Below, piece after piece: positions 1 to 64,000 of a DNA stretch of 64,000 nucleotides (within the stretch, counting starts at the first letter, position 1; every line of letters starts with the position of its first letter). The position numbers were made by a program, and so were the translations under genes. The stretch lies in sequence record PZ386970.1; one strand, given 5' to 3'. Source of the stretch: a phage. The notes under the pieces were generated by a model. That model saw nothing but the letters and a program-made list of their open reading frames with translations. It made no database searches and was not told the origin of the DNA.

Positions 1-1839
<1,839 letters not shown>

Positions 1840-1866
1840 AAATAAAGCAAATTAAGAGGAATTAAA

Positions 1867-3849
1867 ATGGCACTTCTCTCTCCGGGCGTTGAGCTCAAAG
1901 AAACTACCGTACAGAGTACTGTAGTTAATAACTCCACTGGTACTGCTGCCCTGGCTGGAAAATTCCAATGGGGACCTGCATTCCAGATTAAACAAATCAC
2001 TGATGAAGTTGCATTAGTTGATATGTTTGGTACTCCTAATACGGATACAGCAGATTATTTCATGTCTGCTATGAACTTCCTTCAATACGGTAATGACCTT
2101 CGTGTTGTACGCGCAGTTGATCGTGATACTGCTAAGAACTCATCTCCTGTAGCAGGCAATATTGAATTCACAATCTCTGCTGCTGGTAGTAACTATGCAG
2201 TTGGTGATAAAATTATCGTTAAGTATTTGACCGAAACTGTTGAAGCAGATGGTTATGTCACTTCAGTTGATGTCGATGGTAAAATTCTTAACATTTATAT
2301 CCCGACCGGTAAAATTATTGCTCGTGCAAAAGAAATTAATGAATATCCAGCATTGGGTTCTAACTGGACCGCCGAAGTTGCCAGTTCTTCTTCTGGACTT
2401 TCTGGCGTTATTACAATTGGTTCTATCGTAACCGATTCGGGTATTCTGTTAACTGAAGTTGAAACTTCTGAAGAAGCTATTACTTCTCTAACTTTCCAAG
2501 AATCTATTAAAAAATATGGTGTCCCAGGCGTAGTTGCTCTTTATCCTGGTGAACTTGGCGACCAGCTAGAAATTGAAATCGTATCTAAAGCAGACTATGA
2601 CAAAGGTGCTTCAGCCCAGTTAAAAATTTATCCTGATGGTGGTACTCGTGCATCTACTGCTAAAGCAATCTTTGGATATGGCCCACAAACTGATGACCAA
2701 TATGCAATTATCGTTCGTCGTAACGATGCTGTAGTTCAGAGCGTAGTTCTTTCTACTAAACGTGGTGAACGCGATATTTATGGTAGTAATATCTTTATTG
2801 ATGATTTCTTTGCTAAAGGCGCAAGCAATTATATTTTCGCTACTGCACAAGGTTGGCCAAAAGGTTTCTCTGGCGTAATCAAACTGAGTGGTGGCTTATC
2901 ATCTAATGAAACGGTTGACGCCGGGGATTTAATGGAAGCTTGGGATTTGTTTGCTGACCGCGAATCTGTTAATGCGCAGTTGTTTATTGCCGGTTCTTGT
3001 GCAGGTGAATCTTTAGAAGTTGCTTCTACAGTTCAGAAACATGTTGTAGCAATTGGTGATTCTCGCCAAGATTGCTTGGTTCTTTGCTCACCGCCACGTT
3101 CAACTATAGTCGGTATTCCTGTTAATCGTGCAGTTGATAATCTGGTTGATTGGCGTACTGCATCAGGAACTTACACTGATAATAACTTTAATGTAAGTTC
3201 TACTTATGCTGCTATTGACGGTAACTATAAATATCAATATGACAAATATAATGACGTGAATCGTTGGGTTCCATTAGCTGCTGATATTGCCGGTCTTTGT
3301 GCTCGCACAGACAATATTTCTCAGCCTTGGATGTCTCCTGCCGGTTATAACCGTGGACAAATTCTTAACGTTATTAAGCTTGCAATTGAAACTCGTCAAC
3401 CACAGCGTGATCGTTTGTATCAGGAAGCTATTAACCCTGTTACTGGTACCGGTGGTGATGGGTATGTTCTGTACGGTGATAAAACTGCCACTTCTGTTCC
3501 TTCACCATTTGACCGTATTAACGTTCGTCGTTTGTTCAATATGGTTAAAACGAACATTGGTTCAGCATCTAAATATCGCCTGTTTGAATTGAACAACGCA
3601 TTTACCCGTTCTTCTTTCCGTACAGAGACTTCTCAATATCTACAGGGTATTAAAGCTCTCGGTGGTGTATATAACTTTAAAGTTGTTTGTGATACTACCA
3701 ATAACACCCCAGCAGTTATCGACCGTAATGAATTTGTAGCTACTTTCTACTTACAACCTGCCCGCTCGATAAATTATATTACGTTGAACTTTGTAGCAAC
3801 AGCAACGGGTGCCGATTTCGACGAACTGATTGGTGCTGTAGGTGGTTAA
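1867..3849 (+). CDS. 18: Contractile tail sheath protein
   Basis: 660-aa ORF; long identical stretches to T4 gp18 (e.g. LSPGVELKETTVQSTVVNNSTGTAALAGKFQWGPAFQIKQ); late promoter TATAAATA upstream. Confidence 0.95.
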   Translation: MALLSPGVELKETTVQSTVVNNSTGTAALAGKFQWGPAFQIKQITDEVALVDMFGTPNTDTADYFMSAMNFLQYGNDLRVVRAVDRDTAKNSSPVAGNIEFTISAAGSNYAVGDKIIVKYLTETVEADGYVTSVDVDGKILNIYIPTGKIIARAKEINEYPALGSNWTAEVASSSSGLSGVITIGSIVTDSGILLTEVETSEEAITSLTFQESIKKYGVPGVVALYPGELGDQLEIEIVSKADYDKGASAQLKIYPDGGTRASTAKAIFGYGPQTDDQYAIIVRRNDAVVQSVVLSTKRGERDIYGSNIFIDDFFAKGASNYIFATAQGWPKGFSGVIKLSGGLSSNETVDAGDLMEAWDLFADRESVNAQLFIAGSCAGESLEVASTVQKHVVAIGDSRQDCLVLCSPPRSTIVGIPVNRAVDNLVDWRTASGTYTDNNFNVSSTYAAIDGNYKYQYDKYNDVNRWVPLAADIAGLCARTDNISQPWMSPAGYNRGQILNVIKLAIETRQPQRDRLYQEAINPVTGTGGDGYVLYGDKTATSVPSPFDRINVRRLFNMVKTNIGSASKYRLFELNNAFTRSSFRTETSQYLQGIKALGGVYNFKVVCDTTNNTPAVIDRNEFVATFYLQPARSINYITLNFVATATGADFDELIGAVGG

Positions 3850-3881
3850 TAAGACACCTGATGGGCTATTTCGGTAGCCCA

Positions 3882-3889
3882 TATAAATA
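3882..3889 (+). promoter_or_regulatory. Late promoter TATAAATA (gene 19)
   Basis: Exact TATAAATA in the 18/19 intergenic region. Confidence 0.6.
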
Positions 3890-3961
3890 TACTATATCGT
3901 TTAAAAATTAATTCTATGGGCCTCCGGTTAATCCTAAGCCCATATTACTACAGAGGCTAAT

Positions 3962-4453
3962 ATGTTTGTAGATGACGTAACTCGCGCCTTCGAATCAGGT
4001 GATTTCGCTCGCCCTAACCTGTTCGAAGTAGAAATCTCTTATCTTGGGCAAAACTTTAGCTTCCAGTGTCGTGCTACGGCTCTTCCCGCTGCGATCGTTG
4101 AAAAGGTTCCTGTTTCTTATATGAACCGTAAAATTAACGTGGCTGGTGACCGTACATTTGACGATTGGACTATTACAGTAATGAACGACGATGCTCATAG
4201 TATTCGTCAGAAATTTGTTGATTGGCAAGGTATTGCAGCAGGACAAGGTAATGAAATTACCGGTGGTAAACCTGCTGAATATAAAAAGACTGCTATCGTT
4301 CGTCAATTTGCTCGTGATGCTAAAACGGTCACTAAAGAAGTTGAAATTGTTGGCTTGTGGCCTACTAACGTTGGCGAAGTATCTCTTGACTGGGACAGCA
4401 ATAACGAGATTGAAACGTTCGAAGTAACTCTTGCTCTTGATTGGTGGGAATAA
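3962..4453 (+). CDS. 19: Tail tube protein
   Basis: 163-aa ORF in T4 gp19 position and size; TATAAATA at 3882-3889. Confidence 0.9.
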   Translation: MFVDDVTRAFESGDFARPNLFEVEISYLGQNFSFQCRATALPAAIVEKVPVSYMNRKINVAGDRTFDDWTITVMNDDAHSIRQKFVDWQGIAAGQGNEITGGKPAEYKKTAIVRQFARDAKTVTKEVEIVGLWPTNVGEVSLDWDSNNEIETFEVTLALDWWE

Positions 4454-4501
4454 TCTGGTTGGGGAGAAATCCCCAGCTTCCCGTGATGACGGAGAAGTCC
4501 A

Positions 4502-4509
4502 TATAAATA
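4502..4509 (+). promoter_or_regulatory. Late promoter TATAAATA (gene 20)
   Basis: Exact TATAAATA about 28 bp upstream of the gene 20 ATG. Confidence 0.6.
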
Positions 4510-4537
4510 TAACTATAATTCCCATTCGGAGAATACA

Positions 4538-6109
4538 ATGAAATTTAATATCTTAAGTTTGTTTGCTCCATGGGCAAAAATGGACGAACGTGATTACAAA
4601 GACCAAGAAAAAGAAAATTTAGAATCTATCACCACACCAAAATTAGACGACGGCGCTAAAGAATACGAAGTATCTGAAAATGAAGCACAGCAAACATATA
4701 ATGCTATGTTTCAGAGAATGTTCGGTAGTCAAGAACCAGGGCTCAAATCAACCCGTGAATTAATCGATACGTATCGAAATTTGATGACGAACTATGAAGT
4801 GGATAATGCAGTCTCTGAAATAGTTTCCGATGCTATCGTATATGAAGATGATACAGAAGTCGTTTCTATAAATTTAGACAACACAAAATTTAGTCCAAAT
4901 ATCAAATCAATGATGTTGGATGAATTTAACGAAGTGTTAAATCATTTATCTTTCCAACGTAAAGGTTCAGACCATTTTAGACGTTGGTATGTAGATTCTC
5001 GAATTTTCTTCCATAAAATTATTGACCCTAAACGCCCTAAAGAAGGTATTAAAGAGCTTCGTCGTTTAGACCCACGTCAAGTTCAATATGTCCGTGAAGT
5101 TATTACAACCACTGAAGCCGGTGTTAAAATAGTCAAGGGTTATAAAGAATATTTCATTTATGACACATCACACGAATCTTATGCTTGTGATGGTCGCATA
5201 TATGAAGCTGGCACAAAAATAAAAATCCCTAAAGCCGCGATTGTTTATGCCCATTCTGGTTTAGTTGATTGTTGTGGTAAAAATATCATCGGTTATTTGC
5301 ATCGGGCTATTAAGCCGGCGAACCAATTAAAACTTCTTGAAGATGCTGTTGTAATTTATCGTATTACTCGTGCTCCAGATCGTCGCGTATGGTACGTTGA
5401 TACAGGTAATATGCCTTCAAGAAAAGCAGCAGAACATATGCAACATGTTATGAATACGATGAAAAACCGTATTGCATATGATGCTACTACAGGCAAGATT
5501 AAAAACCAACAGCATATTATGTCGATGACCGAAGATTATTGGTTACAACGACGTGATGGTAAAGCAGTAACAGAAGTTGATACATTACCAGGTGCAGATA
5601 ATACCGGAAATATGGAAGATGTACGTTGGTTCCGTAATGCGCTTTATATGGCTTTACGTATTCCTATTACCCGTATTCCAAGTGACCAAGGTGGTATACA
5701 GTTTGATGCTGGTACTTCTATTACACGAGATGAATTGTCATTTGGTAAATTTATTCGTGAGCTGCAACATAAATTTGAAGAGATATTCCTAGACCCGCTT
5801 AAAACTAATTTAATTCTTAAAGGAATTATTACAGAAGATGAGTGGAATGATGAAATAAATAATATTAAGATAAAATTTCATCGGGATAGTTATTTCTCGG
5901 AATTAAAGGATGCTGAGATTCTGGAGCGTCGCATTAATATGCTTCAGATGGCCGAACCATTTATTGGTAAATATATTTCCCATAGAACAGCTATGAAAGA
6001 TATTCTTCAGATGTCTGACGAGGAAATTGAACAAGAGGCTAAGCAAATTGAAGAAGAGTCGAAAGAGGCTCGTTTCCAAGACCCCGACCAAGAACAAGAG
6101 GATTTTTAA
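4538..6109 (+). CDS. 20: Portal vertex protein
   Basis: 523-aa ORF; position and size match T4 gp20 (524 aa); TATAAATA at 4502-4509. Confidence 0.93.
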
Positions 6110-6339
6110 TGGACGATTTAATTCAAGCTATTAAATCAAACGACCTCGTTGCTACTCGAAAGTTTTTTGAAAGTGCAATGGCAGAAAAAACGGTTCGTTT
6201 GATTGAAGCACGCAAAGCAGAAATCGCTTCTCAATTTTTGATTGAAGGCGAAGAACCTGAAGAAGAAAAGAAAGCTTCGGAAGACGACGTTGATGAAGGC
6301 GATGACGACGAAGACGAAGATGATGAGGACGATGAATAA
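6109..6339 (+). CDS. 67: Prohead core protein (gp67-like), poly-acidic C-terminus
   Basis: 76-aa ORF between portal and gp68 as in T4; C-terminal run [19 protein letters not shown]. Confidence 0.7.
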
Positions 6340-6764
6340 TGTATCTTATCCCTGAATCTTATGAATTAGTACTCGAAAATGTCGAAGCACTTATTCCTGA
6401 AGCACAGGGCCGAATCGATGCATTGTCTTCTGCTCTCGATATTGACGATATAAATACTATTATCGAGAACATGCTTGAAACTGAAACGGATTTAGCTGTT
6501 GCAATGGCTTCCATTATTAATGAAGAACAGTTAAATGAGTTTATCGTTAAACATGTTTCTTCTCGTGGTGAAGTCACCCGCACTAAAGACCGTAAAACTC
6601 GTGAACGTAACGCGTTCCAAACAACTGGTCTTTCTAAAGCAAAACGTAGACAAATCGCTCGTAAGGTCGTTAAAGCTAAAAAAGCTAACCCTTCAGGCCA
6701 AGTTAAAGGCATGCGTAAGCGTAAAAAAGCTCTTAAACGTCGTAAAGCATTAGGATTAAGCTAA
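6339..6764 (+). CDS. 68: Prohead core protein (gp68-like)
   Basis: 141-aa ORF, ATGA-type coupling to neighbours, basic C-terminus; synteny with T4 gene 68. Confidence 0.7.
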
Positions 6765-7405
6765 TGAATAAACCCGAGTTACTTATTGAAACTTGGGGTC
6801 AACCCGGTGAGATTATTGATGGCGTTCCAATGTTGGAATCTCATGATGGAAAAGATTCTGGCTTAAAACCAGGGCTTTATATAGAAGGTATTTTTCTTCA
6901 GGCAGAGGTTGTTAACCGAAATAAACGTTTATATCCTAAACGCGTTTTGGAAAAAGCAGTAAGTGACTATATTAAAGAACAAGTCGCAACCAAACAAGCC
7001 CTTGGAGAATTAAACCATCCACCTCGCGCAAATGTTGACCCTATGCAAGCCGCTATCATTATTGAAGATATGTGGTGGAAAGGAAACGATGTATATGGAC
7101 GCGCTAGAATTATTGAAGGCGACCACGGTCCCGGCGATAAATTAGCTGCTAATATACGAGCCGGTTGGATTCCAGGTGTTTCCTCTCGTGGTCTTGGTTC
7201 TTTAACCGACACCAATAAAGGGTACCGTATCGTGAACGAAGGATTTAAATTAACCGTCGGCGTAGATGCCGTATGGGGACCTTCTGCTCCAGATGCTTGG
7301 GTTACTCCTAAACAAATATCAGAATCAGAAAATTCGGTGGAAATCACCAAAAACAGTGCTGACGAAGCATTTAAAGCTCTCGCAGAGAGTTTAAAAGCAT
7401 TATAA
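6764..7405 (+). CDS. 21: Prohead core scaffold protein and protease
   Basis: 213-aa ORF; size and position of T4 gp21 (212 aa). Confidence 0.88.
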   Translation: MNKPELLIETWGQPGEIIDGVPMLESHDGKDSGLKPGLYIEGIFLQAEVVNRNKRLYPKRVLEKAVSDYIKEQVATKQALGELNHPPRANVDPMQAAIIIEDMWWKGNDVYGRARIIEGDHGPGDKLAANIRAGWIPGVSSRGLGSLTDTNKGYRIVNEGFKLTVGVDAVWGPSAPDAWVTPKQISESENSVEITKNSADEAFKALAESLKAL

Positions 7406-7408
7406 ATA
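7401..7408 (+). promoter_or_regulatory. Late promoter TATAAATA (gene 22)
   Basis: Exact TATAAATA about 30 bp upstream of the gene 22 ATG. Confidence 0.6.
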
Positions 7409-7438
7409 ATAATGTAATCTAAACCACAGGACACTAAA

Positions 7439-8251
7439 ATGATCAAAGAACAACTTTTGAAAGAAGCTCAGAACATCGAGACTTCAGTTGCTCTTAATAG
7501 TGTTTTCGAATCAGTAGAACTGTCTCCGGACGTTAAAGCTAATTTCAGCACTGTATTCGAAGCCACCGTTAAGCAGGAAGCAGTCAAACTGGCTGAATCT
7601 CATATCAAAGCTATCGCCGAAAAAGCCGAAGAAGAAGTTGAAAAGGCTAAAGAAGACGCTGAAGAGAAAGCTGATAAAAAATTGGCTGAACAAGCTTCTA
7701 AATTCCTAGACCATCTTGCAAAAGAATGGCTCACAGAAAACCAAATCGCAGTTGATAAAGGCATTAAAGCTGATTTGTTTGAATCCATGCTTGGTGGTCT
7801 GAAAGAACTGTTTGTTGAACATAACGTTGTTGTTCCAGAAGAATCTGTAGATGTTGTAGCAGAAATGGAAGAAGAGCTGGCCGAACATAAAGAAGAAACC
7901 GCTCGTTTGTTCGAAGAAGTTACCAAACGTGATGCATATATCAATTACGTTCAGCGTGAAACCGCTATTAATGAAAGCGTAAAAGACCTGACTGAATCTC
8001 AGAAAGAAAAAGTTATTGGCCTGGTTGAAGGTATGGATTATTCTGACGCATTTGGTACTAAGTTAACTGCTATTGTAGAAATGGTTAAAGGTTCTACTAA
8101 AGAAGAAGCCGCTATTACCGAAAGTATAAATACAGTTGACAATGACGCTGCCGGTCTTAATTTTGTTGCCGAAGCAGTTGACACTACCACAACTCAGGTA
8201 GAACAGAATTCTAATGTAAGTTTATATGCGAAAGTCGCATCTCGTTTCTAA
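7439..8251 (+). CDS. 22: Prohead core scaffold protein
   Basis: 270-aa highly acidic, helical ORF (E/K/A rich) in gp22 position; TATAAATA at 7401-7408. Confidence 0.88.
   Translation: MIKEQLLKEAQNIETSVALNSVFESVELSPDVKANFSTVFEATVKQEAVKLAESHIKAIAEKAEEEVEKAKEDAEEKADKKLAEQASKFLDHLAKEWLTENQIAVDKGIKADLFESMLGGLKELFVEHNVVVPEESVDVVAEMEEELAEHKEETARLFEEVTKRDAYINYVQRETAINESVKDLTESQKEKVIGLVEGMDYSDAFGTKLTAIVEMVKGSTKEEAAITESINTVDNDAAGLNFVAEAVDTTTTQVEQNSNVSLYAKVASRF
8125..8132 (+). promoter_or_regulatory. Late promoter TATAAATA (gene 23), inside the gene 22 3' end
   Basis: Exact TATAAATA about 137 bp upstream of the gene 23 ATG. Confidence 0.5.
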
Positions 8252-8268
8252 TTTAAAGGTTAACACAA

Positions 8269-9837
8269 ATGACTACTATCAAAACTAAAGCTCAGCTCGT
8301 AGACAAATGGAAAGAACTGCTGGAAGGTGAAGGCCTGCCGGAAATCGCTAATAGCAAGCAGGCTATTATCGCTAAAATCTTCGAAAACCAGGAAAAAGAT
8401 TTCGAAGTATCCCCTGAATATAAAGACGAGAAAATCGCTCAGGCATTTGGTTCTTTCTTGACCGAAGCTGAAATTGGTGGTGACCACGGTTATAATGCTC
8501 AGAACATCGCAGCAGGTCAAACCTCTGGTGCAGTAACCCAAATTGGGCCGGCAGTTATGGGTATGGTTCGTCGTGCTATTCCTAATCTGATCGCTTTTGA
8601 TATTTGTGGTGTTCAGCCTATGAACAGCCCGACCGGTCAGGTATTTGCTCTCCGTGCAGTATATGGTAAAGACCCTATCGCTGCTGGCGCTAAAGAAGCT
8701 TTCCATCCGATGTATGCCCCAGACGCGATGTTCTCTGGTCAGGGTGCTGCTAAGAAATTCCCAGCTCTGGCTGCTGACACTACTACTGTTGTAGGTGATA
8801 TCTATACTCACTTCTTCCAAGAAACTGGTACTGTATATCTGCAAGCTTCTGCTGTCGTAACACTTGATTCTAGTGCAACTGATGCAGCTAAATTAGATGC
8901 AGAAGTTAAGAAACAAATGGAAGCTGGTGCACTGGTAGAAATCGCTGAAGGTATGGCTACTTCTATCGCTGAACTCCAGGAAGGTTTCAACGGTTCTACC
9001 GATAACCCATGGAATGAAATGGGCTTCCGTATCGATAAACAAGTTATCGAAGCTAAATCTCGCCAGCTGAAAGCTGCTTACTCTATCGAATTAGCACAAG
9101 ACCTCCGTGCAGTACACGGTATGGATGCTGATGCTGAACTGAGTGGTATTCTTGCTACTGAAATTATGCTGGAAATCAACCGTGAAGTTGTTGACTGGAT
9201 TAACTACTCAGCACAGGTCGGTAAATCTGGTATGACACTGACTCCAGGTTCTAAAGCGGGTGTATTTGACTTCCAGGACCCGATTGATATCCGTGGTGCT
9301 CGTTGGGCCGGTGAAAGCTTTAAATCTCTGTTGTTCCAGATTGATAAAGAAGCAGTTGAAATTGCTCGTCAAACCGGTCGTGGTGAAGGTAACTTCATTA
9401 TCGCTTCCCGTAACGTAGTTAACGTACTGGCATCAGTTGATACTGGTATTTCTTACGCTGCACAGGGTCTGGCTTCTGGTTTTAATACCGACACTACTAA
9501 GTCTGTATTCGCCGGTGTACTTGGTGGTAAATACCGCGTATACATCGACCAGTATGCTAAACAGGATTACTTCACCGTTGGTTACAAAGGCGCTAACGAA
9601 ATGGATGCAGGTATCTACTATGCTCCTTACGTTGCACTTACCCCACTGCGTGGTTCCGATCCTAAGAACTTCCAGCCGGTAATGGGCTTTAAAACTCGTT
9701 ACGGTATCGGTGTTAACCCGTTTGCTGAAAGTTCCCTGCAGGCTCCAGGTGCTCGCATCCAGTCCGGTATGCCGTCTATCCTGAACAGCCTTGGTAAGAA
9801 CGCTTACTTCCGCCGTGTATATGTAAAAGGCATCTAA
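8269..9837 (+). CDS. 23: Major capsid protein
   Basis: 522-aa ORF (T4 gp23 is 521 aa); high codon bias; TATAAATA at 8125-8132 inside the gene 22 3' end; strong terminator at 9862. Confidence 0.96.
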   Translation: MTTIKTKAQLVDKWKELLEGEGLPEIANSKQAIIAKIFENQEKDFEVSPEYKDEKIAQAFGSFLTEAEIGGDHGYNAQNIAAGQTSGAVTQIGPAVMGMVRRAIPNLIAFDICGVQPMNSPTGQVFALRAVYGKDPIAAGAKEAFHPMYAPDAMFSGQGAAKKFPALAADTTTVVGDIYTHFFQETGTVYLQASAVVTLDSSATDAAKLDAEVKKQMEAGALVEIAEGMATSIAELQEGFNGSTDNPWNEMGFRIDKQVIEAKSRQLKAAYSIELAQDLRAVHGMDADAELSGILATEIMLEINREVVDWINYSAQVGKSGMTLTPGSKAGVFDFQDPIDIRGARWAGESFKSLLFQIDKEAVEIARQTGRGEGNFIIASRNVVNVLASVDTGISYAAQGLASGFNTDTTKSVFAGVLGGKYRVYIDQYAKQDYFTVGYKGANEMDAGIYYAPYVALTPLRGSDPKNFQPVMGFKTRYGIGVNPFAESSLQAPGARIQSGMPSILNSLGKNAYFRRVYVKGI

Positions 9838-9861
9838 TCTTAATTGATTAAATCTTATTTT

Positions 9862-9885
9862 GGGAGACTTCGGTCTCCCATTTTT
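9862..9885 (+). terminator. Intrinsic terminator after gene 23 (GGGAGAC-UUCG-GUCUCCC + U tract)
   Basis: Perfect 7-bp GC-rich stem with UUCG tetraloop followed by ATTTTTGGTTTT. Confidence 0.8.
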
Positions 9886-9889
9886 GGTT

Positions 9890-10159
9890 TTATTTCTGTG
9901 CAATTTCGATGTAAGTTTTCAAAATATTTTGCCAATTAGGCATACCTTCTTGGACATATGCCGGAGAACCATCTTTGTTTTTGAATGATGCAAGTTTATC
10001 AGTGGCCCAATAACCTTTAGCTCGAGCTTCAGAATCAACTTTCATCCATACTTTGTTGAAGGCATTACCATTAACTTTTGCACCATATTTTTCTACTAAC
10101 TTAACGGCTTCAGCTTCTAGAACTTTTAAAGTATCTCGTAAGAAACGTGCTTTAGTCAT
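9890..10159 (-). CDS. Hypothetical protein (89 aa) in the 23/24 intergenic region
   Basis: Reverse-strand ORF with GAGGAG RBS 9 nt upstream of ATG and an early-type promoter motif upstream; no recognisable homology. Confidence 0.5.
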   Translation of the reverse strand: MTKARFLRDTLKVLEAEAVKLVEKYGAKVNGNAFNKVWMKVDSEARAKGYWATDKLASFKNKDGSPAYVQEGMPNWQNILKTYIEIAQK

Positions 10160-10189
10160 TTTGTTTACTCCTCTGTAGTTGATAAGTCT

Positions 10190-10219
10190 ATAGTATCACA
10201 TACCAAATACGTTGTAAAC
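10190..10219 (-). promoter_or_regulatory. Early promoter motif (GTTTAC-N18-TACTAT) for the 23/24-gap ORF
   Basis: Minus-strand GTTTACAACGTATTTGGTATGTGATACTATAGAC. Confidence 0.5.
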
Positions 10220-10225
10220 AATCTT

Positions 10226-10233
10226 TATAAATA
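10226..10233 (+). promoter_or_regulatory. Late promoter TATAAATA (gene 24)
   Basis: Exact TATAAATA about 28 bp upstream of the gene 24 ATG. Confidence 0.6.
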
Positions 10234-10260
10234 ATCTATATCACATAAGGAAAAAATGCA

Positions 10261-11541
10261 ATGAGTAAAATCCAAAAATTATTGCGTGAATCTACAACGT
10301 CTACTAGCAACTCAATCGGTCGCCCAAATCTCGTTGCTTTGACTCGCGCTACGACTAAATTAATATATTCTGACATTGTAGCAACACAAAGAACTAATCA
10401 ACCTGTTGCTGCTTTTTATGGTATTAAATATCTTAACCCAGATAACGAATTCACATTTAAAACCGGCGCTACTTATGCTGGCGAAGTTGGATATGTGGAC
10501 CGAGAAAAAATTACTGAGCTCACAGAAGAATCAAAAGCCACACTAAATAAAGGCGATTTTTTCAAATATAATAATATCGTCTATAAAGTGTTAGAAGATA
10601 CACCATTTGCAGATATTCAAGAAAGTGATCTAGAATTAGCTCTTCAGATTGCAGTCGTTCATTTAAAGGTACGGTTATTTTCAGATGCAGCGGTAACAAG
10701 CAAATTTGAAAGCTCTGGTAGCGAAATTTCTGATGCAAGATTCCAGATTAATAAATGGCAAACTTCAGTCAAATCACGTAAACTTAAAACTGGCCTCACG
10801 GTCGAATTAGCGCAAGATTTGGAAGCGAATGGATTTGATGCCCCTAACTTCTTAGAAGATTTGCTTGCTACTGAAATGGCTGATGAAATTAATAAAGATA
10901 TTCTTCAGTCTTTAATTACTGTATCGAAACGTTATAAAGTTACTGGAATTACTGACACCGGATTTATTGACTTGAGTTATGCGTCTGCTCCGGAAGCAGG
11001 TCGTTCGTTATATCGAATGGTGTGTGAAATGGTATCACACATTCAAAAAGAGTCAACTTATACTGCAACGTTTTGCGTAGCTTCAGCTCGTGCAGCTGCT
11101 ATTCTTGCTGCTTCGGGTTGGTTAAAACATAAACCAGAAGATGATAAGTATCTTTCACAAAATGCTTATGGATTCTTGGCAAATGGATTACCTCTTTACT
11201 GCGATACCAACAGTCCGTTAGATTATGTTATTGTGGGTGTTGTAGAAAATATCGGCGAAAAAGAGATTGTAGGGTCCATCTTTTATGCTCCATACACTGA
11301 AGGAATGGATTTAGACGACCCGGAACATGTCGGTGCATTTAAAGTTGTAGTTGATCCGGAAAGCTTACAACCGTCTATAGGTTTATTGGTTAGATATGCT
11401 TTATCAGCAAATCCTTACACAGTAGCAAAAGATGAAAAAGAAGCGAGAGTAATTGATGGCGGGGACATGGATAAAATGGCAGGACGTTCAGACTTGTCTG
11501 TTTTACTCGGTGTTAAATTGCCTAAAATTATTATAGATTAA
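10261..11541 (+). CDS. 24: Head vertex protein
   Basis: 426-aa ORF (T4 gp24 427 aa); TATAAATA at 10226-10233; terminator downstream. Confidence 0.93.
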   Translation: MSKIQKLLRESTTSTSNSIGRPNLVALTRATTKLIYSDIVATQRTNQPVAAFYGIKYLNPDNEFTFKTGATYAGEVGYVDREKITELTEESKATLNKGDFFKYNNIVYKVLEDTPFADIQESDLELALQIAVVHLKVRLFSDAAVTSKFESSGSEISDARFQINKWQTSVKSRKLKTGLTVELAQDLEANGFDAPNFLEDLLATEMADEINKDILQSLITVSKRYKVTGITDTGFIDLSYASAPEAGRSLYRMVCEMVSHIQKESTYTATFCVASARAAAILAASGWLKHKPEDDKYLSQNAYGFLANGLPLYCDTNSPLDYVIVGVVENIGEKEIVGSIFYAPYTEGMDLDDPEHVGAFKVVVDPESLQPSIGLLVRYALSANPYTVAKDEKEARVIDGGDMDKMAGRSDLSVLLGVKLPKIIID

Positions 11542-11542
11542 T

Positions 11543-11569
11543 AAAAAGGGACCTTACGGTCCCTTTTTC
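11543..11569. terminator. Bidirectional terminator between gene 24 and rnlB
   Basis: AAAAAGGGACC-TTAC-GGTCCCTTTTT; A-tract and T-tract flank a 6-bp stem. Confidence 0.75.
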
Positions 11570-11570
11570 G

Positions 11571-12569
11571 TTATGATACTAATTCAATCCATGCAGGACG
11601 CAGAACATCTTGCACCATTCGGACTAATTCTTTCTTAACAAGATTCGGATTATCAGATGATGTTAATACAATACCTTCACGAGAAGTTTCTTCCAGAATA
11701 TCTTGAACAGTCAATCCCATCACTTTGCCAAAATCTTTTGGCGTTACTGTCCCAATCTTAGAAATCACATTATTAACACGATTTAATGTAACATAACAAG
11801 CTAGAACATCAAGCAAGTTTTTGTCAATTTCGGTTAATGGGACCTGAGTTTTAATAGGCTTATCAGACTTTTTCTTTTCACTGAATTTAGAGTTCTTGCA
11901 CTTAATAGCTACACGAGTACCGTTTGGCAGCCATTTAGGGAAACAAGGTTTCAGAACATAACCTTCCGCAGTATTATCACCAATAACATAAGCATCAAAT
12001 ACACAATTATTTGCTTCGACAAGGTCTTCTGATGCAGTAGCATTATAAGCGGCTAAGACGGAATCAAGGTCGTTTGGAATCATGATAAGAGAATCAAATG
12101 TTCCACGTCCAAGCATTGGTGCCATTTTAAAACCGAATTCATTACAGATATCTTGCATTTCGTAATCGGTCAAATACGTATTATCACCACTTTCTGTATT
12201 GATAAGGATATCGAACACATAAAAATCTTTTTCACCGTAGTCAACACCTTTCTGGATTCCACCACCAGCGAATTCACCAAATACTTGATATGATACTGCT
12301 CGAGCTGTATACATGAATTCCTGAACGGCTTTAATAGCCTTATCATACTTCTTGAGTACGATTTCATAACCATAAAAATCTTCTGCTGGAAGAATAGGGC
12401 CTGTGCGCTTGGCGCATGTGACGTTGTCACGTTCAATTATTAACGAGAAGTTAGTCCCATGGATTTTCTCACGTGCTACCCAAACACCAGTAGTCAAACC
12501 ATTAGTGTAGAGTTTTTCAATAAACTTAGAGTTGTAGTGGTTTTCAAGACTGCTGTATTTCTTAAACAT
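11571..12569 (-). CDS. rnlB: RNA ligase 2
   Basis: 332-aa ORF; N-terminus [21 protein letters not shown]... and C-terminus ...[14 protein letters not shown] match T4 Rnl2 from memory, including the nucleotidyltransferase lysine motif region EKIHGTNFS. Confidence 0.92.
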
Positions 12570-12688
12570 AAATCACCATTATAAATAATAATATCAAAAT
12601 AATTAGCAGAGACTCTGTCTCCGACCCGATGTTTAATTTGAATGGATATAACCTAGATTCATTATACCATCAAAAAATGTAAAGCATA

Positions 12689-12940
12689 TTAGAACTTGAT
12701 TTCTATCCAATGCCCATCACGTTGGTCATGATTAATTTTGTACTGAAAGCCATTATCACGTAACCACTGCCCGACTTGCTCGGTGATAGTTAAATCATTC
12801 TTTGATGGATAGTACGTGAATTGTGTCTGGCCTTTGTCAGCGGCTTTCTCTGCCATCACAGAGAAGTTAGCAATAAAATCACTCAACAAATTAGCTTTAG
12901 TGGCCAGAGCCCTTTCTCTTAATTCCTGTGCAAAACTCAT
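12689..12940 (-). CDS. Hypothetical protein (24.2-like position)
   Basis: 83-aa ORF downstream of rnlB on the - strand; synteny only. Confidence 0.5.
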   Translation of the reverse strand: MSFAQELRERALATKANLLSDFIANFSVMAEKAADKGQTQFTYYPSKNDLTITEQVGQWLRDNGFQYKINHDQRDGHWIEIKF

Positions 12941-13137
12941 TTCTTCACCTTTTTGTTAATCAAACGTTTACGGTATACAACTTTTTCTTTTGCTTTAAAC
13001 TTTGACCGAGCTGTCTCGGCTTTAGTCCATAGTAATCCAACTTCTTTAGGTTGTAAACCAATTTTTTGAGCAATTTCTACGAATGAAAATCCCGCCTCGT
13101 GTAATGTATAAACTTCAACTTCAGCTCTCATAATCAA
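12937..13137 (-). CDS. Hypothetical small protein with HTH-like segment and basic tail (24.3-like position)
   Basis: 66-aa ORF; segment GFSFVEIAQKIGLQPKEV resembles a helix-turn-helix; C-terminal K/R-rich tail. Confidence 0.45.
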   Translation of the reverse strand: MIMRAEVEVYTLHEAGFSFVEIAQKIGLQPKEVGLLWTKAETARSKFKAKEKVVYRKRLINKKVKK

Positions 13138-13208
13138 TCCCGTATTATTTGGTTTGTGCCATTATATACATCAATCTCAAATTGTGTTTTGTATGCTTTA
13201 AAAACGAA

Positions 13209-13228
13209 GAAAGGGGCCGAAGCCCCTT
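13209..13228 (-). terminator. Terminator after hoc
   Basis: GGGGC-CGAA-GCCCC hairpin followed on the - strand by a U-rich tract. Confidence 0.6.
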
Positions 13229-13232
13229 ACGA

Positions 13233-14363
13233 TTATGGATATGTATAGATGATACCAGTTTCCAAAGCAGTTTTATGGATGATGTATCCATTACGTGATT
13301 CTTGAACATCAACTTCTGGGTAGTCTTTCATCATCTTCTGAAGAGTGTAACGATCCAGGTAGTATTTACTATCTGGATCTTCAGTTTTCCAATCTTTACC
13401 TTCTTCAGTCATTTTTTGTATTTCATCCATAACCCACCAACCGCACCAGATGTAAGCTGAAGTACGATGTGGAAGAGGATGAACATAAGGTAATTCACCT
13501 TCTGGTTCTGGAGCAACTTTATCAGTCACTTGAACTTGACCTTCCGCTGTAATAGTTTTGCTATCATAATCAGTAGCAGTAACAGTAGCAGTAACTTCAA
13601 TAGTTTGACTTCCAACAGATGAAGTATCAACTGTATATACATTAGTTGACCCTTCTACAGGAGAAGAATCTTTCTTCCATGAATACGTAATTTGCGCTTC
13701 TTCTGGAGCATCAGTGACATTAGCGGTAAATGTAGCTGAAGCATCTTGCTGAACGTTAATAGAAGGAGGAGTCAATGTAACCTGTGGATTCATTGTCTTC
13801 TTATTAACAGTTAATGATACTTCATTCGAAGTAACTTCCTTTGCATCATAATCTGTTGCGGTTACTTGGGCTACACATTTAATTCTTTTTACTCCACTTG
13901 TAGTTGGAGTATAGCTAAATGTAGAGCTAGTTTCTCCACCAACCTGTGAATCATCTACATACCACTGATACGTAGCAGACGCTCCAACCGGTTGAGAAGT
14001 TAAGGCAGCAGTAAATTGAACTGGGGTTCCAATTACTCCAGCTGAAGGACTATTGGGAGTTACTGCCAAGGTAGTTGTCTGAGTTTTATTTTTAACTGTG
14101 ATAGTTGTTGTCGCTTCAGCCGTTTCCGGGCCTCCTTCAGAAAGTGTATTTGTTGCAACTACCTTAATTGTTTTTGTTCCAGCAGGTCCTTTTAACACAT
14201 AATCAAAAGATTCTGCCGATCCTACTTGAGGAGCATCGTCTACACTCCATGCATAGGTAATAGTTCCACCTCCAGTTTCACCACTGGGTGTAGCAGTAAA
14301 CTGCTTGGTTTCATCAATAACCCCTGTTGGTGTTTTAGGAGTTATATCAACTGTAAAAGCCAT
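13233..14363 (-). CDS. hoc: Highly immunogenic outer capsid protein Hoc (three Ig-like repeats plus capsid-binding domain)
   Basis: 376-aa ORF (T4 Hoc 376 aa); three internally repeated ~90-aa T/S/V-rich modules (YAWSVDD..., YQWYVDD..., YSWKKDS...). Confidence 0.85.
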   Translation of the reverse strand: MAFTVDITPKTPTGVIDETKQFTATPSGETGGGTITYAWSVDDAPQVGSAESFDYVLKGPAGTKTIKVVATNTLSEGGPETAEATTTITVKNKTQTTTLAVTPNSPSAGVIGTPVQFTAALTSQPVGASATYQWYVDDSQVGGETSSTFSYTPTTSGVKRIKCVAQVTATDYDAKEVTSNEVSLTVNKKTMNPQVTLTPPSINVQQDASATFTANVTDAPEEAQITYSWKKDSSPVEGSTNVYTVDTSSVGSQTIEVTATVTATDYDSKTITAEGQVQVTDKVAPEPEGELPYVHPLPHRTSAYIWCGWWVMDEIQKMTEEGKDWKTEDPDSKYYLDRYTLQKMMKDYPEVDVQESRNGYIIHKTALETGIIYTYP

Positions 14364-14372
14364 AAGTTATCC

Positions 14373-15041
14373 TTATTTTAATGTTACGAAAGAAGAATTA
14401 CGAGTTTCACGAATTAGAACTGATCCATCGCGATTAATATAATAAATTAAGCTAAATAATGTTTGGTGAGCAGAAGCGTGCACAAAACTGGTTGGGCGAG
14501 ATTTCCAATCAGGTGTTTCGGCTATCCATTGATAAATCCACCAAGGAACAGTAACATATCCCGGGCCTTTGCCTAATTTAATGAGTGTAGGACTAAAATT
14601 TTCAGGCAGAACAAAATTTACTTCTTTATTTACCTCTGACTCAGGCTCTTTTTCAGATTCAACAATCTGAGTAATTGCTTCTTCGAATTTATCATGGTCG
14701 AATTCTTTTTCTTGTTCGACAACTTCTAATACTTCAACTTGGTCTGTTGGAGAATCAAACAACAGAATAGCTTCTTCTTTAACTTCTTCGTTGGTGAAAT
14801 TAACACCGTCCACATCATCTGCGGCAGTAATTAAATCGGTGATAGATAATCCATCAGTTTCAGGTAACGGTTCATCAGCCAGTGCGTTAAGAGCTTCTTC
14901 GATATCAATAACAATATTATCGAATGATTTTGTTTTCTTAACACTAATGCCAAATTGTTCCGCATATTCAAACAGTTTAGCTTTGGCTTCCTTTTTATCA
15001 GAAAGAGCACGTAACTCTTCAATATAGTCTTTATCGATCAT
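14373..15041 (-). CDS. inh: Acidic protein, Inh-like (inhibitor of prohead protease)
   Basis: 222-aa acidic ORF directly after hoc; position and size of T4 inh. Confidence 0.6.
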   Translation of the reverse strand: MIDKDYIEELRALSDKKEAKAKLFEYAEQFGISVKKTKSFDNIVIDIEEALNALADEPLPETDGLSITDLITAADDVDGVNFTNEEVKEEAILLFDSPTDQVEVLEVVEQEKEFDHDKFEEAITQIVESEKEPESEVNKEVNFVLPENFSPTLIKLGKGPGYVTVPWWIYQWIAETPDWKSRPTSFVHASAHQTLFSLIYYINRDGSVLIRETRNSSFVTLK

Positions 15042-15054
15042 GGTATTTCCTCAT

Positions 15055-15062
15055 TATAAATA
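15055..15062 (+). promoter_or_regulatory. Late promoter TATAAATA (uvsW)
   Basis: Exact TATAAATA about 30 bp upstream of uvsW; uvsW is a late gene in T4. Confidence 0.55.
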
Positions 15063-15091
15063 TAACTATATTTATTACATGGTAATTTGAC

Positions 15092-16606
15092 ATGACTGAC
15101 ATTAAAGTACATTTTCATGATTTTAGTCACGTGCGCATTGAATGCGACGAAAGTACGTTTTACGAACTTCGTGACTTTTTTAGCTTTGAAGCTGATGGGT
15201 ATAAATTTAACCCAAAATATCGCTATGGGCAATGGGATGGTAGAATTCGACTTTTAGATTACAATCGTTTGTTACCATATGGACTTGTAGGACAAATAAA
15301 AAAGTTCTGTAACAATATGAGTTATTCTGTATGGATTGACCCTAAAATCTTTGAGACTGAAGACCTTACCAGGGAAGATTTTGACGCATGGCTTTCTAAA
15401 CAAGAAATTTATTCAGGCAACGCCAAAATCGAACCGCATTGGTATCAAAAAGATGCAGTATATGAAGGTCTAGTTAATCGTCGTCGAATTTTAAACCTTC
15501 CGACATCAGCAGGTAAATCACTAATCCAAGCACTTTTAGCTCGGTATTATTTAGAGAACTATGAAGGTAAAATTCTCATTATCGTCCCTACAACAGCATT
15601 GACAACCCAGATGGCTAATGATTTTGTTGATTATCGCTTGTTTAGTCATTCGATGATTAAGAAAATTGGTGGTGGTGCTGATAAAGCGGACAAATCTAAA
15701 AACGACGCTCCAATTATTGTTGGCACATGGCAAACGGTAGTTAAGCAGCCTAAAGAATGGTTCTCTCAGTTCGGTATGATGATGAACGATGAATGCCACT
15801 TAGCAACAGGCAAAAGTATTTCTTCAATCATCTCAGGATTAAATAATTGCATGTTTAAATTCGGTTTATCCGGCTCATTAAGAGACGGAAAAGCCAATGT
15901 AATGCAGTACGTAGGTATGTTCGGCGAAATCTTCCGTCCTGTTAGCACGTCTAAATTAATGGAAGACGGACAGGTAACTGAGCTTAAGATTAATAGTATT
16001 TTTCTTCGTTATCCAGACGAATTCGCCACCAAATTGAAAGGTAAAACATACCAAGAAGAAGTTAAAATTATTACCGGGCTAAAACGTCGTACAAAGTGGA
16101 TTGCTCAACTTTCAGTCAAATTGGCTAAGAAAGACGAGAACGCCTTTGTAATGTTTAAACACGTTACACACGGTAAAGAAATATTTGAAGCTATTAAAGA
16201 GCTTGGATACGAAAAAGTTTATTACGTATCAGGTGAAGTTGATACTGAAACACGTAACGCGCTTAAAGTCATGGCAGAAAATGGTAAAGGCATTATTATC
16301 GTCGCATCATATGGAGTATTCTCTACTGGTATTTCAGTCAAGAATCTTCATCATGTTATTTTTGCCCATGGTGTTAAATCAAAAATTATCGTACTTCAAA
16401 CCGTAGGTCGCGTGCTTCGTAAGCATGGTTCTAAAGCTGTTGCTACAGTTTGGGATCTCATCGATGACGCAGGTGTAAAACCTAAATCATTAAATACTAA
16501 AAAGAAGTATACTCATCTTAATTACTTGTTAAAACACGGTATTGATCGTATCCAACGTTACGCTGATGAGAAATTTAACTATGTAATGAAAACAATTAAT
16601 TTATAA
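15092..16606 (+). CDS. uvsW: UvsW DNA/RNA helicase (SF2)
   Basis: 504-aa ORF; helicase motifs (GKS Walker A, DECH box); strong identity to T4 UvsW from memory; TATAAATA at 15055-15062. Confidence 0.93.
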   Translation: MTDIKVHFHDFSHVRIECDESTFYELRDFFSFEADGYKFNPKYRYGQWDGRIRLLDYNRLLPYGLVGQIKKFCNNMSYSVWIDPKIFETEDLTREDFDAWLSKQEIYSGNAKIEPHWYQKDAVYEGLVNRRRILNLPTSAGKSLIQALLARYYLENYEGKILIIVPTTALTTQMANDFVDYRLFSHSMIKKIGGGADKADKSKNDAPIIVGTWQTVVKQPKEWFSQFGMMMNDECHLATGKSISSIISGLNNCMFKFGLSGSLRDGKANVMQYVGMFGEIFRPVSTSKLMEDGQVTELKINSIFLRYPDEFATKLKGKTYQEEVKIITGLKRRTKWIAQLSVKLAKKDENAFVMFKHVTHGKEIFEAIKELGYEKVYYVSGEVDTETRNALKVMAENGKGIIIVASYGVFSTGISVKNLHHVIFAHGVKSKIIVLQTVGRVLRKHGSKAVATVWDLIDDAGVKPKSLNTKKKYTHLNYLLKHGIDRIQRYADEKFNYVMKTINL

Positions 16607-16631
16607 GGGCTTCGGCCCTTAGGAGATAAAA

Positions 16632-16865
16632 ATGGTACTTGAATTTAAACAATTTTTATACGAAGCATCTATTGACGAATTCATGGGTAAAATTGCTAGT
16701 TGTCATACCTTAGAAGGGCTTGAAGAATTGGAAGCTTATTATAAGAAACGTATAAAAGAAACGGAATTAAAAGATACAGATGATATTTCTGTCAGGGATG
16801 CCTTAGCAGGTAAGCGTGCCGAACTTGAAGGCGACGATGATGAGGATGAGGAAGAAGACTTCTAA
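16632..16865 (+). CDS. uvsW.1: UvsW.1 accessory protein, acidic C-terminus
   Basis: 77-aa ORF immediately after uvsW with RBS AGGAG; C-terminal DDDEDEEEDF. Confidence 0.7.
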   Translation: MVLEFKQFLYEASIDEFMGKIASCHTLEGLEELEAYYKKRIKETELKDTDDISVRDALAGKRAELEGDDDEDEEEDF

Positions 16866-16870
16866 TTAAA

Positions 16871-16897
16871 AAAAGGCCCGACCTTTTTGGAAGGGCC
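16871..16897 (-). terminator. Terminator downstream of the uvsY operon (possibly bidirectional with uvsW.1)
   Basis: Minus-strand GGCCC...GGGCC stem followed by TTTTTTT. Confidence 0.6.
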
Positions 16898-16924
16898 AAA
16901 AACCATAGGCAAAAAAAGGTAACA

Positions 16925-17092
16925 CTATAGTAAAAGTTGGGTTTCGTTCAATTGCTCTTCTGAACTTTCTGAAACCGGCAATTGTTGTACATAATTATAA
17001 CAAGGACCAGGATGTGCTGGACCTTTGTCTGTTTCAACAACCAATGCAGAATCGATTGGAGTTTTACAGACAACACAAATCTTATCTGACAT
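16925..17092 (-). CDS. Small Cys-containing protein (55 aa), uvsY.-2 position
   Basis: ORF below the 60-aa track cutoff found by manual translation: MSDKICVVCKTPIDSALVVETDKGPAHPGPCYNYVQQ...; strong RBS AGGAGG 5 nt upstream. Confidence 0.45.
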   Translation of the reverse strand: MSDKICVVCKTPIDSALVVETDKGPAHPGPCYNYVQQLPVSESSEEQLNETQLLL

Positions 17093-17124
17093 GATTGCCT
17101 CCTAAGTTGAAATTACATATCTAT

Positions 17125-17349
17125 TTATACCATTCGCATGCACATATCGATACCCATATCTTTTGTATAAAAATACTCGTCGATGTACCCAGCAAACTTC
17201 CCTTTAATATAAAGGACGTCTTCGCCACAAGGGTGGTCTGCCAGAATACGAATATCCTGACGTCGTAGACGATACTTTTCCATTAAGAATTTAATTTCAG
17301 TTTCAAATTCTTCATCATTATTAAAGGCATCTTCAATTGAATAACGCAT
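17125..17349 (-). CDS. Hypothetical protein (uvsY.-1 position)
   Basis: 74-aa ORF immediately downstream of uvsY on the - strand. Confidence 0.5.
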   Translation of the reverse strand: MRYSIEDAFNNDEEFETEIKFLMEKYRLRRQDIRILADHPCGEDVLYIKGKFAGYIDEYFYTKDMGIDMCMRMV

Positions 17350-17762
17350 TATTGCCCCGCTTCAAATTCTCGCATATCTTGGATATGTTTAAGTGCAAAA
17401 CTACGAGACTTGACTGCGTCAAGTGCACCACTACAGAACTCAAGTAAAATTCCCCAGTATTGTAAAGTAGTCTCTATTTTAAGCACATCTTTATCTGCGG
17501 CCAGGACAGTTTTCATTTCAGATTTCTCATATCGGTCCATACTGAATTCATCACCGTCACCTCGTCCCGAGTAGTAGTCTAATCTTGCTTTTAGAGCAGT
17601 TTTCTTCTGAGTCTCTATACGCAACATTTCTTTACGAATAAATGAGTGCTTACGTAGCCATTTGCTGTATAACTTAACATTATTCGCCGTCTCATATTGC
17701 AACTTTGTCGTATCAATAGCTAAGTCTGCGTCTAACTCTTCCTGTAAATCTTCCAGCTTCAT
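17349..17762 (-). CDS. uvsY: UvsY recombination mediator
   Basis: Start placed at internal Met (MKLEDLQEEL...) giving 137 aa like T4 UvsY; the 27-codon upstream extension in the track covers a MotA-box promoter. Confidence 0.9.
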   Translation of the reverse strand: MKLEDLQEELDADLAIDTTKLQYETANNVKLYSKWLRKHSFIRKEMLRIETQKKTALKARLDYYSGRGDGDEFSMDRYEKSEMKTVLAADKDVLKIETTLQYWGILLEFCSGALDAVKSRSFALKHIQDMREFEAGQ

Positions 17763-17817
17763 AATGTTCTCTCTTTTAACTAATAATCTCCCGGCTGTAT
17801 CGGAAGGACCTAAAACC

Positions 17818-17845
17818 ATTATACATAGGTTGCCTTGAAGCATTA
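17818..17845 (-). promoter_or_regulatory. MotA-dependent middle promoter for uvsY (MotA box TAATGCTTCA + 12 bp + TATAAT)
   Basis: Minus-strand reading TAATGCTTCAAGGCAACCTATGTATAATGG; MotA box overlaps the gene 25 stop codon. Confidence 0.65.
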
Positions 17846-18241
17846 CACTCTATTGCTTGACGCTAACTGAAGTTTAATTTGTTCAATATCGTCAGGGTTG
17901 TCTACGACCGAAAATCTAATCTCTACTATAACCGTATAGTCATCATATACTGGCGTTACACTTACAGAAAGTTTGTCGATGCGTGGCTCATAGTTACGAA
18001 CAGCTGCCTGGATATTACGCTCAATCGTATCGGCTGTAAGTGGTGTCATATTCTCGAAAAGTTCATCAACCAAATCGCATCCAAATTCAGGGTCGAAGGG
18101 GCGCGAGCCTTTTCTAGTTGTCACTATGCCAAGAAGACTATTTTTAATAGAACGAAGTCCTACAGAACGAGCAACGTCCTTATTCCAATCCATACGCATT
18201 TCTGGGTCGATATCTGAATAAAGTTTATTGATATTAGACAT
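17843..18241 (-). CDS. 25: Baseplate wedge subunit gp25
   Basis: 132-aa ORF; near-identical to T4 gp25 from memory (MSNINKLYSDIDPEM...QLASSNRV). Confidence 0.92.
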   Translation of the reverse strand: MSNINKLYSDIDPEMRMDWNKDVARSVGLRSIKNSLLGIVTTRKGSRPFDPEFGCDLVDELFENMTPLTADTIERNIQAAVRNYEPRIDKLSVSVTPVYDDYTVIVEIRFSVVDNPDDIEQIKLQLASSNRV

Positions 18242-18867
18242 TATAGTAACTCAAAGAATTCTTTGAGGCCTCGTATTGTGTGAACGTGTGACGCCCCACA
18301 TTTGGGACATTTAATAGGGGTTGCCAGATAAATTGATGGCGACACCAAAAGATTTTTAATATTGATCATGTCATCTTCTGTTATAAGGCCGTAAAGGTCG
18401 TTTATTTCTGCTTCAGTTAAATCTTCAACAGGGATGGACTCTCCATTGACAAAAACAGCCTCAATACATGAAGCAATCATTAATGCGATATTTTTATCAT
18501 CAAATAATTTAGGTTGACGGAACTTAATTTTAATACCACTGAACGAATACCAGGGATCGGCCTGTTCATCTAATTGAGTGTGCAATAAATTCATATAGAC
18601 TTGAAATGAATGCCCACAGGAACAATTCCAGGTGTGTTCTTGATTCACTTCACCTAATGAATGTGCCCACAGATTTACTAACAATAGCTCGGCTTCTTGT
18701 TTAGACAAGTTTTTAGCATTAGAGCAATTAGTGATAATATTGTTCACTGCTGATTCAATAGTACCGGTAGCACGAGCACCTATGAGCCCTAAATATTCTT
18801 TTAAAGTAAAGGCTCTACAATTCACTTCTTTATCGCCTAAACGTACGGTAAACGTATATTTGTACAT
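18241..18867 (-). CDS. 26: Baseplate hub subunit gp26
   Basis: 208-aa ORF coupled to gene 25; position and size of T4 gp26; C-terminal CPKCG motif. Confidence 0.8.
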   Translation of the reverse strand: MYKYTFTVRLGDKEVNCRAFTLKEYLGLIGARATGTIESAVNNIITNCSNAKNLSKQEAELLLVNLWAHSLGEVNQEHTWNCSCGHSFQVYMNLLHTQLDEQADPWYSFSGIKIKFRQPKLFDDKNIALMIASCIEAVFVNGESIPVEDLTEAEINDLYGLITEDDMINIKNLLVSPSIYLATPIKCPKCGASHVHTIRGLKEFFELL

Positions 18868-18885
18868 GTTAACTCCTTTATTGTG

Positions 18886-18897
18886 TATTTATAAATA
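18886..18897. promoter_or_regulatory. Divergent overlapping late promoters (TATTTATAAATA) for genes 26-25 (-) and 51 (+)
   Basis: The 12-mer contains TATAAATA on both strands (18890-18897 on +, 18886-18893 on -). Confidence 0.6.
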
Positions 18898-18914
18898 ATA
18901 GAAAAGGAGTAATT

Positions 18915-19667
18915 ATGGCTAATATAATTCGTTGTAAATTACCGGATGGTGTTCATCGTTTTAAGCCGTTCACCGTGGCGGATTATAGAGACTTTTTACT
19001 AGTTAGAAATGATATCGAACATCGTTCGCCACAAGAACAAAAAGAAATAATTGCCGATCTGATTGATGATTATTTTGGCGAGTACCCTAAAACATGGCAA
19101 CCATTTATATTTCTGCAAGTTTTTGCAGGCTCTATAGGCAAAACAAAAGTTCCCGTTATTTTCACTTGCCCTAAATGCTCTAAAGAAAAAACTGCACCAT
19201 TTGAGATATATCAAAAAGAACTAGTCGAACCTGAACTTGATGTTGCTGGTATAAAAATACGTTTTTCTTTCCCTGAAAAGTTTTATGACAATAAAGCATT
19301 AATGATAAGTGAAAACATAAAAGAAATATATTATAATGATGAATGGTACCCATGGAATGATTTGACTGAAGAGAACCAAATCCAAGTAATAGAAGCAATA
19401 GACATTGACTCGCTCGAGAAGGTTATTGCTTCTATGAACCCTATTAATTTGACCCTTAGATTAGGTTGTTGTGAACGTCATGTTAAAACATATACTGATA
19501 TCTTAGAGGTTTTTAAATTGTTAGTTAACCCTGATGAGATTTTTACATTCTATCAGATAAACCATTCACTAGTAAAGAGTCAATACACATTGGATTCTAT
19601 TATGCAAATGATTCCTGTTGAACGTGGTATTGCTTTAACATTAGTAGAAAAGGACCATAAAAAATGA
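18915..19667 (+). CDS. 51: Baseplate hub assembly protein gp51
   Basis: 250-aa ORF divergent from 26; synteny with T4 gene 51; shares sequence blocks with gp26. Confidence 0.8.
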
Positions 19668-20836
19668 CAGTATTCCAACGTCCAGGATATCCTAACTTAA
19701 GCGTTAAATTATACCAAGATTATTCGGCTTGGCAAGAAAATAGATACGTTGAACTCGCAGCAACAATAACAACTTTAACCATGCGAGATTCGCTATATGG
19801 AAGAAATGAAGGGATTCTTCAATTTTATGACACTAAAAACATCCACACTAAAATGGATGGTAGACAGATAGTCCAAATCTCTGTTTCAAATTCAAACACA
19901 CCTCTCCAAGTTAGAACTCGAATTTATGGATGTAGACATTATTCTGTGTCTGTGGACTCAAAAGGTGACAATATTATTGCAATTGAGCTTGGAACAATAC
20001 ATTCTATAGAGAACCTTAAATTTGGGCGTCCGTTCTTCCCAGACGCAGGAGAATCTATACGTGAAATGTTAGGTGTCATATATAAAGACCGTACGTTAAT
20101 TACTCCGCCAATAAACACTATTAATGCTTATGTTCCTGATATTCCTTGGACAAGCACATTTGATGATTATTTGGCATATGTCAGAGAATTAGGACTTGCT
20201 ACAGCGAGTGATAAGTTCGTATTCGTATGGCAAGATATTTTAGGCGTAAACATGATTGACTATGATACTCTTATTGGTCAAGAAGGCATTAAGATGATTG
20301 TAGGTGAGCCAAATACCGTAGGTCAGTATATTCAAGAGCTTGAGTATCCATTAGTATGGGATTTTACCTGGATGACTAAAGCCAACCAATTTACAAGAGA
20401 CCCTATTAAAAACGCCACGATATTCGCCCATTCATTTTTAGATACATCTATTCCGGTTATTGTTACAGGTGATGGTGATAATGCTATTCTTGTGTCAAGA
20501 TCTGGTGGATATTCCGAAATGACCTATCGTAATGGATTTGAAGAAGCAAGTCGTCTTCAGACAATGGCTCAATATGACGGATATGCTAAATGCACTACTA
20601 CAGGTAATTTTAACATAACGCCTGCTACTAAAATTATATTTGTTGACCAAAAGAACCAATTCAAATCCGAATTTTACGTGGATGAAGTTATTCATGAGTT
20701 ATCAAATAACAACTCACAAACTCATCTGTACATGTTTACCAACTCAATGGTGTTAGAACCTGTTAACCCAGTTAAGGTTAAAAATGAACTTAAATCTGAT
20801 TCTACCTCTAAAGAAAATAATTCTACCACAGTCTAA
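19664..20836 (+). CDS. 27: Baseplate hub subunit gp27
   Basis: 390-aa ORF (T4 gp27 391 aa); ATGA overlap with gene 51. Confidence 0.85.
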
Positions 20837-21317
20837 TAAAAAGGTAATGATTCCTAAATTAGGGCTCAAACATTATAATCTTTTAAAGGACGTTAAAGGA
20901 CCTGATGAAAACATGAAAATCTTAGCTGATTCTATTTGTAAAAATATGAGTCCCGCAGATTTTGATTTTGCATGTCTACATATATTGGAATTTAATAACA
21001 AACTTAAGTCTGAAGTTGAAAAAGACGGATTCACATATAAACTAGATGACGTCTATGTATGCCAACGAACAGAATTCCAATTCCAAGGCAATACTTTTTA
21101 TTTTAGACCTCCAGGCAAATTTGAACAATTCGCTACAATCAGTGAAATGTTATCAAATTGCTTAATAAAAGTTAATGACGAAGAGAAAGAAATTTCTTTC
21201 CTTGAGATGCCTGCTTTTGTAATCAAATGGGCAGAAGACCTTTCGACAACTATTGCTATTCCAGGCCCTAATGGCCCTATTAAGGGTATAGCAGAAATTA
21301 TTGGATTGCTTGAATGA
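20784..21317 (+). CDS. 28: Baseplate hub distal subunit gp28
   Basis: 177-aa ORF in T4 gp28 position and size. Confidence 0.8.
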
Positions 21318-23086
21318 AACCTGAAGAAATGAAATCCATGCGTAGAAATAAGGTCATTGCCGATAATAAACCACAAAAAGTAGCTGCAACAGCAGCTACC
21401 GATTCATTAGAAGCATTGAATGATATTTCATCAAAACTAGACGATGTCCAAGCCGCGTCTGAACTCACATCGCAAAGTGTAGAAGATAAAGGCAATGGAA
21501 TTATTGAATCAATTGGAGACTTAAAGAATTCGACAGATAATACTGCTGAAGGCACAGAGCTTATCGCAGAAGTTATTGAAAAACAAACTGAAGTCACTAA
21601 AAGTATAAACGAAGTTTCTAGTGCAATAAGCTCTAAGTTAGACCGATTAGCTACATTATTAGAGCAAAAATTACAAACATCTACCGCTATTCAAAATACA
21701 GGAGGCACCTCTCTTGAAGTAATTGAGAACGCGATACCTGTTAAAGTGGTTGAGAACGAAACTTCTGATGAGTTGTTTAAAGCATTCCCTACACCTGAAA
21801 AGATTGATAATAAGCCAGACGAAGATTTCTTCCCTGCGCCGGTTCAAGAAAGTGCTAATTCTACTTCCGATTCTAAAGGTGGAATTAGCTTTAAATTGAG
21901 CGATAAAATTGCAATGCTCACCAAAACAGTTCAAACCGGGTTTAATAAATCAATATCAATTTCAGACAGAATTGCTGGAATGCTTTTCAAATACACTATA
22001 ACGGCTGCTATTGAAGCAGCAAAAATGGCCGCACTTATTCTTGGTATTGTTATCGGTATTGATTTATTGATAGTCCATTTCAAATATTGGACAGACAAGT
22101 TCACTTCTGCCTGGGATTTATTTGATGAAAACTTTACTAAATTCTCCGATGAAGCTAAAGAGTGGGGTAAATTCTTAAGTGATATATTCACTTCTATTGA
22201 CTCGATAAAACAATTGTGGGAAGCTGGAGACTGGGGTGGTTTAACCGTTGCTATTGTCAAAGGTGTAGGAACAGCATTAATGAACTTAGGTGAACTAATT
22301 CAATTAGGAATGGCTAAACTCTCCGCGTCTATATTGCGTGCTATAGGTTTTGGTGATACCGCGGACGAAATAGAAGGACGTGCTTTGGAAGGATTCCAAG
22401 AAACTACTGGGAACAAATTAAAGAAAGAAGACCAAGAGAAAGTCGCTAAATATCAAATGAAACGTGACGATGGGGAATTAGGAACCGTTTCTAAAGGTCT
22501 TGATATGTTACAACGCGGCAAAACATTCGTTACTAACTGGGTTCGTGGTAATGACAATAAAGAAGAGTTTAGTACAAGCGATGAGCGTGCTGCGGAATCG
22601 GCAAAATTAAAAGAGTTACCTGAAGAGGAACGTAAAGAGGCATACATAAAAGCTAATGAAACTCGTGCGGCACTGGTTAGATTTGAGGATTATATCGATA
22701 AAATCGATATGACTAATCCAGAAAATGCTAAAAACGTCGAGAAGTCTTATGCTGATTTAAGTAAACTTATTAAAGACCCTGAACTTAATAAAACTCCTGT
22801 TGTTAAAAAGGAAATAGATGCTAGATTTGAAAAGCTAAATAATAAAATGGCTGAAGCCAAAAAGGCTCAGACAACAGTTAAGCCTGAATCTTCGACTAAA
22901 TCTCCAGAAGCAAAACAAGTTCAGTCGATAGAGAAAGGACGTGCTTCTGAATCTAAACAACAGCAACCGGTAGCGGCAATTAGTAACACAAATAATGTCG
23001 TCAAAAAGAATACCGTAGTCCAGAATATGACCCCTGTAACAAGTACAACGGCTCCTGGAATTTTCCATGCCACCGGTGTTAATTAA
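21314..23086 (+). CDS. 29: Baseplate hub subunit / tail length determinator gp29
   Basis: 590-aa ORF (T4 gp29 590 aa); synteny. Confidence 0.85.
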   Translation: MKPEEMKSMRRNKVIADNKPQKVAATAATDSLEALNDISSKLDDVQAASELTSQSVEDKGNGIIESIGDLKNSTDNTAEGTELIAEVIEKQTEVTKSINEVSSAISSKLDRLATLLEQKLQTSTAIQNTGGTSLEVIENAIPVKVVENETSDELFKAFPTPEKIDNKPDEDFFPAPVQESANSTSDSKGGISFKLSDKIAMLTKTVQTGFNKSISISDRIAGMLFKYTITAAIEAAKMAALILGIVIGIDLLIVHFKYWTDKFTSAWDLFDENFTKFSDEAKEWGKFLSDIFTSIDSIKQLWEAGDWGGLTVAIVKGVGTALMNLGELIQLGMAKLSASILRAIGFGDTADEIEGRALEGFQETTGNKLKKEDQEKVAKYQMKRDDGELGTVSKGLDMLQRGKTFVTNWVRGNDNKEEFSTSDERAAESAKLKELPEEERKEAYIKANETRAALVRFEDYIDKIDMTNPENAKNVEKSYADLSKLIKDPELNKTPVVKKEIDARFEKLNNKMAEAKKAQTTVKPESSTKSPEAKQVQSIEKGRASESKQQQPVAAISNTNNVVKKNTVVQNMTPVTSTTAPGIFHATGVN

Positions 23087-23094
23087 GGATTATT

Positions 23095-24204
23095 ATGATT
23101 AGTGTAAAAGAAATAGTAGTAGATGCAAAGGATTTAAATAAAGCAATCCCAGTCTCAGAAAGTGCTGGGCAAAGCACTAAAACCGAAACAACTACTAAAA
23201 CTTATGTTGCTCAATTTCCTACAGGAAGAGCAGCCGGAAATGACTCCACAGGAGACTTCCAGGTAACAGACCTTTATAAGAATGGATTATTATTTACCGC
23301 GTACAATATGTCTGCACGCGATTCAGGATCCCTCAGGAATTTACGTCCGGCATACGCCGGGACTTCATCTAATGGTATCATATCAGATTTAACTGATAAC
23401 GTGAAAGATGCAGTGACTAAATTCTCAAATGGATTGCTTCCTGCCGGAGCTAATAAGCCTACTATAAATAAAACTCCTGTTGCTAATATACTTTTGCCAC
23501 GTTCCAAATCTGACGTTGATACAACTTCGCATCGTTTTAATGATATCGGTGATAGCCTTATTACTAAAGGTGGAGGTACTGCTACAGGTGTTTTAAGTAA
23601 CATTGCTTCTACTGCAGTTTTTGGTGCATTAGATTCTATTACTCAAGGGCTTATGGCTGATAATAACGAACAGATTTATACGACTTCTCGTAGTATGTAT
23701 GGCGGTGCTGAGAACCGTACTAAAGTCTTTACATGGGATTTAACTCCACGTTCAACTGAAGACCTTATGGCTATTATAAACATTTACCAGTATTTTAACT
23801 ATTTCTCATATGGTGAGACCGGTAAATCACAGTACGCCCAAGAGATTAAAAGTTATTTAGACGAATGGTATCGTTCAACGTTTATTGAGCCTATGACGCC
23901 GGATGATGCAGTAAAAAATAAGACGTTGTTTGAAAAGATTACTGCGTCATTAACAAACGTATTAGTTGTAAGCAACCCTACAATTTGGATGGTTAAAAAC
24001 TTTGGTTATACGTCTAAATTTGATGGATTAACTGACGTATTTGGCCCATGCCAAATTCAAAGCGTACGTTTTGATAAAACTCCAAATGGACAATTTAATG
24101 GTCTTGCTGTTGCTCCTAACTTACCGTCAACATTTACGTTAGAGATAACAATGCGAGAAATTATTACATTAAACCGTTCTTCACTTTATGCGGGGACTTT
24201 CTAA
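23095..24204 (+). CDS. 48: Baseplate tail tube cap gp48
   Basis: 369-aa ORF; synteny with T4 gene 48. Confidence 0.82.
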   Translation: MISVKEIVVDAKDLNKAIPVSESAGQSTKTETTTKTYVAQFPTGRAAGNDSTGDFQVTDLYKNGLLFTAYNMSARDSGSLRNLRPAYAGTSSNGIISDLTDNVKDAVTKFSNGLLPAGANKPTINKTPVANILLPRSKSDVDTTSHRFNDIGDSLITKGGGTATGVLSNIASTAVFGALDSITQGLMADNNEQIYTTSRSMYGGAENRTKVFTWDLTPRSTEDLMAIINIYQYFNYFSYGETGKSQYAQEIKSYLDEWYRSTFIEPMTPDDAVKNKTLFEKITASLTNVLVVSNPTIWMVKNFGYTSKFDGLTDVFGPCQIQSVRFDKTPNGQFNGLAVAPNLPSTFTLEITMREIITLNRSSLYAGTF

Positions 24205-25166
24205 TGTACTCTTTAGAAGAATTTAATAACCAAGCTATAAATGCAGATTTCCAACGAAACAATATGTTTAGTTGTGTATTTGCTACTACACCATCGACTA
24301 AATCATCTTCACTAATTTCGTCAATTGGTAGTTTTGCTTATAATAACTTAGGGTTGGATTCTGATTGGTTAGGATTAACTCAAGGTGATATCAATCAGGG
24401 CGTAACAACCCTGATTACAGCAGGAACACAGAAATTAATTCGAAAATCAGGTATAAGTAAATATCTGATTGGAGCAATGAGCCAACGTACGGTACAAAGC
24501 TTGTTAGGTGAGTTCACGGTAGGAGCTTATCTGATAGACTTCTTCAATATGGCATATAATAATACAGGTTTAATGATTTATTCTGTAAAAATGCCTGAGA
24601 ATCGATTATCGTATGAAACAGATTTCAACTATAACTCCCCGAACATCAGAATTACCGGCCGTGAAATGGACCCGTTAGTAATAAGCTTTAGAATGGATTC
24701 CGAAGCATCTAACTTTAGAGCAATGCAAGATTGGGTAAACTCAGTCCAAGACCCTGTAACAGGTCTTCGTGCTTTACCACAAGACGTCGAAGCAGATATT
24801 CAGGTTAATTTACATGCACGAAATGGTTTACCACATACCGCCGTCATGTTCACCGGATGTATTCCTGTTAGTGTCTCTTCTCCTGAGTTAACGTATGATG
24901 GCGATAATCAGATAACAGTTTTTGACGTAACATTTGCTTATCGCGTTATGCAATCAGGTGCTGTAAATAGACAGGCTGCTTTAGAATGGCTGGAATCAGG
25001 ACTTATTAGTAGTGTTTCAGGAATGTTCGGAAATAATCAAAATGATTCTGGGCTAGGAAGTGCAGTATCAAGACTTTCTAGATTAGGTGGGACTGCTGGA
25101 GGTGTGTCTAATATAAACACATTGACAGGTGTGGTGAATTCTGCATCAAGAGTTTTAGGTCTATAA
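24204..25166 (+). CDS. 54: Baseplate tail tube initiator gp54
   Basis: 320-aa ORF (T4 gp54 320 aa); synteny. Confidence 0.85.
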   Translation: MYSLEEFNNQAINADFQRNNMFSCVFATTPSTKSSSLISSIGSFAYNNLGLDSDWLGLTQGDINQGVTTLITAGTQKLIRKSGISKYLIGAMSQRTVQSLLGEFTVGAYLIDFFNMAYNNTGLMIYSVKMPENRLSYETDFNYNSPNIRITGREMDPLVISFRMDSEASNFRAMQDWVNSVQDPVTGLRALPQDVEADIQVNLHARNGLPHTAVMFTGCIPVSVSSPELTYDGDNQITVFDVTFAYRVMQSGAVNRQAALEWLESGLISSVSGMFGNNQNDSGLGSAVSRLSRLGGTAGGVSNINTLTGVVNSASRVLGL

Positions 25167-25170
25167 GAAA

Positions 25171-25192
25171 AAGGGAGACAACGTCTCCCTTT
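25171..25192. terminator. Bidirectional terminator between gene 54 and the alt operon
   Basis: AAAAAGGGAGAC-AAC-GTCTCCCTTTA; flanked by A- and T-tracts. Confidence 0.65.
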
Positions 25193-25199
25193 AGGGGGT

Positions 25200-25493
25200 T
25201 TATTTACGGAATGAAAGGAATGCTGGTGCTCGGAACGGAGTATCATCTTTAGAGTATTTAACTAATACAACCATTGGTACCTCTGTTTCTAAATGACCTG
25301 TCAGTACACCGATAAAAATTTGATCAGTGTGCTCAGGGTCACGAAAGTTTTTAAGAGGTTCCATAGCAATATGGAATGCACCCGGGAATACTCGATTCAA
25401 TTCGTCAATCACAGCTTCGTTAAAAGCATCATCCGCTGGGATAGCATCTTCAACTACTAGTTCTTGACCATTAAAGCGAAGCATAGATTTCAT
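25200..25493 (-). CDS. Hypothetical protein downstream of alt (alt.-1 position)
   Basis: Start moved to internal ATG (MKSMLRFNG...) preceded by AGGAAA; the longer track ORF would overlap the alt 3' end. Confidence 0.5.
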   Translation of the reverse strand: MKSMLRFNGQELVVEDAIPADDAFNEAVIDELNRVFPGAFHIAMEPLKNFRDPEHTDQIFIGVLTGHLETEVPMVVLVKYSKDDTPFRAPAFLSFRK

Positions 25494-25522
25494 AACGTTT
25501 TCCTCATGTTGTTGATAGGATG

Positions 25523-25552
25523 ATAGTATCACACATCCATGTGCTTGTAAAC
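25523..25552 (-). promoter_or_regulatory. Early promoter motif (GTTTAC-N18-TACTAT) at the 3' end of alt
   Basis: Minus-strand GTTTACAAGCACATGGATGTGTGATACTATCATCC upstream of the ORF starting at 25493. Confidence 0.45.
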
Positions 25553-27639
25553 TATCCTTGAACAAATTTAAACGGAACCGATTCCAAATCCATTAAAGAT
25601 GCTAACAGTTTCAATCCTTTAGGTGCACTAGTTTTTTCTACAAATGAGGCAAAAGATACCGGCTCATCTGATTCGATTTCACCAGTCATAGCAACCACCT
25701 CGCCTGTTTCCATGAGAACATCACCATCGTAAATGACTGCTTCATCCAACTGGTCTGAGGACATAACTTCAGCTTGAATAAATTTAAGGTTTGATTCTAA
25801 ACCTGCACCAGTATCAGATGACGCATCTGTAATTTTATTTATCTGCAAGAGAATGCCTCTAGGCAAAATAATTTCTTGCTCATTAGGGTGATTACTCAAC
25901 TGTCCCGGATAAATCACGTTAACTTTATGGGCGCCATCAATAGCCCATCCAACGTTAACACGGATTTGTTCTGGTGCATGCATAGCTGTTCTTACTTGAC
26001 TAGGAGAAATAGTAACACCTTCGTCATTATTGTCAATGTTAAGCTCTTTGCGAACTTCTTCAGGAGCAAGTCCAAGGGCAACGTTCTCTTTAAACCCACC
26101 GAAAATAATAGGAGCTAGTGAAGTGGAAACATAGTTTCTGAAGTAGAATACCTTATTTTTAACCATTGCTTCGTAAATAGGCATTCTGATAGACTGAGCT
26201 CTATATAACGTTAGTCCTTCAGGTAAACGGTCTCCATTTAAAAACGCCGAATCAAGTCCGTCAATAGCGCGTTTAACTTCATCTTCATCTGCAACATCGT
26301 AAAAATCTGGTTTATAACGTCCTAACAACATATTATTGATATCGGTATACGCAGAAGAGGCATATTCACGAATAGCTCGTTTTTCAGCAACAGAGTATTG
26401 TTTAGGGTCCCGATTCATTGTTATATTAAAGGTGCCTCTAGCCGATTCTCGTGCATAAGTATACATCACATTAGACAAGAACGCTGATTTACGTTGTTTC
26501 CAAGTTTTTTCAGATACTTCAGCTAAAACGTCGTCAGCCAGTTGGAAATTATCTCGTCTAAAATCTTCAAACCATTCGTCTTTAATAGAGTCTGCAATTT
26601 CGTTTGCAGCTTCAACAAAAGCAGCTAATGCTTTAACAGATGTTGTTTTTTCGGTTTTAATTTTCTTAGCAAACTTTTCTAAAGTTGGCTTAATAACACT
26701 ACCATAAGAAACTTCATCAGCAAATCTAAAGGATTCATCAATACGATTATAAATCTTATTTTCGATATCAGCAACTAAAGTGCCTTTTGCTGTGGACGAT
26801 GCTTGGGCTAGTACGATTTCATATGCTTCAGGAAGTAATTCGGCTGTAGCTGGGCCACTAACTTCTTTAGCAGAATTTTCGTATTTCTGGAATAACTCAC
26901 CTTCTTGGCGGTCAGCTTCTAAAGATTGGCTTGCTGCAATAGCACGACGAGAAATTTTAGTACGAGCAATAACAGGCTTATCTTTACGTTTTTCTTCTAC
27001 AGCAGCAATAGAACCAGCGATAGCCGTTTCTTTGGTGACCGTTTCGCCGGTCTTTTTACTCACATAAACTTCGCCAACATCAGAATCCACTTTCGTGTAC
27101 AACTCTGTGTTAATGTTAGGGATGCCTTTAATATCTTCAATGTTGGCATTTTTACGAACCATCATCACATAGGTGTGTTTACCTGTGAATTGATACATTG
27201 CCGACAATACTTTAAAACGACCACCGGTTTTAGTAGAAACTAAACGAGCAAGAAGAGTTTGAAGCTGTTGTCCACGTCCTTTCAATTTCTTGGTAGGGAA
27301 TCGGAACAGAACTGCATCCATACGAAGAGCTTTAACCTGTTCATATACTGTATTGAAAATAGTGTTGATTGCATCAATAGGAGCAGGACCAAGGCCATTT
27401 TTCAATTCAGCGAGATTACCCTTTTCAGATAGACTCATAATAACAACATGAGCGTATTTGTCGCCAAGTTTAACTTGTTTTACAGCGTCGCCTTCGGAAA
27501 GGTAAGAGAATAAACGAACTACAATATTTGTATCAACATCACCAATTTTCCAGACTTGTGGAACTTTAGCTTTAGGGTTCAAATTGACGACAGGAAGACT
27601 GCCTTCAGATTCAAACACTTCATTTAATTGTTCAGACAT
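25552..27639 (-). CDS. alt: Alt ADP-ribosyltransferase (packaged, modifies host RNA polymerase)
   Basis: 695-aa ORF (T4 Alt 682 aa) between ligase and gene 54 as in T4; C-terminal ART-like region. Confidence 0.82.
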   Translation of the reverse strand: MSEQLNEVFESEGSLPVVNLNPKAKVPQVWKIGDVDTNIVVRLFSYLSEGDAVKQVKLGDKYAHVVIMSLSEKGNLAELKNGLGPAPIDAINTIFNTVYEQVKALRMDAVLFRFPTKKLKGRGQQLQTLLARLVSTKTGGRFKVLSAMYQFTGKHTYVMMVRKNANIEDIKGIPNINTELYTKVDSDVGEVYVSKKTGETVTKETAIAGSIAAVEEKRKDKPVIARTKISRRAIAASQSLEADRQEGELFQKYENSAKEVSGPATAELLPEAYEIVLAQASSTAKGTLVADIENKIYNRIDESFRFADEVSYGSVIKPTLEKFAKKIKTEKTTSVKALAAFVEAANEIADSIKDEWFEDFRRDNFQLADDVLAEVSEKTWKQRKSAFLSNVMYTYARESARGTFNITMNRDPKQYSVAEKRAIREYASSAYTDINNMLLGRYKPDFYDVADEDEVKRAIDGLDSAFLNGDRLPEGLTLYRAQSIRMPIYEAMVKNKVFYFRNYVSTSLAPIIFGGFKENVALGLAPEEVRKELNIDNNDEGVTISPSQVRTAMHAPEQIRVNVGWAIDGAHKVNVIYPGQLSNHPNEQEIILPRGILLQINKITDASSDTGAGLESNLKFIQAEVMSSDQLDEAVIYDGDVLMETGEVVAMTGEIESDEPVSFASFVEKTSAPKGLKLLASLMDLESVPFKFVQG

Positions 27640-27676
27640 AGTGTTTTCCTTTTAGTAATAATTTATATTTATGCCA

Positions 27677-27698
27677 AAAAGAGCCCGAAGGCTCTTAA
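27677..27698 (-). terminator. Terminator between ligase operon and alt
   Basis: AAGAGCC-CGAA-GGCTCTT hairpin followed on the - strand by TTTTGG. Confidence 0.55.
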
Positions 27699-27883
27699 TC
27701 TACAATCGGGAGCAAAGTACGATAAACTTCAAAATTAGGGCCTTTTTCGTACCCATTAACGTTATCTACGAAAACCCGATACGAATTTTCATTAGGAAAA
27801 TCTAATATAATCTGAGAGCAAGAGGTGGAAACATCTCCACCGTCCTTCTTAGCTACAATAACTGTTTCTAAATAAGCTTTCAT
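27695..27883 (-). CDS. Hypothetical small protein between ligase and alt
   Basis: Start at ATG overlapping the ligase stop (TAATG); about 62 aa; no homology recognised. Confidence 0.4.
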   Translation of the reverse strand: MKAYLETVIVAKKDGGDVSTSCSQIILDFPNENSYRVFVDNVNGYEKGPNFEVYRTLLPIVD

Positions 27884-29376
27884 TATAAACCTGTCTGGGA
27901 CCACGGTCCAAATACGTCTTCAAATGAATCCGCTTCTGTTTTATCAAAACGGAACCCTTTAATAATTGGAAGGAAAATACCTACAGTGCCTTCACGTCCT
28001 TTAGAATGAACCCAACCATTGCATTCACAATCAGCAATACGTCCAATCAATTTACCTTCACGAGCTTCGGACATTAATCGTTCACGGTCCAAATCATGAC
28101 GCTCATCTAAAGGAATAAGAACCTTTACACCATCAACTGTTTTATGAGTTGTATCTTTAAAACCTGAACCACAATCGGTTGTAATACGACGACAACGTGA
28201 TACGAGTTCGACACCACCTAATTTGTTAGGGTCTTTAGAGTGTTCATAGTATCCTACAACTTCTAAAGCGATATCAATAACTTCTTTAAATTTAATTAGG
28301 TTCTTAGAGCGTTTGTTTTCCCAGTATGAATCACGGTTTTTAAGGATAATACCTTCAAGACCTTGGTCAACATATTTTTTATAAACCACTTTAGCTTCGT
28401 CGAGATTACGAACTATCTGATTTTCAATTGGCTCAATTCGCTTAAAGCCTTCAGCCATATTTTCAAGAGCAGCAAAACGAACATCATATTTCTGACCTTT
28501 AATTTTGCCATCAGAATAGACTTCATCTAAAGGAACATAGTCCCAGGCTTGAAGAACCATACCTTCCGCTTCTTTAGGAGAAATAGTCCGTTGAAGAGAT
28601 TTATTTGCTAAACCATTTGAAGTGCTACGGTCTGCAACTTGTACTTCTTCAGATTCTTCATTATCACCAAATAAGAACGACAGGTCATTTCCTGAGCTCA
28701 CAGCCTTTTTAATATCAAATGAATGATAAACTAATTCACCGTCGATTAAAACCCCATTAGGGTGTCTTTCACGAGCTTCTTTAGTCATTTCCATTAGTTC
28801 ATCCGCTAATAGAGTAAGACCATGATATTCATTACCGGCACGAGAAAAGAATTGAACACCATCATCGCGAACTTCAGCGAAACAACGAGCACCATCTGCT
28901 TTTAATTGGGCAAATGCCGGCCATTTAATATTTTTAGTAATCAATTTCTCATCATATGCAGATGCTAACATCTGTGGTTGCAATTGAATAAGTCCAGGCC
29001 ACACCTTATTCGCGATAGACACTGAAGCACCTACTTCAAGGTCGCGCATCATTACACGACGAAGGACTTCTACATCATCAGGTTTACCGTCAGCGATATA
29101 ACCCATGAGCTCTTTAATTGCAGCATTACCAGTGAGTTTACGACTGGCTAATGTGAACTCAATAAAATCCAACATGTCATCTAATTCAAGAAGACCATAC
29201 GCTTGAGACCTTTCACCTGGTCCTGGCCATTTCTTAATATAATACTGGATACCACGTGCATATGTTAAACGATACACACGTTCAAGCAATTTGTTGTCCT
29301 TATTTTTCTTAAGGATTTCTTGTTTTGTTTTAGTAGAACCGATCGCAGCTATTTGGTTTAAAATATCTAAAATCAT
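27883..29376 (-). CDS. 30: ATP-dependent DNA ligase
   Basis: 497-aa ORF; strong identity to T4 DNA ligase from memory (KNKDNKLLERVYRLTY..., AFAQLKADGARCFAEVR with adenylation lysine). Confidence 0.95.
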   Translation of the reverse strand: MILDILNQIAAIGSTKTKQEILKKNKDNKLLERVYRLTYARGIQYYIKKWPGPGERSQAYGLLELDDMLDFIEFTLASRKLTGNAAIKELMGYIADGKPDDVEVLRRVMMRDLEVGASVSIANKVWPGLIQLQPQMLASAYDEKLITKNIKWPAFAQLKADGARCFAEVRDDGVQFFSRAGNEYHGLTLLADELMEMTKEARERHPNGVLIDGELVYHSFDIKKAVSSGNDLSFLFGDNEESEEVQVADRSTSNGLANKSLQRTISPKEAEGMVLQAWDYVPLDEVYSDGKIKGQKYDVRFAALENMAEGFKRIEPIENQIVRNLDEAKVVYKKYVDQGLEGIILKNRDSYWENKRSKNLIKFKEVIDIALEVVGYYEHSKDPNKLGGVELVSRCRRITTDCGSGFKDTTHKTVDGVKVLIPLDERHDLDRERLMSEAREGKLIGRIADCECNGWVHSKGREGTVGIFLPIIKGFRFDKTEADSFEDVFGPWSQTGL

Positions 29377-29642
29377 TTGATGTCCTCGATTTTGGTTACG
29401 GTTCTATTATAAGCCACTTCATCTAGAAGCGATTTAAGCGTTTTCTGATAAGTGGTAATCCATTTACCGAGTCCTTCAACATAGTATTCTGAAATGTAGA
29501 TGAACCCTTGTTCAACACACTCTTTAAATATTTCTGCGTCTTTTACTGAACGAAACAATGGCCAGTCTCGAAAGAACATGTTAACGTGACCGTAGTCACG
29601 TGTGGTGTTTTTGCCATCTGTAATATCATGAACTACAAACAT
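29373..29642 (-). CDS. Hypothetical protein (30.1 position)
   Basis: 89-aa ORF coupled upstream of the ligase gene. Confidence 0.5.
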   Translation of the reverse strand: MFVVHDITDGKNTTRDYGHVNMFFRDWPLFRSVKDAEIFKECVEQGFIYISEYYVEGLGKWITTYQKTLKSLLDEVAYNRTVTKIEDIK

Positions 29643-29651
29643 AATTAACCC

Positions 29652-30467
29652 TTAACAATTTATAGACCAAGTCCATTTAGACGAATCTAAAGGAAAGTTT
29701 TGAATCGTCCACCATGGCCGCATATCGGTTGGTCCTTGGGTTCGCCAGGTATACGGATTCGACGGAGCGCCAATTTGATTAGGCCATGCACCTGGACTTG
29801 TTGCACCAGATTCTTTAAGTAAATCCGCCAATCGTTTTAAAAGGTCTTCACGATCTGAATCTGAATTATGCTCGGGTGGAACCAAACGAGATTCAATATC
29901 ATCCCACGTGTGCACACGTTGTGCAGTACGAGGAATATCATCACGTTCACCACGAGCCAACCAATAAATCGGTACATTAAGAATTTCTGCCGCATGGTCA
30001 CAGTGATGAGCTAAATCGTCAACGTAACAAATCACGTTATATTTTGTTTTAGCTAGTTCGAATAATTGTTCCTTTGAAGAATCATGACCACACATCATTA
30101 CTTCAGAAAAGGCGCCTGGGAACAAAGCATTCAAATTAAATTGTCTATTCAATCGAGCATCAATTGAATCACCTAGCGCCGTCACGGCTACAAAATTATA
30201 GTCTTCTTTTAGTTTATTGATAACTCGAAGAGCATCCGAATAAGGCGCTAAGTAACGAATAAAATCAGAGCGATTATATTTTTCTATTAATTGTTTACCG
30301 AGGTTATCATCGGTATTGAATAGTTTACCAGGAGAAATAAATTTTTCGTCCTGAATCATTTTTAAAATATGTTCTAATGGAAGATTATATTTTTGGGCAA
30401 AATAAGGAAGTCCAGATTGCCAGCTTAAACATACACCATCAATATCAGTCAAAATAGTAGGCTTCAT
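29652..30467 (-). CDS. HAD-superfamily phosphatase / 5'(3')-deoxyribonucleotidase-like protein with Trp-rich C-terminal tail
   Basis: 271-aa ORF; HAD motif I DIDGV at N-terminus and motif IV YVDD; 30.2 position. Confidence 0.6.
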   Translation of the reverse strand: MKPTILTDIDGVCLSWQSGLPYFAQKYNLPLEHILKMIQDEKFISPGKLFNTDDNLGKQLIEKYNRSDFIRYLAPYSDALRVINKLKEDYNFVAVTALGDSIDARLNRQFNLNALFPGAFSEVMMCGHDSSKEQLFELAKTKYNVICYVDDLAHHCDHAAEILNVPIYWLARGERDDIPRTAQRVHTWDDIESRLVPPEHNSDSDREDLLKRLADLLKESGATSPGAWPNQIGAPSNPYTWRTQGPTDMRPWWTIQNFPLDSSKWTWSINC

Positions 30468-30931
30468 AAAGAGTCTCTTAATAGGTTTAACACATCAATA
30501 AATTCAGCTTCGGTTAATATTGTATCATCTTTTGTTAGGTGGCTGGCCATGCTGTGCTTCAAAATTTTTCCTTTAGAGGCTTGTAAGGCATCGCGAAACC
30601 CCTTGTTTTGGATCGCTGCTTCAAAATATGCATTTGTATATAATTCTTTCCATGCTTCAGAGTATCTTGAAAATGGAACTCCTAACCAGAAGAGAGTCCC
30701 ATGGTCCTGAGCTCTTGCATAAGACCTTCCAGCTTGCTGTGCGGCCAGTCCTGACAGCCCAAATATACGTCTTTGTTGTTCAACATTTTTCACCTTACAT
30801 CCTTGGAGAAATCCTTCAAGACCTCCGAATTGAATACCATCCATAACAAAAGGCCATTTAGCAAAGTTACTTAATGCACATGACGGCCATTTGAAATTAC
30901 TTCTTATTTCTAATTCAGACATCTTTAACAC
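30464..30931 (-). CDS. NADAR / YbiA-like (DUF1768) protein
   Basis: 155-aa ORF; SNFAKWPFVMDGIQFGGLEGFLQGCK resembles the YbiA/NADAR signature SNF..P...DG....E.(Y/F)(F/L)Q..K; 30.3 position. Confidence 0.5.
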   Translation of the reverse strand: MLKMSELEIRSNFKWPSCALSNFAKWPFVMDGIQFGGLEGFLQGCKVKNVEQQRRIFGLSGLAAQQAGRSYARAQDHGTLFWLGVPFSRYSEAWKELYTNAYFEAAIQNKGFRDALQASKGKILKHSMASHLTKDDTILTEAEFIDVLNLLRDSL

Positions 30932-31133
30932 TTATAATTTCAACATCAGCCCAATGACCGTATCCAGGTATACGGTCTTCGATAGATAAATTTCTGTCAT
31001 TTTTAGGCATTTTAATTGACGTAACGTATGGTTCTAAACGGTTTTCCGCGTAATATGGAAAAACGTCGGTTACACGATAAGTAACTTCAATCATTTCCGT
31101 ACCAAACAATTTCTGGATTAATTTATTCAACAT
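30915..31133 (-). CDS. Hypothetical protein
   Basis: 72-aa ORF in the tightly packed - strand 30.x array. Confidence 0.45.
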   Translation of the reverse strand: MLNKLIQKLFGTEMIEVTYRVTDVFPYYAENRLEPYVTSIKMPKNDRNLSIEDRIPGYGHWADVEIISVKDV

Positions 31134-31320
31134 GTTTCAACCCTTTAATAGGAGATAACTCTTTACCCATACGTATATCAGAAGTCCCATCAACCCATTG
31201 AACGGCATACGCTTCGTTGATAATTCCAGCGGCGGTTTTAAATTCGTGGAGAACTTTAAAAATCATCCCAGGAATTCCAACACCTTTTAATTGGACTGTT
31301 TGTGCTATTAAAAATTTCAT
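31123..31320 (-). CDS. Hypothetical protein
   Basis: 65-aa ORF in the 30.x array. Confidence 0.45.
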   Translation of the reverse strand: MKFLIAQTVQLKGVGIPGMIFKVLHEFKTAAGIINEAYAVQWVDGTSDIRMGKELSPIKGLKHVE

Positions 31321-31374
31321 ATTTTTCCACTTACTAAAGAAATCATTATACTCTAATCCGTCCTTGGATGTAAA

Positions 31375-31995
31375 CTACTTAATGAAATTAATTTCTACCG
31401 GATGAACAACAGGTTGAGCAGTGATATATTGAGTAATTGCTTTCATGACTAGAGCTTCAGAACCAGGATTTTTCTCAACGAATTCACGTGCTTGGTTATG
31501 AGCTTCAAGTTCACTTAGTAAACCACTTCGTTGACATCCACGGTCTTGAGTACCCTGTTCAGATAAAAAGGCGACGATGTATTTTTCATCGTCATACGGT
31601 TTAGACGGTTGAGCAAATGTTCCTTTACTTCCAAAAGGAGAGTTATGACGCCACATCACGCCGTGAGGAGTTTCAACCTTCGTATATTCGTGCGGGCCAT
31701 TTTTCTTAGTTTCTTTCCATGGAACTTCATGGACATGGGTATTAGGATTAGGACATTCAATAAAATGCTCATCTAAATCAGTCGAGAATATTAAAGTAAA
31801 ACAATTACTGAATTTACCAACACCTGCCTGATAAATTTTACCTTCAGAAGTTCTAATTTCACAAACCGAGCCGACATCAGTAACTTCTAAAACTTCAAAA
31901 GGCTCGATAAGGTCATATGAGAACATGTTTTTAAGGCGTGGAGTAATATCCCCATTTTTAAAATTCATTTTATAAAAAGTATTAACTTTAAACAT
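31375..31995 (-). CDS. Hypothetical protein (206 aa)
   Basis: Long ORF with good coding appearance; no recognisable motif; larger than any T4 30.x gene at this position as I recall. Confidence 0.55.
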   Translation of the reverse strand: MFKVNTFYKMNFKNGDITPRLKNMFSYDLIEPFEVLEVTDVGSVCEIRTSEGKIYQAGVGKFSNCFTLIFSTDLDEHFIECPNPNTHVHEVPWKETKKNGPHEYTKVETPHGVMWRHNSPFGSKGTFAQPSKPYDDEKYIVAFLSEQGTQDRGCQRSGLLSELEAHNQAREFVEKNPGSEALVMKAITQYITAQPVVHPVEINFIK

Positions 31996-32030
31996 AATTT
32001 CCTCAATGGGAGCTTCGGCTCCCAGTTAAA

Positions 32031-32396
32031 TTAGATATCAAATTCGTTAAGAACTACATCAAAGATTGCTTCGAGATGTTCATGTTTAGCTCGGTTACTC
32101 AGGATATGACGAATCCAAGTTTTAACCAGAAGTTTACGATTAACACCGTTCCAGCAAGGATGAGTACCTAAATCACGTTGACGAAAATCATCATCCAGAG
32201 CGATTTTAAAGTTGGAACCTTCCATCGTGATTGAAACCGTGATGCCATTTTCAAATCGCATATAAACGTAATTAGGAGTCATATACTGTTCAATTTCGCA
32301 TACTGATCCATTTTGATGTTTCCATAAGCAAATAACTTCAGAAGAACCAGCGATACCGTTAGAAACATATTTGCGTTCGAAGTTGGTGTAGTTCAT
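32031..32396 (-). CDS. Hypothetical protein (30.7-like position)
   Basis: 121-aa ORF with early promoter motif upstream. Confidence 0.55.
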   Translation of the reverse strand: MNYTNFERKYVSNGIAGSSEVICLWKHQNGSVCEIEQYMTPNYVYMRFENGITVSITMEGSNFKIALDDDFRQRDLGTHPCWNGVNRKLLVKTWIRHILSNRAKHEHLEAIFDVVLNEFDI

Positions 32397-32437
32397 TTTA
32401 TTCTCCAGATGTTTAAGTTGTTTGTTGGTACAGGTCT

Positions 32438-32466
32438 ATAATATCATAACCTGTACCAAAGTAAAC
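32438..32466 (-). promoter_or_regulatory. Early promoter motif (GTTTAC-N17-TATTAT) embedded in an 11-bp perfect inverted repeat
   Basis: Minus-strand GTTTACTTTGGTACAGGTTATGATATTATAGACCTGTACC; inverted repeat arms TTGGTACAGGT / ACCTGTACCAA. Confidence 0.5.
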
Positions 32467-32470
32467 ATTT

Positions 32471-32842
32471 TTATTTGATTTTTGTCCACTTAGCTGAATC
32501 AATAACACCTTTTGCTTTAATCTTCTTGATTAATGACTCTGCACGATTTCTGGCATTTTCGTACCATACAACATCTTCAGAGTAACCAGTTTCTTCATCT
32601 TCGTAAGTTTTAGAACGAATACAACCATAAACTGTAGAATTCAGACGGTAAATTTCACCGGTGAAAAAGTTTTCTATTTCGATATGATAACAAAAATCAT
32701 CTGAAGGACCATCAGGAGTTGTACAATAAACCACATCACCTTGAACTGAACGAACCATCCATTGTAACTCGTTAACAACTTGAGATTTATATCCATCATG
32801 GTCACGGCATTTAATTGTAGCATTTAAATTGATAGTGTTCAT
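32471..32842 (-). CDS. Hypothetical protein (30.8-like position)
   Basis: 123-aa ORF with early promoter motif upstream. Confidence 0.55.
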   Translation of the reverse strand: MNTINLNATIKCRDHDGYKSQVVNELQWMVRSVQGDVVYCTTPDGPSDDFCYHIEIENFFTGEIYRLNSTVYGCIRSKTYEDEETGYSEDVVWYENARNRAESLIKKIKAKGVIDSAKWTKIK

Positions 32843-32883
32843 TTTATTCTCCGGTTGTTTTATTGATTAGGTGGTACAAGACT

Positions 32884-32912
32884 ATAGTAACACATCCTAC
32901 AGGAGAGTAAAC
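32884..32912 (-). promoter_or_regulatory. Early promoter motif (GTTTAC-N17-TACTAT)
   Basis: Minus-strand GTTTACTCTCCTGTAGGATGTGTTACTATAGTC upstream of the ORF starting at 32842. Confidence 0.5.
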
Positions 32913-32947
32913 ATCTTTTTTAAACTTTTTCTGCCCTAAACGCACAA

Positions 32948-32968
32948 AAGGGAGACCGAAGTCTCCCT
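32948..32968 (-). terminator. Terminator after the small basic ORF
   Basis: GGGAGAC-CGAA-GTCTCCC hairpin followed on the - strand by TTTTGTG. Confidence 0.65.
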
Positions 32969-32972
32969 AAAA

Positions 32973-33152
32973 TTATGCAACAACCTTTCCAAAACGAGAA
33001 GCATCATCTCGAAGAACTGCACGTGCTCTGCGCATGATCTTCTCAACTGTTTGATTAATACGAGAGTTCGACCCACGCTTGTATCCAGCGCGTTTAGAGG
33101 TACCATCAACTTTCTTTTCAACTGCTTTCTTTGCTTTAGCTTGTTTTGCCAT
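32973..33152 (-). CDS. Small lysine/arginine-rich protein (59 aa)
   Basis: Manual translation MAKQAKAKKAVEKKVDGTSKRAGYKRGSNSRINQTVEKIMRRARAVLRDDASRFGKVVA; below track cutoff; terminator hairpin immediately downstream. Confidence 0.4.
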   Translation of the reverse strand: MAKQAKAKKAVEKKVDGTSKRAGYKRGSNSRINQTVEKIMRRARAVLRDDASRFGKVVA

Positions 33153-33164
33153 TATAAATTCTCT

Positions 33165-33398
33165 TTAAATGAAAATGCAGGACTTATTGACATTGCCTGC
33201 GCAAGCCCTCAAGGGGAACATAGGTTTTGGATATTTAACGACAGGATAACCATAAACCTCGTCATCATACCAACCACGACTTAAACAGATAACCCTTTTC
33301 TGACGCGTGATAGTACAAATACATTCAAGAGGTACACCGTAAAATTGTCGGGGCGGTACTTCTAAAACATACCGATTCGCAAATCGATAATCAGACAA
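33165..33398 (-). CDS. Hypothetical protein
   Basis: 77-aa ORF between rIII and the small basic ORF. Confidence 0.45.
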   Translation of the reverse strand: MSDYRFANRYVLEVPPRQFYGVPLECICTITRQKRVICLSRGWYDDEVYGYPVVKYPKPMFPLRACAGNVNKSCIFI

Positions 33399-33420
33399 TT
33401 CGACGGCTCCTCGATTTAAC

Positions 33421-33669
33421 TTACTTCAGGGTAATAATAAAATGACGTACTGCTTTACGAGCTGCTGAAGCCAAAGGCTTAGCATATTTCAGTTCATCTT
33501 TTGCTTCCAGTTCAGTAGCCAGTGCGGCCTGGGCTGGGTTCAGATGTTTGAAATAACGCAGGATTTCAAGAGCTTCGGCTTCAACATCAATAGATGCGCC
33601 ATAGTTTTCATGACCGTTATTCCATGCGTTGCGTTGCAGTTCAAGAGCGTGTTGTAATTGTTTAATCAT
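33421..33669 (-). CDS. rIII: rIII lysis-inhibition accessory protein
   Basis: 82-aa ORF directly downstream of gene 31; size and position of T4 rIII. Confidence 0.75.
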   Translation of the reverse strand: MIKQLQHALELQRNAWNNGHENYGASIDVEAEALEILRYFKHLNPAQAALATELEAKDELKYAKPLASAARKAVRHFIITLK

Positions 33670-33793
33670 TTTAAATTCTCAATTCGAGATAATATTTAGT
33701 AGCCACGTTCGTCTGAATTTCACCTTCTTTCGACAAGTCTCTCAGTTGTAGGCTACCGCTTAGAAGAGTGTTCTCTTCATATAGTTATTTATA

Positions 33794-34126
33794 TCACTTA
33801 TAAAGACACGGAATAGCTTTATAGTGGCATGTTACGAATTTCTGTTTAATTTCTTTAGGTTGTTTAAGTCCCAAAGCCACAAATGGATGTGGAACATTTC
33901 GAATTTGTCCAACCGGTAGTGGAGTCAAATCACCGACTTCAACAAAACCTTCAGGAACATCAGGACCTACAGAATGAACTACACATAGTTCAGGAACTTC
34001 ACCTTGAACACGTTTACCAATCACAAGTCCTGATTCGGTAACTTCTTCATCACCTGCTTGAGCGGGTTCAGAAACCAAAATGACATATTCACCAACAGCA
34101 CGAATTGGGAGTTGTACTTCAGACAT
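33794..34126 (-). CDS. 31: gp31 co-chaperonin (GroES analogue)
   Basis: 110-aa ORF (T4 gp31 111 aa); synteny with rIII and cd. Confidence 0.85.
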
Positions 34127-34183
34127 CTTATTTCCTTGTTGTTTGACGATAGATTAATAATACCATACTATTCGTAAAGCATA

Positions 34184-34492
34184 TTACATAAGAAGCAAAC
34201 GTTCTACCGGAGTACCATCAACCGAAATTACTTTATCAAGACGGAAAGAACGCCACTGACCTAACTTGGTATCGAATGCTCGAACTGATTCGCGAGGTTC
34301 ATAACGAACTTCTGTTGCTGGATTGTTATTTTCATATTTGACTTCAAGTTCATCGCGCGAAGCAAACATAGTGCGTACCTCACCATTAGCCTTTTCAAAT
34401 ACAACACAATGAACGCCTACAGACAGAATAGTTTTAATACGTTCACGAAGAACCATAGTTTCTTGTTCAGTTAAAATCATATTATTCACCAC
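34184..34492 (-). CDS. Hypothetical protein (31.1 position)
   Basis: 102-aa ORF coupled to cd. Confidence 0.5.
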   Translation of the reverse strand: MVNNMILTEQETMVLRERIKTILSVGVHCVVFEKANGEVRTMFASRDELEVKYENNNPATEVRYEPRESVRAFDTKLGQWRSFRLDKVISVDGTPVERLLLM

Positions 34493-35063
34493 AAAAGTTT
34501 CGAATTTGTTCCCAATTCAGAGAACGAAGATTATTACGAGAGTACTGAATTACTTCAATACCAGCTTGTTTTAGAATGTCTGCCCAATTTTCAGGAGATC
34601 GGTCATATAATTCTGCATATACAACCTTTTTAATACCTGACTGCGTAATAGCTTTAGTGCAATCAGGACACGGAGAAAGCGTAGTATATAACGTAGCACC
34701 TTCAATAGAATTACCTTTACGAGCTGCAAACAAAATTGCATTCAATTCCGCATGGATTTCGTTATTAGCAGACCATGCACTATGAGCGGCCCGATGTTCT
34801 TTAGCCAAAACAAAATTATCCACCCGTCCAAATGCTGTAGTGCCTTCTTTATGCCCGGCAACGATGACCGGGCTTGGTTTATTCTTCAACCAACCGTTTT
34901 CGGATGCATGTTCGCAACAGTTTGTACCACCTGAAGGAGAGCCGTTATACCCAGTAGAGATAATGCGTCCATCTTTTTCAATGACCGCACCAACTTTCCA
35001 TGAACAACATTTTGATTCTTGAGAAATCAGATATGCAATCTGAAGGTATGTGCTAGCTTTCAT
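34482..35063 (-). CDS. cd: dCMP deaminase
   Basis: 193-aa ORF; zinc-binding deaminase motifs HAELNA and PCxxC; matches T4 Cd (193 aa). Confidence 0.95.
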   Translation of the reverse strand: MKASTYLQIAYLISQESKCCSWKVGAVIEKDGRIISTGYNGSPSGGTNCCEHASENGWLKNKPSPVIVAGHKEGTTAFGRVDNFVLAKEHRAAHSAWSANNEIHAELNAILFAARKGNSIEGATLYTTLSPCPDCTKAITQSGIKKVVYAELYDRSPENWADILKQAGIEVIQYSRNNLRSLNWEQIRNFCGE

Positions 35064-36055
35064 TATTGAACCTTATTAATATAAGTTAACAACTCTTTAG
35101 TTTGTTCCCAACTGATGCACGCATCGGTAATGGAAACGCCATAGGACATATTATCAGAAATTTTTTGATTTCCTTCATGTAGGAACGATTCTATCATAAT
35201 TCCTTTGACCAAATCATTAGCTGCTAAATTTTTACCAATACCAATTTGATTGCTATAATGCCCATCAGCGTTTGCATGGCTACAGTCAACCATTACATAA
35301 TGATTCAGACCTACTGCCCTTGCTTTGTTAGAAGCTTCTTGAATATCAGAAGAATGATAGTTCGGGCCGTTGGTCCCGCCACGCAATACGATATGCGTAT
35401 TCTGATTACCTTCAGCTTCAACAATGCCTACAGTACCATCGACGTCCATACCCATATACCGATGAGGCCAGGCGGCACTATACATCGCGTCTGTAGCTAC
35501 TTTAATAGAACCATTGGTTGCGTTCTTGAAGCCTACGCACATCGGTAGACCTGAAGCAATTTCACGATGTGTCTGACTTTCAGTCGTACGGGCGCCAATA
35601 GCAACCCATGAGAAAATACCAGAAAGATACTTAATCGTGAATGGGTCTAATACTTCAGTTGCTAATGGAAGTCCCATACGTAGAAGTTTACGACACAATG
35701 TTCGTGCAACTATAAGACCGTGGTTCATATCAAAACTTCCGTCAAGATATGGATCATTTACAAGACCTTTCCAACCTACGGTAGTTCGAGGCTTTTCAAA
35801 ATAAACGCGCATCACTAACAGAACATTAGGAAGACGAGTTTGAAGTTCAGCCAGACGTTTGCCGTATTCAACAGCAGCAATAGGGTCATGAATTGAACAA
35901 GGACCTACAACAATAAGTTTGCGTGGGTCTTCACCATTCATAATCGAATTAACTTGTTCGCGATGAGAAGCCACTTGTGATGCGTAAGCTTCCGACAAAG
36001 GAATAATCTCAGCCAGTTCTTTTGGAGAAATAAGTTTTCCGACGACAGGTAACAT
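35063..36055 (-). CDS. 3-deoxy-D-arabino-heptulosonate 7-phosphate (DAHP) synthase, class I (AroG/F/H family)
   Basis: 330-aa ORF; blocks LIVVGPCSIHDP, VMRVYFEKPRTTVGWKGL, GARTTESQ, VGFKNATNGSIKVA, IVLRGG, ESFLHEGNQ, SITDACI are near-identical to E. coli AroG; stop overlaps the cd start (TAATG). Confidence 0.9.
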   Translation of the reverse strand: MLPVVGKLISPKELAEIIPLSEAYASQVASHREQVNSIMNGEDPRKLIVVGPCSIHDPIAAVEYGKRLAELQTRLPNVLLVMRVYFEKPRTTVGWKGLVNDPYLDGSFDMNHGLIVARTLCRKLLRMGLPLATEVLDPFTIKYLSGIFSWVAIGARTTESQTHREIASGLPMCVGFKNATNGSIKVATDAMYSAAWPHRYMGMDVDGTVGIVEAEGNQNTHIVLRGGTNGPNYHSSDIQEASNKARAVGLNHYVMVDCSHANADGHYSNQIGIGKNLAANDLVKGIMIESFLHEGNQKISDNMSYGVSITDACISWEQTKELLTYINKVQ

Positions 36056-36175
36056 AACAATCCTTAGGAGATATAAACAGATTCTGATTCAACAATACCT
36101 TTAACCGGATTAGACAGGCTAAGTTGGTAGTGCTCAGATTTATGACCATTCTCGATAGTAATGAGATAGCTCTCA

Positions 36176-36412
36176 TTATAGTGTTCCATATACTCGAGTT
36201 GCTTCAACAAGACCATCACTGCCTAATTTAAGATTAGTAATTTGGTCACCATCTTTAGGATTAACGATTATGAGAAAAGAACGTGGAGATTCTTGAATAA
36301 CTCGTAATGTTGCATCCTGGAAACGTTCAGACACTTTATTGATGAGTGCTTGAGCAAATTCTTTTACTTTAATCTGAAATTCGTGTACTGTAATTGGGGT
36401 TTCACTTAGCAT
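36176..36412 (-). CDS. Hypothetical protein
   Basis: 78-aa ORF with early promoter motif upstream (36442-36471). Confidence 0.45.
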   Translation of the reverse strand: MLSETPITVHEFQIKVKEFAQALINKVSERFQDATLRVIQESPRSFLIIVNPKDGDQITNLKLGSDGLVEATRVYGTL

Positions 36413-36441
36413 TTCGATTTCCTCATTGTGTTGGTAGAGTT

Positions 36442-36471
36442 ATAGTATCACAACTCCACCATGTTGTAAAC
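36442..36471 (-). promoter_or_regulatory. Early promoter motif (GTTTAC-N18-TACTAT)
   Basis: Minus-strand GTTTACAACATGGTGGAGTTGTGATACTATAACTC upstream of the ORF starting at 36412. Confidence 0.5.
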
Positions 36472-36747
36472 TTAAATTGCAAAACATTTAATTTCTTGTG
36501 AATCGAAATCAACTTCACACTGAATTACTAGATCAGCGTCAAGTCCAAACACAACAATCACATGAGCAGAGCTGGGCAACAATGTAACAGACACAGAATC
36601 CACTTGGTCAGGCACTAGCGTATTCAAAACATAGAGTAGTTCAGAGTGGACCTTAAGCTCAGTAGCCGTATCCAGCTTATCAAAGAAATGATTTGCAATA
36701 ATCTGGCTAAAAACTACCTTTACAATTTCAGAATATTTAGGGAACAT
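36472..36747 (-). CDS. Hypothetical protein
   Basis: 91-aa ORF in the cd-pseT small-gene array. Confidence 0.45.
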   Translation of the reverse strand: MFPKYSEIVKVVFSQIIANHFFDKLDTATELKVHSELLYVLNTLVPDQVDSVSVTLLPSSAHVIVVFGLDADLVIQCEVDFDSQEIKCFAI

Positions 36748-36754
36748 AATTACC

Positions 36755-36979
36755 TCAGTGCACAGTATTTACTTTAACTCGAACAACAAATCGCTCGGTC
36801 GGTTCACCTACAGGAACAAACTCTACATGATATTCGCCTTTGTATCGAGTATTCAGGTCATTACGAATTCCTGCGAGTTTGTTGATTAATGTAGGACTCA
36901 TATTAAGTCCCACTAGTTTACGAAGCATTTTGTATGCTTCATCTTCGATTTCATGATGTTTATCGTACATAGTTTTCAT
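36755..36979 (-). CDS. Hypothetical protein
   Basis: 74-aa ORF in the cd-pseT array. Confidence 0.45.
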   Translation of the reverse strand: MKTMYDKHHEIEDEAYKMLRKLVGLNMSPTLINKLAGIRNDLNTRYKGEYHVEFVPVGEPTERFVVRVKVNTVH

Positions 36980-37150
36980 TTAACCATTCAATTGCCTGGT
37001 CGACGTTATCAAATATACCACCGTCCAAACGTTCTTCATGCTCATAGTCCAGCACATCAATACCGAACTGTCCATTTACTAAAGGCCAGGCTACAAACAA
37101 ATATTCTTTATGCTGTTCGATGGCCTCAATCACTTCATATAATCGTTTCA

Positions 37151-37151
<1 letters not shown>
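36960..37151 (-). CDS. Hypothetical protein
   Basis: 63-aa acidic ORF coupled to the pseT stop. Confidence 0.45.
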
Positions 37152-38237
<1,086 letters not shown>

Positions 38238-38238
<1 letters not shown>

Positions 38239-38537
38239 TATTTTATTCCTAAGAAAGTTTCAAGAATACGAATGTTGAGTTCGCGCCGGTCTTTATTAAT
38301 TTCAGCAACGTTTTTATTAATTGACATACTTCTAACGTTTGAAGAAATAAATTTAATCATATGACTTTTGAGTTGTTGCAAATCCAACCCTTTTTCTTTA
38401 GCAGCTTTACGAAGAGCTTTACCTGCTTCATCTAGTGCCTTTGCTGCATCTTTGTCATAATTGCCAAGTGACATTCCACGACAGATATCAATATACTCAT
38501 CAGACCGTTTGATGTAATTCTCTAGTAATGTTTTCAT
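38238..38537 (-). CDS. Hypothetical protein
   Basis: 99-aa ORF. Confidence 0.45.
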
Positions 38538-38594
38538 TTAGATTTCCTCAATTATCCATAGGAGCATTATACTCTGCTCCTGAGAGTTTGTAAA

Positions 38595-38819
38595 CTATTT
38601 TACTAAAGATTCAATATACTCGTGAAGAGCTTTAGTCGCTACTGCCCACTTATTCTGATATTCATTTTTCAGATTAGCACGAGACTGAACTAACAATCGG
38701 TCATTAGTCGGAGGCAAAGATTCTAATCGTTGAATCTGGCGCCCATAAATCATAGCCGCCATTTCAGATTCATAGATAAGCCCTTTAATGTATTCATGCT
38801 GTTCTTTAGTCATTGGCAT
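38595..38819 (-). CDS. Hypothetical protein
   Basis: 74-aa ORF. Confidence 0.45.
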   Translation of the reverse strand: MPMTKEQHEYIKGLIYESEMAAMIYGRQIQRLESLPPTNDRLLVQSRANLKNEYQNKWAVATKALHEYIESLVK

Positions 38820-39100
38820 TTTTCCTCTTTTAAACCACTACGATAATAACATATCATAGTCTTCTGGTCATGTACATATCTTTTTACGTCGTTTAACCAG
38901 ATACGAAATTCTTGAGAGTCTTCAAATGGCATTCCAACCCATGGATTACCATCAATAACCTTTACTTGCCATTTCTGGTTATATTCAACAATAGATTCTG
39001 GCCACGGCGGATGTAAAGTTTCTTTAGGGCTTAAGGGCACATCCTGGGCACACCCAGCCAAAATACCAATAGATAATACAACTGCGGTTAATTTAATCAT
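38810..39100 (-). CDS. Outer-membrane spanin (o-spanin lipoprotein)
   Basis: 96-aa ORF; signal peptide with lipobox LAGC (MIKLTAVVLSIGILAGC); overlaps the upstream i-spanin by 4 nt. Confidence 0.7.
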   Translation of the reverse strand: MIKLTAVVLSIGILAGCAQDVPLSPKETLHPPWPESIVEYNQKWQVKVIDGNPWVGMPFEDSQEFRIWLNDVKRYVHDQKTMICYYRSGLKEEKCQ

Positions 39101-39453
39101 TCTGAGAGCTTCCTGAGGTCTTCTGCAAAGGAATCGAAGGACTTGTTGATTTGTTTTTCGACCAATCCTGGTTTACTTGCCACCACGTTCTTCTTCTTCG
39201 AATCCTTACGGAGCTTTTCATTTTCGGCCTTAAGTTGGTCAACTAAAACACGATTCTTATATGTCATTTCTTCTATAGACTGATATTGAATCTTGAAGTC
39301 GTCTAATACTTTAGCATTGTTTTTAGCAGTCTCTTTAACAGAAGCCAATTCAGTATTCAGCGAATCGACTTTATGGTTCAGAAATGCTATTGTTACAGTA
39401 GCAACAACCGCAAAAGCTGCCACTACAATATATGATGCATTTACTTTAAGCAT
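39097..39453 (-). CDS. Inner-membrane spanin (i-spanin)
   Basis: 118-aa ORF; N-terminal transmembrane helix (YIVVAAFAVVATVTIAFL) followed by coiled-coil periplasmic domain; directly upstream of the lipoprotein. Confidence 0.7.
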   Translation of the reverse strand: MLKVNASYIVVAAFAVVATVTIAFLNHKVDSLNTELASVKETAKNNAKVLDDFKIQYQSIEEMTYKNRVLVDQLKAENEKLRKDSKKKNVVASKPGLVEKQINKSFDSFAEDLRKLSE

Positions 39454-39941
39454 GTTTGAATAATCTCAATGATTTCGTCTCGGGATAATCCATTGATAAG
39501 AACTGTTTTAGGCCCATCAGTTTGGATTTTGTACGATTCAAACAATACACACAACTCTTCTGCTGTATGATACGGGCTTGAAATTCCGAGACGGTTGAAT
39601 TTGTCGGTAAGAGGGTCGCAAATGATGTAGAATTTTATACCTGCGATATGTACGTTTGGTTGACTAATATTAATGAACACATTAGCGTCATATTTAGTCA
39701 AATTGTTTTGAAGAAATTCTACCATAGCATTAACTGCTTCTGGCATTGCTTCGCGTTTCTCTTCAGCGTATCGGGTGGAATATTCCTTTTGCTTTAACTT
39801 CTTTTTAGCATTTTTCGCTAGAGTAGTACGAAGGTCCGTAAGATAACCAACTGCACGGCCTTTCTTAAAGACCCGGATTCCATCTGTAGAATCACCAAAT
39901 GCTGCCACAACCATATCGTTAGTAATCAATTGCATATTCAT
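39441..39941 (-). CDS. alc: Alc (blocks host transcription elongation on cytosine DNA)
   Basis: 166-aa ORF (T4 Alc 167 aa) between rnlA and the spanins as in T4. Confidence 0.75.
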   Translation of the reverse strand: MNMQLITNDMVVAAFGDSTDGIRVFKKGRAVGYLTDLRTTLAKNAKKKLKQKEYSTRYAEEKREAMPEAVNAMVEFLQNNLTKYDANVFINISQPNVHIAGIKFYIICDPLTDKFNRLGISSPYHTAEELCVLFESYKIQTDGPKTVLINGLSRDEIIEIIQTCLK

Positions 39942-40003
39942 AATTTTCTCCTCGTGTTATTGATAAAAGCCATAGTAACACCTTCCTTGGTGTTTGTAAA
40001 CCA

Positions 40004-41137
<1,134 letters not shown>

Positions 41138-41184
41138 TCAGTTAGTTTTTTTTAAATTGTACCACAATCCTTGTGGTATGTAAA

Positions 41185-41595
41185 CTACTTTTTCTTATGT
41201 TGGATATTCCAAGGCGGGTTGAACTTTTTGATAAAAAGTGGTTCTTCAAGGTCCATTGTTGCGATGGTCATTGAACCAAGTTCATTGGTGACTGAAAGGT
41301 CAAAACATTGGCGGGCCCAGAATTCAACCTTTTTGCCTTGCATTAAGGCATCCAAAATCATAAGTGATTTTCTTGAATCTGAAGTCTGGTCTTTTCGATT
41401 TATGGCTGTTCGATAATAGTTAATGCGTTTCTTTAAATTCTTGGTTTTACCAATATACACAAGTTCGTCATCTATAGCAATAGCGTATATGACATTTTTC
41501 TTATTAGGGACATCAACTGTTTTAATTGTTGCATCTTCTAATAGCTCCAATTCTGTATATTTAATAAAGGAATATTCGGCGGCAATATCTTTCAT
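41185..41595 (-). CDS. denA: Endonuclease II (host DNA degradation)
   Basis: 136-aa ORF (T4 DenA 136 aa); GIY-YIG-like N-terminus (VIYAIAIDDELVYIGKTKNLKKRINYY). Confidence 0.85.
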   Translation of the reverse strand: MKDIAAEYSFIKYTELELLEDATIKTVDVPNKKNVIYAIAIDDELVYIGKTKNLKKRINYYRTAINRKDQTSDSRKSLMILDALMQGKKVEFWARQCFDLSVTNELGSMTIATMDLEEPLFIKKFNPPWNIQHKKK

Positions 41596-41621
41596 AATAA
41601 AGTGGGACCGAAGTCCCGTCC

Positions 41622-42797
41622 TTAGAAATATTTTTTGTATGAATTGATTACATTTTGGTCTACATCATTATCAATTTGTGCGACAAGATAAGAACTGATT
41701 TCAACTTCCTGAGGAGCTGCTTGAACTAAATCAGAGTTCAGATATTCACGAATCCAAGGATATGGATGCTTGGTCGGAGCATCAGTGATTGGGCATGGCA
41801 AACCGCACTGTTTCATACGAGACACAGTCAAGTAATCAACAAAAGCACACATACTCTGCGTATTGATACCTGGACATGTACCGTCTTTAAAGAGGTGTGC
41901 AGCCCATTCCTTCTCTTGACTATTTACTTCCATAAAAATGTCAACTGCTTCTTGTTCGCATTCTTTAGCAATTTGAACCCACTCATCACCGTCGGTACCA
42001 GATTGAAGTTGACGGATAATGTACTGAGTACCCTTGAGATGGAGTTGTTCGTCACGAGCAATGAACTTCATAATCTTTGCATTGCCTTCCATAATTTCCA
42101 TATTTTTATGGAAGTTGAAAGTACATGCAAATGACACGTAAAAACGAATAGCTTCTAAGGCGTTGATAACATGCAAACAGAGATAAAGAGACTTCATTAA
42201 ATCACGCTTGGCGTTAAACATTATTTCTTCGTACATCTCAATATCATTCTGCTGGCATGAGCCTAGTGAATACTCATAATTTTCCTTAGCATTTTCCCAA
42301 TGGCGAGTCTTGACTAGAACATCATCGTAATATTTACCTATTGATTCAGCTCGTTTCATGATTGCTTCGTCTAATACAATTTCATCAAATACCTTAGATG
42401 GATCTGTATAAAGATTTCGCATAATATGAGTATACGAACGAGAGTGAATAGTTTCACTGAATGTCCATGTTGCAACCCACGTATCTAATGAAGGGTCAGA
42501 AATCAGTGCCATAAGTACCGCAGATGGGGCCCTGCCTTGGATAGAATCTAATAATGATTGATACTTAAGATTGTTTGTAAAGATGTCCTGTTGGAACTGA
42601 GGAAGCTTATTGAACTGCGCAGAGTCCAACATCAAGTTTACCTCTTCTGGGCGCCAGAAAAACGACAATTGCTTTTCAATAAGTTCTTCGAAAACTTTAT
42701 GACGCTGAATATCATACCGTGCAAGACCAAGACCAGAACCAAAGAACATCGGTTCATTCAAAACATCGACTTGTTGTGTGTTAAAAACTGTACTCAT
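41622..42797 (-). CDS. nrdB: Ribonucleotide reductase small subunit
   Basis: 391-aa uninterrupted ORF; di-iron/tyrosyl radical class Ia R2 features; T4 NrdB is 388 aa. Confidence 0.93.
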   Translation of the reverse strand: MSTVFNTQQVDVLNEPMFFGSGLGLARYDIQRHKVFEELIEKQLSFFWRPEEVNLMLDSAQFNKLPQFQQDIFTNNLKYQSLLDSIQGRAPSAVLMALISDPSLDTWVATWTFSETIHSRSYTHIMRNLYTDPSKVFDEIVLDEAIMKRAESIGKYYDDVLVKTRHWENAKENYEYSLGSCQQNDIEMYEEIMFNAKRDLMKSLYLCLHVINALEAIRFYVSFACTFNFHKNMEIMEGNAKIMKFIARDEQLHLKGTQYIIRQLQSGTDGDEWVQIAKECEQEAVDIFMEVNSQEKEWAAHLFKDGTCPGINTQSMCAFVDYLTVSRMKQCGLPCPITDAPTKHPYPWIREYLNSDLVQAAPQEVEISSYLVAQIDNDVDQNVINSYKKYF

Positions 42798-42852
42798 TAT
42801 ATTTTCTCACTTAGTTATTAACTCATCCATGAGTAAATTATAATCAAAAGTC

Positions 42853-45108
42853 TTAAAGCTTACAAGCAGAGCAATCTTCGGCTTTAGGTGTTTCTAATTC
42901 GTAGTCATCTGTACCTGACCCATCACGAGTGTTATGATAGTAGAGGTTTTTTCCGCCAAAGTACCAGAAGTAAAGCAGATCGTCAAGCATTACCGACATT
43001 GGCACTTTACCTTTCTCAAATACTGCAGGGTCATAGTAAGTATTAGCAGAAGCAGATTGGCACACCCATTTCAACATGATAGCAACTTGGGACAAATAAG
43101 GTTTATTACCTTTCTTAGCAAGTTTCCACGCGTAGTCGTAAAGACTCATGTTATGTTCGATATTAGGAACAACCTGTCGGAAGTTGCCTTCTTTAGATTC
43201 TTTAATACTTACAGGTCCACGAGGTGGTTCTATACCGTTTGTGCTATTTGAGACTTGACTGCTTGATTCGCACGGCATGAGTGCAGACAACGTTGAGTTA
43301 CGAATTCCGTGTTCTTTGAGTTCAGCTCGAAGTTCTTCCCAGTCACAGACGTAGTTCGGGGCTGCGATTTGGTCAATCTTTTTATTGTACCAGTCAATAG
43401 GTAATTCGCCTCTAGACCATTTAGTGTCTGAATAATACTCACAAGGTCCTTTTTCTTTGGCGAGTTTGATTGAAGCTTTGATAAGGCCATATTGTAATCT
43501 CTCGAACAATTCATGAGTCAAATCGTTAGCGTCTTCATATGAAGCAAAGTTAGAAGCTAACCATGCAGCATAGTTCGTAACACCAATACCAAGATTACGA
43601 CGCTTTTTAGCTTTTAAAGCTTCTGGGACCGGATAATCTTGATAGTCTAACAGGTTATCAAGTGCACGTACTTGTACTTCAGCAAGTTCATTAATTTTAT
43701 CTTGGTCTTGCCAATCAAATTTATCTAATACAAAAGCAGATAATGTGCATAAACCAATTTCAGCATCAGGACCATTCACATCATTAGTTGGAATAGCGAT
43801 TTCACAACATAAGTTACTCTGTCGAATTGGAGCTTTTTCACGAATAAATGGAGTGTAGTTATTCGTGTTATCAACAAACTGTGGATAAATTCGAGCAGTA
43901 CCAGAACGTTCAGTCATGAACAATTCAAAGAGTTCTAGTGCTTTGATTCTTTTCTTTCTGATTGTTGGGTCTTTTTCAGCTTTCTCATAAAGCTCACGGA
44001 ATTTATCTTGATCTTCAAAGAACGAGTAGTATAGTTCGCCTGACATTTCGTGAGGGCTAAATAAAGTAATATAATCATTTTTACCAAGGCGTTCCATCAT
44101 AAGGTTATTAATCTGAATTCCGTAGTCCATATGTCGAATACGGTTTTCATCCACGCCTTTGTTATTTTTCAGAACTAATAGGTTCTCTACTTCTAAGTGC
44201 CACATCGGATAATACGCTGTAGCAGCACCACCACGAATACCACCTTGAGAACAAGATTTTACTGCAGTTTGGAAATGTTTCCAGAATGGAATAACACCCG
44301 TATGTCGAACTTCACCCATACCGATCTTAGAACCTTCTGCACGAAGCATACCAACGTTGATACCAATACCAGCTCGTTTAGAAATATATTCAATAATTGA
44401 TGCTGAAGTTTTGTTAATAGATTTTAACGAATCACCGGCTTCAATAACTACACAACTAGAGAACTGGCGAGTTGGAGTACGAGCACCTGCCATAATTGGG
44501 GTTGGCAATGAAACTTGATGAGTAGAAACGGCATCATAAAAACGAATAATATGTTTCAAACGGTCATGGGTTTCGTCTTGGTGTAAGGCCATACCAATAG
44601 CCATGATAGCAAACTGAGGAGTTTCATAAATCTTCCCAGTTGTTTTATCTTTAACTAGATATTTTTCTTTAAGCTGCATAGCACCAGCATAAGTCAGGTC
44701 AAAGTCTCGTTCATGTTTAATCTGTGAATCGAGATAAATGATTTCTTCTGCTGAATATTGAGACAACAGCTCAGGGTCGTATTTGCCTTCATTAACACAG
44801 TAAGAAATATGGTCGATAAAAGCAGGTGGTTCAAACTGCCCATATACATCTTTACGAAGTGCAAACATTAGCCCTTTGGCGGCGACATACTGATAATCAG
44901 GTTCTTCGACAGAAATCGAGTTAGCTGCAACTTTAATACAAATCTTCTGGATATCTTTGGTGCTCATCCCATCAACCAGATGAGTCTTAATTTCTTCATA
45001 CAATTCGTATGGGTCGATTTGTGTTCCTTCACACTGCCAAGTTAAGACTTGAATAATTTTCTGTGCATCAAAATTTTGGGATACACCACTGCTCTTAGTT
45101 ACTTGCAT
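42853..45108 (-). CDS. nrdA: Ribonucleotide reductase large subunit
   Basis: 751-aa ORF (T4 NrdA 754 aa); class Ia R1 catalytic motifs; C-terminal CSACKL. Confidence 0.95.
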   Translation of the reverse strand: MQVTKSSGVSQNFDAQKIIQVLTWQCEGTQIDPYELYEEIKTHLVDGMSTKDIQKICIKVAANSISVEEPDYQYVAAKGLMFALRKDVYGQFEPPAFIDHISYCVNEGKYDPELLSQYSAEEIIYLDSQIKHERDFDLTYAGAMQLKEKYLVKDKTTGKIYETPQFAIMAIGMALHQDETHDRLKHIIRFYDAVSTHQVSLPTPIMAGARTPTRQFSSCVVIEAGDSLKSINKTSASIIEYISKRAGIGINVGMLRAEGSKIGMGEVRHTGVIPFWKHFQTAVKSCSQGGIRGGAATAYYPMWHLEVENLLVLKNNKGVDENRIRHMDYGIQINNLMMERLGKNDYITLFSPHEMSGELYYSFFEDQDKFRELYEKAEKDPTIRKKRIKALELFELFMTERSGTARIYPQFVDNTNNYTPFIREKAPIRQSNLCCEIAIPTNDVNGPDAEIGLCTLSAFVLDKFDWQDQDKINELAEVQVRALDNLLDYQDYPVPEALKAKKRRNLGIGVTNYAAWLASNFASYEDANDLTHELFERLQYGLIKASIKLAKEKGPCEYYSDTKWSRGELPIDWYNKKIDQIAAPNYVCDWEELRAELKEHGIRNSTLSALMPCESSSQVSNSTNGIEPPRGPVSIKESKEGNFRQVVPNIEHNMSLYDYAWKLAKKGNKPYLSQVAIMLKWVCQSASANTYYDPAVFEKGKVPMSVMLDDLLYFWYFGGKNLYYHNTRDGSGTDDYELETPKAEDCSACKL

Positions 45109-45195
45109 ATATTCCTCAGTATAGGTTGATAGACATTACTCCAAACGGGATAGTATTTATCCCGTTAATTTATTATACACTTTTAAACTGAAGCG

Positions 45196-45450
45196 TTAAT
45201 TATCCTCAGCAATAATTTCTTCATATTCTTTAGGAGTCAAGACTGTAATATCGAAATAAACCAGAGGCTCTTTTTCCATACCGAATCCACCACAGAATTC
45301 ACGATATTCATAAATTCGTTCATGTGAATGGCAAATGAATCGTTCACCTTTAACTGTGATTTCACTATTCGGTGAAGGGATATCTAGTTCGGTAGGATTT
45401 TTCATTTCAAAAATTGTGGTGCCATATGAATTAATAAAACGTAAAATCAT
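45196..45450 (-). CDS. Hypothetical protein between td and nrdA
   Basis: Start moved to ATG adjacent to the td stop (MILRFINSYG...); about 84 aa. Confidence 0.45.
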   Translation of the reverse strand: MILRFINSYGTTIFEMKNPTELDIPSPNSEITVKGERFICHSHERIYEYREFCGGFGMEKEPLVYFDITVLTPKEYEEIIAEDN

Positions 45451-45451
45451 T

Positions 45452-46312
45452 TTATACCGCCATTTTAGCTTTGATAGCTGGATGTGATTCGTAATTTTTA
45501 AGAATGAAATCACTCAGATTCATATGCTCTGTTACCCAATGAAGCTGTAATGTCGTGCTCCAATCAGAGAATCCTTCAGGCCAATCAATTTTAAGTTCAC
45601 ACAGTTCTTTAGGCTCACGACGTAAAACTTCTTTGCATTGCTCTACGTGGTTGCTGTAGATATGCGTATTGCCGCCTGAGAACACTAAATCACCCGGGAT
45701 AAGATTACACATCTTAGCCACAATATGCGTCAAGGCGGCGTACGAGGCAATGTTGAATGGCAAGCCCAAGAAAACATCAACACTTCTCTGGTACCATTGT
45801 AAATCAAGATGTCCATTACGCACATTGAACTGATAGAACATGTGGCAAGGAGGAAGAGCCATTTGATTTATTTCGGCCGGATTCCAGGCAGAAACAATTT
45901 GACGACGATCAGTTGGTAATTTTTTAATACGGTCGATTGTTTCAACTAATTGGTCCACACCACCGAAATCACGCCATTGTTTACCATATATAGGACCAAG
46001 TTCACCACTATGATAACCAAGGTCTTTTGCCTGATTTTCGTAATTATCGTCCCAAATAGTTTTACCTTCAATTAGGCTACCATGAGTACGAAGTCGTAAT
46101 TCATTAACATTAGTAGAACCAGACATGAACCACAGTAACTCGGCAATACAAGCTTTCCATGCTAATTTCTTAGTTGTTACTGCAGGGAATCCTTTAGTCA
46201 GGTCCCAACGTAATTTAGTTCCGAACAGGGCAATAGTGCCGGTACCTGTACGGTCGTCTGTTTCATAGCCATTTTCTAAGATATCTTTAATCAAATCTTG
46301 ATATTGTTTCAT
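45452..46312 (-). CDS. td: Thymidylate synthase
   Basis: 286-aa uninterrupted ORF; near-identical to T4 Td over most of its length (MKQYQDLIKDI...ALPPCHMFYQFNV...). Confidence 0.95.
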   Translation of the reverse strand: MKQYQDLIKDILENGYETDDRTGTGTIALFGTKLRWDLTKGFPAVTTKKLAWKACIAELLWFMSGSTNVNELRLRTHGSLIEGKTIWDDNYENQAKDLGYHSGELGPIYGKQWRDFGGVDQLVETIDRIKKLPTDRRQIVSAWNPAEINQMALPPCHMFYQFNVRNGHLDLQWYQRSVDVFLGLPFNIASYAALTHIVAKMCNLIPGDLVFSGGNTHIYSNHVEQCKEVLRREPKELCELKIDWPEGFSDWSTTLQLHWVTEHMNLSDFILKNYESHPAIKAKMAV

Positions 46313-46896
46313 TTATACACGCTCTCAGTAATTTCGGTGAGTTCATCGATTCTGTAGTAATGAGATTCTACCATAGAACGTTGAAGCATAATATCTTGGA
46401 CGAAATCTTTATCAAGTTGAACATCGGAATTAACCCGACATTTCTTAATGATTTTAGTCATCACGATTTCATCGGCATAAGGCAGTGCTTGTTTCAGTAA
46501 AGCAGGGCCACCGATAACAGATACATCAACATGTTCAGTAGAAAGTTTAAACGGTGCATCGGATGCAGGGCTAAACAGATTAATTTCACTACCCATTACC
46601 AAGGTAATAAATTCTGCTTGAGTGATATAGAAATGCGCAAGTTTGTTGGTTTTATTCCTAGGCAGTTTTCTGGCCATATCAGTGACAACCACATGAGTAC
46701 GATCCGGGAGTAGACGAGGTAATGATGCAAATGTCTTAGCACCCATAACCATTACGGTGTTTTTAGTACGAGCAACAAAGTTACTCATATCTTGTTTGAT
46801 ATGCTTCCATGGCAGCCCATCACCTAATCCAAAAGCATATTCCAGTTTATCATCAACGGCTTTAGACGGTGCGCATGCGAACACTAATTTAAGCAT
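46309..46896 (-). CDS. frd: Dihydrofolate reductase
   Basis: 195-aa ORF; matches T4 Frd (193 aa) from memory (AFGLGDGLPW, VIGGPALL, ...LTESVYK). Confidence 0.88.
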   Translation of the reverse strand: MLKLVFACAPSKAVDDKLEYAFGLGDGLPWKHIKQDMSNFVARTKNTVMVMGAKTFASLPRLLPDRTHVVVTDMARKLPRNKTNKLAHFYITQAEFITLVMGSEINLFSPASDAPFKLSTEHVDVSVIGGPALLKQALPYADEIVMTKIIKKCRVNSDVQLDKDFVQDIMLQRSMVESHYYRIDELTEITESVYK

Positions 46897-46898
46897 TT

Positions 46899-47147
46899 TT
46901 ATTTCCTCAGATTTTTCTTAACAACTTTCCAATCGGCTTTAAACGATTCAACATCAGAGTGGTGAATCCAGAATCCTGCGCTTTCACCATCTTCGTAGAG
47001 TGGACATCTGTCACATTCTTCGTTCCAACCCATTTCGCGTAAAGCTTCTTCAGCTTGTTCAAGGAGTTCGGCGTCTTTACCAATGATGTTGAAGTACCAT
47101 TTACCTCTAACTTCAGAATCTTTGATGCTCTGGCGTTGCAATCTCAT
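46899..47147 (-). CDS. Hypothetical protein (frd.1 position)
   Basis: 82-aa ORF. Confidence 0.5.
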   Translation of the reverse strand: MRLQRQSIKDSEVRGKWYFNIIGKDAELLEQAEEALREMGWNEECDRCPLYEDGESAGFWIHHSDVESFKADWKVVKKNLRK

Positions 47148-47210
47148 TTTATTCTCCTCTTCACTTTTATTTGATAGGGCTATTATAACATAACCCTATC
47201 CGATTGTATA

Positions 47211-47615
47211 CTACTTTTTAAAAGTTTTTTGCAAAAGTTTGATGATTTCGTCGACGTTGGTTTCATCTACGATACAATGGATTTTTGTTACACCTAAAGT
47301 TATACCTTCGTTAGTAGGTTGAGGCTTTACTAAATCTACCTCAGTAAAGTACTCAATAAAGTATTTAAACTCGTCAGGATAAATCTCAAAATAAGTTTCA
47401 ATTTCACCACCGGCAGAACATACAGTACCATCTTCCATAGTTACACTTACTACGTTTGACGTATCGCTATCATAATCAGGTTCCATTCCGTTTACAACAA
47501 AACTAGGCCCGTGGAGTTCAATCAGTTTTAACATCTTAGCGTTATTATGTGGTGCTTCTTGAACAAAGTCGTCTTTAAATAAAGGGTTAATGATATAAGA
47601 TTTTCCGATTTCCAT
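47211..47615 (-). CDS. Hypothetical protein (frd.2 position)
   Basis: 134-aa ORF with early promoter motif upstream (47645-47673). Confidence 0.5.
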   Translation of the reverse strand: MEIGKSYIINPLFKDDFVQEAPHNNAKMLKLIELHGPSFVVNGMEPDYDSDTSNVVSVTMEDGTVCSAGGEIETYFEIYPDEFKYFIEYFTEVDLVKPQPTNEGITLGVTKIHCIVDETNVDEIIKLLQKTFKK

Positions 47616-47644
47616 TTTGATTTCCTCATGTTGTTGATATGTCT

Positions 47645-47673
47645 ATACTAATACATCCAGGGAAGAAGTAAAC
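47645..47673 (-). promoter_or_regulatory. Early promoter motif (GTTTAC-N17-TAGTAT)
   Basis: Minus-strand GTTTACTTCTTCCCTGGATGTATTAGTATAGACATATC directly after the gene 32 terminator. Confidence 0.5.
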
Positions 47674-47702
47674 AACTTTTTCGGCAATTTACAGATACTC
47701 AA

Positions 47703-47724
47703 AAGGGAGACCGAAGTCTCCCAA
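47703..47724 (-). terminator. Terminator after gene 32
   Basis: GGGAGAC-CGAA-GTCTCCC hairpin followed on the - strand by TTTTGAG; next early promoter motif 30 bp downstream. Confidence 0.7.
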
Positions 47725-47728
47725 TTTA

Positions 47729-48631
47729 TTATAGACCGGCTAACAGGTCATCGAGGTCACCATCATCAGAGGATGAGGTAGAGCTCATGAAGTCATCTTC
47801 AGTTTTTGCAGAACTAAAGGCTTCCATGTCTTTATCAAAATCGTCAAGGTCAGAAGCAACTTTATCTGCAACAGAAGCTGCTGCGGCTGCTGCACCACCA
47901 AGAGCGGCAGTACCAAGAACCTTAGCGAAAGATTCATTTAATTTTTCAAAAGATTTGAACTGGTCTTTAGCCGTCAAAGTAGTAAGGTCTACCATCTGGT
48001 CATATAGTTCTTTCTGGAATGCTTCGTCATTAATACGAGGAATTTCAGATTGACCCAAGAATTTAGATTCGTCATAGTTGCTAAAACCGGAAACCTGCTT
48101 AGCTTTCAGAACGAAGTTGGCACCTTCAAACGGACAAGTAACATCAACTGGAGTTTCACCCATTTCGGTATCAACTGCAATCATTGCATTGATTTTGTCC
48201 CAAATCTTTTTACCGAAACGATATTTAAATACTTTACCTTCGTTATCTGGAGCTTGAGGGTCTTTAACAACCAGAATATTAGCCCAATAAGAAGTTTTAC
48301 GTTTCAGTTGAGAATATTCAGTTTTGTTGGTATTGTACAGGTCATTTTTACTAATGTACTGACATACAGGACAAGAGTCGTAATCACCATGTGTAGAAGA
48401 GCAATTTTCAATATACCATTTACCATTTTTCTTGAAACCGTGGTTAACAAGAATTGCAAATGGTAGTGCGTCATCAGTTTTTGCTGGCAAGAAACGAATT
48501 ACCGCTTGACCATTACCTGATGCATCTAGCTTCAGCTTCCATTCGCCTTTATCTTCTGAAGAAAAACCTTTGTTACCGTTCAGTTTAGCCATTTGAGCAG
48601 CGAGGTCAGCAGTAGATTTACGTTTAAACAT
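47729..48631 (-). CDS. 32: Single-stranded DNA-binding protein gp32
   Basis: 300-aa ORF; near-identical to T4 gp32 from memory, including zinc ligands [14 protein letters not shown] and acidic C-terminus. Confidence 0.96.
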
Positions 48632-48676
48632 TATATTTACCTTTATTTAGATTATTTAATTTATTTACAGTTGGTT

Positions 48677-48700
48677 GCTACGACACTTATACCTCGTAGC
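48677..48700 (-). promoter_or_regulatory. Hairpin in the gene 32 5' leader (candidate translational operator element)
   Basis: GCTACGA-N10-TCGTAGC inverted repeat between the late promoter and the gene 32 start, followed by an A/U-rich unstructured stretch. Confidence 0.45.
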
Positions 48701-48710
48701 TGGTATGATT

Positions 48711-48718
48711 TATTTATA
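48711..48718 (-). promoter_or_regulatory. Late promoter TATAAATA (gene 32)
   Basis: Exact TATAAATA on the - strand about 80 bp upstream of the gene 32 ATG, ahead of a leader hairpin. Confidence 0.5.
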
Positions 48719-48747
48719 AAGTAATTTTAACACACAAGAAATAAAGC

Positions 48748-49401
48748 TTAATACTTACATGATTTGATTGTTTCTATGAACAATTTCTTAGCAGCATTTC
48801 CATCGATTTGGAGTATTTTTCGATATGCCTTTAATTTGGTAGAATAATTTTGCCAGACTAAATTGTCAGTAAGTTCGTCGTGTTTATCTATAATATTCAA
48901 GAATGAATCCAACAACAAGAAGGTTTCAAACGAAATTATATTGCTTTGTAGCAATTTAAATATGTAGCTCGACTGAACTTTATTATTATAATCAAATATC
49001 TCTTGAAGCGCACTAACTTCCACTTTCTTACTGAAATAGTAGATGTTACGTACATCTTCAGCAAACGTCTCCTTGGCTTGTTTGAGACGTCCAATATATT
49101 CCCTATAGAAAACTAATGCATCAGCGTCTGATATCTCACCAATCCATGCATCTTGGTTAGCAACTAAGTTACTGATGAATATCAAGGTGAGTTCCTTTAA
49201 CTTATATTTCTCTGCTAGTTTCTCAAAGAAATATTTATCTCGGCGTTTTTGATACGCATTATCCGAAACACGCATGCACCAGTTATATTTGATTACGTCA
49301 TACCGACCATTAAAATGTTGTTTGCACATCAAGTATAGTTTGTATACCGATTTTCCGTTAATATAACGTTCTCCATCAGGAGGCATGCGTATTTTAATCA
49401 T
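48748..49401 (-). CDS. 59: Helicase loader gp59
   Basis: 217-aa ORF; near-identical to T4 gp59 (217 aa) from memory. Confidence 0.9.
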   Translation of the reverse strand: MIKIRMPPDGERYINGKSVYKLYLMCKQHFNGRYDVIKYNWCMRVSDNAYQKRRDKYFFEKLAEKYKLKELTLIFISNLVANQDAWIGEISDADALVFYREYIGRLKQAKETFAEDVRNIYYFSKKVEVSALQEIFDYNNKVQSSYIFKLLQSNIISFETFLLLDSFLNIIDKHDELTDNLVWQNYSTKLKAYRKILQIDGNAAKKLFIETIKSCKY

Positions 49402-49736
49402 AATAAGAAATCTAACGTATTAGTTTTTTCACCACGAGCAACTGATGGGCGAAGCATGTTTTCGTCAATTGCTTCGCTTGTAATTTTTTCAACAATTCCT
49501 GTAGGAATAAATTTAGCAAATTGTGTTTCTGGAATAGAATTTTCTTCCAAGAAAGCAGTTGTTGCTTCTAAATAAGACATACCAAATTGTTCAACCATAG
49601 ATTCGATAATGAATCCATTTTCTTGGCGGTCAAGCAATTTAGCGATATCATCTTTATCGTGTTTTACTGCTAATTCTTGTTCAGATAAACCGGCCTCATC
49701 AACCGGTTTAATATCACTTAGTGAAAACTGTGTCAT
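49398..49736 (-). CDS. 33: Late transcription co-activator gp33
   Basis: 112-aa ORF (T4 gp33 112 aa); synteny 59-33-dsbA-rnh. Confidence 0.8.
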   Translation of the reverse strand: MTQFSLSDIKPVDEAGLSEQELAVKHDKDDIAKLLDRQENGFIIESMVEQFGMSYLEATTAFLEENSIPETQFAKFIPTGIVEKITSEAIDENMLRPSVARGEKTNTLDFLL

Positions 49737-49983
49737 AAAGCTCGACTACCTCTTCGTTTTCAGCTTCAAATTGGTCACGAGCATCTTTATGATAAAGAGC
49801 TAACAAACGATTAAACATTTTTCCATCGACACCAAGCTCTTCTTTAGCACGAGTACGAATGTCTTTAATCAGTTCATTATAACCAGAAATTTTAAGTTTG
49901 TTATCGGAAGCTTCCTTGACTAGTTTAGCAAGTTCTTCACCATGCACATCTTGATTAAATTCAACTGCTTCTTTCTTAGCCAT
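49714..49983 (-). CDS. dsbA: Double-stranded DNA-binding protein DsbA
   Basis: Start at internal Met (MAKKEAVEF...) gives 89 aa like T4 DsbA; track ORF is 6 codons longer. Confidence 0.7.
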   Translation of the reverse strand: MAKKEAVEFNQDVHGEELAKLVKEASDNKLKISGYNELIKDIRTRAKEELGVDGKMFNRLLALYHKDARDQFEAENEEVVELYDTVFTK

Positions 49984-49990
49984 GTTTACC

Positions 49991-50908
49991 TCAGAATTCA
50001 TTAATTACACTTGTTAATTTAGAAAGACCAGATTTTACAAAGTATGAATAAATCTTGCCTTTAGGTTGTTGTTTATATGAGTTATAATACTCTATAATGG
50101 TTGAAGCAATATTATCAGGGATATAATCAAAATCAATGAGAACCAAATTTTCTTGGTATCGTTTATATTCTTCAGCACTTAATAATACTTCAGCTTGAGA
50201 ACGGTCATTAGCAATTGCTTCAATAATCGTTGTTTTCATGCTCGGAGTTCGTTCACCTTCAACTCGAGTAAACCAGAAGTCACCACGAACTCGAACAGAT
50301 GCAACACCATCCTTACGGTCGCCTTTAAGAATTTTAGTCATGCAATCAATTTCAGCAGAACCGTTCTTAATTTTAACCCATTTTTTCTGTGGTGGCGACC
50401 ACTGTTTAACGTTAGGATATTTGTGTAATTGTGTAAAGTCACCATCTGATGCAACAATACATACCTTATGACCGGCTAATGACAAATATTTAGTTAATAC
50501 ACCGATATGGTCATCCGCTTCATACTTGTCAATATCCATTACAACGTATGGCATGTATTTCTTAATCTCATCAACAACTTGATGGAGTGCAGTAAAATAT
50601 CCTTCCCAATCCCACTTTGAAGCTTCACGATCGGTTTTACGATTTTTCTTGTAATAGTAAGCAAAGTCGCGTCGCCAATAACCTGAAGTAGCATTATCCA
50701 TACACAATACAAATTTTGTATAACCTTGCTTACGGAACATCACTACGTTTTTACGAATTGAATTCAAGATTACATGGCGAACCATTGGAACAGTAATTTT
50801 ATCACCGTCTTCAAAGTTGTTTAATGCGGCAGCCAATGCAATGTTACTAAAGTCAGCAAGTGCAATACCTTCTTTGTAATCTTCATCCAACATCATTTCT
50901 AAATCCAT
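49991..50908 (-). CDS. rnh: RNase H / 5'-3' flap exonuclease
   Basis: 305-aa ORF (T4 RNase H 305 aa); FEN-family acidic residues. Confidence 0.9.
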   Translation of the reverse strand: MDLEMMLDEDYKEGIALADFSNIALAAALNNFEDGDKITVPMVRHVILNSIRKNVVMFRKQGYTKFVLCMDNATSGYWRRDFAYYYKKNRKTDREASKWDWEGYFTALHQVVDEIKKYMPYVVMDIDKYEADDHIGVLTKYLSLAGHKVCIVASDGDFTQLHKYPNVKQWSPPQKKWVKIKNGSAEIDCMTKILKGDRKDGVASVRVRGDFWFTRVEGERTPSMKTTIIEAIANDRSQAEVLLSAEEYKRYQENLVLIDFDYIPDNIASTIIEYYNSYKQQPKGKIYSYFVKSGLSKLTSVINEF

Positions 50909-50973
50909 ATGAACCTCTTGTTCAGTTAGTCAACTTGTCTATAGTAACATACTCATTTGAAAGCGTAAACTGG

Positions 50974-50981
50974 TATAAATA
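50974..50981 (+). promoter_or_regulatory. Late promoter TATAAATA (gene 34)
   Basis: Exact TATAAATA about 30 bp upstream of the gene 34 ATG. Confidence 0.6.
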
Positions 50982-51011
50982 AGTATTATTGAAACAATAA
51001 AGGAAAAACGA

Positions 51012-54000
51012 ATGGCCGACATCAAACGTAAGTTCAGAGCCGAAGACGGTCTGGACGCCGGTGGCGACAAGATTGTTAACGTAGCATTAGCCGACCGTAC
51101 AGTAGGTACTGATGGCGTAAACGTTGACTTCCTGGTACAAGAAAACACCGTTCAAGTATATGATTCTACGCGTGGATATAACAAAGGATTTGTTGTTCTT
51201 TATGACAACCGTTTATATCAAGCAATAAATGATATCGTGTCTCCTTCAGGGGCATTTAACCTTTTACAATGGCGTGCAGTTCGTACTGATGCACAATGGA
51301 TAACTGTCGCTTCTGGGGCTTATCAACTTTCTTCAGGTGAATCGATTTCGGTTAACACTGGTGCCGGCAATGATATGGTTTTCACGTTGCCAAATGCGCC
51401 GGTTGATGGCGATACTGTTGTTTTGGCTGATATTGGTGGAAGAACCGGGACAGTTAAAGTACAGATTAACGCGTCTGTACAGAGTATTTTAAACTTTAGA
51501 GGTGAACAGGTTCGTACGGTTTTAATGACGCGACCACGTTCACAACTATTGTTTGTGTTTAGTAATCGTTTGTGGCAGATGTATATTACCGATTATGGTA
51601 AAGAATCAATCACTGTTACACCTGCGACACCATATCAAGCACAAGCAAATGATTTTATCGTTCGTCGTTTTACTAGTGCAGCACCAATCAACATTACACT
51701 TCCACGTAATGCTAACAATGGTGATATAATCAGCCTAGTCGATTTAGATAGATTAAACCCACTGTATCATACATTTGTTAAAACATTTGATGATACAACG
51801 TCTATTGGTGAAGTCGGGACTCATATTGCCGAAGGCAGAAATGACTCTGACGCGTTTTTTGTTTTTGATGCTGCAAATAGTTTATGGCGTATATGGGAAG
51901 GCGACCAGAAATCGCGTCTTCGTATTATCCGTGCGGATTCAAATATTCGTCCAAATGAAGAAGTTCTTATTTTTGGCACAAATAACATTACTACAGGAAC
52001 TATTAATCTTACGCTGCCTTCCGGAATTTTGAGTGGTGACACTGTTAAAATTTCAATGAACTACATGCGTAAAGGCCAAACGGTAAAAATTAAAGCTGCC
52101 GAAGGTGATACAATTGCTTCCACTGTTGCATTGCTTCAGTTCCCTAAACGTTCTGAATATCCACCTGATGCTCAATGGGTTTCTGTTACTGAACTAGAAT
52201 TCAATGGCACTACTTCATATGTTCCTGTATTAGAATTAGCGTATATCGAAGACACCGTTGCTGGTACACGTTATTGGGTTGTTCAACAAAACGTCCCAAC
52301 CGTAGAACGTGTTGATGCTGGAACTGATGCTACACGAGCTCGTTTAGGTGTTATTGCTCTTGCTACTCAAGCGCAAGCAAATGTTGATTTAGAGAATACT
52401 CCTGCTAAAGAAGTTGCTATTACTCCTGAAACGTTGGCAAATCGTACAGCAACTGAAGCTCGACGTGGTATCGCTAAAATTGCTACAACAGCACAAGTTA
52501 ACCAGAATTCCACAGCAACATTTGTGGACGATACTATTGTTACGCCTAAAAAACTAAATGAGCGTACAGCAACTGAAACTCGCCGTGGTCTTGCTGAAAT
52601 TGCTACTCAGGCTGAAACCGATGCAGGTCTTGATGACACAACGATTATTACGCCTAAGAAATTACAGGCACGTCAGGGTTCTGAAACACTATCTGGTATA
52701 GTTAAATATGTATCAACTACTTCTGCTACTCCTGCTGAAACTCGTGGGACTGCAGGCACTAACGTTTATAATAAAACCGTAAATAATTTAACTATTTCTC
52801 CTAAAGCCCTTGACCAATATAAAGCAACTTATGCTCAACAAGGTGCAGTAATTTTAGCTGTTGATAGTGAAGTAATTGCTGGACAATCTCAGTCTGGATA
52901 CTCTCACGCTGTAGTAACTCCTGAAACACTACATAAGAAAACTTCTACTGATGGACGTATTGGTTTAATTGAAATTGCTACGCAAGCAGAAACTAATGCT
53001 GGGACTGATTATACACGTGCAGTAACGCCTAAGACGTTAAATGATAGGAAAGCTACGGAAGGATTATCCGGCATAGCCGAAATTGCTACGCAAGTTGAAT
53101 TTGATACTGGAACTGATGATACTCGTATCTCGACTCCACTGAAAATTAAAACTCATTTTGATTCTTCTGACCGTACCAGTGTTAATTCTGATTCCGGACT
53201 TATTGAAGAAGGAACCTTGTGGAACCATTATACTCTTGATATTTCTAAAGCAAATGAAACACAACGTGGTACACTTCGCGTAGCGACTCAGGCAGAATCT
53301 AATGCAGGAACTTTAGATGATGTTCTTATTACTCCTAAAAAGCTTTTAGGGACTAAGTCCACTGAAACGTCTGAAGGCGTAATTAAGGTTGCTACTCAGG
53401 CTGAAACTGTAACAGGAACTTCTGCTAATACTGCTGTATCTCCTAAGAATTTAAAATGGATTGTCCAAAACGAACCAACATGGGCTGCTACTACAGCAAT
53501 TCGCGGATTCGTTAAAACTTCATCCGGTTCAATTACATTCGTTGGCAACGATACTCAAGGTAGTACCCAGGACCTGAATCTTTACGAGAAAAATAGTTAT
53601 GCTATTTCTCCATATGAATTAAACCGTGTATTAGCAAATTATTTGCCATTAAAAGCAAAAGCTGCTGACGCAAATTTATTAGATGGACTAGATTCATCTC
53701 AGTTCATTCGTAGAGATATTGCACAGACGGTTAATGGTTCACTAACCTTAACCCAACAAACTAACCTGAGTGCCCCTCTTGTATCAACTAGTACTGCTAC
53801 GTTTGGTGGTTCGGTATCTGCCAATAGTACATTGACTATTTCTAATACGGGAACAGCTACTCGTCTGATTTTTGAGAAAGGACCTCAAACTGGAACTAAC
53901 CCAGCGCAGACGATGAGTATCAGAGTTTGGGGAAATCAGTTTGGTGGCGGTTCAGATACAACACGTTCTACTGTATTTGAAGTTGGTGATGAAACGTCTA

Positions 54001-54887
54001 ATCATTTTTATTCTCAACGTAATAAAGATGGGAATATAGCGTTTAGCATTAATGGCACTGTAATGCCAATAAACATTAATGCTTCCGGTTTGATGAATGT
54101 GAATGGTGTTGCAACATTCGGTCGTTCAGTTACAGCCAATGGTGAATTCATTAGTAAGTCTGCAAATGCTTTCAGAGCAATTAGTGGTGATTACGGATTC
54201 TTTATTCGTAATGATGCTGCTAATACCTATTTTATGCTTACTGCATCAGGTGATCAGACTGGCGGATTTAATGGATTACGTCCTTTAGCTATTAATAATG
54301 CATCCGGCCAAGTAACGATTGGTGAAGGCTTAATCATTGCCAAAGGTGCTACTATAAATTCAGGTGGTTTAACTGTTAACTCGAGAATTCGTTCTCAGGG
54401 TTCTAAAACTGCTGATTTATACACTCGTGCTCCTACTGCTGATACAGTCGGATTCTGGTCAATTGATATTAACGATTCAGCCACTTATAACCAGTTCCCA
54501 GGTTATTTTAAAATGGTTGAAAAAACTAATGAAGTGACTGGGCTTCCATACTTAGAACGTGGCGAAGAAGTTAAATCTCCTGGTACTTTGACTCAATTTG
54601 GTAATACGCTTGATTCTCTTTACCAAGATTGGATTACTTATCCAACAACTCCAGAAGCACGTACAACCCGTTGGACACGTACATGGCAGAAAACTAAAAA
54701 TTCTTGGTCAAGTTTTGTTCAGGTATTTGATGGTGGAAACCCTCCTCAACCTTCTGATATTGGTGCTTTACCTTCTGATAATGCAACAATCGGAAACTTG
54801 ACAATAAGGGATTTCTTAAGGATTGGTAATGTCCGCATTATTCCAGACCCTGTGAATAAGTCTGTTAAATTCGAGTGGATTGAATAA
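51012..54887 (+). CDS. 34: Long tail fibre proximal subunit gp34
   Basis: 1291-aa ORF (T4 gp34 1289 aa); internal repeated ~40-aa modules; TATAAATA at 50974-50981. Confidence 0.95.
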   Translation: MADIKRKFRAEDGLDAGGDKIVNVALADRTVGTDGVNVDFLVQENTVQVYDSTRGYNKGFVVLYDNRLYQAINDIVSPSGAFNLLQWRAVRTDAQWITVASGAYQLSSGESISVNTGAGNDMVFTLPNAPVDGDTVVLADIGGRTGTVKVQINASVQSILNFRGEQVRTVLMTRPRSQLLFVFSNRLWQMYITDYGKESITVTPATPYQAQANDFIVRRFTSAAPINITLPRNANNGDIISLVDLDRLNPLYHTFVKTFDDTTSIGEVGTHIAEGRNDSDAFFVFDAANSLWRIWEGDQKSRLRIIRADSNIRPNEEVLIFGTNNITTGTINLTLPSGILSGDTVKISMNYMRKGQTVKIKAAEGDTIASTVALLQFPKRSEYPPDAQWVSVTELEFNGTTSYVPVLELAYIEDTVAGTRYWVVQQNVPTVERVDAGTDATRARLGVIALATQAQANVDLENTPAKEVAITPETLANRTATEARRGIAKIATTAQVNQNSTATFVDDTIVTPKKLNERTATETRRGLAEIATQAETDAGLDDTTIITPKKLQARQGSETLSGIVKYVSTTSATPAETRGTAGTNVYNKTVNNLTISPKALDQYKATYAQQGAVILAVDSEVIAGQSQSGYSHAVVTPETLHKKTSTDGRIGLIEIATQAETNAGTDYTRAVTPKTLNDRKATEGLSGIAEIATQVEFDTGTDDTRISTPLKIKTHFDSSDRTSVNSDSGLIEEGTLWNHYTLDISKANETQRGTLRVATQAESNAGTLDDVLITPKKLLGTKSTETSEGVIKVATQAETVTGTSANTAVSPKNLKWIVQNEPTWAATTAIRGFVKTSSGSITFVGNDTQGSTQDLNLYEKNSYAISPYELNRVLANYLPLKAKAADANLLDGLDSSQFIRRDIAQTVNGSLTLTQQTNLSAPLVSTSTATFGGSVSANSTLTISNTGTATRLIFEKGPQTGTNPAQTMSIRVWGNQFGGGSDTTRSTVFEVGDETSNHFYSQRNKDGNIAFSINGTVMPININASGLMNVNGVATFGRSVTANGEFISKSANAFRAISGDYGFFIRNDAANTYFMLTASGDQTGGFNGLRPLAINNASGQVTIGEGLIIAKGATINSGGLTVNSRIRSQGSKTADLYTRAPTADTVGFWSIDINDSATYNQFPGYFKMVEKTNEVTGLPYLERGEEVKSPGTLTQFGNTLDSLYQDWITYPTTPEARTTRWTRTWQKTKNSWSSFVQVFDGGNPPQPSDIGALPSDNATIGNLTIRDFLRIGNVRIIPDPVNKSVKFEWIE

Positions 54888-54895
54888 GAGGTATT

Positions 54896-56023
54896 ATGGA
54901 AAAATTTATGGCTAAGTTTGGACAAGGATACGTCCAAACGCCATTTTTATCGGAAAGCAATTCAGTACGATTTAAATTAAGCATAGCGGGCTCTTGTCCG
55001 CTATCAACATCTCCTACTTATATTAAGTTCCAAGATAATCCACTCGGGTCCCAGGTTTTTTCCGTTGGATTAAACGTTCGTGTAATAAATCCTACAACAG
55101 GTGCAGTAGTTGAATCTAAGTCATATAATTTCTCTACTGAAAACGACGCCACGTCAAGTGCATTTGTTACTTACATGGACACATATGCTTCAAATTTTAT
55201 ATTTGCTCTTGTTACTAACGCTAAAACAAACTTTCCTCCTGAAGTTCTTGCATGGTTTACTAAAGCTGGAAGTTCTGTTATTCCATTAGCTCAACAAGTT
55301 TTAAATATAGTGGACATTTCTTATTCGGCATTTTATATTTCTGGTAAGAATGCTATAGCACTAGAACATATTAAGTATAGTAATAAGAAAACTTCAACTG
55401 ACTATAGTACACCACTTGATGTTGTGTACGACACTATCAATGATATCGGTGCTACCGGCTTCCCTAGTCGTACGTATGAATCGACAGACACATTTTTATC
55501 TGCTGTTGGGGGTACTAATAATGAAATTAAAAGGATGCCTACAACATCCCTTATTACACCTCTCGCCGGGTATAAATTGAAGCCTGGAGATTTCCTTTAT
55601 ACGAAATTCCAACTAACAGCAGATGCTGATTTGTTAGCACAAGGGACGACACGACTTTCTATTCGTTTCTTTAAATCTCCTTCTACTTCACCTATTTCAT
55701 TTAAGGATATAAACTTTGATGGGAACGCAGGTGAATGGAAGATATATGAAGACTACATAGAAATTCCTGCTGGTGCTGACGGGTTCACGATTTATTGTTA
55801 TCGTACAGCTCCAGTCGGGCAAGGTGGATTAAGAAACGTTATATTCACTGAAGTATCATGTAATGGAAGCGTTTCAAAACCTGCCGAGTTTGGTATAAAT
55901 GGTATTCGTGTAAATTATGTTTCAGAATCTTTAAGTGCCCCAGACATAATGACATTACCTACTCAATCTTCAACCGATACTGGTAAGGTATTTGGACAAG
56001 AATTTAAAGAAGCATCAGAATAA
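54896..56023 (+). CDS. 35: Long tail fibre hinge connector gp35
   Basis: 375-aa ORF; synteny. Confidence 0.85.
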   Translation: MEKFMAKFGQGYVQTPFLSESNSVRFKLSIAGSCPLSTSPTYIKFQDNPLGSQVFSVGLNVRVINPTTGAVVESKSYNFSTENDATSSAFVTYMDTYASNFIFALVTNAKTNFPPEVLAWFTKAGSSVIPLAQQVLNIVDISYSAFYISGKNAIALEHIKYSNKKTSTDYSTPLDVVYDTINDIGATGFPSRTYESTDTFLSAVGGTNNEIKRMPTTSLITPLAGYKLKPGDFLYTKFQLTADADLLAQGTTRLSIRFFKSPSTSPISFKDINFDGNAGEWKIYEDYIEIPAGADGFTIYCYRTAPVGQGGLRNVIFTEVSCNGSVSKPAEFGINGIRVNYVSESLSAPDIMTLPTQSSTDTGKVFGQEFKEASE

Positions 56024-56028
56024 ATTTA

Positions 56029-56052
56029 GGGAGACTTCGGTCTCCCATTTTT
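56029..56052 (+). terminator. Terminator after gene 35
   Basis: GGGAGAC-TTCG-GTCTCCC followed by ATTTTTG. Confidence 0.8.
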
Positions 56053-56053
56053 G

Positions 56054-56061
56054 TATAAATA
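56054..56061 (+). promoter_or_regulatory. Late promoter TATAAATA (gene 36)
   Basis: Exact TATAAATA directly after the gene 35 terminator. Confidence 0.6.
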
Positions 56062-56085
56062 TGGTATACATATAAGGAGACAACT

Positions 56086-56745
56086 ATGGCCGATTTAAAA
56101 GCTGGTAGTACAACTGGTGGTGCCGTTATATGGCATCAAGGTAATTTCCCTTTAATGCCAGCAGGTGATGACGTCCTGTATAAAACGTTTAAACTCTATT
56201 CAGAATATAATAAACCACAAGCTGTTGATAACGATTTCGTTTCTAAAGCAAATGGTGGTACTTATTTAAATAAGGTAATTTTTAATAAAGGAATGACTGT
56301 CCCTGGCGCAGGATCAGGTGACAATGGTATTTTTGCTGGTCCTGGTGATAATGCCACGTATGATACTACAAATATGGATATTGTTTCGTGGTACGGTATT
56401 GGTTTTAAATCATCACAAGGTTCAGCAGCCCGAACTGTTGTAATTAATACACGTAATGGTGATATTAGCACAAAAGGTGTTGTATCAGCATCAGGTCAAG
56501 TAAGAAGTGATGCGGCTGCTCCTATAGCAGCAAATGACCTTACTCGTAAAGATTATGTTGATGGACGAATAAATATTGTTACGGATAACGCAAATTCCCG
56601 TGTATTGCGTAAAGGCGATACCATGACTGGTACTTTAACAGCACCAAACTTTTTCTCACAGAATCCGGCCTCCGAGGCTAATCATGTTCCTCGTTTCGAC
56701 CAGATTGTAATTAAAGATTCTGTTCAAGATTTCGGCTATTATTAA
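56086..56745 (+). CDS. 36: Long tail fibre distal connector gp36
   Basis: 219-aa ORF; TATAAATA at 56054-56061 after a strong terminator. Confidence 0.85.
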
Positions 56746-56753
56746 GAGGACTT

Positions 56754-59700
56754 ATGGCTACATTAAAACAGATACAATTTAAAAGAAGCAAAGTGGCAGG
56801 AGTTAATCCTACTGCAGCACAATTAGCCGAAGGCGAATTAGCGATAAACTTAAAAGACCGAACTCTTTTTACTAAAGATGACCTCGGTAATATTATTAGC
56901 CTAGGCTTTGCTAAGGGCGGGGATATTAACGGTAATGTAACTCAAACCGGCGATTATTTACAAAACGGCACATATAATCTTAATGGAAACCAGTTTGTTT
57001 ATGCAGGAAAGTATATTGAATTCTTGCCAAAAACTGCTGGAAACGGCGCCTGGGCTAACCAACATCTGAATAAAGCCCCTATCTTTACAGATTTGAGTTC
57101 AACTACTTCAACTTCTGAATATCATCCGCTGATTAAACAACGCTATAAAGATGGAACTTTTTCTGTCGGTACATTAGTAAATGAAGGAAGTTTTAAGATT
57201 CATTATATCAATGAATCTGGGGATTCGAAATATTGGACTTTTAATCGAAACGGTAATTTCATCGTAGATTCTGGTAGTATTGAAGTTCGTGCTGGTAATA
57301 TTTCCGCTTCTGGAAATATTAATTCAGCTACTGGTGTAATTTCTGCACCTCGTGTTATCACAAAAAATATTAATTTAAGTACAAAGACTTTTATTCCTAA
57401 TAACGACGCTGGGTATGATTTAGTTTCTTTGCCTACTTGGATTTATAATCCGCCGGCAGATGGTTCTGACCGTAATACAAATGGTCTTAACTACATCCGT
57501 AAGATGAGGGCTTCAAATACTTCTAGTATTTTCCATGAAATAGTTGATTGTCGTTCAGGAAAGCCACAAGAAATTTCTTGGTGGACAGGCGTAGGTCCAG
57601 AATCTTTCCAATGGGCGTTTGATACTTCTGGGCGTATTACCGCAGGTAAATCTATTTCAGTAGGTCTTCCTGATAACGGTTCAAATGGACGTTATCCTTT
57701 AGATTCTGCCATTTCTATTGGTATTGCAATTGGTGATAACGACACCGGTATTAAATGGGTCCGCGACGGTGTTATTGATTTCATGGCTAACGGTATTTCA
57801 TCCGCTACCATTTTGAATAACGGTATTAACAGCACCAAGAAATTGATGGTTGGTTATAGCCGAGATTCAGGTTCTACTTGGGATTTCCCAAATAACAACC
57901 AAGCAATGTTTACTGCTCGTACTGATATTGATGGCAATAATAACGGTGATGGTCAGACTCATATCGGTTATAACAGCAATTCTAAAATGTATCACTATTT
58001 CCGTGGCACGGGTCGTATGGCTGTTGGTATGGCAGAAGGTTTAATTGTTGAGCCTGGCATTTTAGATATTAAAACCGGTTCAAATTCGTTAAATTTGCGT
58101 GCTGATGGTACCATCGCTTCGGTTCAAACGTTAAAACTTAATAATGGATTATATTTTAATGGTGATGGAACTAATGCTTCTCTAGTTTTTAAAGCAGCTT
58201 CAGGTATTGATGGTACTAAGCAAATAATGTGGGAAGGTGGTACTCGTGCTGGGCAGAATAAAAGCTACGTAACTGTTAAAGCATGGGGTAATTCATTTAA
58301 CGCATCCGGCGATCGTAATCGTGAAACTGTATTTGAAGTTAGTGACGGGCAAGGATATTATTTTTATTCACAGCGTGTGGCTCCAAGTGGCTCTGAAACT
58401 ACTGGGCCTGTTGTAACCCAGTTCAATGGACAAGTTAATGCTAGAGGAAGCTTAATAACCGACGGAAGTCTTAGAGTTAACGGATTAAGCACTCTAGTTG
58501 GCAACGTTACAATGAATAATGGATTGTTTGTTCAAGGTGGTGCCTCAATTACCGGACAGGTTAAAATTGGTGGAACAGCTGATGCATTAAGAATTTGGAA
58601 TGCTGAATACGGGGCTATTTTCCGCCGCTCGGAAGCATCATTATATATTATTCCGACTCCTAAAGATGCTGGTGAAAGCGGTGGAATAAGTAATCTTAGA
58701 CCATTGATAATAGAACTGAACACTGGCACAGTTAAAATGTCGCATGATGTTCATTTAGGAGATTCTGGATCTGGTACAGGATTATTACAAGTAAGTAATA
58801 GTCTTAAAACTATTAAAATGATATGCCCAGTAACTATTAACGAACGTAATGCAGCGCTTACTCTAGATTCTCCTTCATCTTCTTCTGCTAATTATTTACA
58901 GGGTTCTAAAGCTGGAACTAGATCGTGGTATGTTGGTCTTGGTGGCTCAGGAAATGATTTATCACTTTATAGTCAATCTTATGGCCATGGTATTGTTATA
59001 AGCGATAATTTCGTGTCAATTACTAAACCATTAAAAGTTGGTAATGCTCAATTCGGTACCGATGGTAACATCACTGGCGGTACTGGTAATTTTGCTAACT
59101 TGAATACCACAATAAATAACCTTAAGACGGATATTGTGTCGAGTTACCCAATTGGTGCTCCGATTCCTTGGCCTACTGATACACCTCCTGAAGGTTATGC
59201 CATAATGGAAGGCCAGACGTTTGATGTTGGCTTGTATCCTAAGTTAGCTGCGGTGTATCCTTCTGGCGCTCTGCCTGATATGCGTGGTCAGACGATTAAA
59301 GGTAAACCATCTGGGCGTGCTGTATTGAGTACAGAAGCAGACGGTGTTAAGTCACATAGTCATAGTGCAAGTGCATCAAGCACAGATTTGGGTACTAAGA
59401 CCACTTCTAGTTTTGATTACGGTAGCAAAACGACTTCAAGCTTTGATTATGGTACTAAGACCAGTAATACCACTGGCAACCACAACCATACAGTGAGTGG
59501 TAATACTAGTTCAGCAGGAGCTCACCAACACGCTCGTTCAGGCCCTCAAATGCAAGGCGGCATACCAACTAGCATATTCTATGATGGATACAATAGCGCG
59601 GGTCCAAACGGCAACGCTAAAATCACTGGAACCGTGAGTGGTGCTACTGCATCGTCGAATATGGCCAAAACTTCTTCAGATGGTGCCCACACCCACAGTT

Positions 59701-59900
59701 GGTCAGGAACCACTAGTGCTACGGGTAACCATGCTCATACCGTGGGTATTGGTGCTCATACCCATTCGGTAGGTATTGGTGCTCATACTCATACTGTTGC
59801 AATTGGTTCCCATGGACATACAATAACTGTAAATGCCACAGGAAATACAGAAAACACAGTTAAAAACGTTGCTTTTAACTATATCGTTCGTTTAGCATAA
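56754..59900 (+). CDS. 37: Long tail fibre distal subunit gp37 (receptor-binding needle with His-X-His repeats)
   Basis: 1048-aa ORF (T4 gp37 1026 aa); N-terminus shares motifs with gp34/gp36; C-terminal repeated HxH motifs ([24 protein letters not shown]). Confidence 0.9.
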
Positions 59901-59903
59901 GGA

Positions 59904-59926
59904 GAAGGGACTTCTGTCCCTTTTTA
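59904..59926 (+). terminator. Terminator after gene 37
   Basis: GGGAC-TTCT-GTCCC followed by TTTTTAT. Confidence 0.7.
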
Positions 59927-59930
59927 TAAT

Positions 59931-60482
59931 ATGAAACTCTATCACTATTATTTTGACACTAAAGAATTTTACAAAGAAGAAAATTATAAACCATTAAAAG
60001 GCGTAGGATTTCCGGCTCATTCGACACCAAAAAAACCTTTAGACCCTAAAGAAGGCTATGCTGTTATATTTGACGAACGCGAACAAGAATGGGTATATGT
60101 TGAAGACCATCGCGGAAAAACAGTATGGACTTATGATAAACAAAAAATTGTTATTGACACTCCAGGTGCTCTTCAAAATGTTACTACAGAAGAACCTGGT
60201 GAATTTGACATTTGGACCGACGACGGGTGGAAGGAAGATGAAGCATATAAACGTGTAGTTCAACGTGATAAGAAAATTCATGAACTCTATAAATTATTCA
60301 GTGTTTTAAGTTCTCTTATTGACGCAGAGGTTGCTAATAGAGAAGAAAAACGAAAATTTAAAGAGCTCAAAAAATTCTTTGCCCTTTTAGAAAAACATGA
60401 ACATCTTGGCGGCGAATTCCCTAAATTCCCTGACCTTGAAAACAAATCTATTATCAAAGCGATTATAAATATCTTTAAGTAA
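59931..60482 (+). CDS. 38: Tail fibre assembly chaperone gp38 (T4 type)
   Basis: 183-aa ORF; MKLYHYYFDTKEFYKEENYKP... and FFALLEKHEHLGGEFP match T4 gp38 from memory. Confidence 0.88.
   Translation: MKLYHYYFDTKEFYKEENYKPLKGVGFPAHSTPKKPLDPKEGYAVIFDEREQEWVYVEDHRGKTVWTYDKQKIVIDTPGALQNVTTEEPGEFDIWTDDGWKEDEAYKRVVQRDKKIHELYKLFSVLSSLIDAEVANREEKRKFKELKKFFALLEKHEHLGGEFPKFPDLENKSIIKAIINIFK
60464..60471 (+). promoter_or_regulatory. Late promoter TATAAATA (holin t), inside the gene 38 3' end
   Basis: Exact TATAAATA about 20 bp upstream of the t ATG. Confidence 0.55.
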
Positions 60483-60491
60483 GGAGGTATT

Positions 60492-61151
60492 ATGGCAACA
60501 CCAAAAGTGTCATTTTCGCCTAGTGATATTCTATTTGGGTTGCTAGATCGTATTTTCAAAGATAACGCTACTGGAAAGGTTTTAATGTCCCGAGTAGCGG
60601 TAATTATTCTTTTGTTCCTAATGGCACTAATATGGTACAAAGGAAGTATTTTGCTGGATTATTATGTAAGATCTAAGTATGATACTTATACTGAAATAAT
60701 CCAAAAAGAACGAGCTTTACGTTTTGAATCTGCGGCTCTAGAACAACTGCAAATAGTTCATATCTCATCTGGTGCAGATTTTAGTGCTGTGTATTCTTTC
60801 AGACCTAAAAACTTAAATTATTTCGTCGACCTTATAGCTTATGAAGGCAAACTGCCTAGCACAATTTCTGAAAAGTCCCTTGGAGGATTCCCAGTAGATA
60901 AAACGGCCAATGAATATATAATTCATTTAAGTGGCCGTCATTTCTCGTCTAAATCAGAATTTGCATTTTTGCCTACAAAATCTAAGACTGCCGAACTTTC
61001 TTATATGTATAGTTGTCCATACTTTAATTTGGATAACATCTATGCTGGAACTGTGACGATGTATTGGTATAAGGGGAATAATATACTTGAGGAAGATCGC
61101 TTAGCGGCTATATGCAACCAAGCGGTCCGAATACTAGGAAGGGCTAAATAA
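60492..61151 (+). CDS. t: Holin T
   Basis: 219-aa ORF; near-identical to T4 holin t (218 aa) incl. single N-terminal TM segment and ...ARILGRAK C-terminus; TATAAATA at 60464-60471. Confidence 0.92.
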   Translation: MATPKVSFSPSDILFGLLDRIFKDNATGKVLMSRVAVIILLFLMALIWYKGSILLDYYVRSKYDTYTEIIQKERALRFESAALEQLQIVHISSGADFSAVYSFRPKNLNYFVDLIAYEGKLPSTISEKSLGGFPVDKTANEYIIHLSGRHFSSKSEFAFLPTKSKTAELSYMYSCPYFNLDNIYAGTVTMYWYKGNNILEEDRLAAICNQAVRILGRAK

Positions 61152-61424
61152 TTAGTTGTTAGAATACATCGCTAAATGACGATAAATATTTTCAAAACCT
61201 TCATTGAATTCACTAATCAGTGTTTTCTTTTCTTCGGCAGTTAAATTTGTAATTAGTTTTCTGAACGAATTCTGATTTAGCTGCCGACCATCTTTTTTAA
61301 TTCCAATCTCATTCAAGAATCCGATGAAACTTGCTCGGTCTTCAACAATATCTTCCCTAGAGAATTTAATCAAAATAGAAGCAATAGTAATAATTTCACG
61401 TACGATTTCAATATCTTTATTCAT
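61152..61424 (-). CDS. asiA: Anti-sigma70 factor AsiA
   Basis: 90-aa ORF; MNK.I..VREIIT.ASILIKFSREDIVE.RA.FI.FLNEIG matches T4 AsiA from memory. Confidence 0.9.
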   Translation of the reverse strand: MNKDIEIVREIITIASILIKFSREDIVEDRASFIGFLNEIGIKKDGRQLNQNSFRKLITNLTAEEKKTLISEFNEGFENIYRHLAMYSNN

Positions 61425-61470
61425 AACGTTTTATTCATTCCACTTAATTGATAGGAGTATAGTACCATTA

Positions 61471-61632
61471 TCAGTGTTGATTGTAAACGACTTTTTCTAC
61501 GCTTTTAACGTAATCAATGTAGTCTTCCTGTTCGTACGAGTTTAAGGCTAAGAACGAGGCTAATAGTTCATTATAGACTAAAGCCTCACGCTCACGTTCG
61601 GCCTCTACTACGTTCTGAAGATTATGACTCAT
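61471..61632 (-). CDS. Hypothetical small protein
   Basis: Start moved to internal Met (MSHNLQNVV...) to limit overlap with upstream ORF; about 53 aa. Confidence 0.35.
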   Translation of the reverse strand: MSHNLQNVVEAEREREALVYNELLASFLALNSYEQEDYIDYVKSVEKVVYNQH

Positions 61633-61921
61633 ATCGTTCCTTATAGCTATCAATGTAGTCCTGTATGTCAAAGAATGACATTTCATATTCTAGGACATTA
61701 AGAGCCCGTTCTTCAGTATAGTCAGAACCAAAGACGATAGTGATTTCACCAGGCTTCATATGGTTGAAATCGACACTAAAAGGAATACGAGAACACACTT
61801 CGTCTGCCATATCTACGATAACACTACGGCACACTTCTCGGTTAACCTGATAAAGCTCTGCAAGTTCTTCACAACGAATAACAAGTTCAGTGGCAGGATT
61901 TTCTTTGATTTTAGTAAACAT
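61622..61921 (-). CDS. arn: Arn-like anti-restriction protein (inhibitor of McrBC) - positional call
   Basis: 99-aa acidic ORF in the arn position between asiA and motA; assignment by synteny and size rather than remembered sequence. Confidence 0.5.
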   Translation of the reverse strand: MFTKIKENPATELVIRCEELAELYQVNREVCRSVIVDMADEVCSRIPFSVDFNHMKPGEITIVFGSDYTEERALNVLEYEMSFFDIQDYIDSYKERYES

Positions 61922-61995
61922 AGTCTTTACCCTTATGTTTTTGTTTGCGTTTAGATTGAAGTTCTGATTTCTTCTTGTCCTTATGGACAGAAGCC

Positions 61996-62223
61996 TTATT
62001 GAAATCGTGTTTTGCTACAAGATTGTTCATAATGATTTATAACCTCGTTTAAACATTTATCGGTAAAAGAAAACTTTTTAGCCACAGAACATTCGATAAT
62101 GTGCTCTTTCAAATCTTTAGGGTCGGTATAACCCATCTCAGTAATAAAGTGGCGAATTAAAGCTTTATTCTTATCATTAACAGAATTAAAATAATCTGCT
62201 TTAGAATCAATTATTCTCATCAT
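61996..62223 (-). CDS. Hypothetical protein
   Basis: 75-aa ORF in the arn-motA array. Confidence 0.45.
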   Translation of the reverse strand: MMRIIDSKADYFNSVNDKNKALIRHFITEMGYTDPKDLKEHIIECSVAKKFSFTDKCLNEVINHYEQSCSKTRFQ

Positions 62224-62488
62224 CTAATTTCCTTAATTGATATTGCAACGAGCTAATAATTTCTTCGTTCATTTTAATATACATGTCGCGCAAGAAAGGT
62301 TTTAACCCATCACGAATAATTGCTAACGTATCACCTTTACATAAATTAACCAAATAAGGATGATCTAAAGCATCCCAACCAGGCTGATTAGCATACATAC
62401 CATAATTTTCTTCCATCATAGCATTCAGGCGTTTGATATGATTAATGTGGGCTTCAATAGCATCAATCTGGAGTTGTTTAAGATTCAT
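62207..62488 (-). CDS. Hypothetical protein
   Basis: 93-aa ORF. Confidence 0.45.
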   Translation of the reverse strand: MNLKQLQIDAIEAHINHIKRLNAMMEENYGMYANQPGWDALDHPYLVNLCKGDTLAIIRDGLKPFLRDMYIKMNEEIISSLQYQLRKLDDENN

Positions 62489-62949
62489 TAGTAAAGGTCC
62501 TCAGAGTAAAGTTCTTTTTCATTACCACCACGTTCAATACGTACTTGTCCAGCGTAAGTTGCAATAATCATTGCTTCTTCACGTGTCCAATAATTACTAT
62601 ATTGGTCAATAAACCCTTGGTCATCATCACAAACTTGTTGAGTAACTAATTGAGGTTTAACTACATCTAAAACTTCTGCCATATCTTTAGAATAATGACG
62701 AGCACCTGGAATAATAAGAGTTCGTCCATCTTTTAATTTAAAACGGTTGGCTGCACAGACAATTCGTCGTTGATACTTTTGGTTTTCATCCCAATACAAA
62801 GTCTGCCAACAGATTTCAGGAACTTCATCTAAAACATTTTGTTCTGTATATTCACCACCATAAGAAGCTAATTTGGCAGCCAGACTTTCCGGGGTCTCAC
62901 GCGACAAAGCTTTATCTAACAGAGCTAAACGTTCTTTAAAAGTTTTCAT
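62488..62949 (-). CDS. Hypothetical protein
   Basis: 153-aa ORF coupled to neighbours. Confidence 0.5.
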
Positions 62950-63290
62950 TTAAACCATCCTTTAATACGTTGCCACAAAGTTTTCTGCTGAGCTTTGTTA
63001 ACACCAATTGAACGAATAACCGGTTGTGACTGCTGATATTCTTTATAATCTTCTTTATAGATTTCGTAAGCTGCATCAACAAATGAACTGATCGCTGCCA
63101 TGTAGTTTTTACGTATACCGCCAGGAGCTACTCCATTAGGGAATTCAGAATTTTCGCGAATAATTAAATATAGCCCAGCTCTAACTTTAACGATAGTTCC
63201 AAGATAAGCCCCGTGGTACCAAATATCCCATCCTTCCTGAGTAGGTTCTGCACATTTACGAAGTTCGTTAATAATATTCAGCTTATTCAT
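62946..63290 (-). CDS. Hypothetical protein
   Basis: 114-aa ORF. Confidence 0.45.
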
Positions 63291-63300
63291 TATGTATTCC

Positions 63301-63933
63301 TCACAGTACGTTAGTTACAAGGGTAATGATTTCTTTGGACACATTAGGGAAGTCAATGTAAGTATATTTACCACCGATTTTAATCTTAACATCATTTTCA
63401 AGAGAAGTAAACAGCTTTGATTCAGTTTCTGACATGTTGTATGCAAAGATTCTAAGAGCGCCATCTCGTCGAATTTCAATTTGGCGAATACCTAGAACTC
63501 GTTTTGCAAATCGAACTTCTAAGTTACTACGGTTTTCACCAATTTCTTTAACTTCAACTTTATCTTTAATATTTTCAAAAACAAAGTTTGCTAGTTCATG
63601 CATTTCAGGAGTAACTCCACGTGCTTTTCTAGTGTTACGTTTCTGAAGAAGTTCTGGAGCATTTTCTTGGGCAAAGAGGTCTGCAGCTTTTTGGATAATA
63701 TCCATTGCTTCGCCTGTTGCTACAAGTCCATCACCGGATTTTTCGACTAAACCTTTCTTAATCAATACACCAATGTTAGAGTTAACAACTGATGCATTGT
63801 ATTCTGCTTCCAGAGCTTCACGGACATTGGCAGCAGTGGTGAAGTTGTTCTTAATGATATAAACCATTATTGCAGCAGTTTTTTCATTCAGAGCGTTTTC
63901 AGAAGCTTTGATGATGTAAGTAACTTTAGACAT
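63301..63933 (-). CDS. motA: MotA middle-transcription activator
   Basis: 210-aa ORF (T4 MotA 211 aa); MSKVTYIIKAS... and NSNIGVLIKKGLVEKSGDGL match T4 MotA from memory; early promoter motif upstream. Confidence 0.85.
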   Translation of the reverse strand: MSKVTYIIKASENALNEKTAAIMVYIIKNNFTTAANVREALEAEYNASVVNSNIGVLIKKGLVEKSGDGLVATGEAMDIIQKAADLFAQENAPELLQKRNTRKARGVTPEMHELANFVFENIKDKVEVKEIGENRSNLEVRFAKRVLGIRQIEIRRDGALRIFAYNMSETESKLFTSLENDVKIKIGGKYTYIDFPNVSKEIITLVTNVL

Positions 63934-63970
63934 TTTATTTCTCCAAATTAGTATTTGTTTTGATAGGTCT

Positions 63971-63999
63971 ATAATATCATGTTTGAAGCAAAAGTAAAC
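63971..63999 (-). promoter_or_regulatory. Early sigma70-type promoter (GTTTAC-N17-TATTAT) for motA
   Basis: Minus-strand GTTTACTTTTGCTTCAAACATGATATTATAGACC; member of the conserved motif family in this window. Confidence 0.5.
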
Positions 64000-64000
64000 T

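Follow-up and report, generated by a model that had tools for sequence, protein, structure and literature searches.

DAHP synthase is the first enzyme of aromatic amino-acid synthesis and constitutes the flux-controlling, feedback-regulated entry to the shikimate pathway. Phage auxiliary metabolic genes can take over such flux-controlling steps of the host. Host-type enzymes encoded among the early genes of lytic phages include the nucleotide-synthesis enzymes of T4 and the pentose-phosphate genes of cyanophages, and the phage-encoded DAHP synthase is conceptually similar to these, but aims at the shikimate pathway. The closest described relative of the enzyme considered here is gp185 of the Mosigvirus vB_EcoM_PhAPEC2 (YP_009056797; 'phospho-2-dehydro-3-deoxyheptonate aldolase', PHROG 5045), which is 100 % identical at the protein level and occupies the same genomic slot, while the alleles of the neighbouring genes differ. 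The gene is thus already known, with annotations in some 200 genomes of T4-like phages and a PHROG family of its own; the annotation is accurate, and the gene is unremarkable among these phages. A full-text literature search for functional studies of a phage DAHP synthase or its regulation returned annotation-level mentions only, with two genome papers, on phage phiC120 and Klebsiella phage KLB31, naming it as an auxiliary metabolic gene; the search gave no assay of the enzyme, test of its inhibition, expression record or knockout phenotype. The best-characterised counterparts are the Escherichia coli isozymes AroF (6AGM/6AGL) and AroG (1KFL/1QR7), in which the inhibitor is contacted by Q151/Q152 and S180/S181, with D155 engaged in a stabilising salt bridge, while the AroG variants P150L, S180F, F209A/S, L175D, L179A and V221A are feedback-resistant (PMC9529685). 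Furthermore, Asp6 and Asp7 form part of the Phe site of AroG, and their replacement confers strong resistance and higher flux through the chorismate pathway (PMC6520568).

The window, a stretch of 64,000 nucleotides of phage DNA (PZ386970.1), is a Mosigvirus segment carrying gp30, gp31, cd, pseT, nrdAB, td, frd and gp32 in T4 order. The following features surround the DAHP synthase gene:

34482..35063, minus strand: cd, dCMP deaminase of 193 aa, directly downstream of the DAHP synthase gene (PF00383, E 2e-26; PHROG 174; PhAPEC2 annotation)
35061..35065, minus strand: TAATG junction joining the DAHP synthase stop to the cd start (read from the sequence)
35071..35074, minus strand: AAGG Shine-Dalgarno sequence for cd, 7 nt upstream of its ATG and within the 3' end of the DAHP synthase gene (sequence)
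35063..36055, minus strand: DAHP synthase CDS, a 330-aa ATG open reading frame; type I-alpha, AroF-like
36061..36065, minus strand: AAGGA Shine-Dalgarno sequence, 5 nt upstream of the DAHP synthase ATG (read from the sequence)
36176..36412, minus strand: cd.2, 78 aa, DUF7320, preceding the DAHP synthase gene in its transcription unit (PF24005, E 1e-35; PhAPEC2 annotation)
36442..36470, minus strand: sigma-70-like site TTTACA-17-TACTAT with TG, between cd.3 and cd.2 (consensus scan; putative function)

The sigma-70-like site matches the position of an early promoter placed between cd.2 and cd.3 in the T4 record, while a promoter and terminator scan of the region gave a site count no higher than in shuffled sequences. 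An early promoter probably drives the joint transcription of cd.2, the DAHP synthase gene and cd, with presumably early expression. The first-pass annotation had described the gene as translationally coupled to cd, and the overlap of stop and start does exist (TAA at 35065..35063, ATG at 35063..35061, minus strand). However, the same TAATG junction joins cd.2 to cd in phage RB69, and in T4 cd is overlapped by cd.1, so the junction belongs to the cd start and is not special to the DAHP synthase. The AAGG sequence ahead of the cd ATG means that cd could also initiate independently.

The 330-aa open reading frame encodes a type I-alpha DAHP synthase of the AroF/AroG/AroH family. It matches Pfam PF00793 (E 4e-75, 252.6 bits; cut-off 25.5) and the NCBIfam models TIGR00034 (aroFGH; 427.9 bits, cut-off 173.2) and NF009395 (455.3 bits, cut-off 343), and aligns over its full length with the PHROG 5045 profile (E 2.8e-182; residues 1-330 to profile positions 8-337 of 341). 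The scores against the equivalog models for AroG (363.4 bits) and AroH (386.9 bits) fall below their cut-offs of 568 and 463, respectively. The AlphaFold model (pLDDT 93) superimposes on DAH7PS crystal structures with a TM-score of 0.96 and an rmsd of 1.4 A, the same fold being shared with AroG and the Neisseria meningitidis enzyme (TM 0.96), and combines the TIM barrel with the type I-alpha additions, namely the beta6a/6b hairpin (strands 198-203 and 209-214) and the N-terminal helices 11-17 and 22-39; relative to the I-alpha enzymes the model lacks no more than the initial 8-9 residues. All six motifs on which the gene had initially been recognised are present in the translation, and the proposed near-identity to AroG holds for these motifs, but not for the whole protein, which is 47 % identical to AroG and 51 % identical to AroF. 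Among solved structures the best relative in a PDB sequence search is E. coli AroF (6AGM, E 7e-105), followed by the Neisseria meningitidis and E. coli AroG DAH7PS enzymes. The phage protein furthermore carries Gly at the position of AroG residue 211, as does AroF, where AroG has Ser; this position governs the selection of Tyr versus Phe, the S213G variant of the N. meningitidis enzyme binding Tyr (PDB titles). On its identity, best PDB match, Gly at this position and sub-cut-off AroG score, the phage enzyme is nearer to the Tyr-sensitive AroF than to AroG. Relative to AroF it lacks the first nine residues, has internal deletions of five and three residues and has a shorter C-terminus.

The residues that bind metal, phosphoenolpyruvate (PEP) and erythrose-4-phosphate (E4P) are all identical to those of AroG (14/14; C61, R92, K97-T100, G163-R165, K186, R234, H268, E302 and D326), and the same fourteen are invariant in 25/25 representatives of the phage clade, which diverges down to 56 % identity. 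The metal ligands C53, H260, E289 and D311 (AroG Cys61, His268, Glu302 and Asp326) are invariant in all aligned sequences, and the PEP/E4P residues R83, K88-T91, G154-R156, K177 and R225 correspond to AroG R92, K97-P98-R99-T100, G163-A164-R165, K186 and R234. With all catalytic residues kept, as in AroF and AroG, the 330-aa protein is predicted to be a catalytically intact DAHP synthase.

The inhibitor site, in contrast to the catalytic site, is altered throughout the phage clade. A single segment carries most of the changes:

35543..35647, minus strand: effector-pocket segment, residues 137-171 (DPFTIKYLSGIFSW...ASGLP), carrying I141, K142, G146 and P171 (mapped to AroG P150, Q151, D155 and S180)

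When the 124 alignment columns in which 88 % or more of 98 bacterial homologues share one residue were compared with the 25 representatives of the phage clade, just six were found to be fixed otherwise in the phages, corresponding to AroG P150I, Q151K, D155G, S180P, F209Y and T223A. These substitutions are fixed in 24-25 of the 25 phage representatives, while the canonical residues occur in 88-98 of the 98 bacteria. Five of the six (all except T223) are known inhibitor-site or feedback-resistance positions and lie within the nine conserved columns of a set of allosteric positions that had been fixed in advance (hypergeometric p = 3e-6). In the phage protein the counterparts of AroG P150, Q151, D155, S180 and F209 are I141, K142, G146, P171 and Y200, and in AroF terms P151, Q152, D156 and S181 have become I, K, G and P. 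The N-terminus is also curtailed, with L2 of the phage protein aligned to AroG I10, so that it is eight residues shorter than AroG and the segment bearing Asp6 and Asp7 is missing. This truncation is a clade-wide trait, as 25/25 phage proteins have zero to three residues before the AroG I10 column and every bacterial homologue has at least seven. The suggestion that the short N-terminus might deregulate the enzyme is strengthened by the changes found across the clade at feedback-resistance positions. For N-terminal resistance the argument relies on AroG Asp6 and Asp7 (PMC6520568) and not on N-terminal mutants of AroF, a full-text literature search for AroF N8K having given no match. The inhibitor site of the phage DAHP synthase has thus been rebuilt, which may be the novel point about a gene that is itself already known.

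Feedback insensitivity is predicted because AroG point mutants at the same positions are resistant, and the phage enzyme is probably a natural feedback-resistant DAHP synthase, blind to the off-switch of the host. As in the engineered AroG variants P150L, S180F, F209A/S and D6G-D7A, the phage clade is altered at these positions with the catalytic residues intact, while differing from them in that its changes are natural, multiple and chemically different (I, P, Y and a deletion). A multi-residue change of the pocket could also keep inhibitor binding in a new geometry. The best reading of the locus, which we hold with moderate confidence, is that a feedback-resistant DAHP synthase raises flux through the shikimate pathway during infection. 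The metal-dependent enzyme would condense PEP and E4P to DAHP, the carbon-entry step of the pathway, and with catalysis kept and the inhibitor site rebuilt, Tyr, Phe and Trp would be unable to switch it off. Early expression would then override the feedback control of the host and send more carbon to chorismate, and the extra chorismate would supply aromatic amino acids, in which the Tyr-rich phage open reading frames suggest a demand, and other chorismate products for the burst of phage synthesis. The sequence comparisons suggest that many T4-like phages of Enterobacterales have retained a DAHP synthase that is naturally resistant to feedback. As DAHP synthase is the flux-controlling and feedback-regulated entry to aromatic biosynthesis, the finding would be of modest importance; if correct, a lytic coliphage would override the control of an amino-acid pathway, rather than nucleotide metabolism, and a ready-made deregulated enzyme would be available for metabolic engineering.

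It is unlikely that the phage protein is instead an ordinary feedback-sensitive isozyme of the AroF type, whose only contribution would be a higher enzyme dosage once host transcription has been shut off. Such a role would fit the best matches to the Tyr-sensitive AroF, the Gly kept at the AroG 211 position and the unchanged residues D146, P147 (AroF P148), L179 and V221, but four residues known as inhibitor contacts or as single-mutant resistance sites are changed, and Asp6 and Asp7 are gone, across the phage clade.

The first-pass annotation had placed the gene among cd, td, frd and nrdAB and proposed that it boosts chorismate flux towards folate cofactors for the phage Td, Frd and dCMP hydroxymethylase, or towards aromatic amino acids; a supply of p-aminobenzoate and folate would explain its adjacency to cd. 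The DAHP synthase gene does lie directly upstream of cd wherever it occurs and shares its strand with nrdAB, td and frd, and a deregulated enzyme would lift every chorismate product, in line with the flux effect described for AroG (PMC6520568). However, nrdB, nrdA, td and frd (41622..46896) are situated 5.6 to 10.8 kb upstream, separated from it by pseT, the spanin genes, alc, rnlA and denA, so that of the proposed neighbourhood only cd is adjacent. No folate or p-aminobenzoate biosynthesis gene accompanies the DAHP synthase gene in the loci examined. The cd.x region is also variable, with cd.1 in T4 and nothing in RB69 at this site, so that gene position is weak evidence for function. Folate is moreover a recycled cofactor, and the net demand would be small. 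A dedicated role in folate supply is considered rather improbable.

The new pocket residues are themselves very strongly conserved, which is unlike a simply dead site and would be compatible with a different effector or with a structural function. At least 96 % conservation among the phage proteins is reached by 16/23 pocket positions, as against 134/329 over the whole protein, and residues 136-180 are its most conserved part (0.02-0.2 bits). It is conceivable, if doubtful, that the pocket has been re-tuned, with the enzyme responding allosterically to another ligand (such as a nucleotide, a folate or another infection-state metabolite) or being locked in one oligomeric state. The fixation of the substitutions among proteins that are only 56-100 % identical would accord with this, as would the more basic character of the site resulting from the replacement of Gln by Lys and of Asp by Gly. 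However, the loss of the N-terminal lid residues favours lost over changed binding, the candidate ligand is purely hypothetical, and the pocket segment adjoins the GARTTESQ substrate loop, which is invariant, so that catalysis may account for the conservation of the segment. Equally speculative is the broader proposition that the DAHP synthases of T4-like phages form a distinct allosteric subclass, in which the strongly conserved I-K-G-P-Y-A pocket serves to bind an effector relevant to the phage or to hold the enzyme in its active state; were the pocket a working regulatory site, the phage would gain its own control over the entry to the shikimate pathway. A different substrate, as in KDO8P synthase or another PEP aldolase, or an inactive passenger gene is highly improbable, for although the fold and PF00793 are common to DAHP and KDO8P synthases, every NCBIfam match was to a DAHP synthase model and none to a KdsA family at E <= 0.001, 21/21 PDB sequence matches and the top 50 fold matches were DAHP synthases, neither the KPRT motif nor the Cys/His/Glu/Asp metal site is disrupted, and the catalytic residues are invariant down to 56 % identity, which upholds the original assignment to class I DAHP synthase.

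Full-length homologues were found in 213 phage records (tblastn of the whole phage collection, E <= 10), with 140 Mosigvirus records having a copy at least 95 % identical. As the first-pass annotation had stated, the gene is absent from the T4 cd locus, which comprises cd.1 to cd.5 and where cd.1 fills the slot of the DAHP synthase (20 kb of T4 read); the possibility that cd.1 is a remnant of it was rejected, as tblastn gave no DAHP synthase similarity in T4 125-145 kb. No T4 or Tequatrovirus DAHP synthase occurs among the matches listed in the tblastn search of the whole phage collection, the Tequatroviruses matching in the flanks only. The gene is missing from T4, RB69 and most T4-like phages, which makes any benefit conditional. 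As the PhAPEC2-type phages, with the gene, and the RB69-type phages, without it, belong to one genus, the question is directly testable. The survey of the cd locus that had been proposed revealed the same arrangement, pseT–cd.x–DAHP synthase–cd, in Kanagawavirus, Marfavirus, Bragavirus and one metagenomic T4-like contig, with the identity of the DAHP synthase tracking that of Cd (77/79, 68/77 and 58/62 %). The phage enzymes form a monophyletic clade in a neighbour-joining tree, and the top bacterial matches are taxonomically scattered and at best about 55 % identical. The GC3 of the gene (0.30) is like that of its phage neighbours and differs from that of E. coli aroF/G/H (0.50-0.57). A recent capture from the host, which was considered, is ruled out by the scattered matches at about 55 %, the phage-like GC3 and the monophyly of the clade. 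Since it specifies a host-type enzyme, lies in a genuine phage genome and is conserved among related phages, the gene is an auxiliary metabolic gene, as first supposed; but, given the shared slot, phage-like GC3 and bacterial identity of at most about 55 %, it appears to have long been an accessory gene of the pseT-cd region in at least four T4-like lineages, rather than a fresh acquisition.

Within Mosigvirus the gene is carried on a segment with defined ends, which also holds a relic of the adjacent gene:

35067..36160, unstranded: 1094-bp segment carrying the DAHP synthase gene, absent from the Mosigvirus phages RB69 and ECO111 5-P (blastn break points)
36067..36177, minus strand: degenerate duplicate of the Cd.2 C-terminal half (DUF7320), in a frame other than that of cd.2, part of the cassette (PF24005 positions 43-76, E 1e-6)

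Both ends of the cassette read ATAATGA(A/G)AGCTA. The degenerate copy matches PHROG 15876 and 1504, and shares 51 % identity with the Kanagawavirus Entb_45 homologue of Cd.2. Two further homologues were set aside as uninformative, one on an Acinetobacter 'phage' contig that is bacterial-looking, with cobS neighbours and a canonical pocket, and the other on a human-gut contig, which belongs to another DAHP synthase subgroup. The dN/dS value within Mosigvirus is 0.41, an underpowered estimate from only 12 differences that gives no evidence of selection. Tyr makes up 3.95 % of the residues in the window's open reading frames of at least 150 aa and 2.29 % in a 50-kb E. coli sample, both being small samples, and an argument from Tyr demand would hold equally for phages without a DAHP synthase gene. 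Among the neighbouring alleles, cd.3 of the window shares only 71 % nucleotide identity with that of PhAPEC2.

The segment of Mosigvirus DNA in the window follows the gene order of T4, with a DAHP synthase (DAHPS) gene immediately upstream of cd:

gp32, frd (46309..46896), td, nrdA, nrdB (41622..42797), denA, rnlA, alc and the spanins, minus strand, in map order
pseT (37151..38050), cd.4, ORF227, cd.3, cd.2, DAHPS, cd, 31.1 and gp31, minus strand, continuing from the spanins
35063..36055, minus strand, DAHPS ORF of 330 aa with an ATG start
35065..35061, minus strand, TAATG, in which the TAA stop of DAHPS and the ATG of the next gene have one A in common

Both the 330-aa ORF and its stop/start overlap with cd, as described in the first-pass annotation, are borne out by the ORF listing and the raw sequence. 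An AAGGA box, which contains the stop codon of the small ORF preceding DAHPS, can be read 5 nt 5' of the DAHPS ATG, while the next gene, a dCMP deaminase (PF00383, E 2e-26), has an AAGG box within the 3' end of DAHPS.

The protein matches PF00793 (E 4e-75) and the aroFGH equivalog TIGR00034 (428 bits; cut-off 173), and passes the subfamily model NF009395 (455; cut-off 343), while falling below the cut-offs of both the AroG and AroH isozyme models; no KdsA model occurs among its NCBIfam matches. An AlphaFold model (pLDDT 93.3, pTM 0.92) superposes on the AroF, Neisseria meningitidis DAH7PS and AroG structures with a TM-score of 0.96 and rmsd of 1.4 Å. Furthermore, the phage protein is identical to AroG at all 14 residues that bind metal, PEP and E4P, with zero entropy at the catalytic positions across the phage clade. 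On the basis of these family scores, solved relatives, fold and residues, the assignment as a DAHP synthase is secure. The closest solved relative is the Tyr-sensitive AroF of E. coli (6AGM, E 7e-105), followed by N. meningitidis DAH7PS and E. coli AroG, and global identity is highest to AroF (51%; AroG 47%, AroH 44%), so that the enzyme is AroF-like rather than AroG-like as originally proposed.

The gene is a known and annotated, albeit uncharacterised, phage auxiliary metabolic gene (AMG) and is not novel; the initial interpretation was essentially right, without novelty. It gives a full-length match to PHROG 5045 ('phospho-2-dehydro-3-deoxyheptonate aldolase'; E 3e-182), a family classed under morons and auxiliary metabolic genes, and an identical protein (100%) is encoded by Escherichia phage vB_EcoM_PhAPEC2 (Mosigvirus; gp185) and several other phages. 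Full-length homologues occur in 213 phage records (140 at >=95%, 47 at 60-80% and 26 at <60% identity), where they are named aroF, AroG, DAHP synthetase or putative aldolase. This count slightly overstates true phage carriage, since the Acinetobacter phage MD-2021a contig is bacterial-looking (cobS and ribazole-phosphatase neighbours, canonical pocket) and a human-gut 'Bacteriophage sp.' record is an unverified short contig. Two phage genome papers mention the DAHPS domain or name the gene as an AMG, without testing (PMC8022965; PMC11845039), and no functional work on a phage DAHPS or its regulation was found in the literature searched.

The useful new point is a specific, clade-wide rebuilding of the inhibitor site, which provides a sharp and easily tested prediction. 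In AroG, feedback resistance results from the substitutions P150L, S180F, F209A/S, L175D, L179A and V221A; Q151/Q152 and S180/S181 are inhibitor contacts, and D155 forms a stabilising salt bridge (PMC9529685), while D146N likewise confers resistance (PMC9529685; PMC6520568). Asp6/Asp7 also form part of the Phe site, and their replacement retains >80% activity at 0.5 mM Phe and increases chorismate-pathway flux (PMC6520568). The list of AroG inhibitor-site positions, based on the Phe complex, was fixed in advance and then checked against both papers. Asp6/Asp7 have no counterpart in the phage protein because it starts at the AroG I10 column; zero to three residues precede this column in all phage proteins and at least seven in bacteria, in agreement with the shorter N-terminus noted initially. 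Five pocket residues are replaced (P150 by I141, Q151 by K142, D155 by G146, S180 by P171 and F209 by Y200) in 24-25 of the 25 phage representatives, where 88-98 of the 98 bacterial homologues retain the canonical residue. In an unbiased scan, only six columns combined >=88% conservation in bacteria with fixation of another residue in the phage clade (AroG 150, 151, 155, 180, 209 and 223). Five of them belong to the nine conserved positions on the a-priori list (p = 3e-6); the sixth, T223A, is two residues from V221.

The most economical reading is that the phage enzyme is a natural DAHP synthase with predicted feedback resistance. Nowhere are the phage proteins more conserved than at the new pocket residues and across segment 136-180, which indicates a site under selection rather than in decay; the rebuilt pocket may lock the active conformation or bind something else. 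The 79-kb Aeromonas phage HJ05, which is not T4-like, encodes an independent homologue (L011 3899..5062; 37% identity) that retains all catalytic residues and also differs at AroG positions 150, 151, 155, 180, 209 and 211. The canonical inhibitor site could have been lost convergently, or the homologue could descend from a divergent bacterial subgroup.

The order pseT, small ORFs, DAHPS, cd and 31 recurs in Kanagawavirus Entb_45, Marfavirus F48, a metagenomic T4-like contig encoding the most divergent clade member (P0020) and Bragavirus PM2, but with two small ORFs between DAHPS and cd in the last. DAHPS and cd identities to these relatives run in parallel (77/79, 68/77 and 58/62%). In a neighbour-joining tree, the 25 cluster representatives (>=56% identity) form one clade with no bacterial sequence within it, and the nearest bacterial relatives (about 50-55% identity) are taxonomically scattered; no donor lineage can be named. 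The GC content (0.41) and GC3 (0.30) resemble those of neighbouring genes, unlike E. coli aroF/G/H (GC3 0.50-0.57). Slot conservation, parallel divergence, monophyly and GC3 together argue for an old resident of T4-like phages and against recent capture from a host.

In T4 the place of DAHPS is taken by cd.1 (112 aa), and no similarity to DAHPS occurs within this 20-kb region, confirming the absence stated in the first-pass annotation; Tequatrovirus alignments are confined to the flanks. Some 150 records align to the region at >=90%, and the gene is present in 140. It is lacking in ECO111 5-P and in the type Mosigvirus RB69, in both of which the cd.2 stop overlaps the cd start through an identical TAATG. 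The following features describe this polymorphism:

35067..36160, 1094-bp cassette carrying DAHPS, cleanly present or absent within Mosigvirus by comparison with RB69 (L003 6237..6255) and ECO111 5-P
36067..36177, minus strand, degenerate duplicate of the Cd.2 C-terminal half (DUF7320), part of the cassette and inside ORF 36064..36219

The cassette has ATAATGA(A/G)AGCTA at either end. The degenerate copy, directly 3' of the cd.2 stop in a different frame and annotated in some phage records as a 41-aa gene (PHROG 15876), resembles a scar left behind when the cassette arrived. In comparisons with phi25-307 and PhAPEC2, divergence is lowest across the cassette (35063..36175, 98.8-99.8% nucleotide identity, above the flanks), and dS against phi25-307 is 0.022 for DAHPS and 0.163 for cd. 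This suggests recent spread among Mosigviruses, and fits a history in which the cassette entered from a different T4-like phage and then spread via recombination. Loss from RB69 by deletion between the short repeats is an equally possible account of the polymorphism.

Variation was also observed in neighbouring genes. Two cd.3 alleles (36472..36747 in the window) are ~71% identical at the nucleotide level among Mosigviruses otherwise 95-99% identical; the allele in the window is that of ECO111 5-P and differs from those of PhAPEC2, RB69 and phi25-307. The RB69 cd (L003 5668..6252) is annotated as 169 aa versus 193 aa in the window and T4, and its alignment to the window cd has three gap openings, so that it may be frameshifted or have a different C-terminus.

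A sigma-70-like site between cd.3 and cd.2, at the location of an early promoter in T4, and the absence of minus-strand terminator-like sites from there to cd suggest that DAHPS is expressed early together with cd.2 and cd. DAHPS controls how much carbon enters the pathway, so that a single deregulated enzyme could raise every chorismate product. The Tyr content of the phage ORFs (3.95%; E. coli sample 2.29%) fits an AroF-type enzyme released from Tyr control, but Tyr richness also holds for phages without the gene. The earlier proposal that DAHPS raises chorismate flux for folate is possible, its one argument being genomic position, which is weak evidence in a variable region. The best sigma-70 match of the region (35231..35259, plus strand; TTTACC-17-TATAAT with TG, 10/12) is antisense within DAHPS and is probably due to chance, as site counts are no higher than in shuffles.

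Follow-up and report, generated by a model that had tools for sequence, protein, structure and literature searches.

Intron-less td and nrdB genes and vacant homing endonuclease positions in an RB69-like Mosigvirus phage

Do the td and nrdB genes of this phage carry the group I introns known from T4, and are the positions at which T4 holds homing endonuclease genes (HEGs) occupied? In the T4 annotation, td contains an intron with I-TevI and nrdB an intron with a relic of I-TevIII; segD lies between 23 and 24, segE between inh and uvsW, and mobE with nrdB.1 between nrdA and nrdB, while segG adjoins gene 32. The two introns and the seg genes at 23/24 and near uvsW had been named correctly in the original prediction on this DNA. 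We examined a 64-kb stretch (64,000 nucleotides of record PZ386970.1, hereafter the window); the remaining HEG loci of T4, among them the nrdD intron, fall outside it.

The window is part of the genome of an RB69-like coliphage and extends from gene 17 to motA. It is fully collinear with RB69 (NC_004928), at 94-97% nucleotide identity over most of its length and down to 82-90% at the tail-fibre end, and its first 25 kb are 98% identical to ESh15, p000v and JS09; identity to these four phages is 95-98%. Such identity at the nucleotide level, along with the collinearity shared with RB69 and further members of the genus, places the phage in Mosigvirus. The cluster denA-nrdB-nrdA-nrdA.2-td-frd has an identical gene order in RB69, and the 6-kb nucleotide-metabolism region is ~95% identical between the two at the nucleotide level. 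Td has 286 aa in both phages, NrdB has 390 aa in RB69 and 391 aa in the window, and the nrdA ORFs are of equal length. RB69 and the window are also alike in being without introns, mobE, segD, segE and segG. It should be noted that hoc is shorter in the window than in RB69.

We found td and nrdB to be single continuous ORFs which require no splicing, and the positions of the T-even introns and of the seg and mob genes to be vacant (Table 1). The td product matches the whole of the Pfam thymidylate synthase model PF00303 (1-266/266, E = 4e-98) and the nrdB product matches residues 9-271/281 of the ribonucleotide reductase small chain model PF00268 (E = 2e-37). In global protein alignments with just 2-3 gap columns, Td shares 238/286 identities with spliced T4 Td, NrdB 338/388 with spliced T4 NrdB (3 gap columns) and NrdA 653/754 with T4 NrdA, which is 754 aa long (3 gap columns). 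The genes are orthologous to those of T4, in the same order and at 83-87% protein identity, and the sequence around the insertion sites is conserved enough for these to be placed to the single base. The T4 td exons meet at 45764|45763 with no added sequence. In an alignment with the genomic nrdB loci of T4 and FL31, the T4 nrdB exons likewise meet at 42125|42124 with nothing added, and the 598-nt intron of T4 and the 1091-nt intron of FL31 both map precisely to this junction. Since MAFFT at first misplaced the gap when td loci with and without the intron were compared, the alignment was repeated on exons spliced by coordinates. Over the region covered, T4 has introns of 1017 nt in td and 598 nt in nrdB, together with four HEGs which are free-standing; the window has none of these.

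Table 1 Features of the window which bear on intron and homing endonuclease content. Positions are those of the window; | marks the point of insertion.
Feature	Position	Strand	Remarks
23/24 intergenic region	9838..10260		423 bp; position of segD in T4
89-aa ORF in 23/24 region	9890..10159	-	phrog_6003, no assigned function; also annotated in p000y
inh/uvsW spacer	15042..15091		50 bp; empty segE slot
206-aa ORF	31375..31995		phrog_17531, no Pfam match; absent from RB69
DAHP synthase gene	35063..36055		absent from RB69
denA (endonuclease II)	41185..41595	-	136 aa; Pfam PF01541, E = 2.5e-6; orthologue of T4/RB69 denA
nrdB (class Ia ribonucleotide reductase small subunit)	41622..42797	-	uninterrupted 391-aa ORF; orthologue of RB69 nrdB
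Empty nrdB intron insertion site	42124..42125	-	...TTTGCAT|GTACTTTC...; exon 1 ends at 42125, exon 2 starts at 42124
nrdB/nrdA spacer	42798..42852		55 bp; mobE and nrdB.1 here in T4, nothing in the window
nrdA (ribonucleotide reductase large subunit)	42853..45108	-	uninterrupted 751-aa ORF
nrdA.2 homologue (DUF5496)	45196..45450	-	Pfam PF17600, E = 4.5e-13, residues 22-101; phrog_2458
td (thymidylate synthase)	45452..46312	-	uninterrupted 286-aa ORF
Empty td intron insertion site	45763..45764	-	...TTCTTGGGC|TTGCCATTC...; exon 1 ends at 45764, exon 2 starts at 45763
Equivalent of the I-TevI cleavage motif (-27..-23)	45786..45790	-	CAGAG
32/59 spacer	48632..48747		116 bp; gene 59 identified by its gp59 domains; segG adjoins gene 32 in T4

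Neither td nor nrdB contains an insertion which splits the ORF at a known site, and no group I catalytic core was detected by covariance model. The Rfam model RF00028 (Intron_gpI), run in permissive mode, had no match in the 40-48 kb part of the window at E ≤ 10, nor in the entire window at E ≤ 1. The same permissive search recovered all five control introns at 35-42 bits, comprising the two T4 introns (40.3 and 35.7 bits) and those of FL31, G2285 and JM17. At the Rfam gathering threshold the window was also blank, but so was the T4 locus with its two real introns, and we therefore rejected the gathering-threshold search as a test. The claim of the original prediction that the phage is intron-free at td and nrdB, which are uninterrupted ORFs of 286 and 391 aa, was borne out by the exon alignments and by this control-validated search.

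We then considered the endonucleases themselves. None of the T4 proteins SegD, SegE, I-TevI, I-TevIII and MobE, nor the FL31 endonuclease, gave a tblastn match below E = 0.2 in the window; the best matches of MobE and SegD had E values of 6.6 and 0.73, the latter not at the 23/24 junction. HMMs run against the six-frame translation of the window gave best E values of 1.9 (GIY-YIG) and 0.2 (HNH), compared with 1e-48 to 1e-53 at the control loci. When window-specific and unnamed ORFs (≥ 110 aa) were scanned against Pfam and PHROG, an HNH or GIY-YIG domain was identified in DenA alone; ORFs shorter than 110 aa were covered by the six-frame HMMs and tblastn, and through their orthology to non-HEG genes of RB69 and T4. 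DenA is the sole GIY-YIG protein in the window, contains the only match to a GIY..YIG regular expression across the six frames, and directly adjoins nrdB. It was ruled out as a homing endonuclease, being the orthologue of T4 denA and without a DNA-binding module. The small ORF in the 23/24 region was rejected as a segD remnant, having no similarity to segD and no GIY-YIG signal. No slot therefore holds a GIY-YIG homing endonuclease of the Seg or I-TevI type (domain plus NUMOD/DNA-binding module), and no HNH homing endonuclease of the Mob or I-TevIII type was found next to or inside nrdB (tblastn E ≥ 0.2). The further claim that seg-type GIY-YIG genes are lacking at the 23/24 and inh/uvsW junctions holds for both of these short slots, which lie far outside the segment 41622-46312 for which it was made.

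It is highly improbable that the window conceals, at some other place, an intron or endonuclease which has diverged and is not related in type to those of T4. The insensitivity of the Rfam gathering threshold would allow for such an element, as would the presence of the 206-aa ORF and a few others without a Pfam match. Against it, all genes of the window are full-length and collinear with RB69, and RF00028 had no match at E ≤ 1 anywhere in the window. The only insertions of at least 500 bp relative to RB69 are the DAHP synthase gene and the 206-aa ORF, both of which are widespread in Mosigvirus. Neither was accepted as a HEG, the first encoding a DAHP synthase and the second belonging to a PHROG of unknown function without nuclease signal.

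Comparison with other members of the genus indicates what the vacant positions may represent. A chimeric probe consisting of the td exons of the window and the T4 intron was found to separate genera poorly by identity, and nrdA.2 coverage and taxonomy were used instead. Within Mosigvirus, a td intron is present in G2285, JM17 and LF82-4, at the site equivalent to 45764|45763 in the window. That of G2285 is 99.7% identical to the T4 intron and lies within a T4-type tract from about -49 to +36. An nrdB intron is found in FL31 and about 14 others; in FL31 it occupies T4's site and has T4-type flanks. The nrdB intron of FL31 and others contains a 269-aa HNH ORF, whereas the corresponding site in the window is unoccupied. 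In p000y the inh/uvsW point is occupied by an insertion of 742 bp which contains a SegE homologue, and identity in its flanks falls to 91% at the 5' end of uvsW, as against 98% on the inh side. The phages with these elements share their genus and flanking genes with the window and have Mosigvirus-type exons away from the insertion, but they differ in the T-even-type co-conversion tracts around the elements, where the sites of the window are unoccupied. Extra sequence in the 6-kb region of the relatives represents a HEG only in FL31 (the nrdB intron); in the others it consists of small ORFs in the frd/frd.1 or the td/frd interval, one of which was tested and had no Pfam match.

Because the two introns and a SegE homologue occur at these same sites in some Mosigvirus genomes, with T4-type tracts, we infer that the vacant positions represent empty homing sites, the genus being polymorphic in this respect. 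The phage is very probably an RB69-like Mosigvirus with intron- and HEG-free alleles throughout the denA-nrdB-nrdA-nrdA.2-td-frd cluster and at the 23/24, inh/uvsW and 32/59 junctions. A co-infecting, compatible relative with the introns or HEGs would be predicted to cut and convert such sites, and this appears to have occurred in a minority of Mosigvirus genomes. Unoccupied sites are the normal state of RB69-type phages, as already described: group I introns were not found in RB69 (PMC1524935), which was also predicted to be without HEGs (PMC2993671), and the intron-less, HEG-less state is that of roughly nine in ten sequenced relatives of RB69. The absence of introns and HEGs from RB69-type phages is thus known from the literature of 2006-2010, and our finding, while correct, is an ordinary one; what is new is the context, in which some Mosigvirus phages do carry these introns, or a homologue of SegE, exactly at these sites.

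The intron-less state could also be secondary, an ancestral td and/or nrdB intron having been precisely lost, for instance by recombination with an intron-less relative. Precise loss is predicted by the cycle of homing endonuclease gain, decay and loss, and the patchy distribution of introns and HEGs in Mosigvirus suggests that gains, and possibly losses, are ongoing. The td gene is moreover a mosaic, exon 2 of the window being 95.5% identical to the intron-bearing LF82-4 and just 80.8% identical to RB69. However, the exon flanks at both sites are of Mosigvirus type without a T4-type co-conversion tract, unlike those of G2285 and FL31, a search for intron and HEG remnants in the window found none, and the intron-less state is that of the majority, including RB69. 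We consider such a loss improbable, and favour alleles in which the homing sites are simply empty.

The original prediction had further proposed that the phage is a potential recipient for intron homing in co-infection. This is plausible, with Mosigvirus introns present at the exact T4 sites, but it needs to be qualified with regard to both the donor and the target. T4 itself is unlikely to be the donor, as a complete exclusion of T4 by RB69 is reported and recombination between the two was not seen (PMC2993671). With regard to the target, the window has the I-TevI homing-site motif 5'-CNNNG-3' at 23-27 nt upstream of the td insertion site, in the form CAGAG. The motif is CAACG in T4, in RB69 and in four other intron-less Mosigvirus loci (FL31, LF82-41, phi25-307 and NHEP36), as well as in 3/3 intron-bearing Mosigvirus td loci examined. 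The difference between CAGAG and CAACG is synonymous (Gln-Arg) and retains the C and G of CNNNG while replacing the native central triplet AAC. A further 5 mismatches with T4 td fall within +1..+12 of the insertion site, and all of the changes at the motif and around the insertion site are synonymous.

Judging by the sequence of the site, these substitutions might lower cleavage by I-TevI and so make the td allele a naturally resistant target and a poor recipient, although we regard this as unlikely. Not every CNNNG triplet is cleaved by I-TevI, and many are cut poorly or not at all (PMC5009752). All three intron-bearing loci have CAACG. On the other hand, the critical C and G are still present, and an A in the first and third positions of the triplet, as in AGA, agrees with the reported preferences of I-TevI (PMC4065259). 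The enzyme tolerates many substitutions, broadly though within limits (PMC5009752, PMC4065259). The allele is also common, dozens of records being 96-99% identical across the site. There is a correspondingly slim chance that the window's td belongs to a widespread Mosigvirus class of alleles which, by drift or by selection, evades cleavage by I-TevI; if so, this class would represent natural target-site escape within the homing endonuclease life cycle. An empty site open to homing from a compatible relative remains our preferred reading.

The suggestion that the absence of introns is a useful marker for lineage placement was not upheld, as their presence is patchy among phages which are 95-98% identical, such as p000y and p000v. 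Sequence identity to RB69 gives the lineage directly. The value of the locus is more modest: T-even-type introns in td and nrdB, as well as a segE homologue, are present in some members of the genus and absent from others, with clear co-conversion tracts, so that the genus may provide natural pairs of donor and recipient in which to study homing among related phages. The phage of the window would be an empty-site recipient.

A minor observation concerns the start of nrdA.2. The ORF as listed reaches a GTG at 45513 and overlaps the 3' end of td. The true start is most likely near 45450, since the Pfam match begins at residue 22 and the RB69 annotation of nrdA.2 stops just before td.

The window, which extends from gene 17 to motA, was collinear with RB69 at 94-97% identity across most of its length, and over the first 25 kb it shared 98% identity with ESh15, p000v and JS09, all of them members of Mosigvirus; judged by sequence, its source is an RB69-like Mosigvirus. 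Alignment to RB69 broke down at window 13508-14026 and 56986-60462, in hoc (376 aa in the window, vs 471 aa in RB69) and in the distal tail-fibre genes 37/38, which is the usual pattern of a hypervariable region.

In the T4 record, td is split by an intron carrying I-TevI and nrdB by an intron carrying an I-TevIII relic, while segD lies at 23/24 and segE at inh/uvsW, as the original prediction had stated. Within the region covered by the window, T4 also carries mobE and nrdB.1 at nrdA/nrdB, and segG adjoining gene 32. T4 splice junctions were worked out from the sequence, giving a td intron of 1017 nt (exon 1 ...CTTGGGT, intron TAATTG...TAATG, exon 2 CTACCG...) and an nrdB intron of 598 nt.

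Genes, intergenic slots and other features of the window
Feature	Coordinates	Strand	Size
nrdB	41622..42797	-	391 aa
nrdA	42853..45108	-	751 aa
nrdA.2 homologue (DUF5496)	about 45196..45450	-	
td	45452..46312	-	286 aa
denA	41185..41595		
inh/uvsW slot	15042..15091		50 bp
nrdB/nrdA slot	42798..42852		55 bp
32/59 slot	48632..48747		116 bp
23/24 slot	9838..10260		423 bp
DAHP synthase	35063..36055	-	330 aa
phrog_17531 ORF	31375..31995	-	206 aa

The interval 41622-46312 contains four genes, all on the minus strand, with denA (endonuclease II) downstream of nrdB and frd upstream of td. When the T4 exons were aligned to the window, those of td mapped to adjacent bases (exon 1 ending at 45764, exon 2 starting at 45763), as did those of nrdB (42125 and 42124), with 0 nt of inserted sequence in either gene. 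Global alignment of Td, NrdB and NrdA to the spliced T4 proteins ran end to end at 83-87% identity with 2-3 gap columns; Td matched the Pfam model for thymidylate synthase over its full length (E 4e-98, positions 1-266/266), and NrdB matched the ribonucleotide reductase small-chain model nearly in full. Both td and nrdB are thus uninterrupted, as predicted.

An Rfam scan at the gathering threshold found no match in the window, a result which is worthless alone because the T4 control locus with its two bona fide introns was also blank. This threshold is 50 bits, and both T4 group I introns (locus L003, 4900-12200) fall below it, so a blank result at this level does not show a phage region to be intron-free. 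We therefore relied on the Intron_gpI model in permissive mode with positive controls, which recovered both T4 introns (40.3 and 35.7 bits) and those of three Mosigvirus relatives (35-42 bits). In this mode nothing was matched at E ≤ 10 within window 40-48 kb or at E ≤ 1 across all 64 kb, and td and nrdB are intron-free by this search.

The absence of seg-type homing endonuclease genes (HEGs) at 23/24 and inh/uvsW was also borne out. All four slots that hold such genes in T4 are short in the window, at 50-423 bp. The 23/24 slot holds an 89-aa minus-strand ORF (phrog_6003, function unknown), also annotated in p000y, which lacks any GIY-YIG signal. Searching the window by tblastn with T4 SegD, SegE, I-TevI, I-TevIII and MobE and a full-length I-TevIII-like protein gave nothing below E 0.2, and small GIY-YIG and HNH HMMs run against its six-frame translation reached at best E 1.9 and 0.2, vs 1e-48 to 1e-53 at control loci. 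The single GIY-YIG protein in the window is DenA, which was ruled out as a homing enzyme, being the orthologue of T4 endonuclease II. Only two insertions of at least 500 bp were found relative to RB69, one encoding DAHP synthase and the other a 206-aa product without a known function, and no nuclease domain was found in the other unnamed ORFs that are 110 aa or longer.

The DAHP synthase is AroG-like (Pfam PF00793, E 4e-75; phrog_5045) and is inserted between cd and cd.2. It occurs in ~140 phage records at ≥ 95% identity, and is therefore a common Mosigvirus auxiliary metabolic gene which is missing in RB69 itself. The 206-aa ORF (within window 31137-31995; no Pfam match) occupies the place of RB69 gp30.6 and is found in ~114 phage records at 90-99% identity.

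The observation on td, nrdB and the slots is confirmed. Group I introns had been looked for in RB69 and not found (PMC1524935), and a 2010 review gives RB69 as predicted to be without HEGs (PMC2993671), so the observation restates an already known property of this phage type.

The intron and HEG sites are not inert in Mosigvirus, those in td, nrdB and inh/uvsW being filled in a minority of genomes. In FL31, a 1091-nt insertion with T4-like ends lies exactly at the T4 nrdB site and encodes a full-length 269-aa HNH endonuclease; its flanks are T-even-type for ~190 nt upstream (mosaic) and ~24 nt downstream, the rest of the exons being Mosigvirus. The td intron of G2285 is 99.7% identical to that of T4, within a T4-type exon tract from about -49 to +36 (~85 bp) of the insertion site, while JM17 and LF82-4 carry a ~90% identical variant with a minimal tract. 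These four introns have the appearance of recent homing between genera. At ≥ 95% identity, ~15 distinct phages covered denA together with nrdB exon 2 and its intron, and ~19 records among the matches listed covered Mosigvirus-type nrdA.2 with the td exons and intron, so that each intron occurs in roughly one in ten of about 190-240 related records. In p000y (MK047718, 15107-15838), the gene for a 243-aa protein homologous to T4 SegE (49% identity, E 7e-77, PF19835) is inserted exactly in the inh/uvsW spacer; identity is 91% at the 5' end of uvsW vs 98% on the inh side, consistent with co-conversion. Separately, NHEP36 has an extra 115-aa ORF between td and frd (5628-5975; no Pfam match), and two further relatives (L006 and L007) carry one or two additional short ORFs between frd and frd.1; the window lacks every one of these.

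Introns at the same sites in relatives support the view that td and nrdB alleles of the window type may receive them, and the predicted role as a potential recipient is plausible. Intron absence, proposed as a lineage marker, is a poor one and is not supported in this use, since presence or absence differs among near-identical phages.

At the I-TevI cleavage motif (-27 to -23), window td reads CAGAG (45786-45790, minus strand) vs CAACG, a synonymous change in the Gln-Arg codons (CAG AGA vs CAA CGC). CAACG itself was read in T4 and RB69, and likewise in the further Mosigvirus loci compared, four without and three with the intron. CAGAG, a candidate cleavage target, retains the critical C and G. 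Many central triplets are reported to be poorly cut by I-TevI, with A/T-rich ones favoured (PMC5009752; PMC4065259). The CAGAG allele is common in the database.

What the first reader, a model, noticed from the sequence alone, without database searches (positions are those of the whole stretch)
59380..59830. Tandem peptide repeats and His-X-His arrays in the gp37 receptor-binding tip
The C-terminal region contains the direct repeats [23 protein letters not shown] followed by multiple HxH motifs ([60 protein letters not shown]). In T4-type fibres HxH motifs coordinate metal ions in the needle. The ORF is about 20 residues longer than T4 gp37, and the number and spacing of repeats probably set receptor specificity, so this is a host-range hotspot.
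Basis: partly seen in the sequence, partly recalled or inferred. Interest (0 to 1): 0.4.

Follow-up and report, generated by a model that had tools for sequence, protein, structure and literature searches.

The report
Ordinary T4-type tail-fibre needle repeats
The repeats and His-X-His motifs are real, but they are the known metal-stapled stem of a T4/TuI-type phage tail-fibre tip, in a layout sequenced in 1990, and the loop between the repeats, not the repeats, chooses the receptor.

Summary
ORF 56754-59900 (1048 aa) is gene 37, the distal long-tail-fibre subunit of a T4-like (Mosigvirus-like) phage, followed by a T4-type gp38 chaperone. The C-terminal 248 aa match the T4 gp37 tip crystal structure 2XGF (E 1e-72), where each HxH triplet holds one iron. 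T4 has one unit and seven HxH.

This layout is not new. TuIa and TuIb (sequenced 1990), phage lambda Stf, JS09 (98% identical needle) and AV112 share it exactly.

HxH motifs as metal sites in the needle is supported. Repeat number and spacing setting specificity is not:
- TuIa (OmpF) and TuIb (OmpC) have identical repeat architecture and a 96% identical stem, but only 56% identical tips.
- The same stem carries unrelated tips, and related tips sit on shorter stems.

The repeats are stem rungs. In 256 of 257 homologues, each 10-residue unit in the ascending arm is matched by one 9-residue HxH unit in the descending arm, so both arms stay equal in length. The window therefore has one more rung and probably eight metal sites. 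The likely receptor is OmpC, by its 81% tip identity to TuIb. Interest is low.

The parts
56754..59900 (+). Gene 37, long-tail-fibre distal subunit, 1048 aa plus stop. It is a mosaic: the shaft is closest to AV112 and the needle to JS09 and AV112.
59139..59351 (+). Collar (D10) part 1, aa 796-866. Equivalent to T4 811-881. Pfam Collar covers aa 801-848.
   Evidence: T4 domain boundaries from PMC6957217
59352..59531 (+). Ascending arm of the needle stem, aa 867-926 (60 aa; T4 882-931 is 50 aa). Contains HxH-1, two 10-aa FDYG units, HxH-2 and HxH-3.
59355..59363 (+). HxH-1 (HSH, aa 868-870).
59394..59423 (+). 10-residue ascending unit 1 ([10 protein letters not shown], aa 881-890).
59424..59453 (+). 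10-residue ascending unit 2 ([10 protein letters not shown], aa 891-900). This is the unit that T4 lacks.
59481..59489 (+). HxH-2 (HNH, aa 910-912).
59523..59531 (+). HxH-3 (HQH, aa 924-926). Equivalent to T4 H929/H931.
59532..59669 (+). Tip (head) subdomain, aa 927-972 (46 aa; 28 aa in T4). This is the probable receptor-binding surface. The inter-HxH segment is 52 aa and is 42/52 identical to TuIb and 28/52 to TuIa.
59670..59846 (+). Descending arm of the needle stem, aa 973-1031 (59 aa; T4 960-1009 is 50 aa). Contains HxH-4 to HxH-8.
59688..59696 (+). HxH-4 (HTH, aa 979-981).
59730..59819 (+). Array of four HxH motifs at a 9-residue (27-nt) period: [30 protein letters not shown] (aa 993-1022). 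T4 has three.
59847..59897 (+). Collar (D10) part 2, aa 1032-1048 ([16 protein letters not shown] end). The chain returns to the collar here.
59931..60482 (+). T4-type gp38 tail-fibre assembly chaperone, 183 aa. It is 67% identical to T4 gp38 and matches Pfam Caudo_TAP. It is not a T2/T6-type adhesin.

Best explanation
The region encodes the C-terminal receptor-binding needle of a T4/TuI-type gp37. Three chains leave the collar and run about 60 residues up the needle. They form a 46-52 residue tip knob, then run about 59 residues back down to the collar.

The eight HxH motifs are stacked metal sites. At each one, six histidines (two from each chain) hold one ion, which is Fe2+ in T4, and this staples the trimer together.

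The KTTSSFDYG units are not receptor-binding repeats. They are the ascending-arm partners of the 9-residue HxHxVGIGx units of the descending arm. One of each makes one rung of the stem. The window has one more rung than T4, so probably eight metal sites instead of seven and a stem about 10 residues longer.

Receptor choice lies in the tip loop between HxH-3 and HxH-4. That loop is 81% identical to the tip of the OmpC phage TuIb, so OmpC (possibly together with LPS) is the likely receptor. gp38 downstream acts as the folding chaperone.

Shown here: homology to the solved structure, motif positions, and the arm-to-arm coupling of unit numbers. Inferred: metal occupancy, the geometry of the extra rung, and the receptor.
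For: - The C-terminal 248 aa match PDB 2XGF (T4 gp37 785-1026) at E 1.4e-72, with all seven T4 HxH motifs aligned.
- T4 has seven irons on HxH motifs, a stem at 882-931 and 960-1009, and a tip at 932-959 that holds the LPS and OmpC contacts (PMC6957217).
- Pfam Collar and gp37_trimer match gp37, and Caudo_TAP matches the next ORF, which is 67% identical to T4 gp38.
- HxH is far beyond chance: 8 observed against a mean of 1.2 and a maximum of 6 in 100,000 shuffles.
- Coupling rule: in 211 of 211 homologues with a complete stem, the number of 6-residue linkers between descending HxH motifs equals the number of ascending 10-residue units plus one, and the number of 11-residue linkers is equal in the two arms. 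There are 10 architecture classes, and arm lengths match within 0-4 aa (T4 50/50, window 60/59).
- The rule was replicated in 45 of 46 further unique sequences from viral and genome contigs.
- A simple height model gives an HxH layer every 5-10 residues in every class.
- TuIa and TuIb share the same stem with different tips and different receptors.
- The window tip is 42/52 identical to TuIb.
- T4-type gp37 tips are the OmpC-binding type among Straboviridae.
Against: - No metal analysis or structure exists for this protein.
- The AF2 monomer model was unusable (pLDDT 54, pTM 0.20), so the trimeric fold and the extra rung are inferred from sequence alone.
- One sequence (L006, an IMG/VR contig with a TuIa-type tip) has two FDYG units but lacks one HxH unit through an exact 27-nt deletion. 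Either the coupling is not absolute or that contig is an assembly artefact.
- The sequences are related, so 256 of 257 counts sequences, not independent events. Only about 10 architecture classes exist.
- The receptor assignment rests on 81% tip identity. TuIa, with a tip of the same length, uses OmpF, so a few substitutions could change the receptor.
Confidence: 0.85

Rival explanations
1. One reading: the number and spacing of the FDYG and HxH repeats are themselves the receptor-specificity determinant, so repeat-number change is how this phage shifts hosts.
For: - Copy numbers do differ from T4.
- Stem classes with 1 to 5 FDYG units exist in the family.
- One natural or assembled one-unit deletion was found (L006).
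- From memory, not read here: Tetart et al. 1996 (J Mol Biol 258:726) reported T4 host-range mutants carrying duplications in this part of gene 37. Their title is cited.
- Trojet et al. 2011 say that exchanges occur at conserved adhesin motifs.
Against: - TuIa (OmpF) and TuIb (OmpC) have identical repeat number and spacing, with stems 124/129 identical and tips 29/52 identical.
- AV118 has the same stem and an unrelated tip.
- Related tips sit on stems of different length.
- HxH spacing is invariant across the family.
- T4 receptor contacts map to the tip.
Confidence: 0.07
2. The repeats form a slippage-prone or recombination-prone contingency locus, so copy number varies within the phage population.
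For: - There is a 27-nt period array of 2.4 copies at 81% matches, and a 17-nt exact direct repeat at 59745 and 59772.
- L006 lacks exactly one 27-nt unit.
Against: - The two FDYG copies encode identical peptides but differ at 5 of 27 nt, and the same differences are found in JS09 and AV112. The duplication therefore predates these phages.
- Copy number is the same in the window, JS09, AV112, Bas41, TuIa, TuIb and lambda Stf.
- A change in one arm alone would leave the arms unequal in length.
- No long perfect repeats are present.
Confidence: 0.05
3. Stem length, meaning the number of rungs, is itself adaptive. A longer needle lets the tip reach a porin through a thicker LPS, O-antigen or capsule layer. 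In this view the extra rung affects host range without changing which receptor is recognised.
For: Stem arms range from 36 to 76 residues across the family while the rung design is kept strictly. That fits selection on length in quantised steps.
Against: - No correlation with host surface structure was tested.
- Both one-unit and two-unit stems occur in E. coli phages and prophages that use OmpC.
- Length classes could be neutral, historical variants.
Confidence: 0.15

Closest known systems
Phage TuIb gp37 C-terminus (X55191; Montag, Hashemolhosseini and Henning 1990), and TuIa (X55190)
   Same: - Identical architecture: two KTTSSFDYG units, eight HxH, inter-HxH gaps 39, 11 | 52 | 11, 6, 6, 6, and a 26-aa tail.
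- 89.9% identity to TuIb over 198 aa.
- T4-type gp38 and then the holin gene lie downstream.
   Different: - There are 20 substitutions in 198 aa relative to TuIb, half of them in the 52-aa tip (42/52 identical).
- The TuIa tip is only 28/52 identical.
- The shaft of the window's gp37 belongs to a Mosigvirus-type mosaic.
T4 gp37 receptor-binding tip (PDB 2XGF; Bartual et al. 2010)
   Same: - Same collar, needle and tip organisation, with E 1.4e-72.
- All seven T4 HxH motifs are conserved in position.
- The last 48 aa are 92% identical, and the gp38 chaperone is of the same type.
   Different: - The window has one extra 10-aa FDYG unit in the ascending arm and one extra 9-aa HxH unit in the descending arm, giving eight HxH against seven.
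- Its tip is 18 aa longer and unrelated in sequence.
- Overall identity is 53%.
gp37 of Mosigvirus phages JS09 and AV112/AV113
   Same: - Needle 98% (JS09) and 97% (AV112) identical over 198 aa, with the same repeat numbers and the same synonymous differences between the repeat copies.
- AV112 gp37 is also 1048 aa.
- The surrounding 24 kb is about 94% identical to AV112.
   Different: - The whole gene is only 88.8% identical in nucleotides to AV112.
- The JS09 shaft is unrelated in several segments, at 18-48% amino-acid identity.
- The receptor of these phages is predicted (OmpC), not measured.
Phage lambda side tail fibre Stf and lambdoid prophage Stf C-termini
   Same: - Same collar and needle module, with HxH and FDYG units.
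- Lambda Stf has the same stem class as the window (39, 11 | 45 | 11, 6, 6, 6).
- These proteins obey the same coupling rule.
   Different: - About 62% identity, with different tips.
- The module is attached to a short, unrelated N-terminal fibre in siphovirus prophages.

Membership tests
T4/TuI/lambda-Stf-type receptor-binding needle (gp37 D10 collar + D11 needle; 2XGF fold) | Significant sequence homology to the solved T4 gp37 785-1026 across collar, stem and C-terminal strand | tested here: met
   phmmer E 1.4e-72, query 1-248 against chain 32-242; pairwise alignment
T4/TuI/lambda-Stf-type receptor-binding needle (gp37 D10 collar + D11 needle; 2XGF fold) | Phage tail collar domain immediately before the needle | tested here: met
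   Pfam PF07484 Collar, aa 801-848, E 3.6e-11, above the gathering score
T4/TuI/lambda-Stf-type receptor-binding needle (gp37 D10 collar + D11 needle; 2XGF fold) | Stacked HxH motifs at the family's fixed spacings (11-residue and 6-residue linkers), with every His conserved | tested here: met
   8 HxH with gaps 39, 11 | 52 | 11, 6, 6, 6. The His columns are invariant in alignments A2 and A4.
T4/TuI/lambda-Stf-type receptor-binding needle (gp37 D10 collar + D11 needle; 2XGF fold) | Each HxH triplet binds one metal ion (Fe2+ in T4) | not testable with these tools
   Known for T4 only (PMC6957217). Eight sites here is an inference.
T4/TuI/lambda-Stf-type receptor-binding needle (gp37 D10 collar + D11 needle; 2XGF fold) | The chain goes up and comes back: ascending and descending stem arms of equal length flank an inserted tip, and the chain ends back in the collar | tested here: met
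   Arms are 60 and 59 aa against 50 and 50 aa in T4, using published T4 boundaries. The C-terminal ...[20 protein letters not shown] is conserved. This is a sequence-level test only.
T4/TuI/lambda-Stf-type receptor-binding needle (gp37 D10 collar + D11 needle; 2XGF fold) | Intertwined homotrimeric fold | tested here: inconclusive
   Only a monomer prediction was possible. It gave pLDDT 54 and pTM 0.20, which is unusable.
T4/TuI/lambda-Stf-type receptor-binding needle (gp37 D10 collar + D11 needle; 2XGF fold) | A T4-type gp38 / lambda Tfa-type assembly chaperone is encoded immediately downstream | tested here: met
   ORF 59931-60482 is 67% identical to T4 gp38 and matches Pfam Caudo_TAP.
T2/T6-type distal fibre (gp37 capped by a separate gp38 adhesin with glycine-rich motifs and hypervariable segments) | The downstream gp38 is an adhesin of about 260 aa with GRM and HVS segments, and gp37 lacks the HxH needle | tested here: not met
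   The downstream ORF is a 183-aa chaperone-type gp38, and gp37 carries the needle. Family description from PMC3157838.
Contingency locus (hypermutable tandem repeat) | Long, near-perfect DNA repeats and copy-number polymorphism among close relatives | tested here: not met
   Units are 70-83% identical at DNA level and the longest exact repeat is 17 nt. Copy number is identical in JS09, AV112, Bas41, TuIa and TuIb. One 27-nt deletion variant exists in L006.

The most novel reading that the evidence does not exclude
The stem of the T4/lambda-type needle is a quantised two-armed ladder. Ascending 10-residue [10 protein letters not shown] units and descending 9-residue HxHxVGIGx units are gained or lost together, as seen in 256 of 257 sequences. 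An 11-residue-linker HxH module is likewise added symmetrically to both arms. Needle length and the number of metal sites (5 to 10 in the sequences seen) therefore change in whole-rung steps. This length may be an adaptive, engineerable trait that sets the reach through the LPS or O-antigen layer, independent of tip specificity. The coupling itself is shown here. That it is undescribed and that length matters for host range are not shown. I could not read Bartual et al. 2010 to check whether they already noted it.
Probability: 0.2. Interest if true: 0.4.

Novelty: already known. Interest (0 to 1): 0.12.

Why it matters
It matters little for discovery. This is a textbook receptor-binding module, in a layout already sequenced in TuIa and TuIb in 1990 and solved structurally for T4 in 2010.

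There are three practical uses:
- Annotation: the host-range determinant of this phage should be placed at the tip loop (59532-59687), not at the repeats.
- Prediction: OmpC is the likely receptor.
- Fibre engineering: tips can be exchanged at the flanking HxH motifs. Any change in stem length should add or remove one unit in each arm together.

Tried and rejected
- AlphaFold2 monomer model of aa 801-1048 with a 30-sequence alignment gave pLDDT 54 and pTM 0.20. It is too poor to use, so no fold search was run. The tool cannot model the intertwined trimer.
- Bartual et al. 2010 (PNAS, PMC2996694) is not held. Structural facts were taken from papers that cite it.
- A search for 'His boxes' found no paper, and Tetart 1996 could not be read. 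What I say about its content is from memory.
- Rfam found nothing in the window at gathering thresholds.
- My first heuristic, taking the longest inter-HxH gap as the tip, misassigned short-tip sequences (categories 1/5, 1/7 and 1/8). I replaced it with a grammar that reads back from the C-terminus.
- I first recalled a two-unit sequence as being T4. The tools showed that T4 has one unit and that the recalled sequence is lambda Stf.
- AV118, which has a measured OmpC dependence, could not serve as a receptor proxy because its tip is unrelated.
- The Bas41 receptor is not stated in the text of Maffei et al. 2021.
Full report
**What is there.** The finding lies in ORF 56754-59900 (+ strand, 1048 aa).
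- The ORF matches annotated long-tail-fibre distal subunits (gp37) of many T4-like coliphages. The best whole-gene match is Mosigvirus AV112 at 88.8% nucleotide identity.
- The surrounding 24 kb is 93-95% identical to AV112, NRG-P0074 and relatives.
- Pfam finds Gp34_trimer, gp37_trimer and the phage tail Collar domain (aa 801-848).
- The next ORF (59931-60482, 183 aa) is 67% identical to the T4 gp38 chaperone and matches Caudo_TAP.
- The holin gene t and asiA follow, as in T4.
- This is therefore a T4-type fibre, in which gp37 carries its own adhesin. It is not a T2/T6-type fibre with a separate gp38 adhesin (family description in PMC3157838).

**Check of the observation.**
- KTTSSFDYG occurs at aa 882-890 and 892-900 (nt 59397-59453), followed by TKTS.
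- HxH motifs lie at aa 910, 924, 979, 993, 1002, 1011 and 1020.
- All 16 histidines of aa 867-1048 are in HxH pairs, and none of the 9 histidines upstream is.
- In 100,000 shuffles of the C-terminal 182 aa the mean was 1.2 HxH and the maximum 6, against 8 observed.
- At DNA level the repeats are old. The 30-nt and 27-nt units are 70-83% identical. The two copies that encode identical KTTSSFDYG peptides differ at 5 of 27 positions, all synonymous, and JS09 and AV112 carry the same differences. The longest exact direct repeat is 17 nt.

**Relation to the solved structure.** The C-terminal 248 aa match PDB 2XGF (T4 gp37 785-1026) at E 1.4e-72.
- In T4 the collar D10 is residues 811-881 plus 1010-1026.
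- The needle D11 is an insertion into the collar. Its stem is 882-931 (up) and 960-1009 (down), and its tip is 932-959.
- Seven irons lie along the needle. Each is held by HxH histidines of the three chains, for example H929 and H931.
- Receptor contacts for LPS and OmpC map to the tip (PMC6957217).
- Transferred by alignment, the window's domains are: collar aa 796-866 and 1032-1048, ascending stem 867-926, tip 927-972, descending stem 973-1031.
- Relative to T4 the needle has three insertions: +10 aa (a second FDYG unit) in the ascending arm, +9 aa (an extra HxHxVGIGx unit) in the descending arm, and +18 aa in the tip. The shaft is 15 aa shorter on balance, which gives the net +22 aa.

**The architecture is not new.**
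- TuIb gp37 (X55191, from Montag et al. 1990) has exactly the same layout: two FDYG units, eight HxH, and inter-HxH gaps of 39, 11 | 52 | 11, 6, 6, 6. It is 89.9% identical over 198 aa.
- TuIa (X55190) has the same layout. So do BASEL phage Bas41, JS09 (98% identical) and AV112 (97%).
- Phage lambda Stf has the same stem class.
- In the phage collection, 55 records are at least 90% identical to this 198-aa segment.

**What the repeats do.** I parsed the needles of 268 proteins: the 265 homologues returned by two searches, plus the window, T4 and TuIb. Of these, 211 have a complete stem.
- Two relations hold in all 211. The number of 6-residue linkers between descending HxH motifs equals the number of ascending 10-residue FDYG units plus one. 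The number of 11-residue linkers is the same in both arms.
- Ten architecture classes occur, with 1, 2, 3 or 5 FDYG units and 0, 1 or 2 of the 11-linker modules.
- The two arms always match in length within 0-4 residues. T4 is 50/50, which equals the published stem boundaries. The window is 60/59.
- I placed each HxH at its distance from the collar along its own arm. This gives a metal layer every 5-10 residues in every class. For the window the layers fall at 2, 10, 19, 28, 37, 44, 51 and 58.
- In the lower stem the core layers come only from the descending arm's 9-residue units. The FDYG units are the ascending arm's stretch alongside them.
- The window's two 'extra' repeats are therefore one event in structural terms: one more rung. 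The inference is an eighth metal site and a stem about 10 residues longer.
- In an independent set of loci from IMG/VR and GTDB genomes, 45 of 46 further unique needles obey the rule. In one of these (L113) a His has been lost from one unit. The single exception (L006) is covered in the closing paragraph.

**What sets specificity.** The repeats do not.
- TuIa and TuIb use different porins: OmpF, and OmpC (given as OmpC/LamB), as summarised in PMC9659904. I also know this from Datta et al. 1977.
- They have identical repeat number and spacing. Their stems and collars are 124/129 identical and their tips only 29/52 identical.
- AV118, whose OmpC dependence was measured (PMC10844046), has the same stem as the window and an unrelated 32-aa tip.
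- Tips of the window's family (ARSGP...IF.DGY...AKTSSDGA) also occur on one-unit stems such as P0005.
- HxH spacing is invariant across the family.
- The host-range hotspot is therefore the tip. [quoted passage not shown]
- The window's tip is 42/52 identical to TuIb and 28/52 to TuIa. Since T4-type gp37 is the OmpC-binding type among Tevenvirinae, OmpC is the likely receptor, at about 0.6 confidence.

**Rivals.**
- A slippage-prone contingency locus is unlikely. The units are diverged at DNA level, the copy number is fixed across distant relatives, and a change in one arm alone would leave the arms unequal in length.
- The conserved HxH-coding DNA may still serve as a crossover site for swapping tips, as Tetart and Krisch proposed for conserved adhesin motifs (cited). 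Their 1996 paper could not be read here.
- Stem length as an adaptive trait is possible but untested.

**Limits.**
- No trimer model could be made, and the AF2 monomer was unusable.
- Metal content and receptor are inferred.
- The homologue counts are of related sequences, not independent events.
- I could not read Bartual et al. 2010, so I cannot say whether the arm-to-arm coupling has been described before.

**Verdict.** This is a known kind of feature in a known architecture, and the interest is low.

**The one exception to the coupling rule.** L006 is an IMG/VR contig with a TuIa-type tip. It lacks exactly one 27-nt HxH unit. This is either a real one-arm deletion or an assembly collapse.

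Noticed in passing
L086-L099 and L117 (genome-contig loci): Identical lambda-Stf-type needles (62% identical to the query) sit on very low-coverage contigs, several of about 48.4-48.5 kb. The assemblies belong to unrelated bacteria: Shewanella, Pseudomonas, Chromatium, Neobacillus, Paenibacillus, Bradyrhizobium, Kitasatospora and others. This looks like phage lambda control or contaminant DNA in public genome assemblies, not genuine prophages.
   Followed up: no
L006 about 1940-1970 (IMGVR_UViG_3300030021_000020); equivalent to window 59772-59798: This is a T4-like contig with a TuIa-identical tip and two FDYG units. It lacks exactly one 27-nt HxHxVGIGx unit relative to the window, AV112 and TuIb. 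It is the only exception to the arm-coupling rule, and is either a natural unequal-recombination product or an assembly collapse.
   Followed up: partly
L113 (Escherichia albertii NBRC 107761 prophage tail fibre): One descending unit reads AYSHS instead of AHxHx. One histidine of a putative metal site has been lost while the unit count and arm lengths are kept.
   Followed up: no
window 56754-59150 (gp37 shaft): Gene 37 is a recombination mosaic. Against JS09 the first 150 aa and the needle are 94-100% identical, but aa 201-500, 551-600 and 651-750 drop to 18-56%. Against AV112 the whole protein stays at 80-100%. No deposited phage has this exact allele; the best whole-gene match is 88.8% nucleotide identity.
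   Followed up: partly
L109 (E. coli ECGI0523 prophage): The collar and first FDYG region of this prophage Stf look scrambled (…SASDQYGFGPKPHRSFDYG…, first gap 28 instead of 29). This suggests a decaying or frameshift-repaired copy.
   Followed up: no
window 1-64000: No Rfam family reached its gathering score anywhere in the 64-kb window, on either strand.
   Followed up: yes
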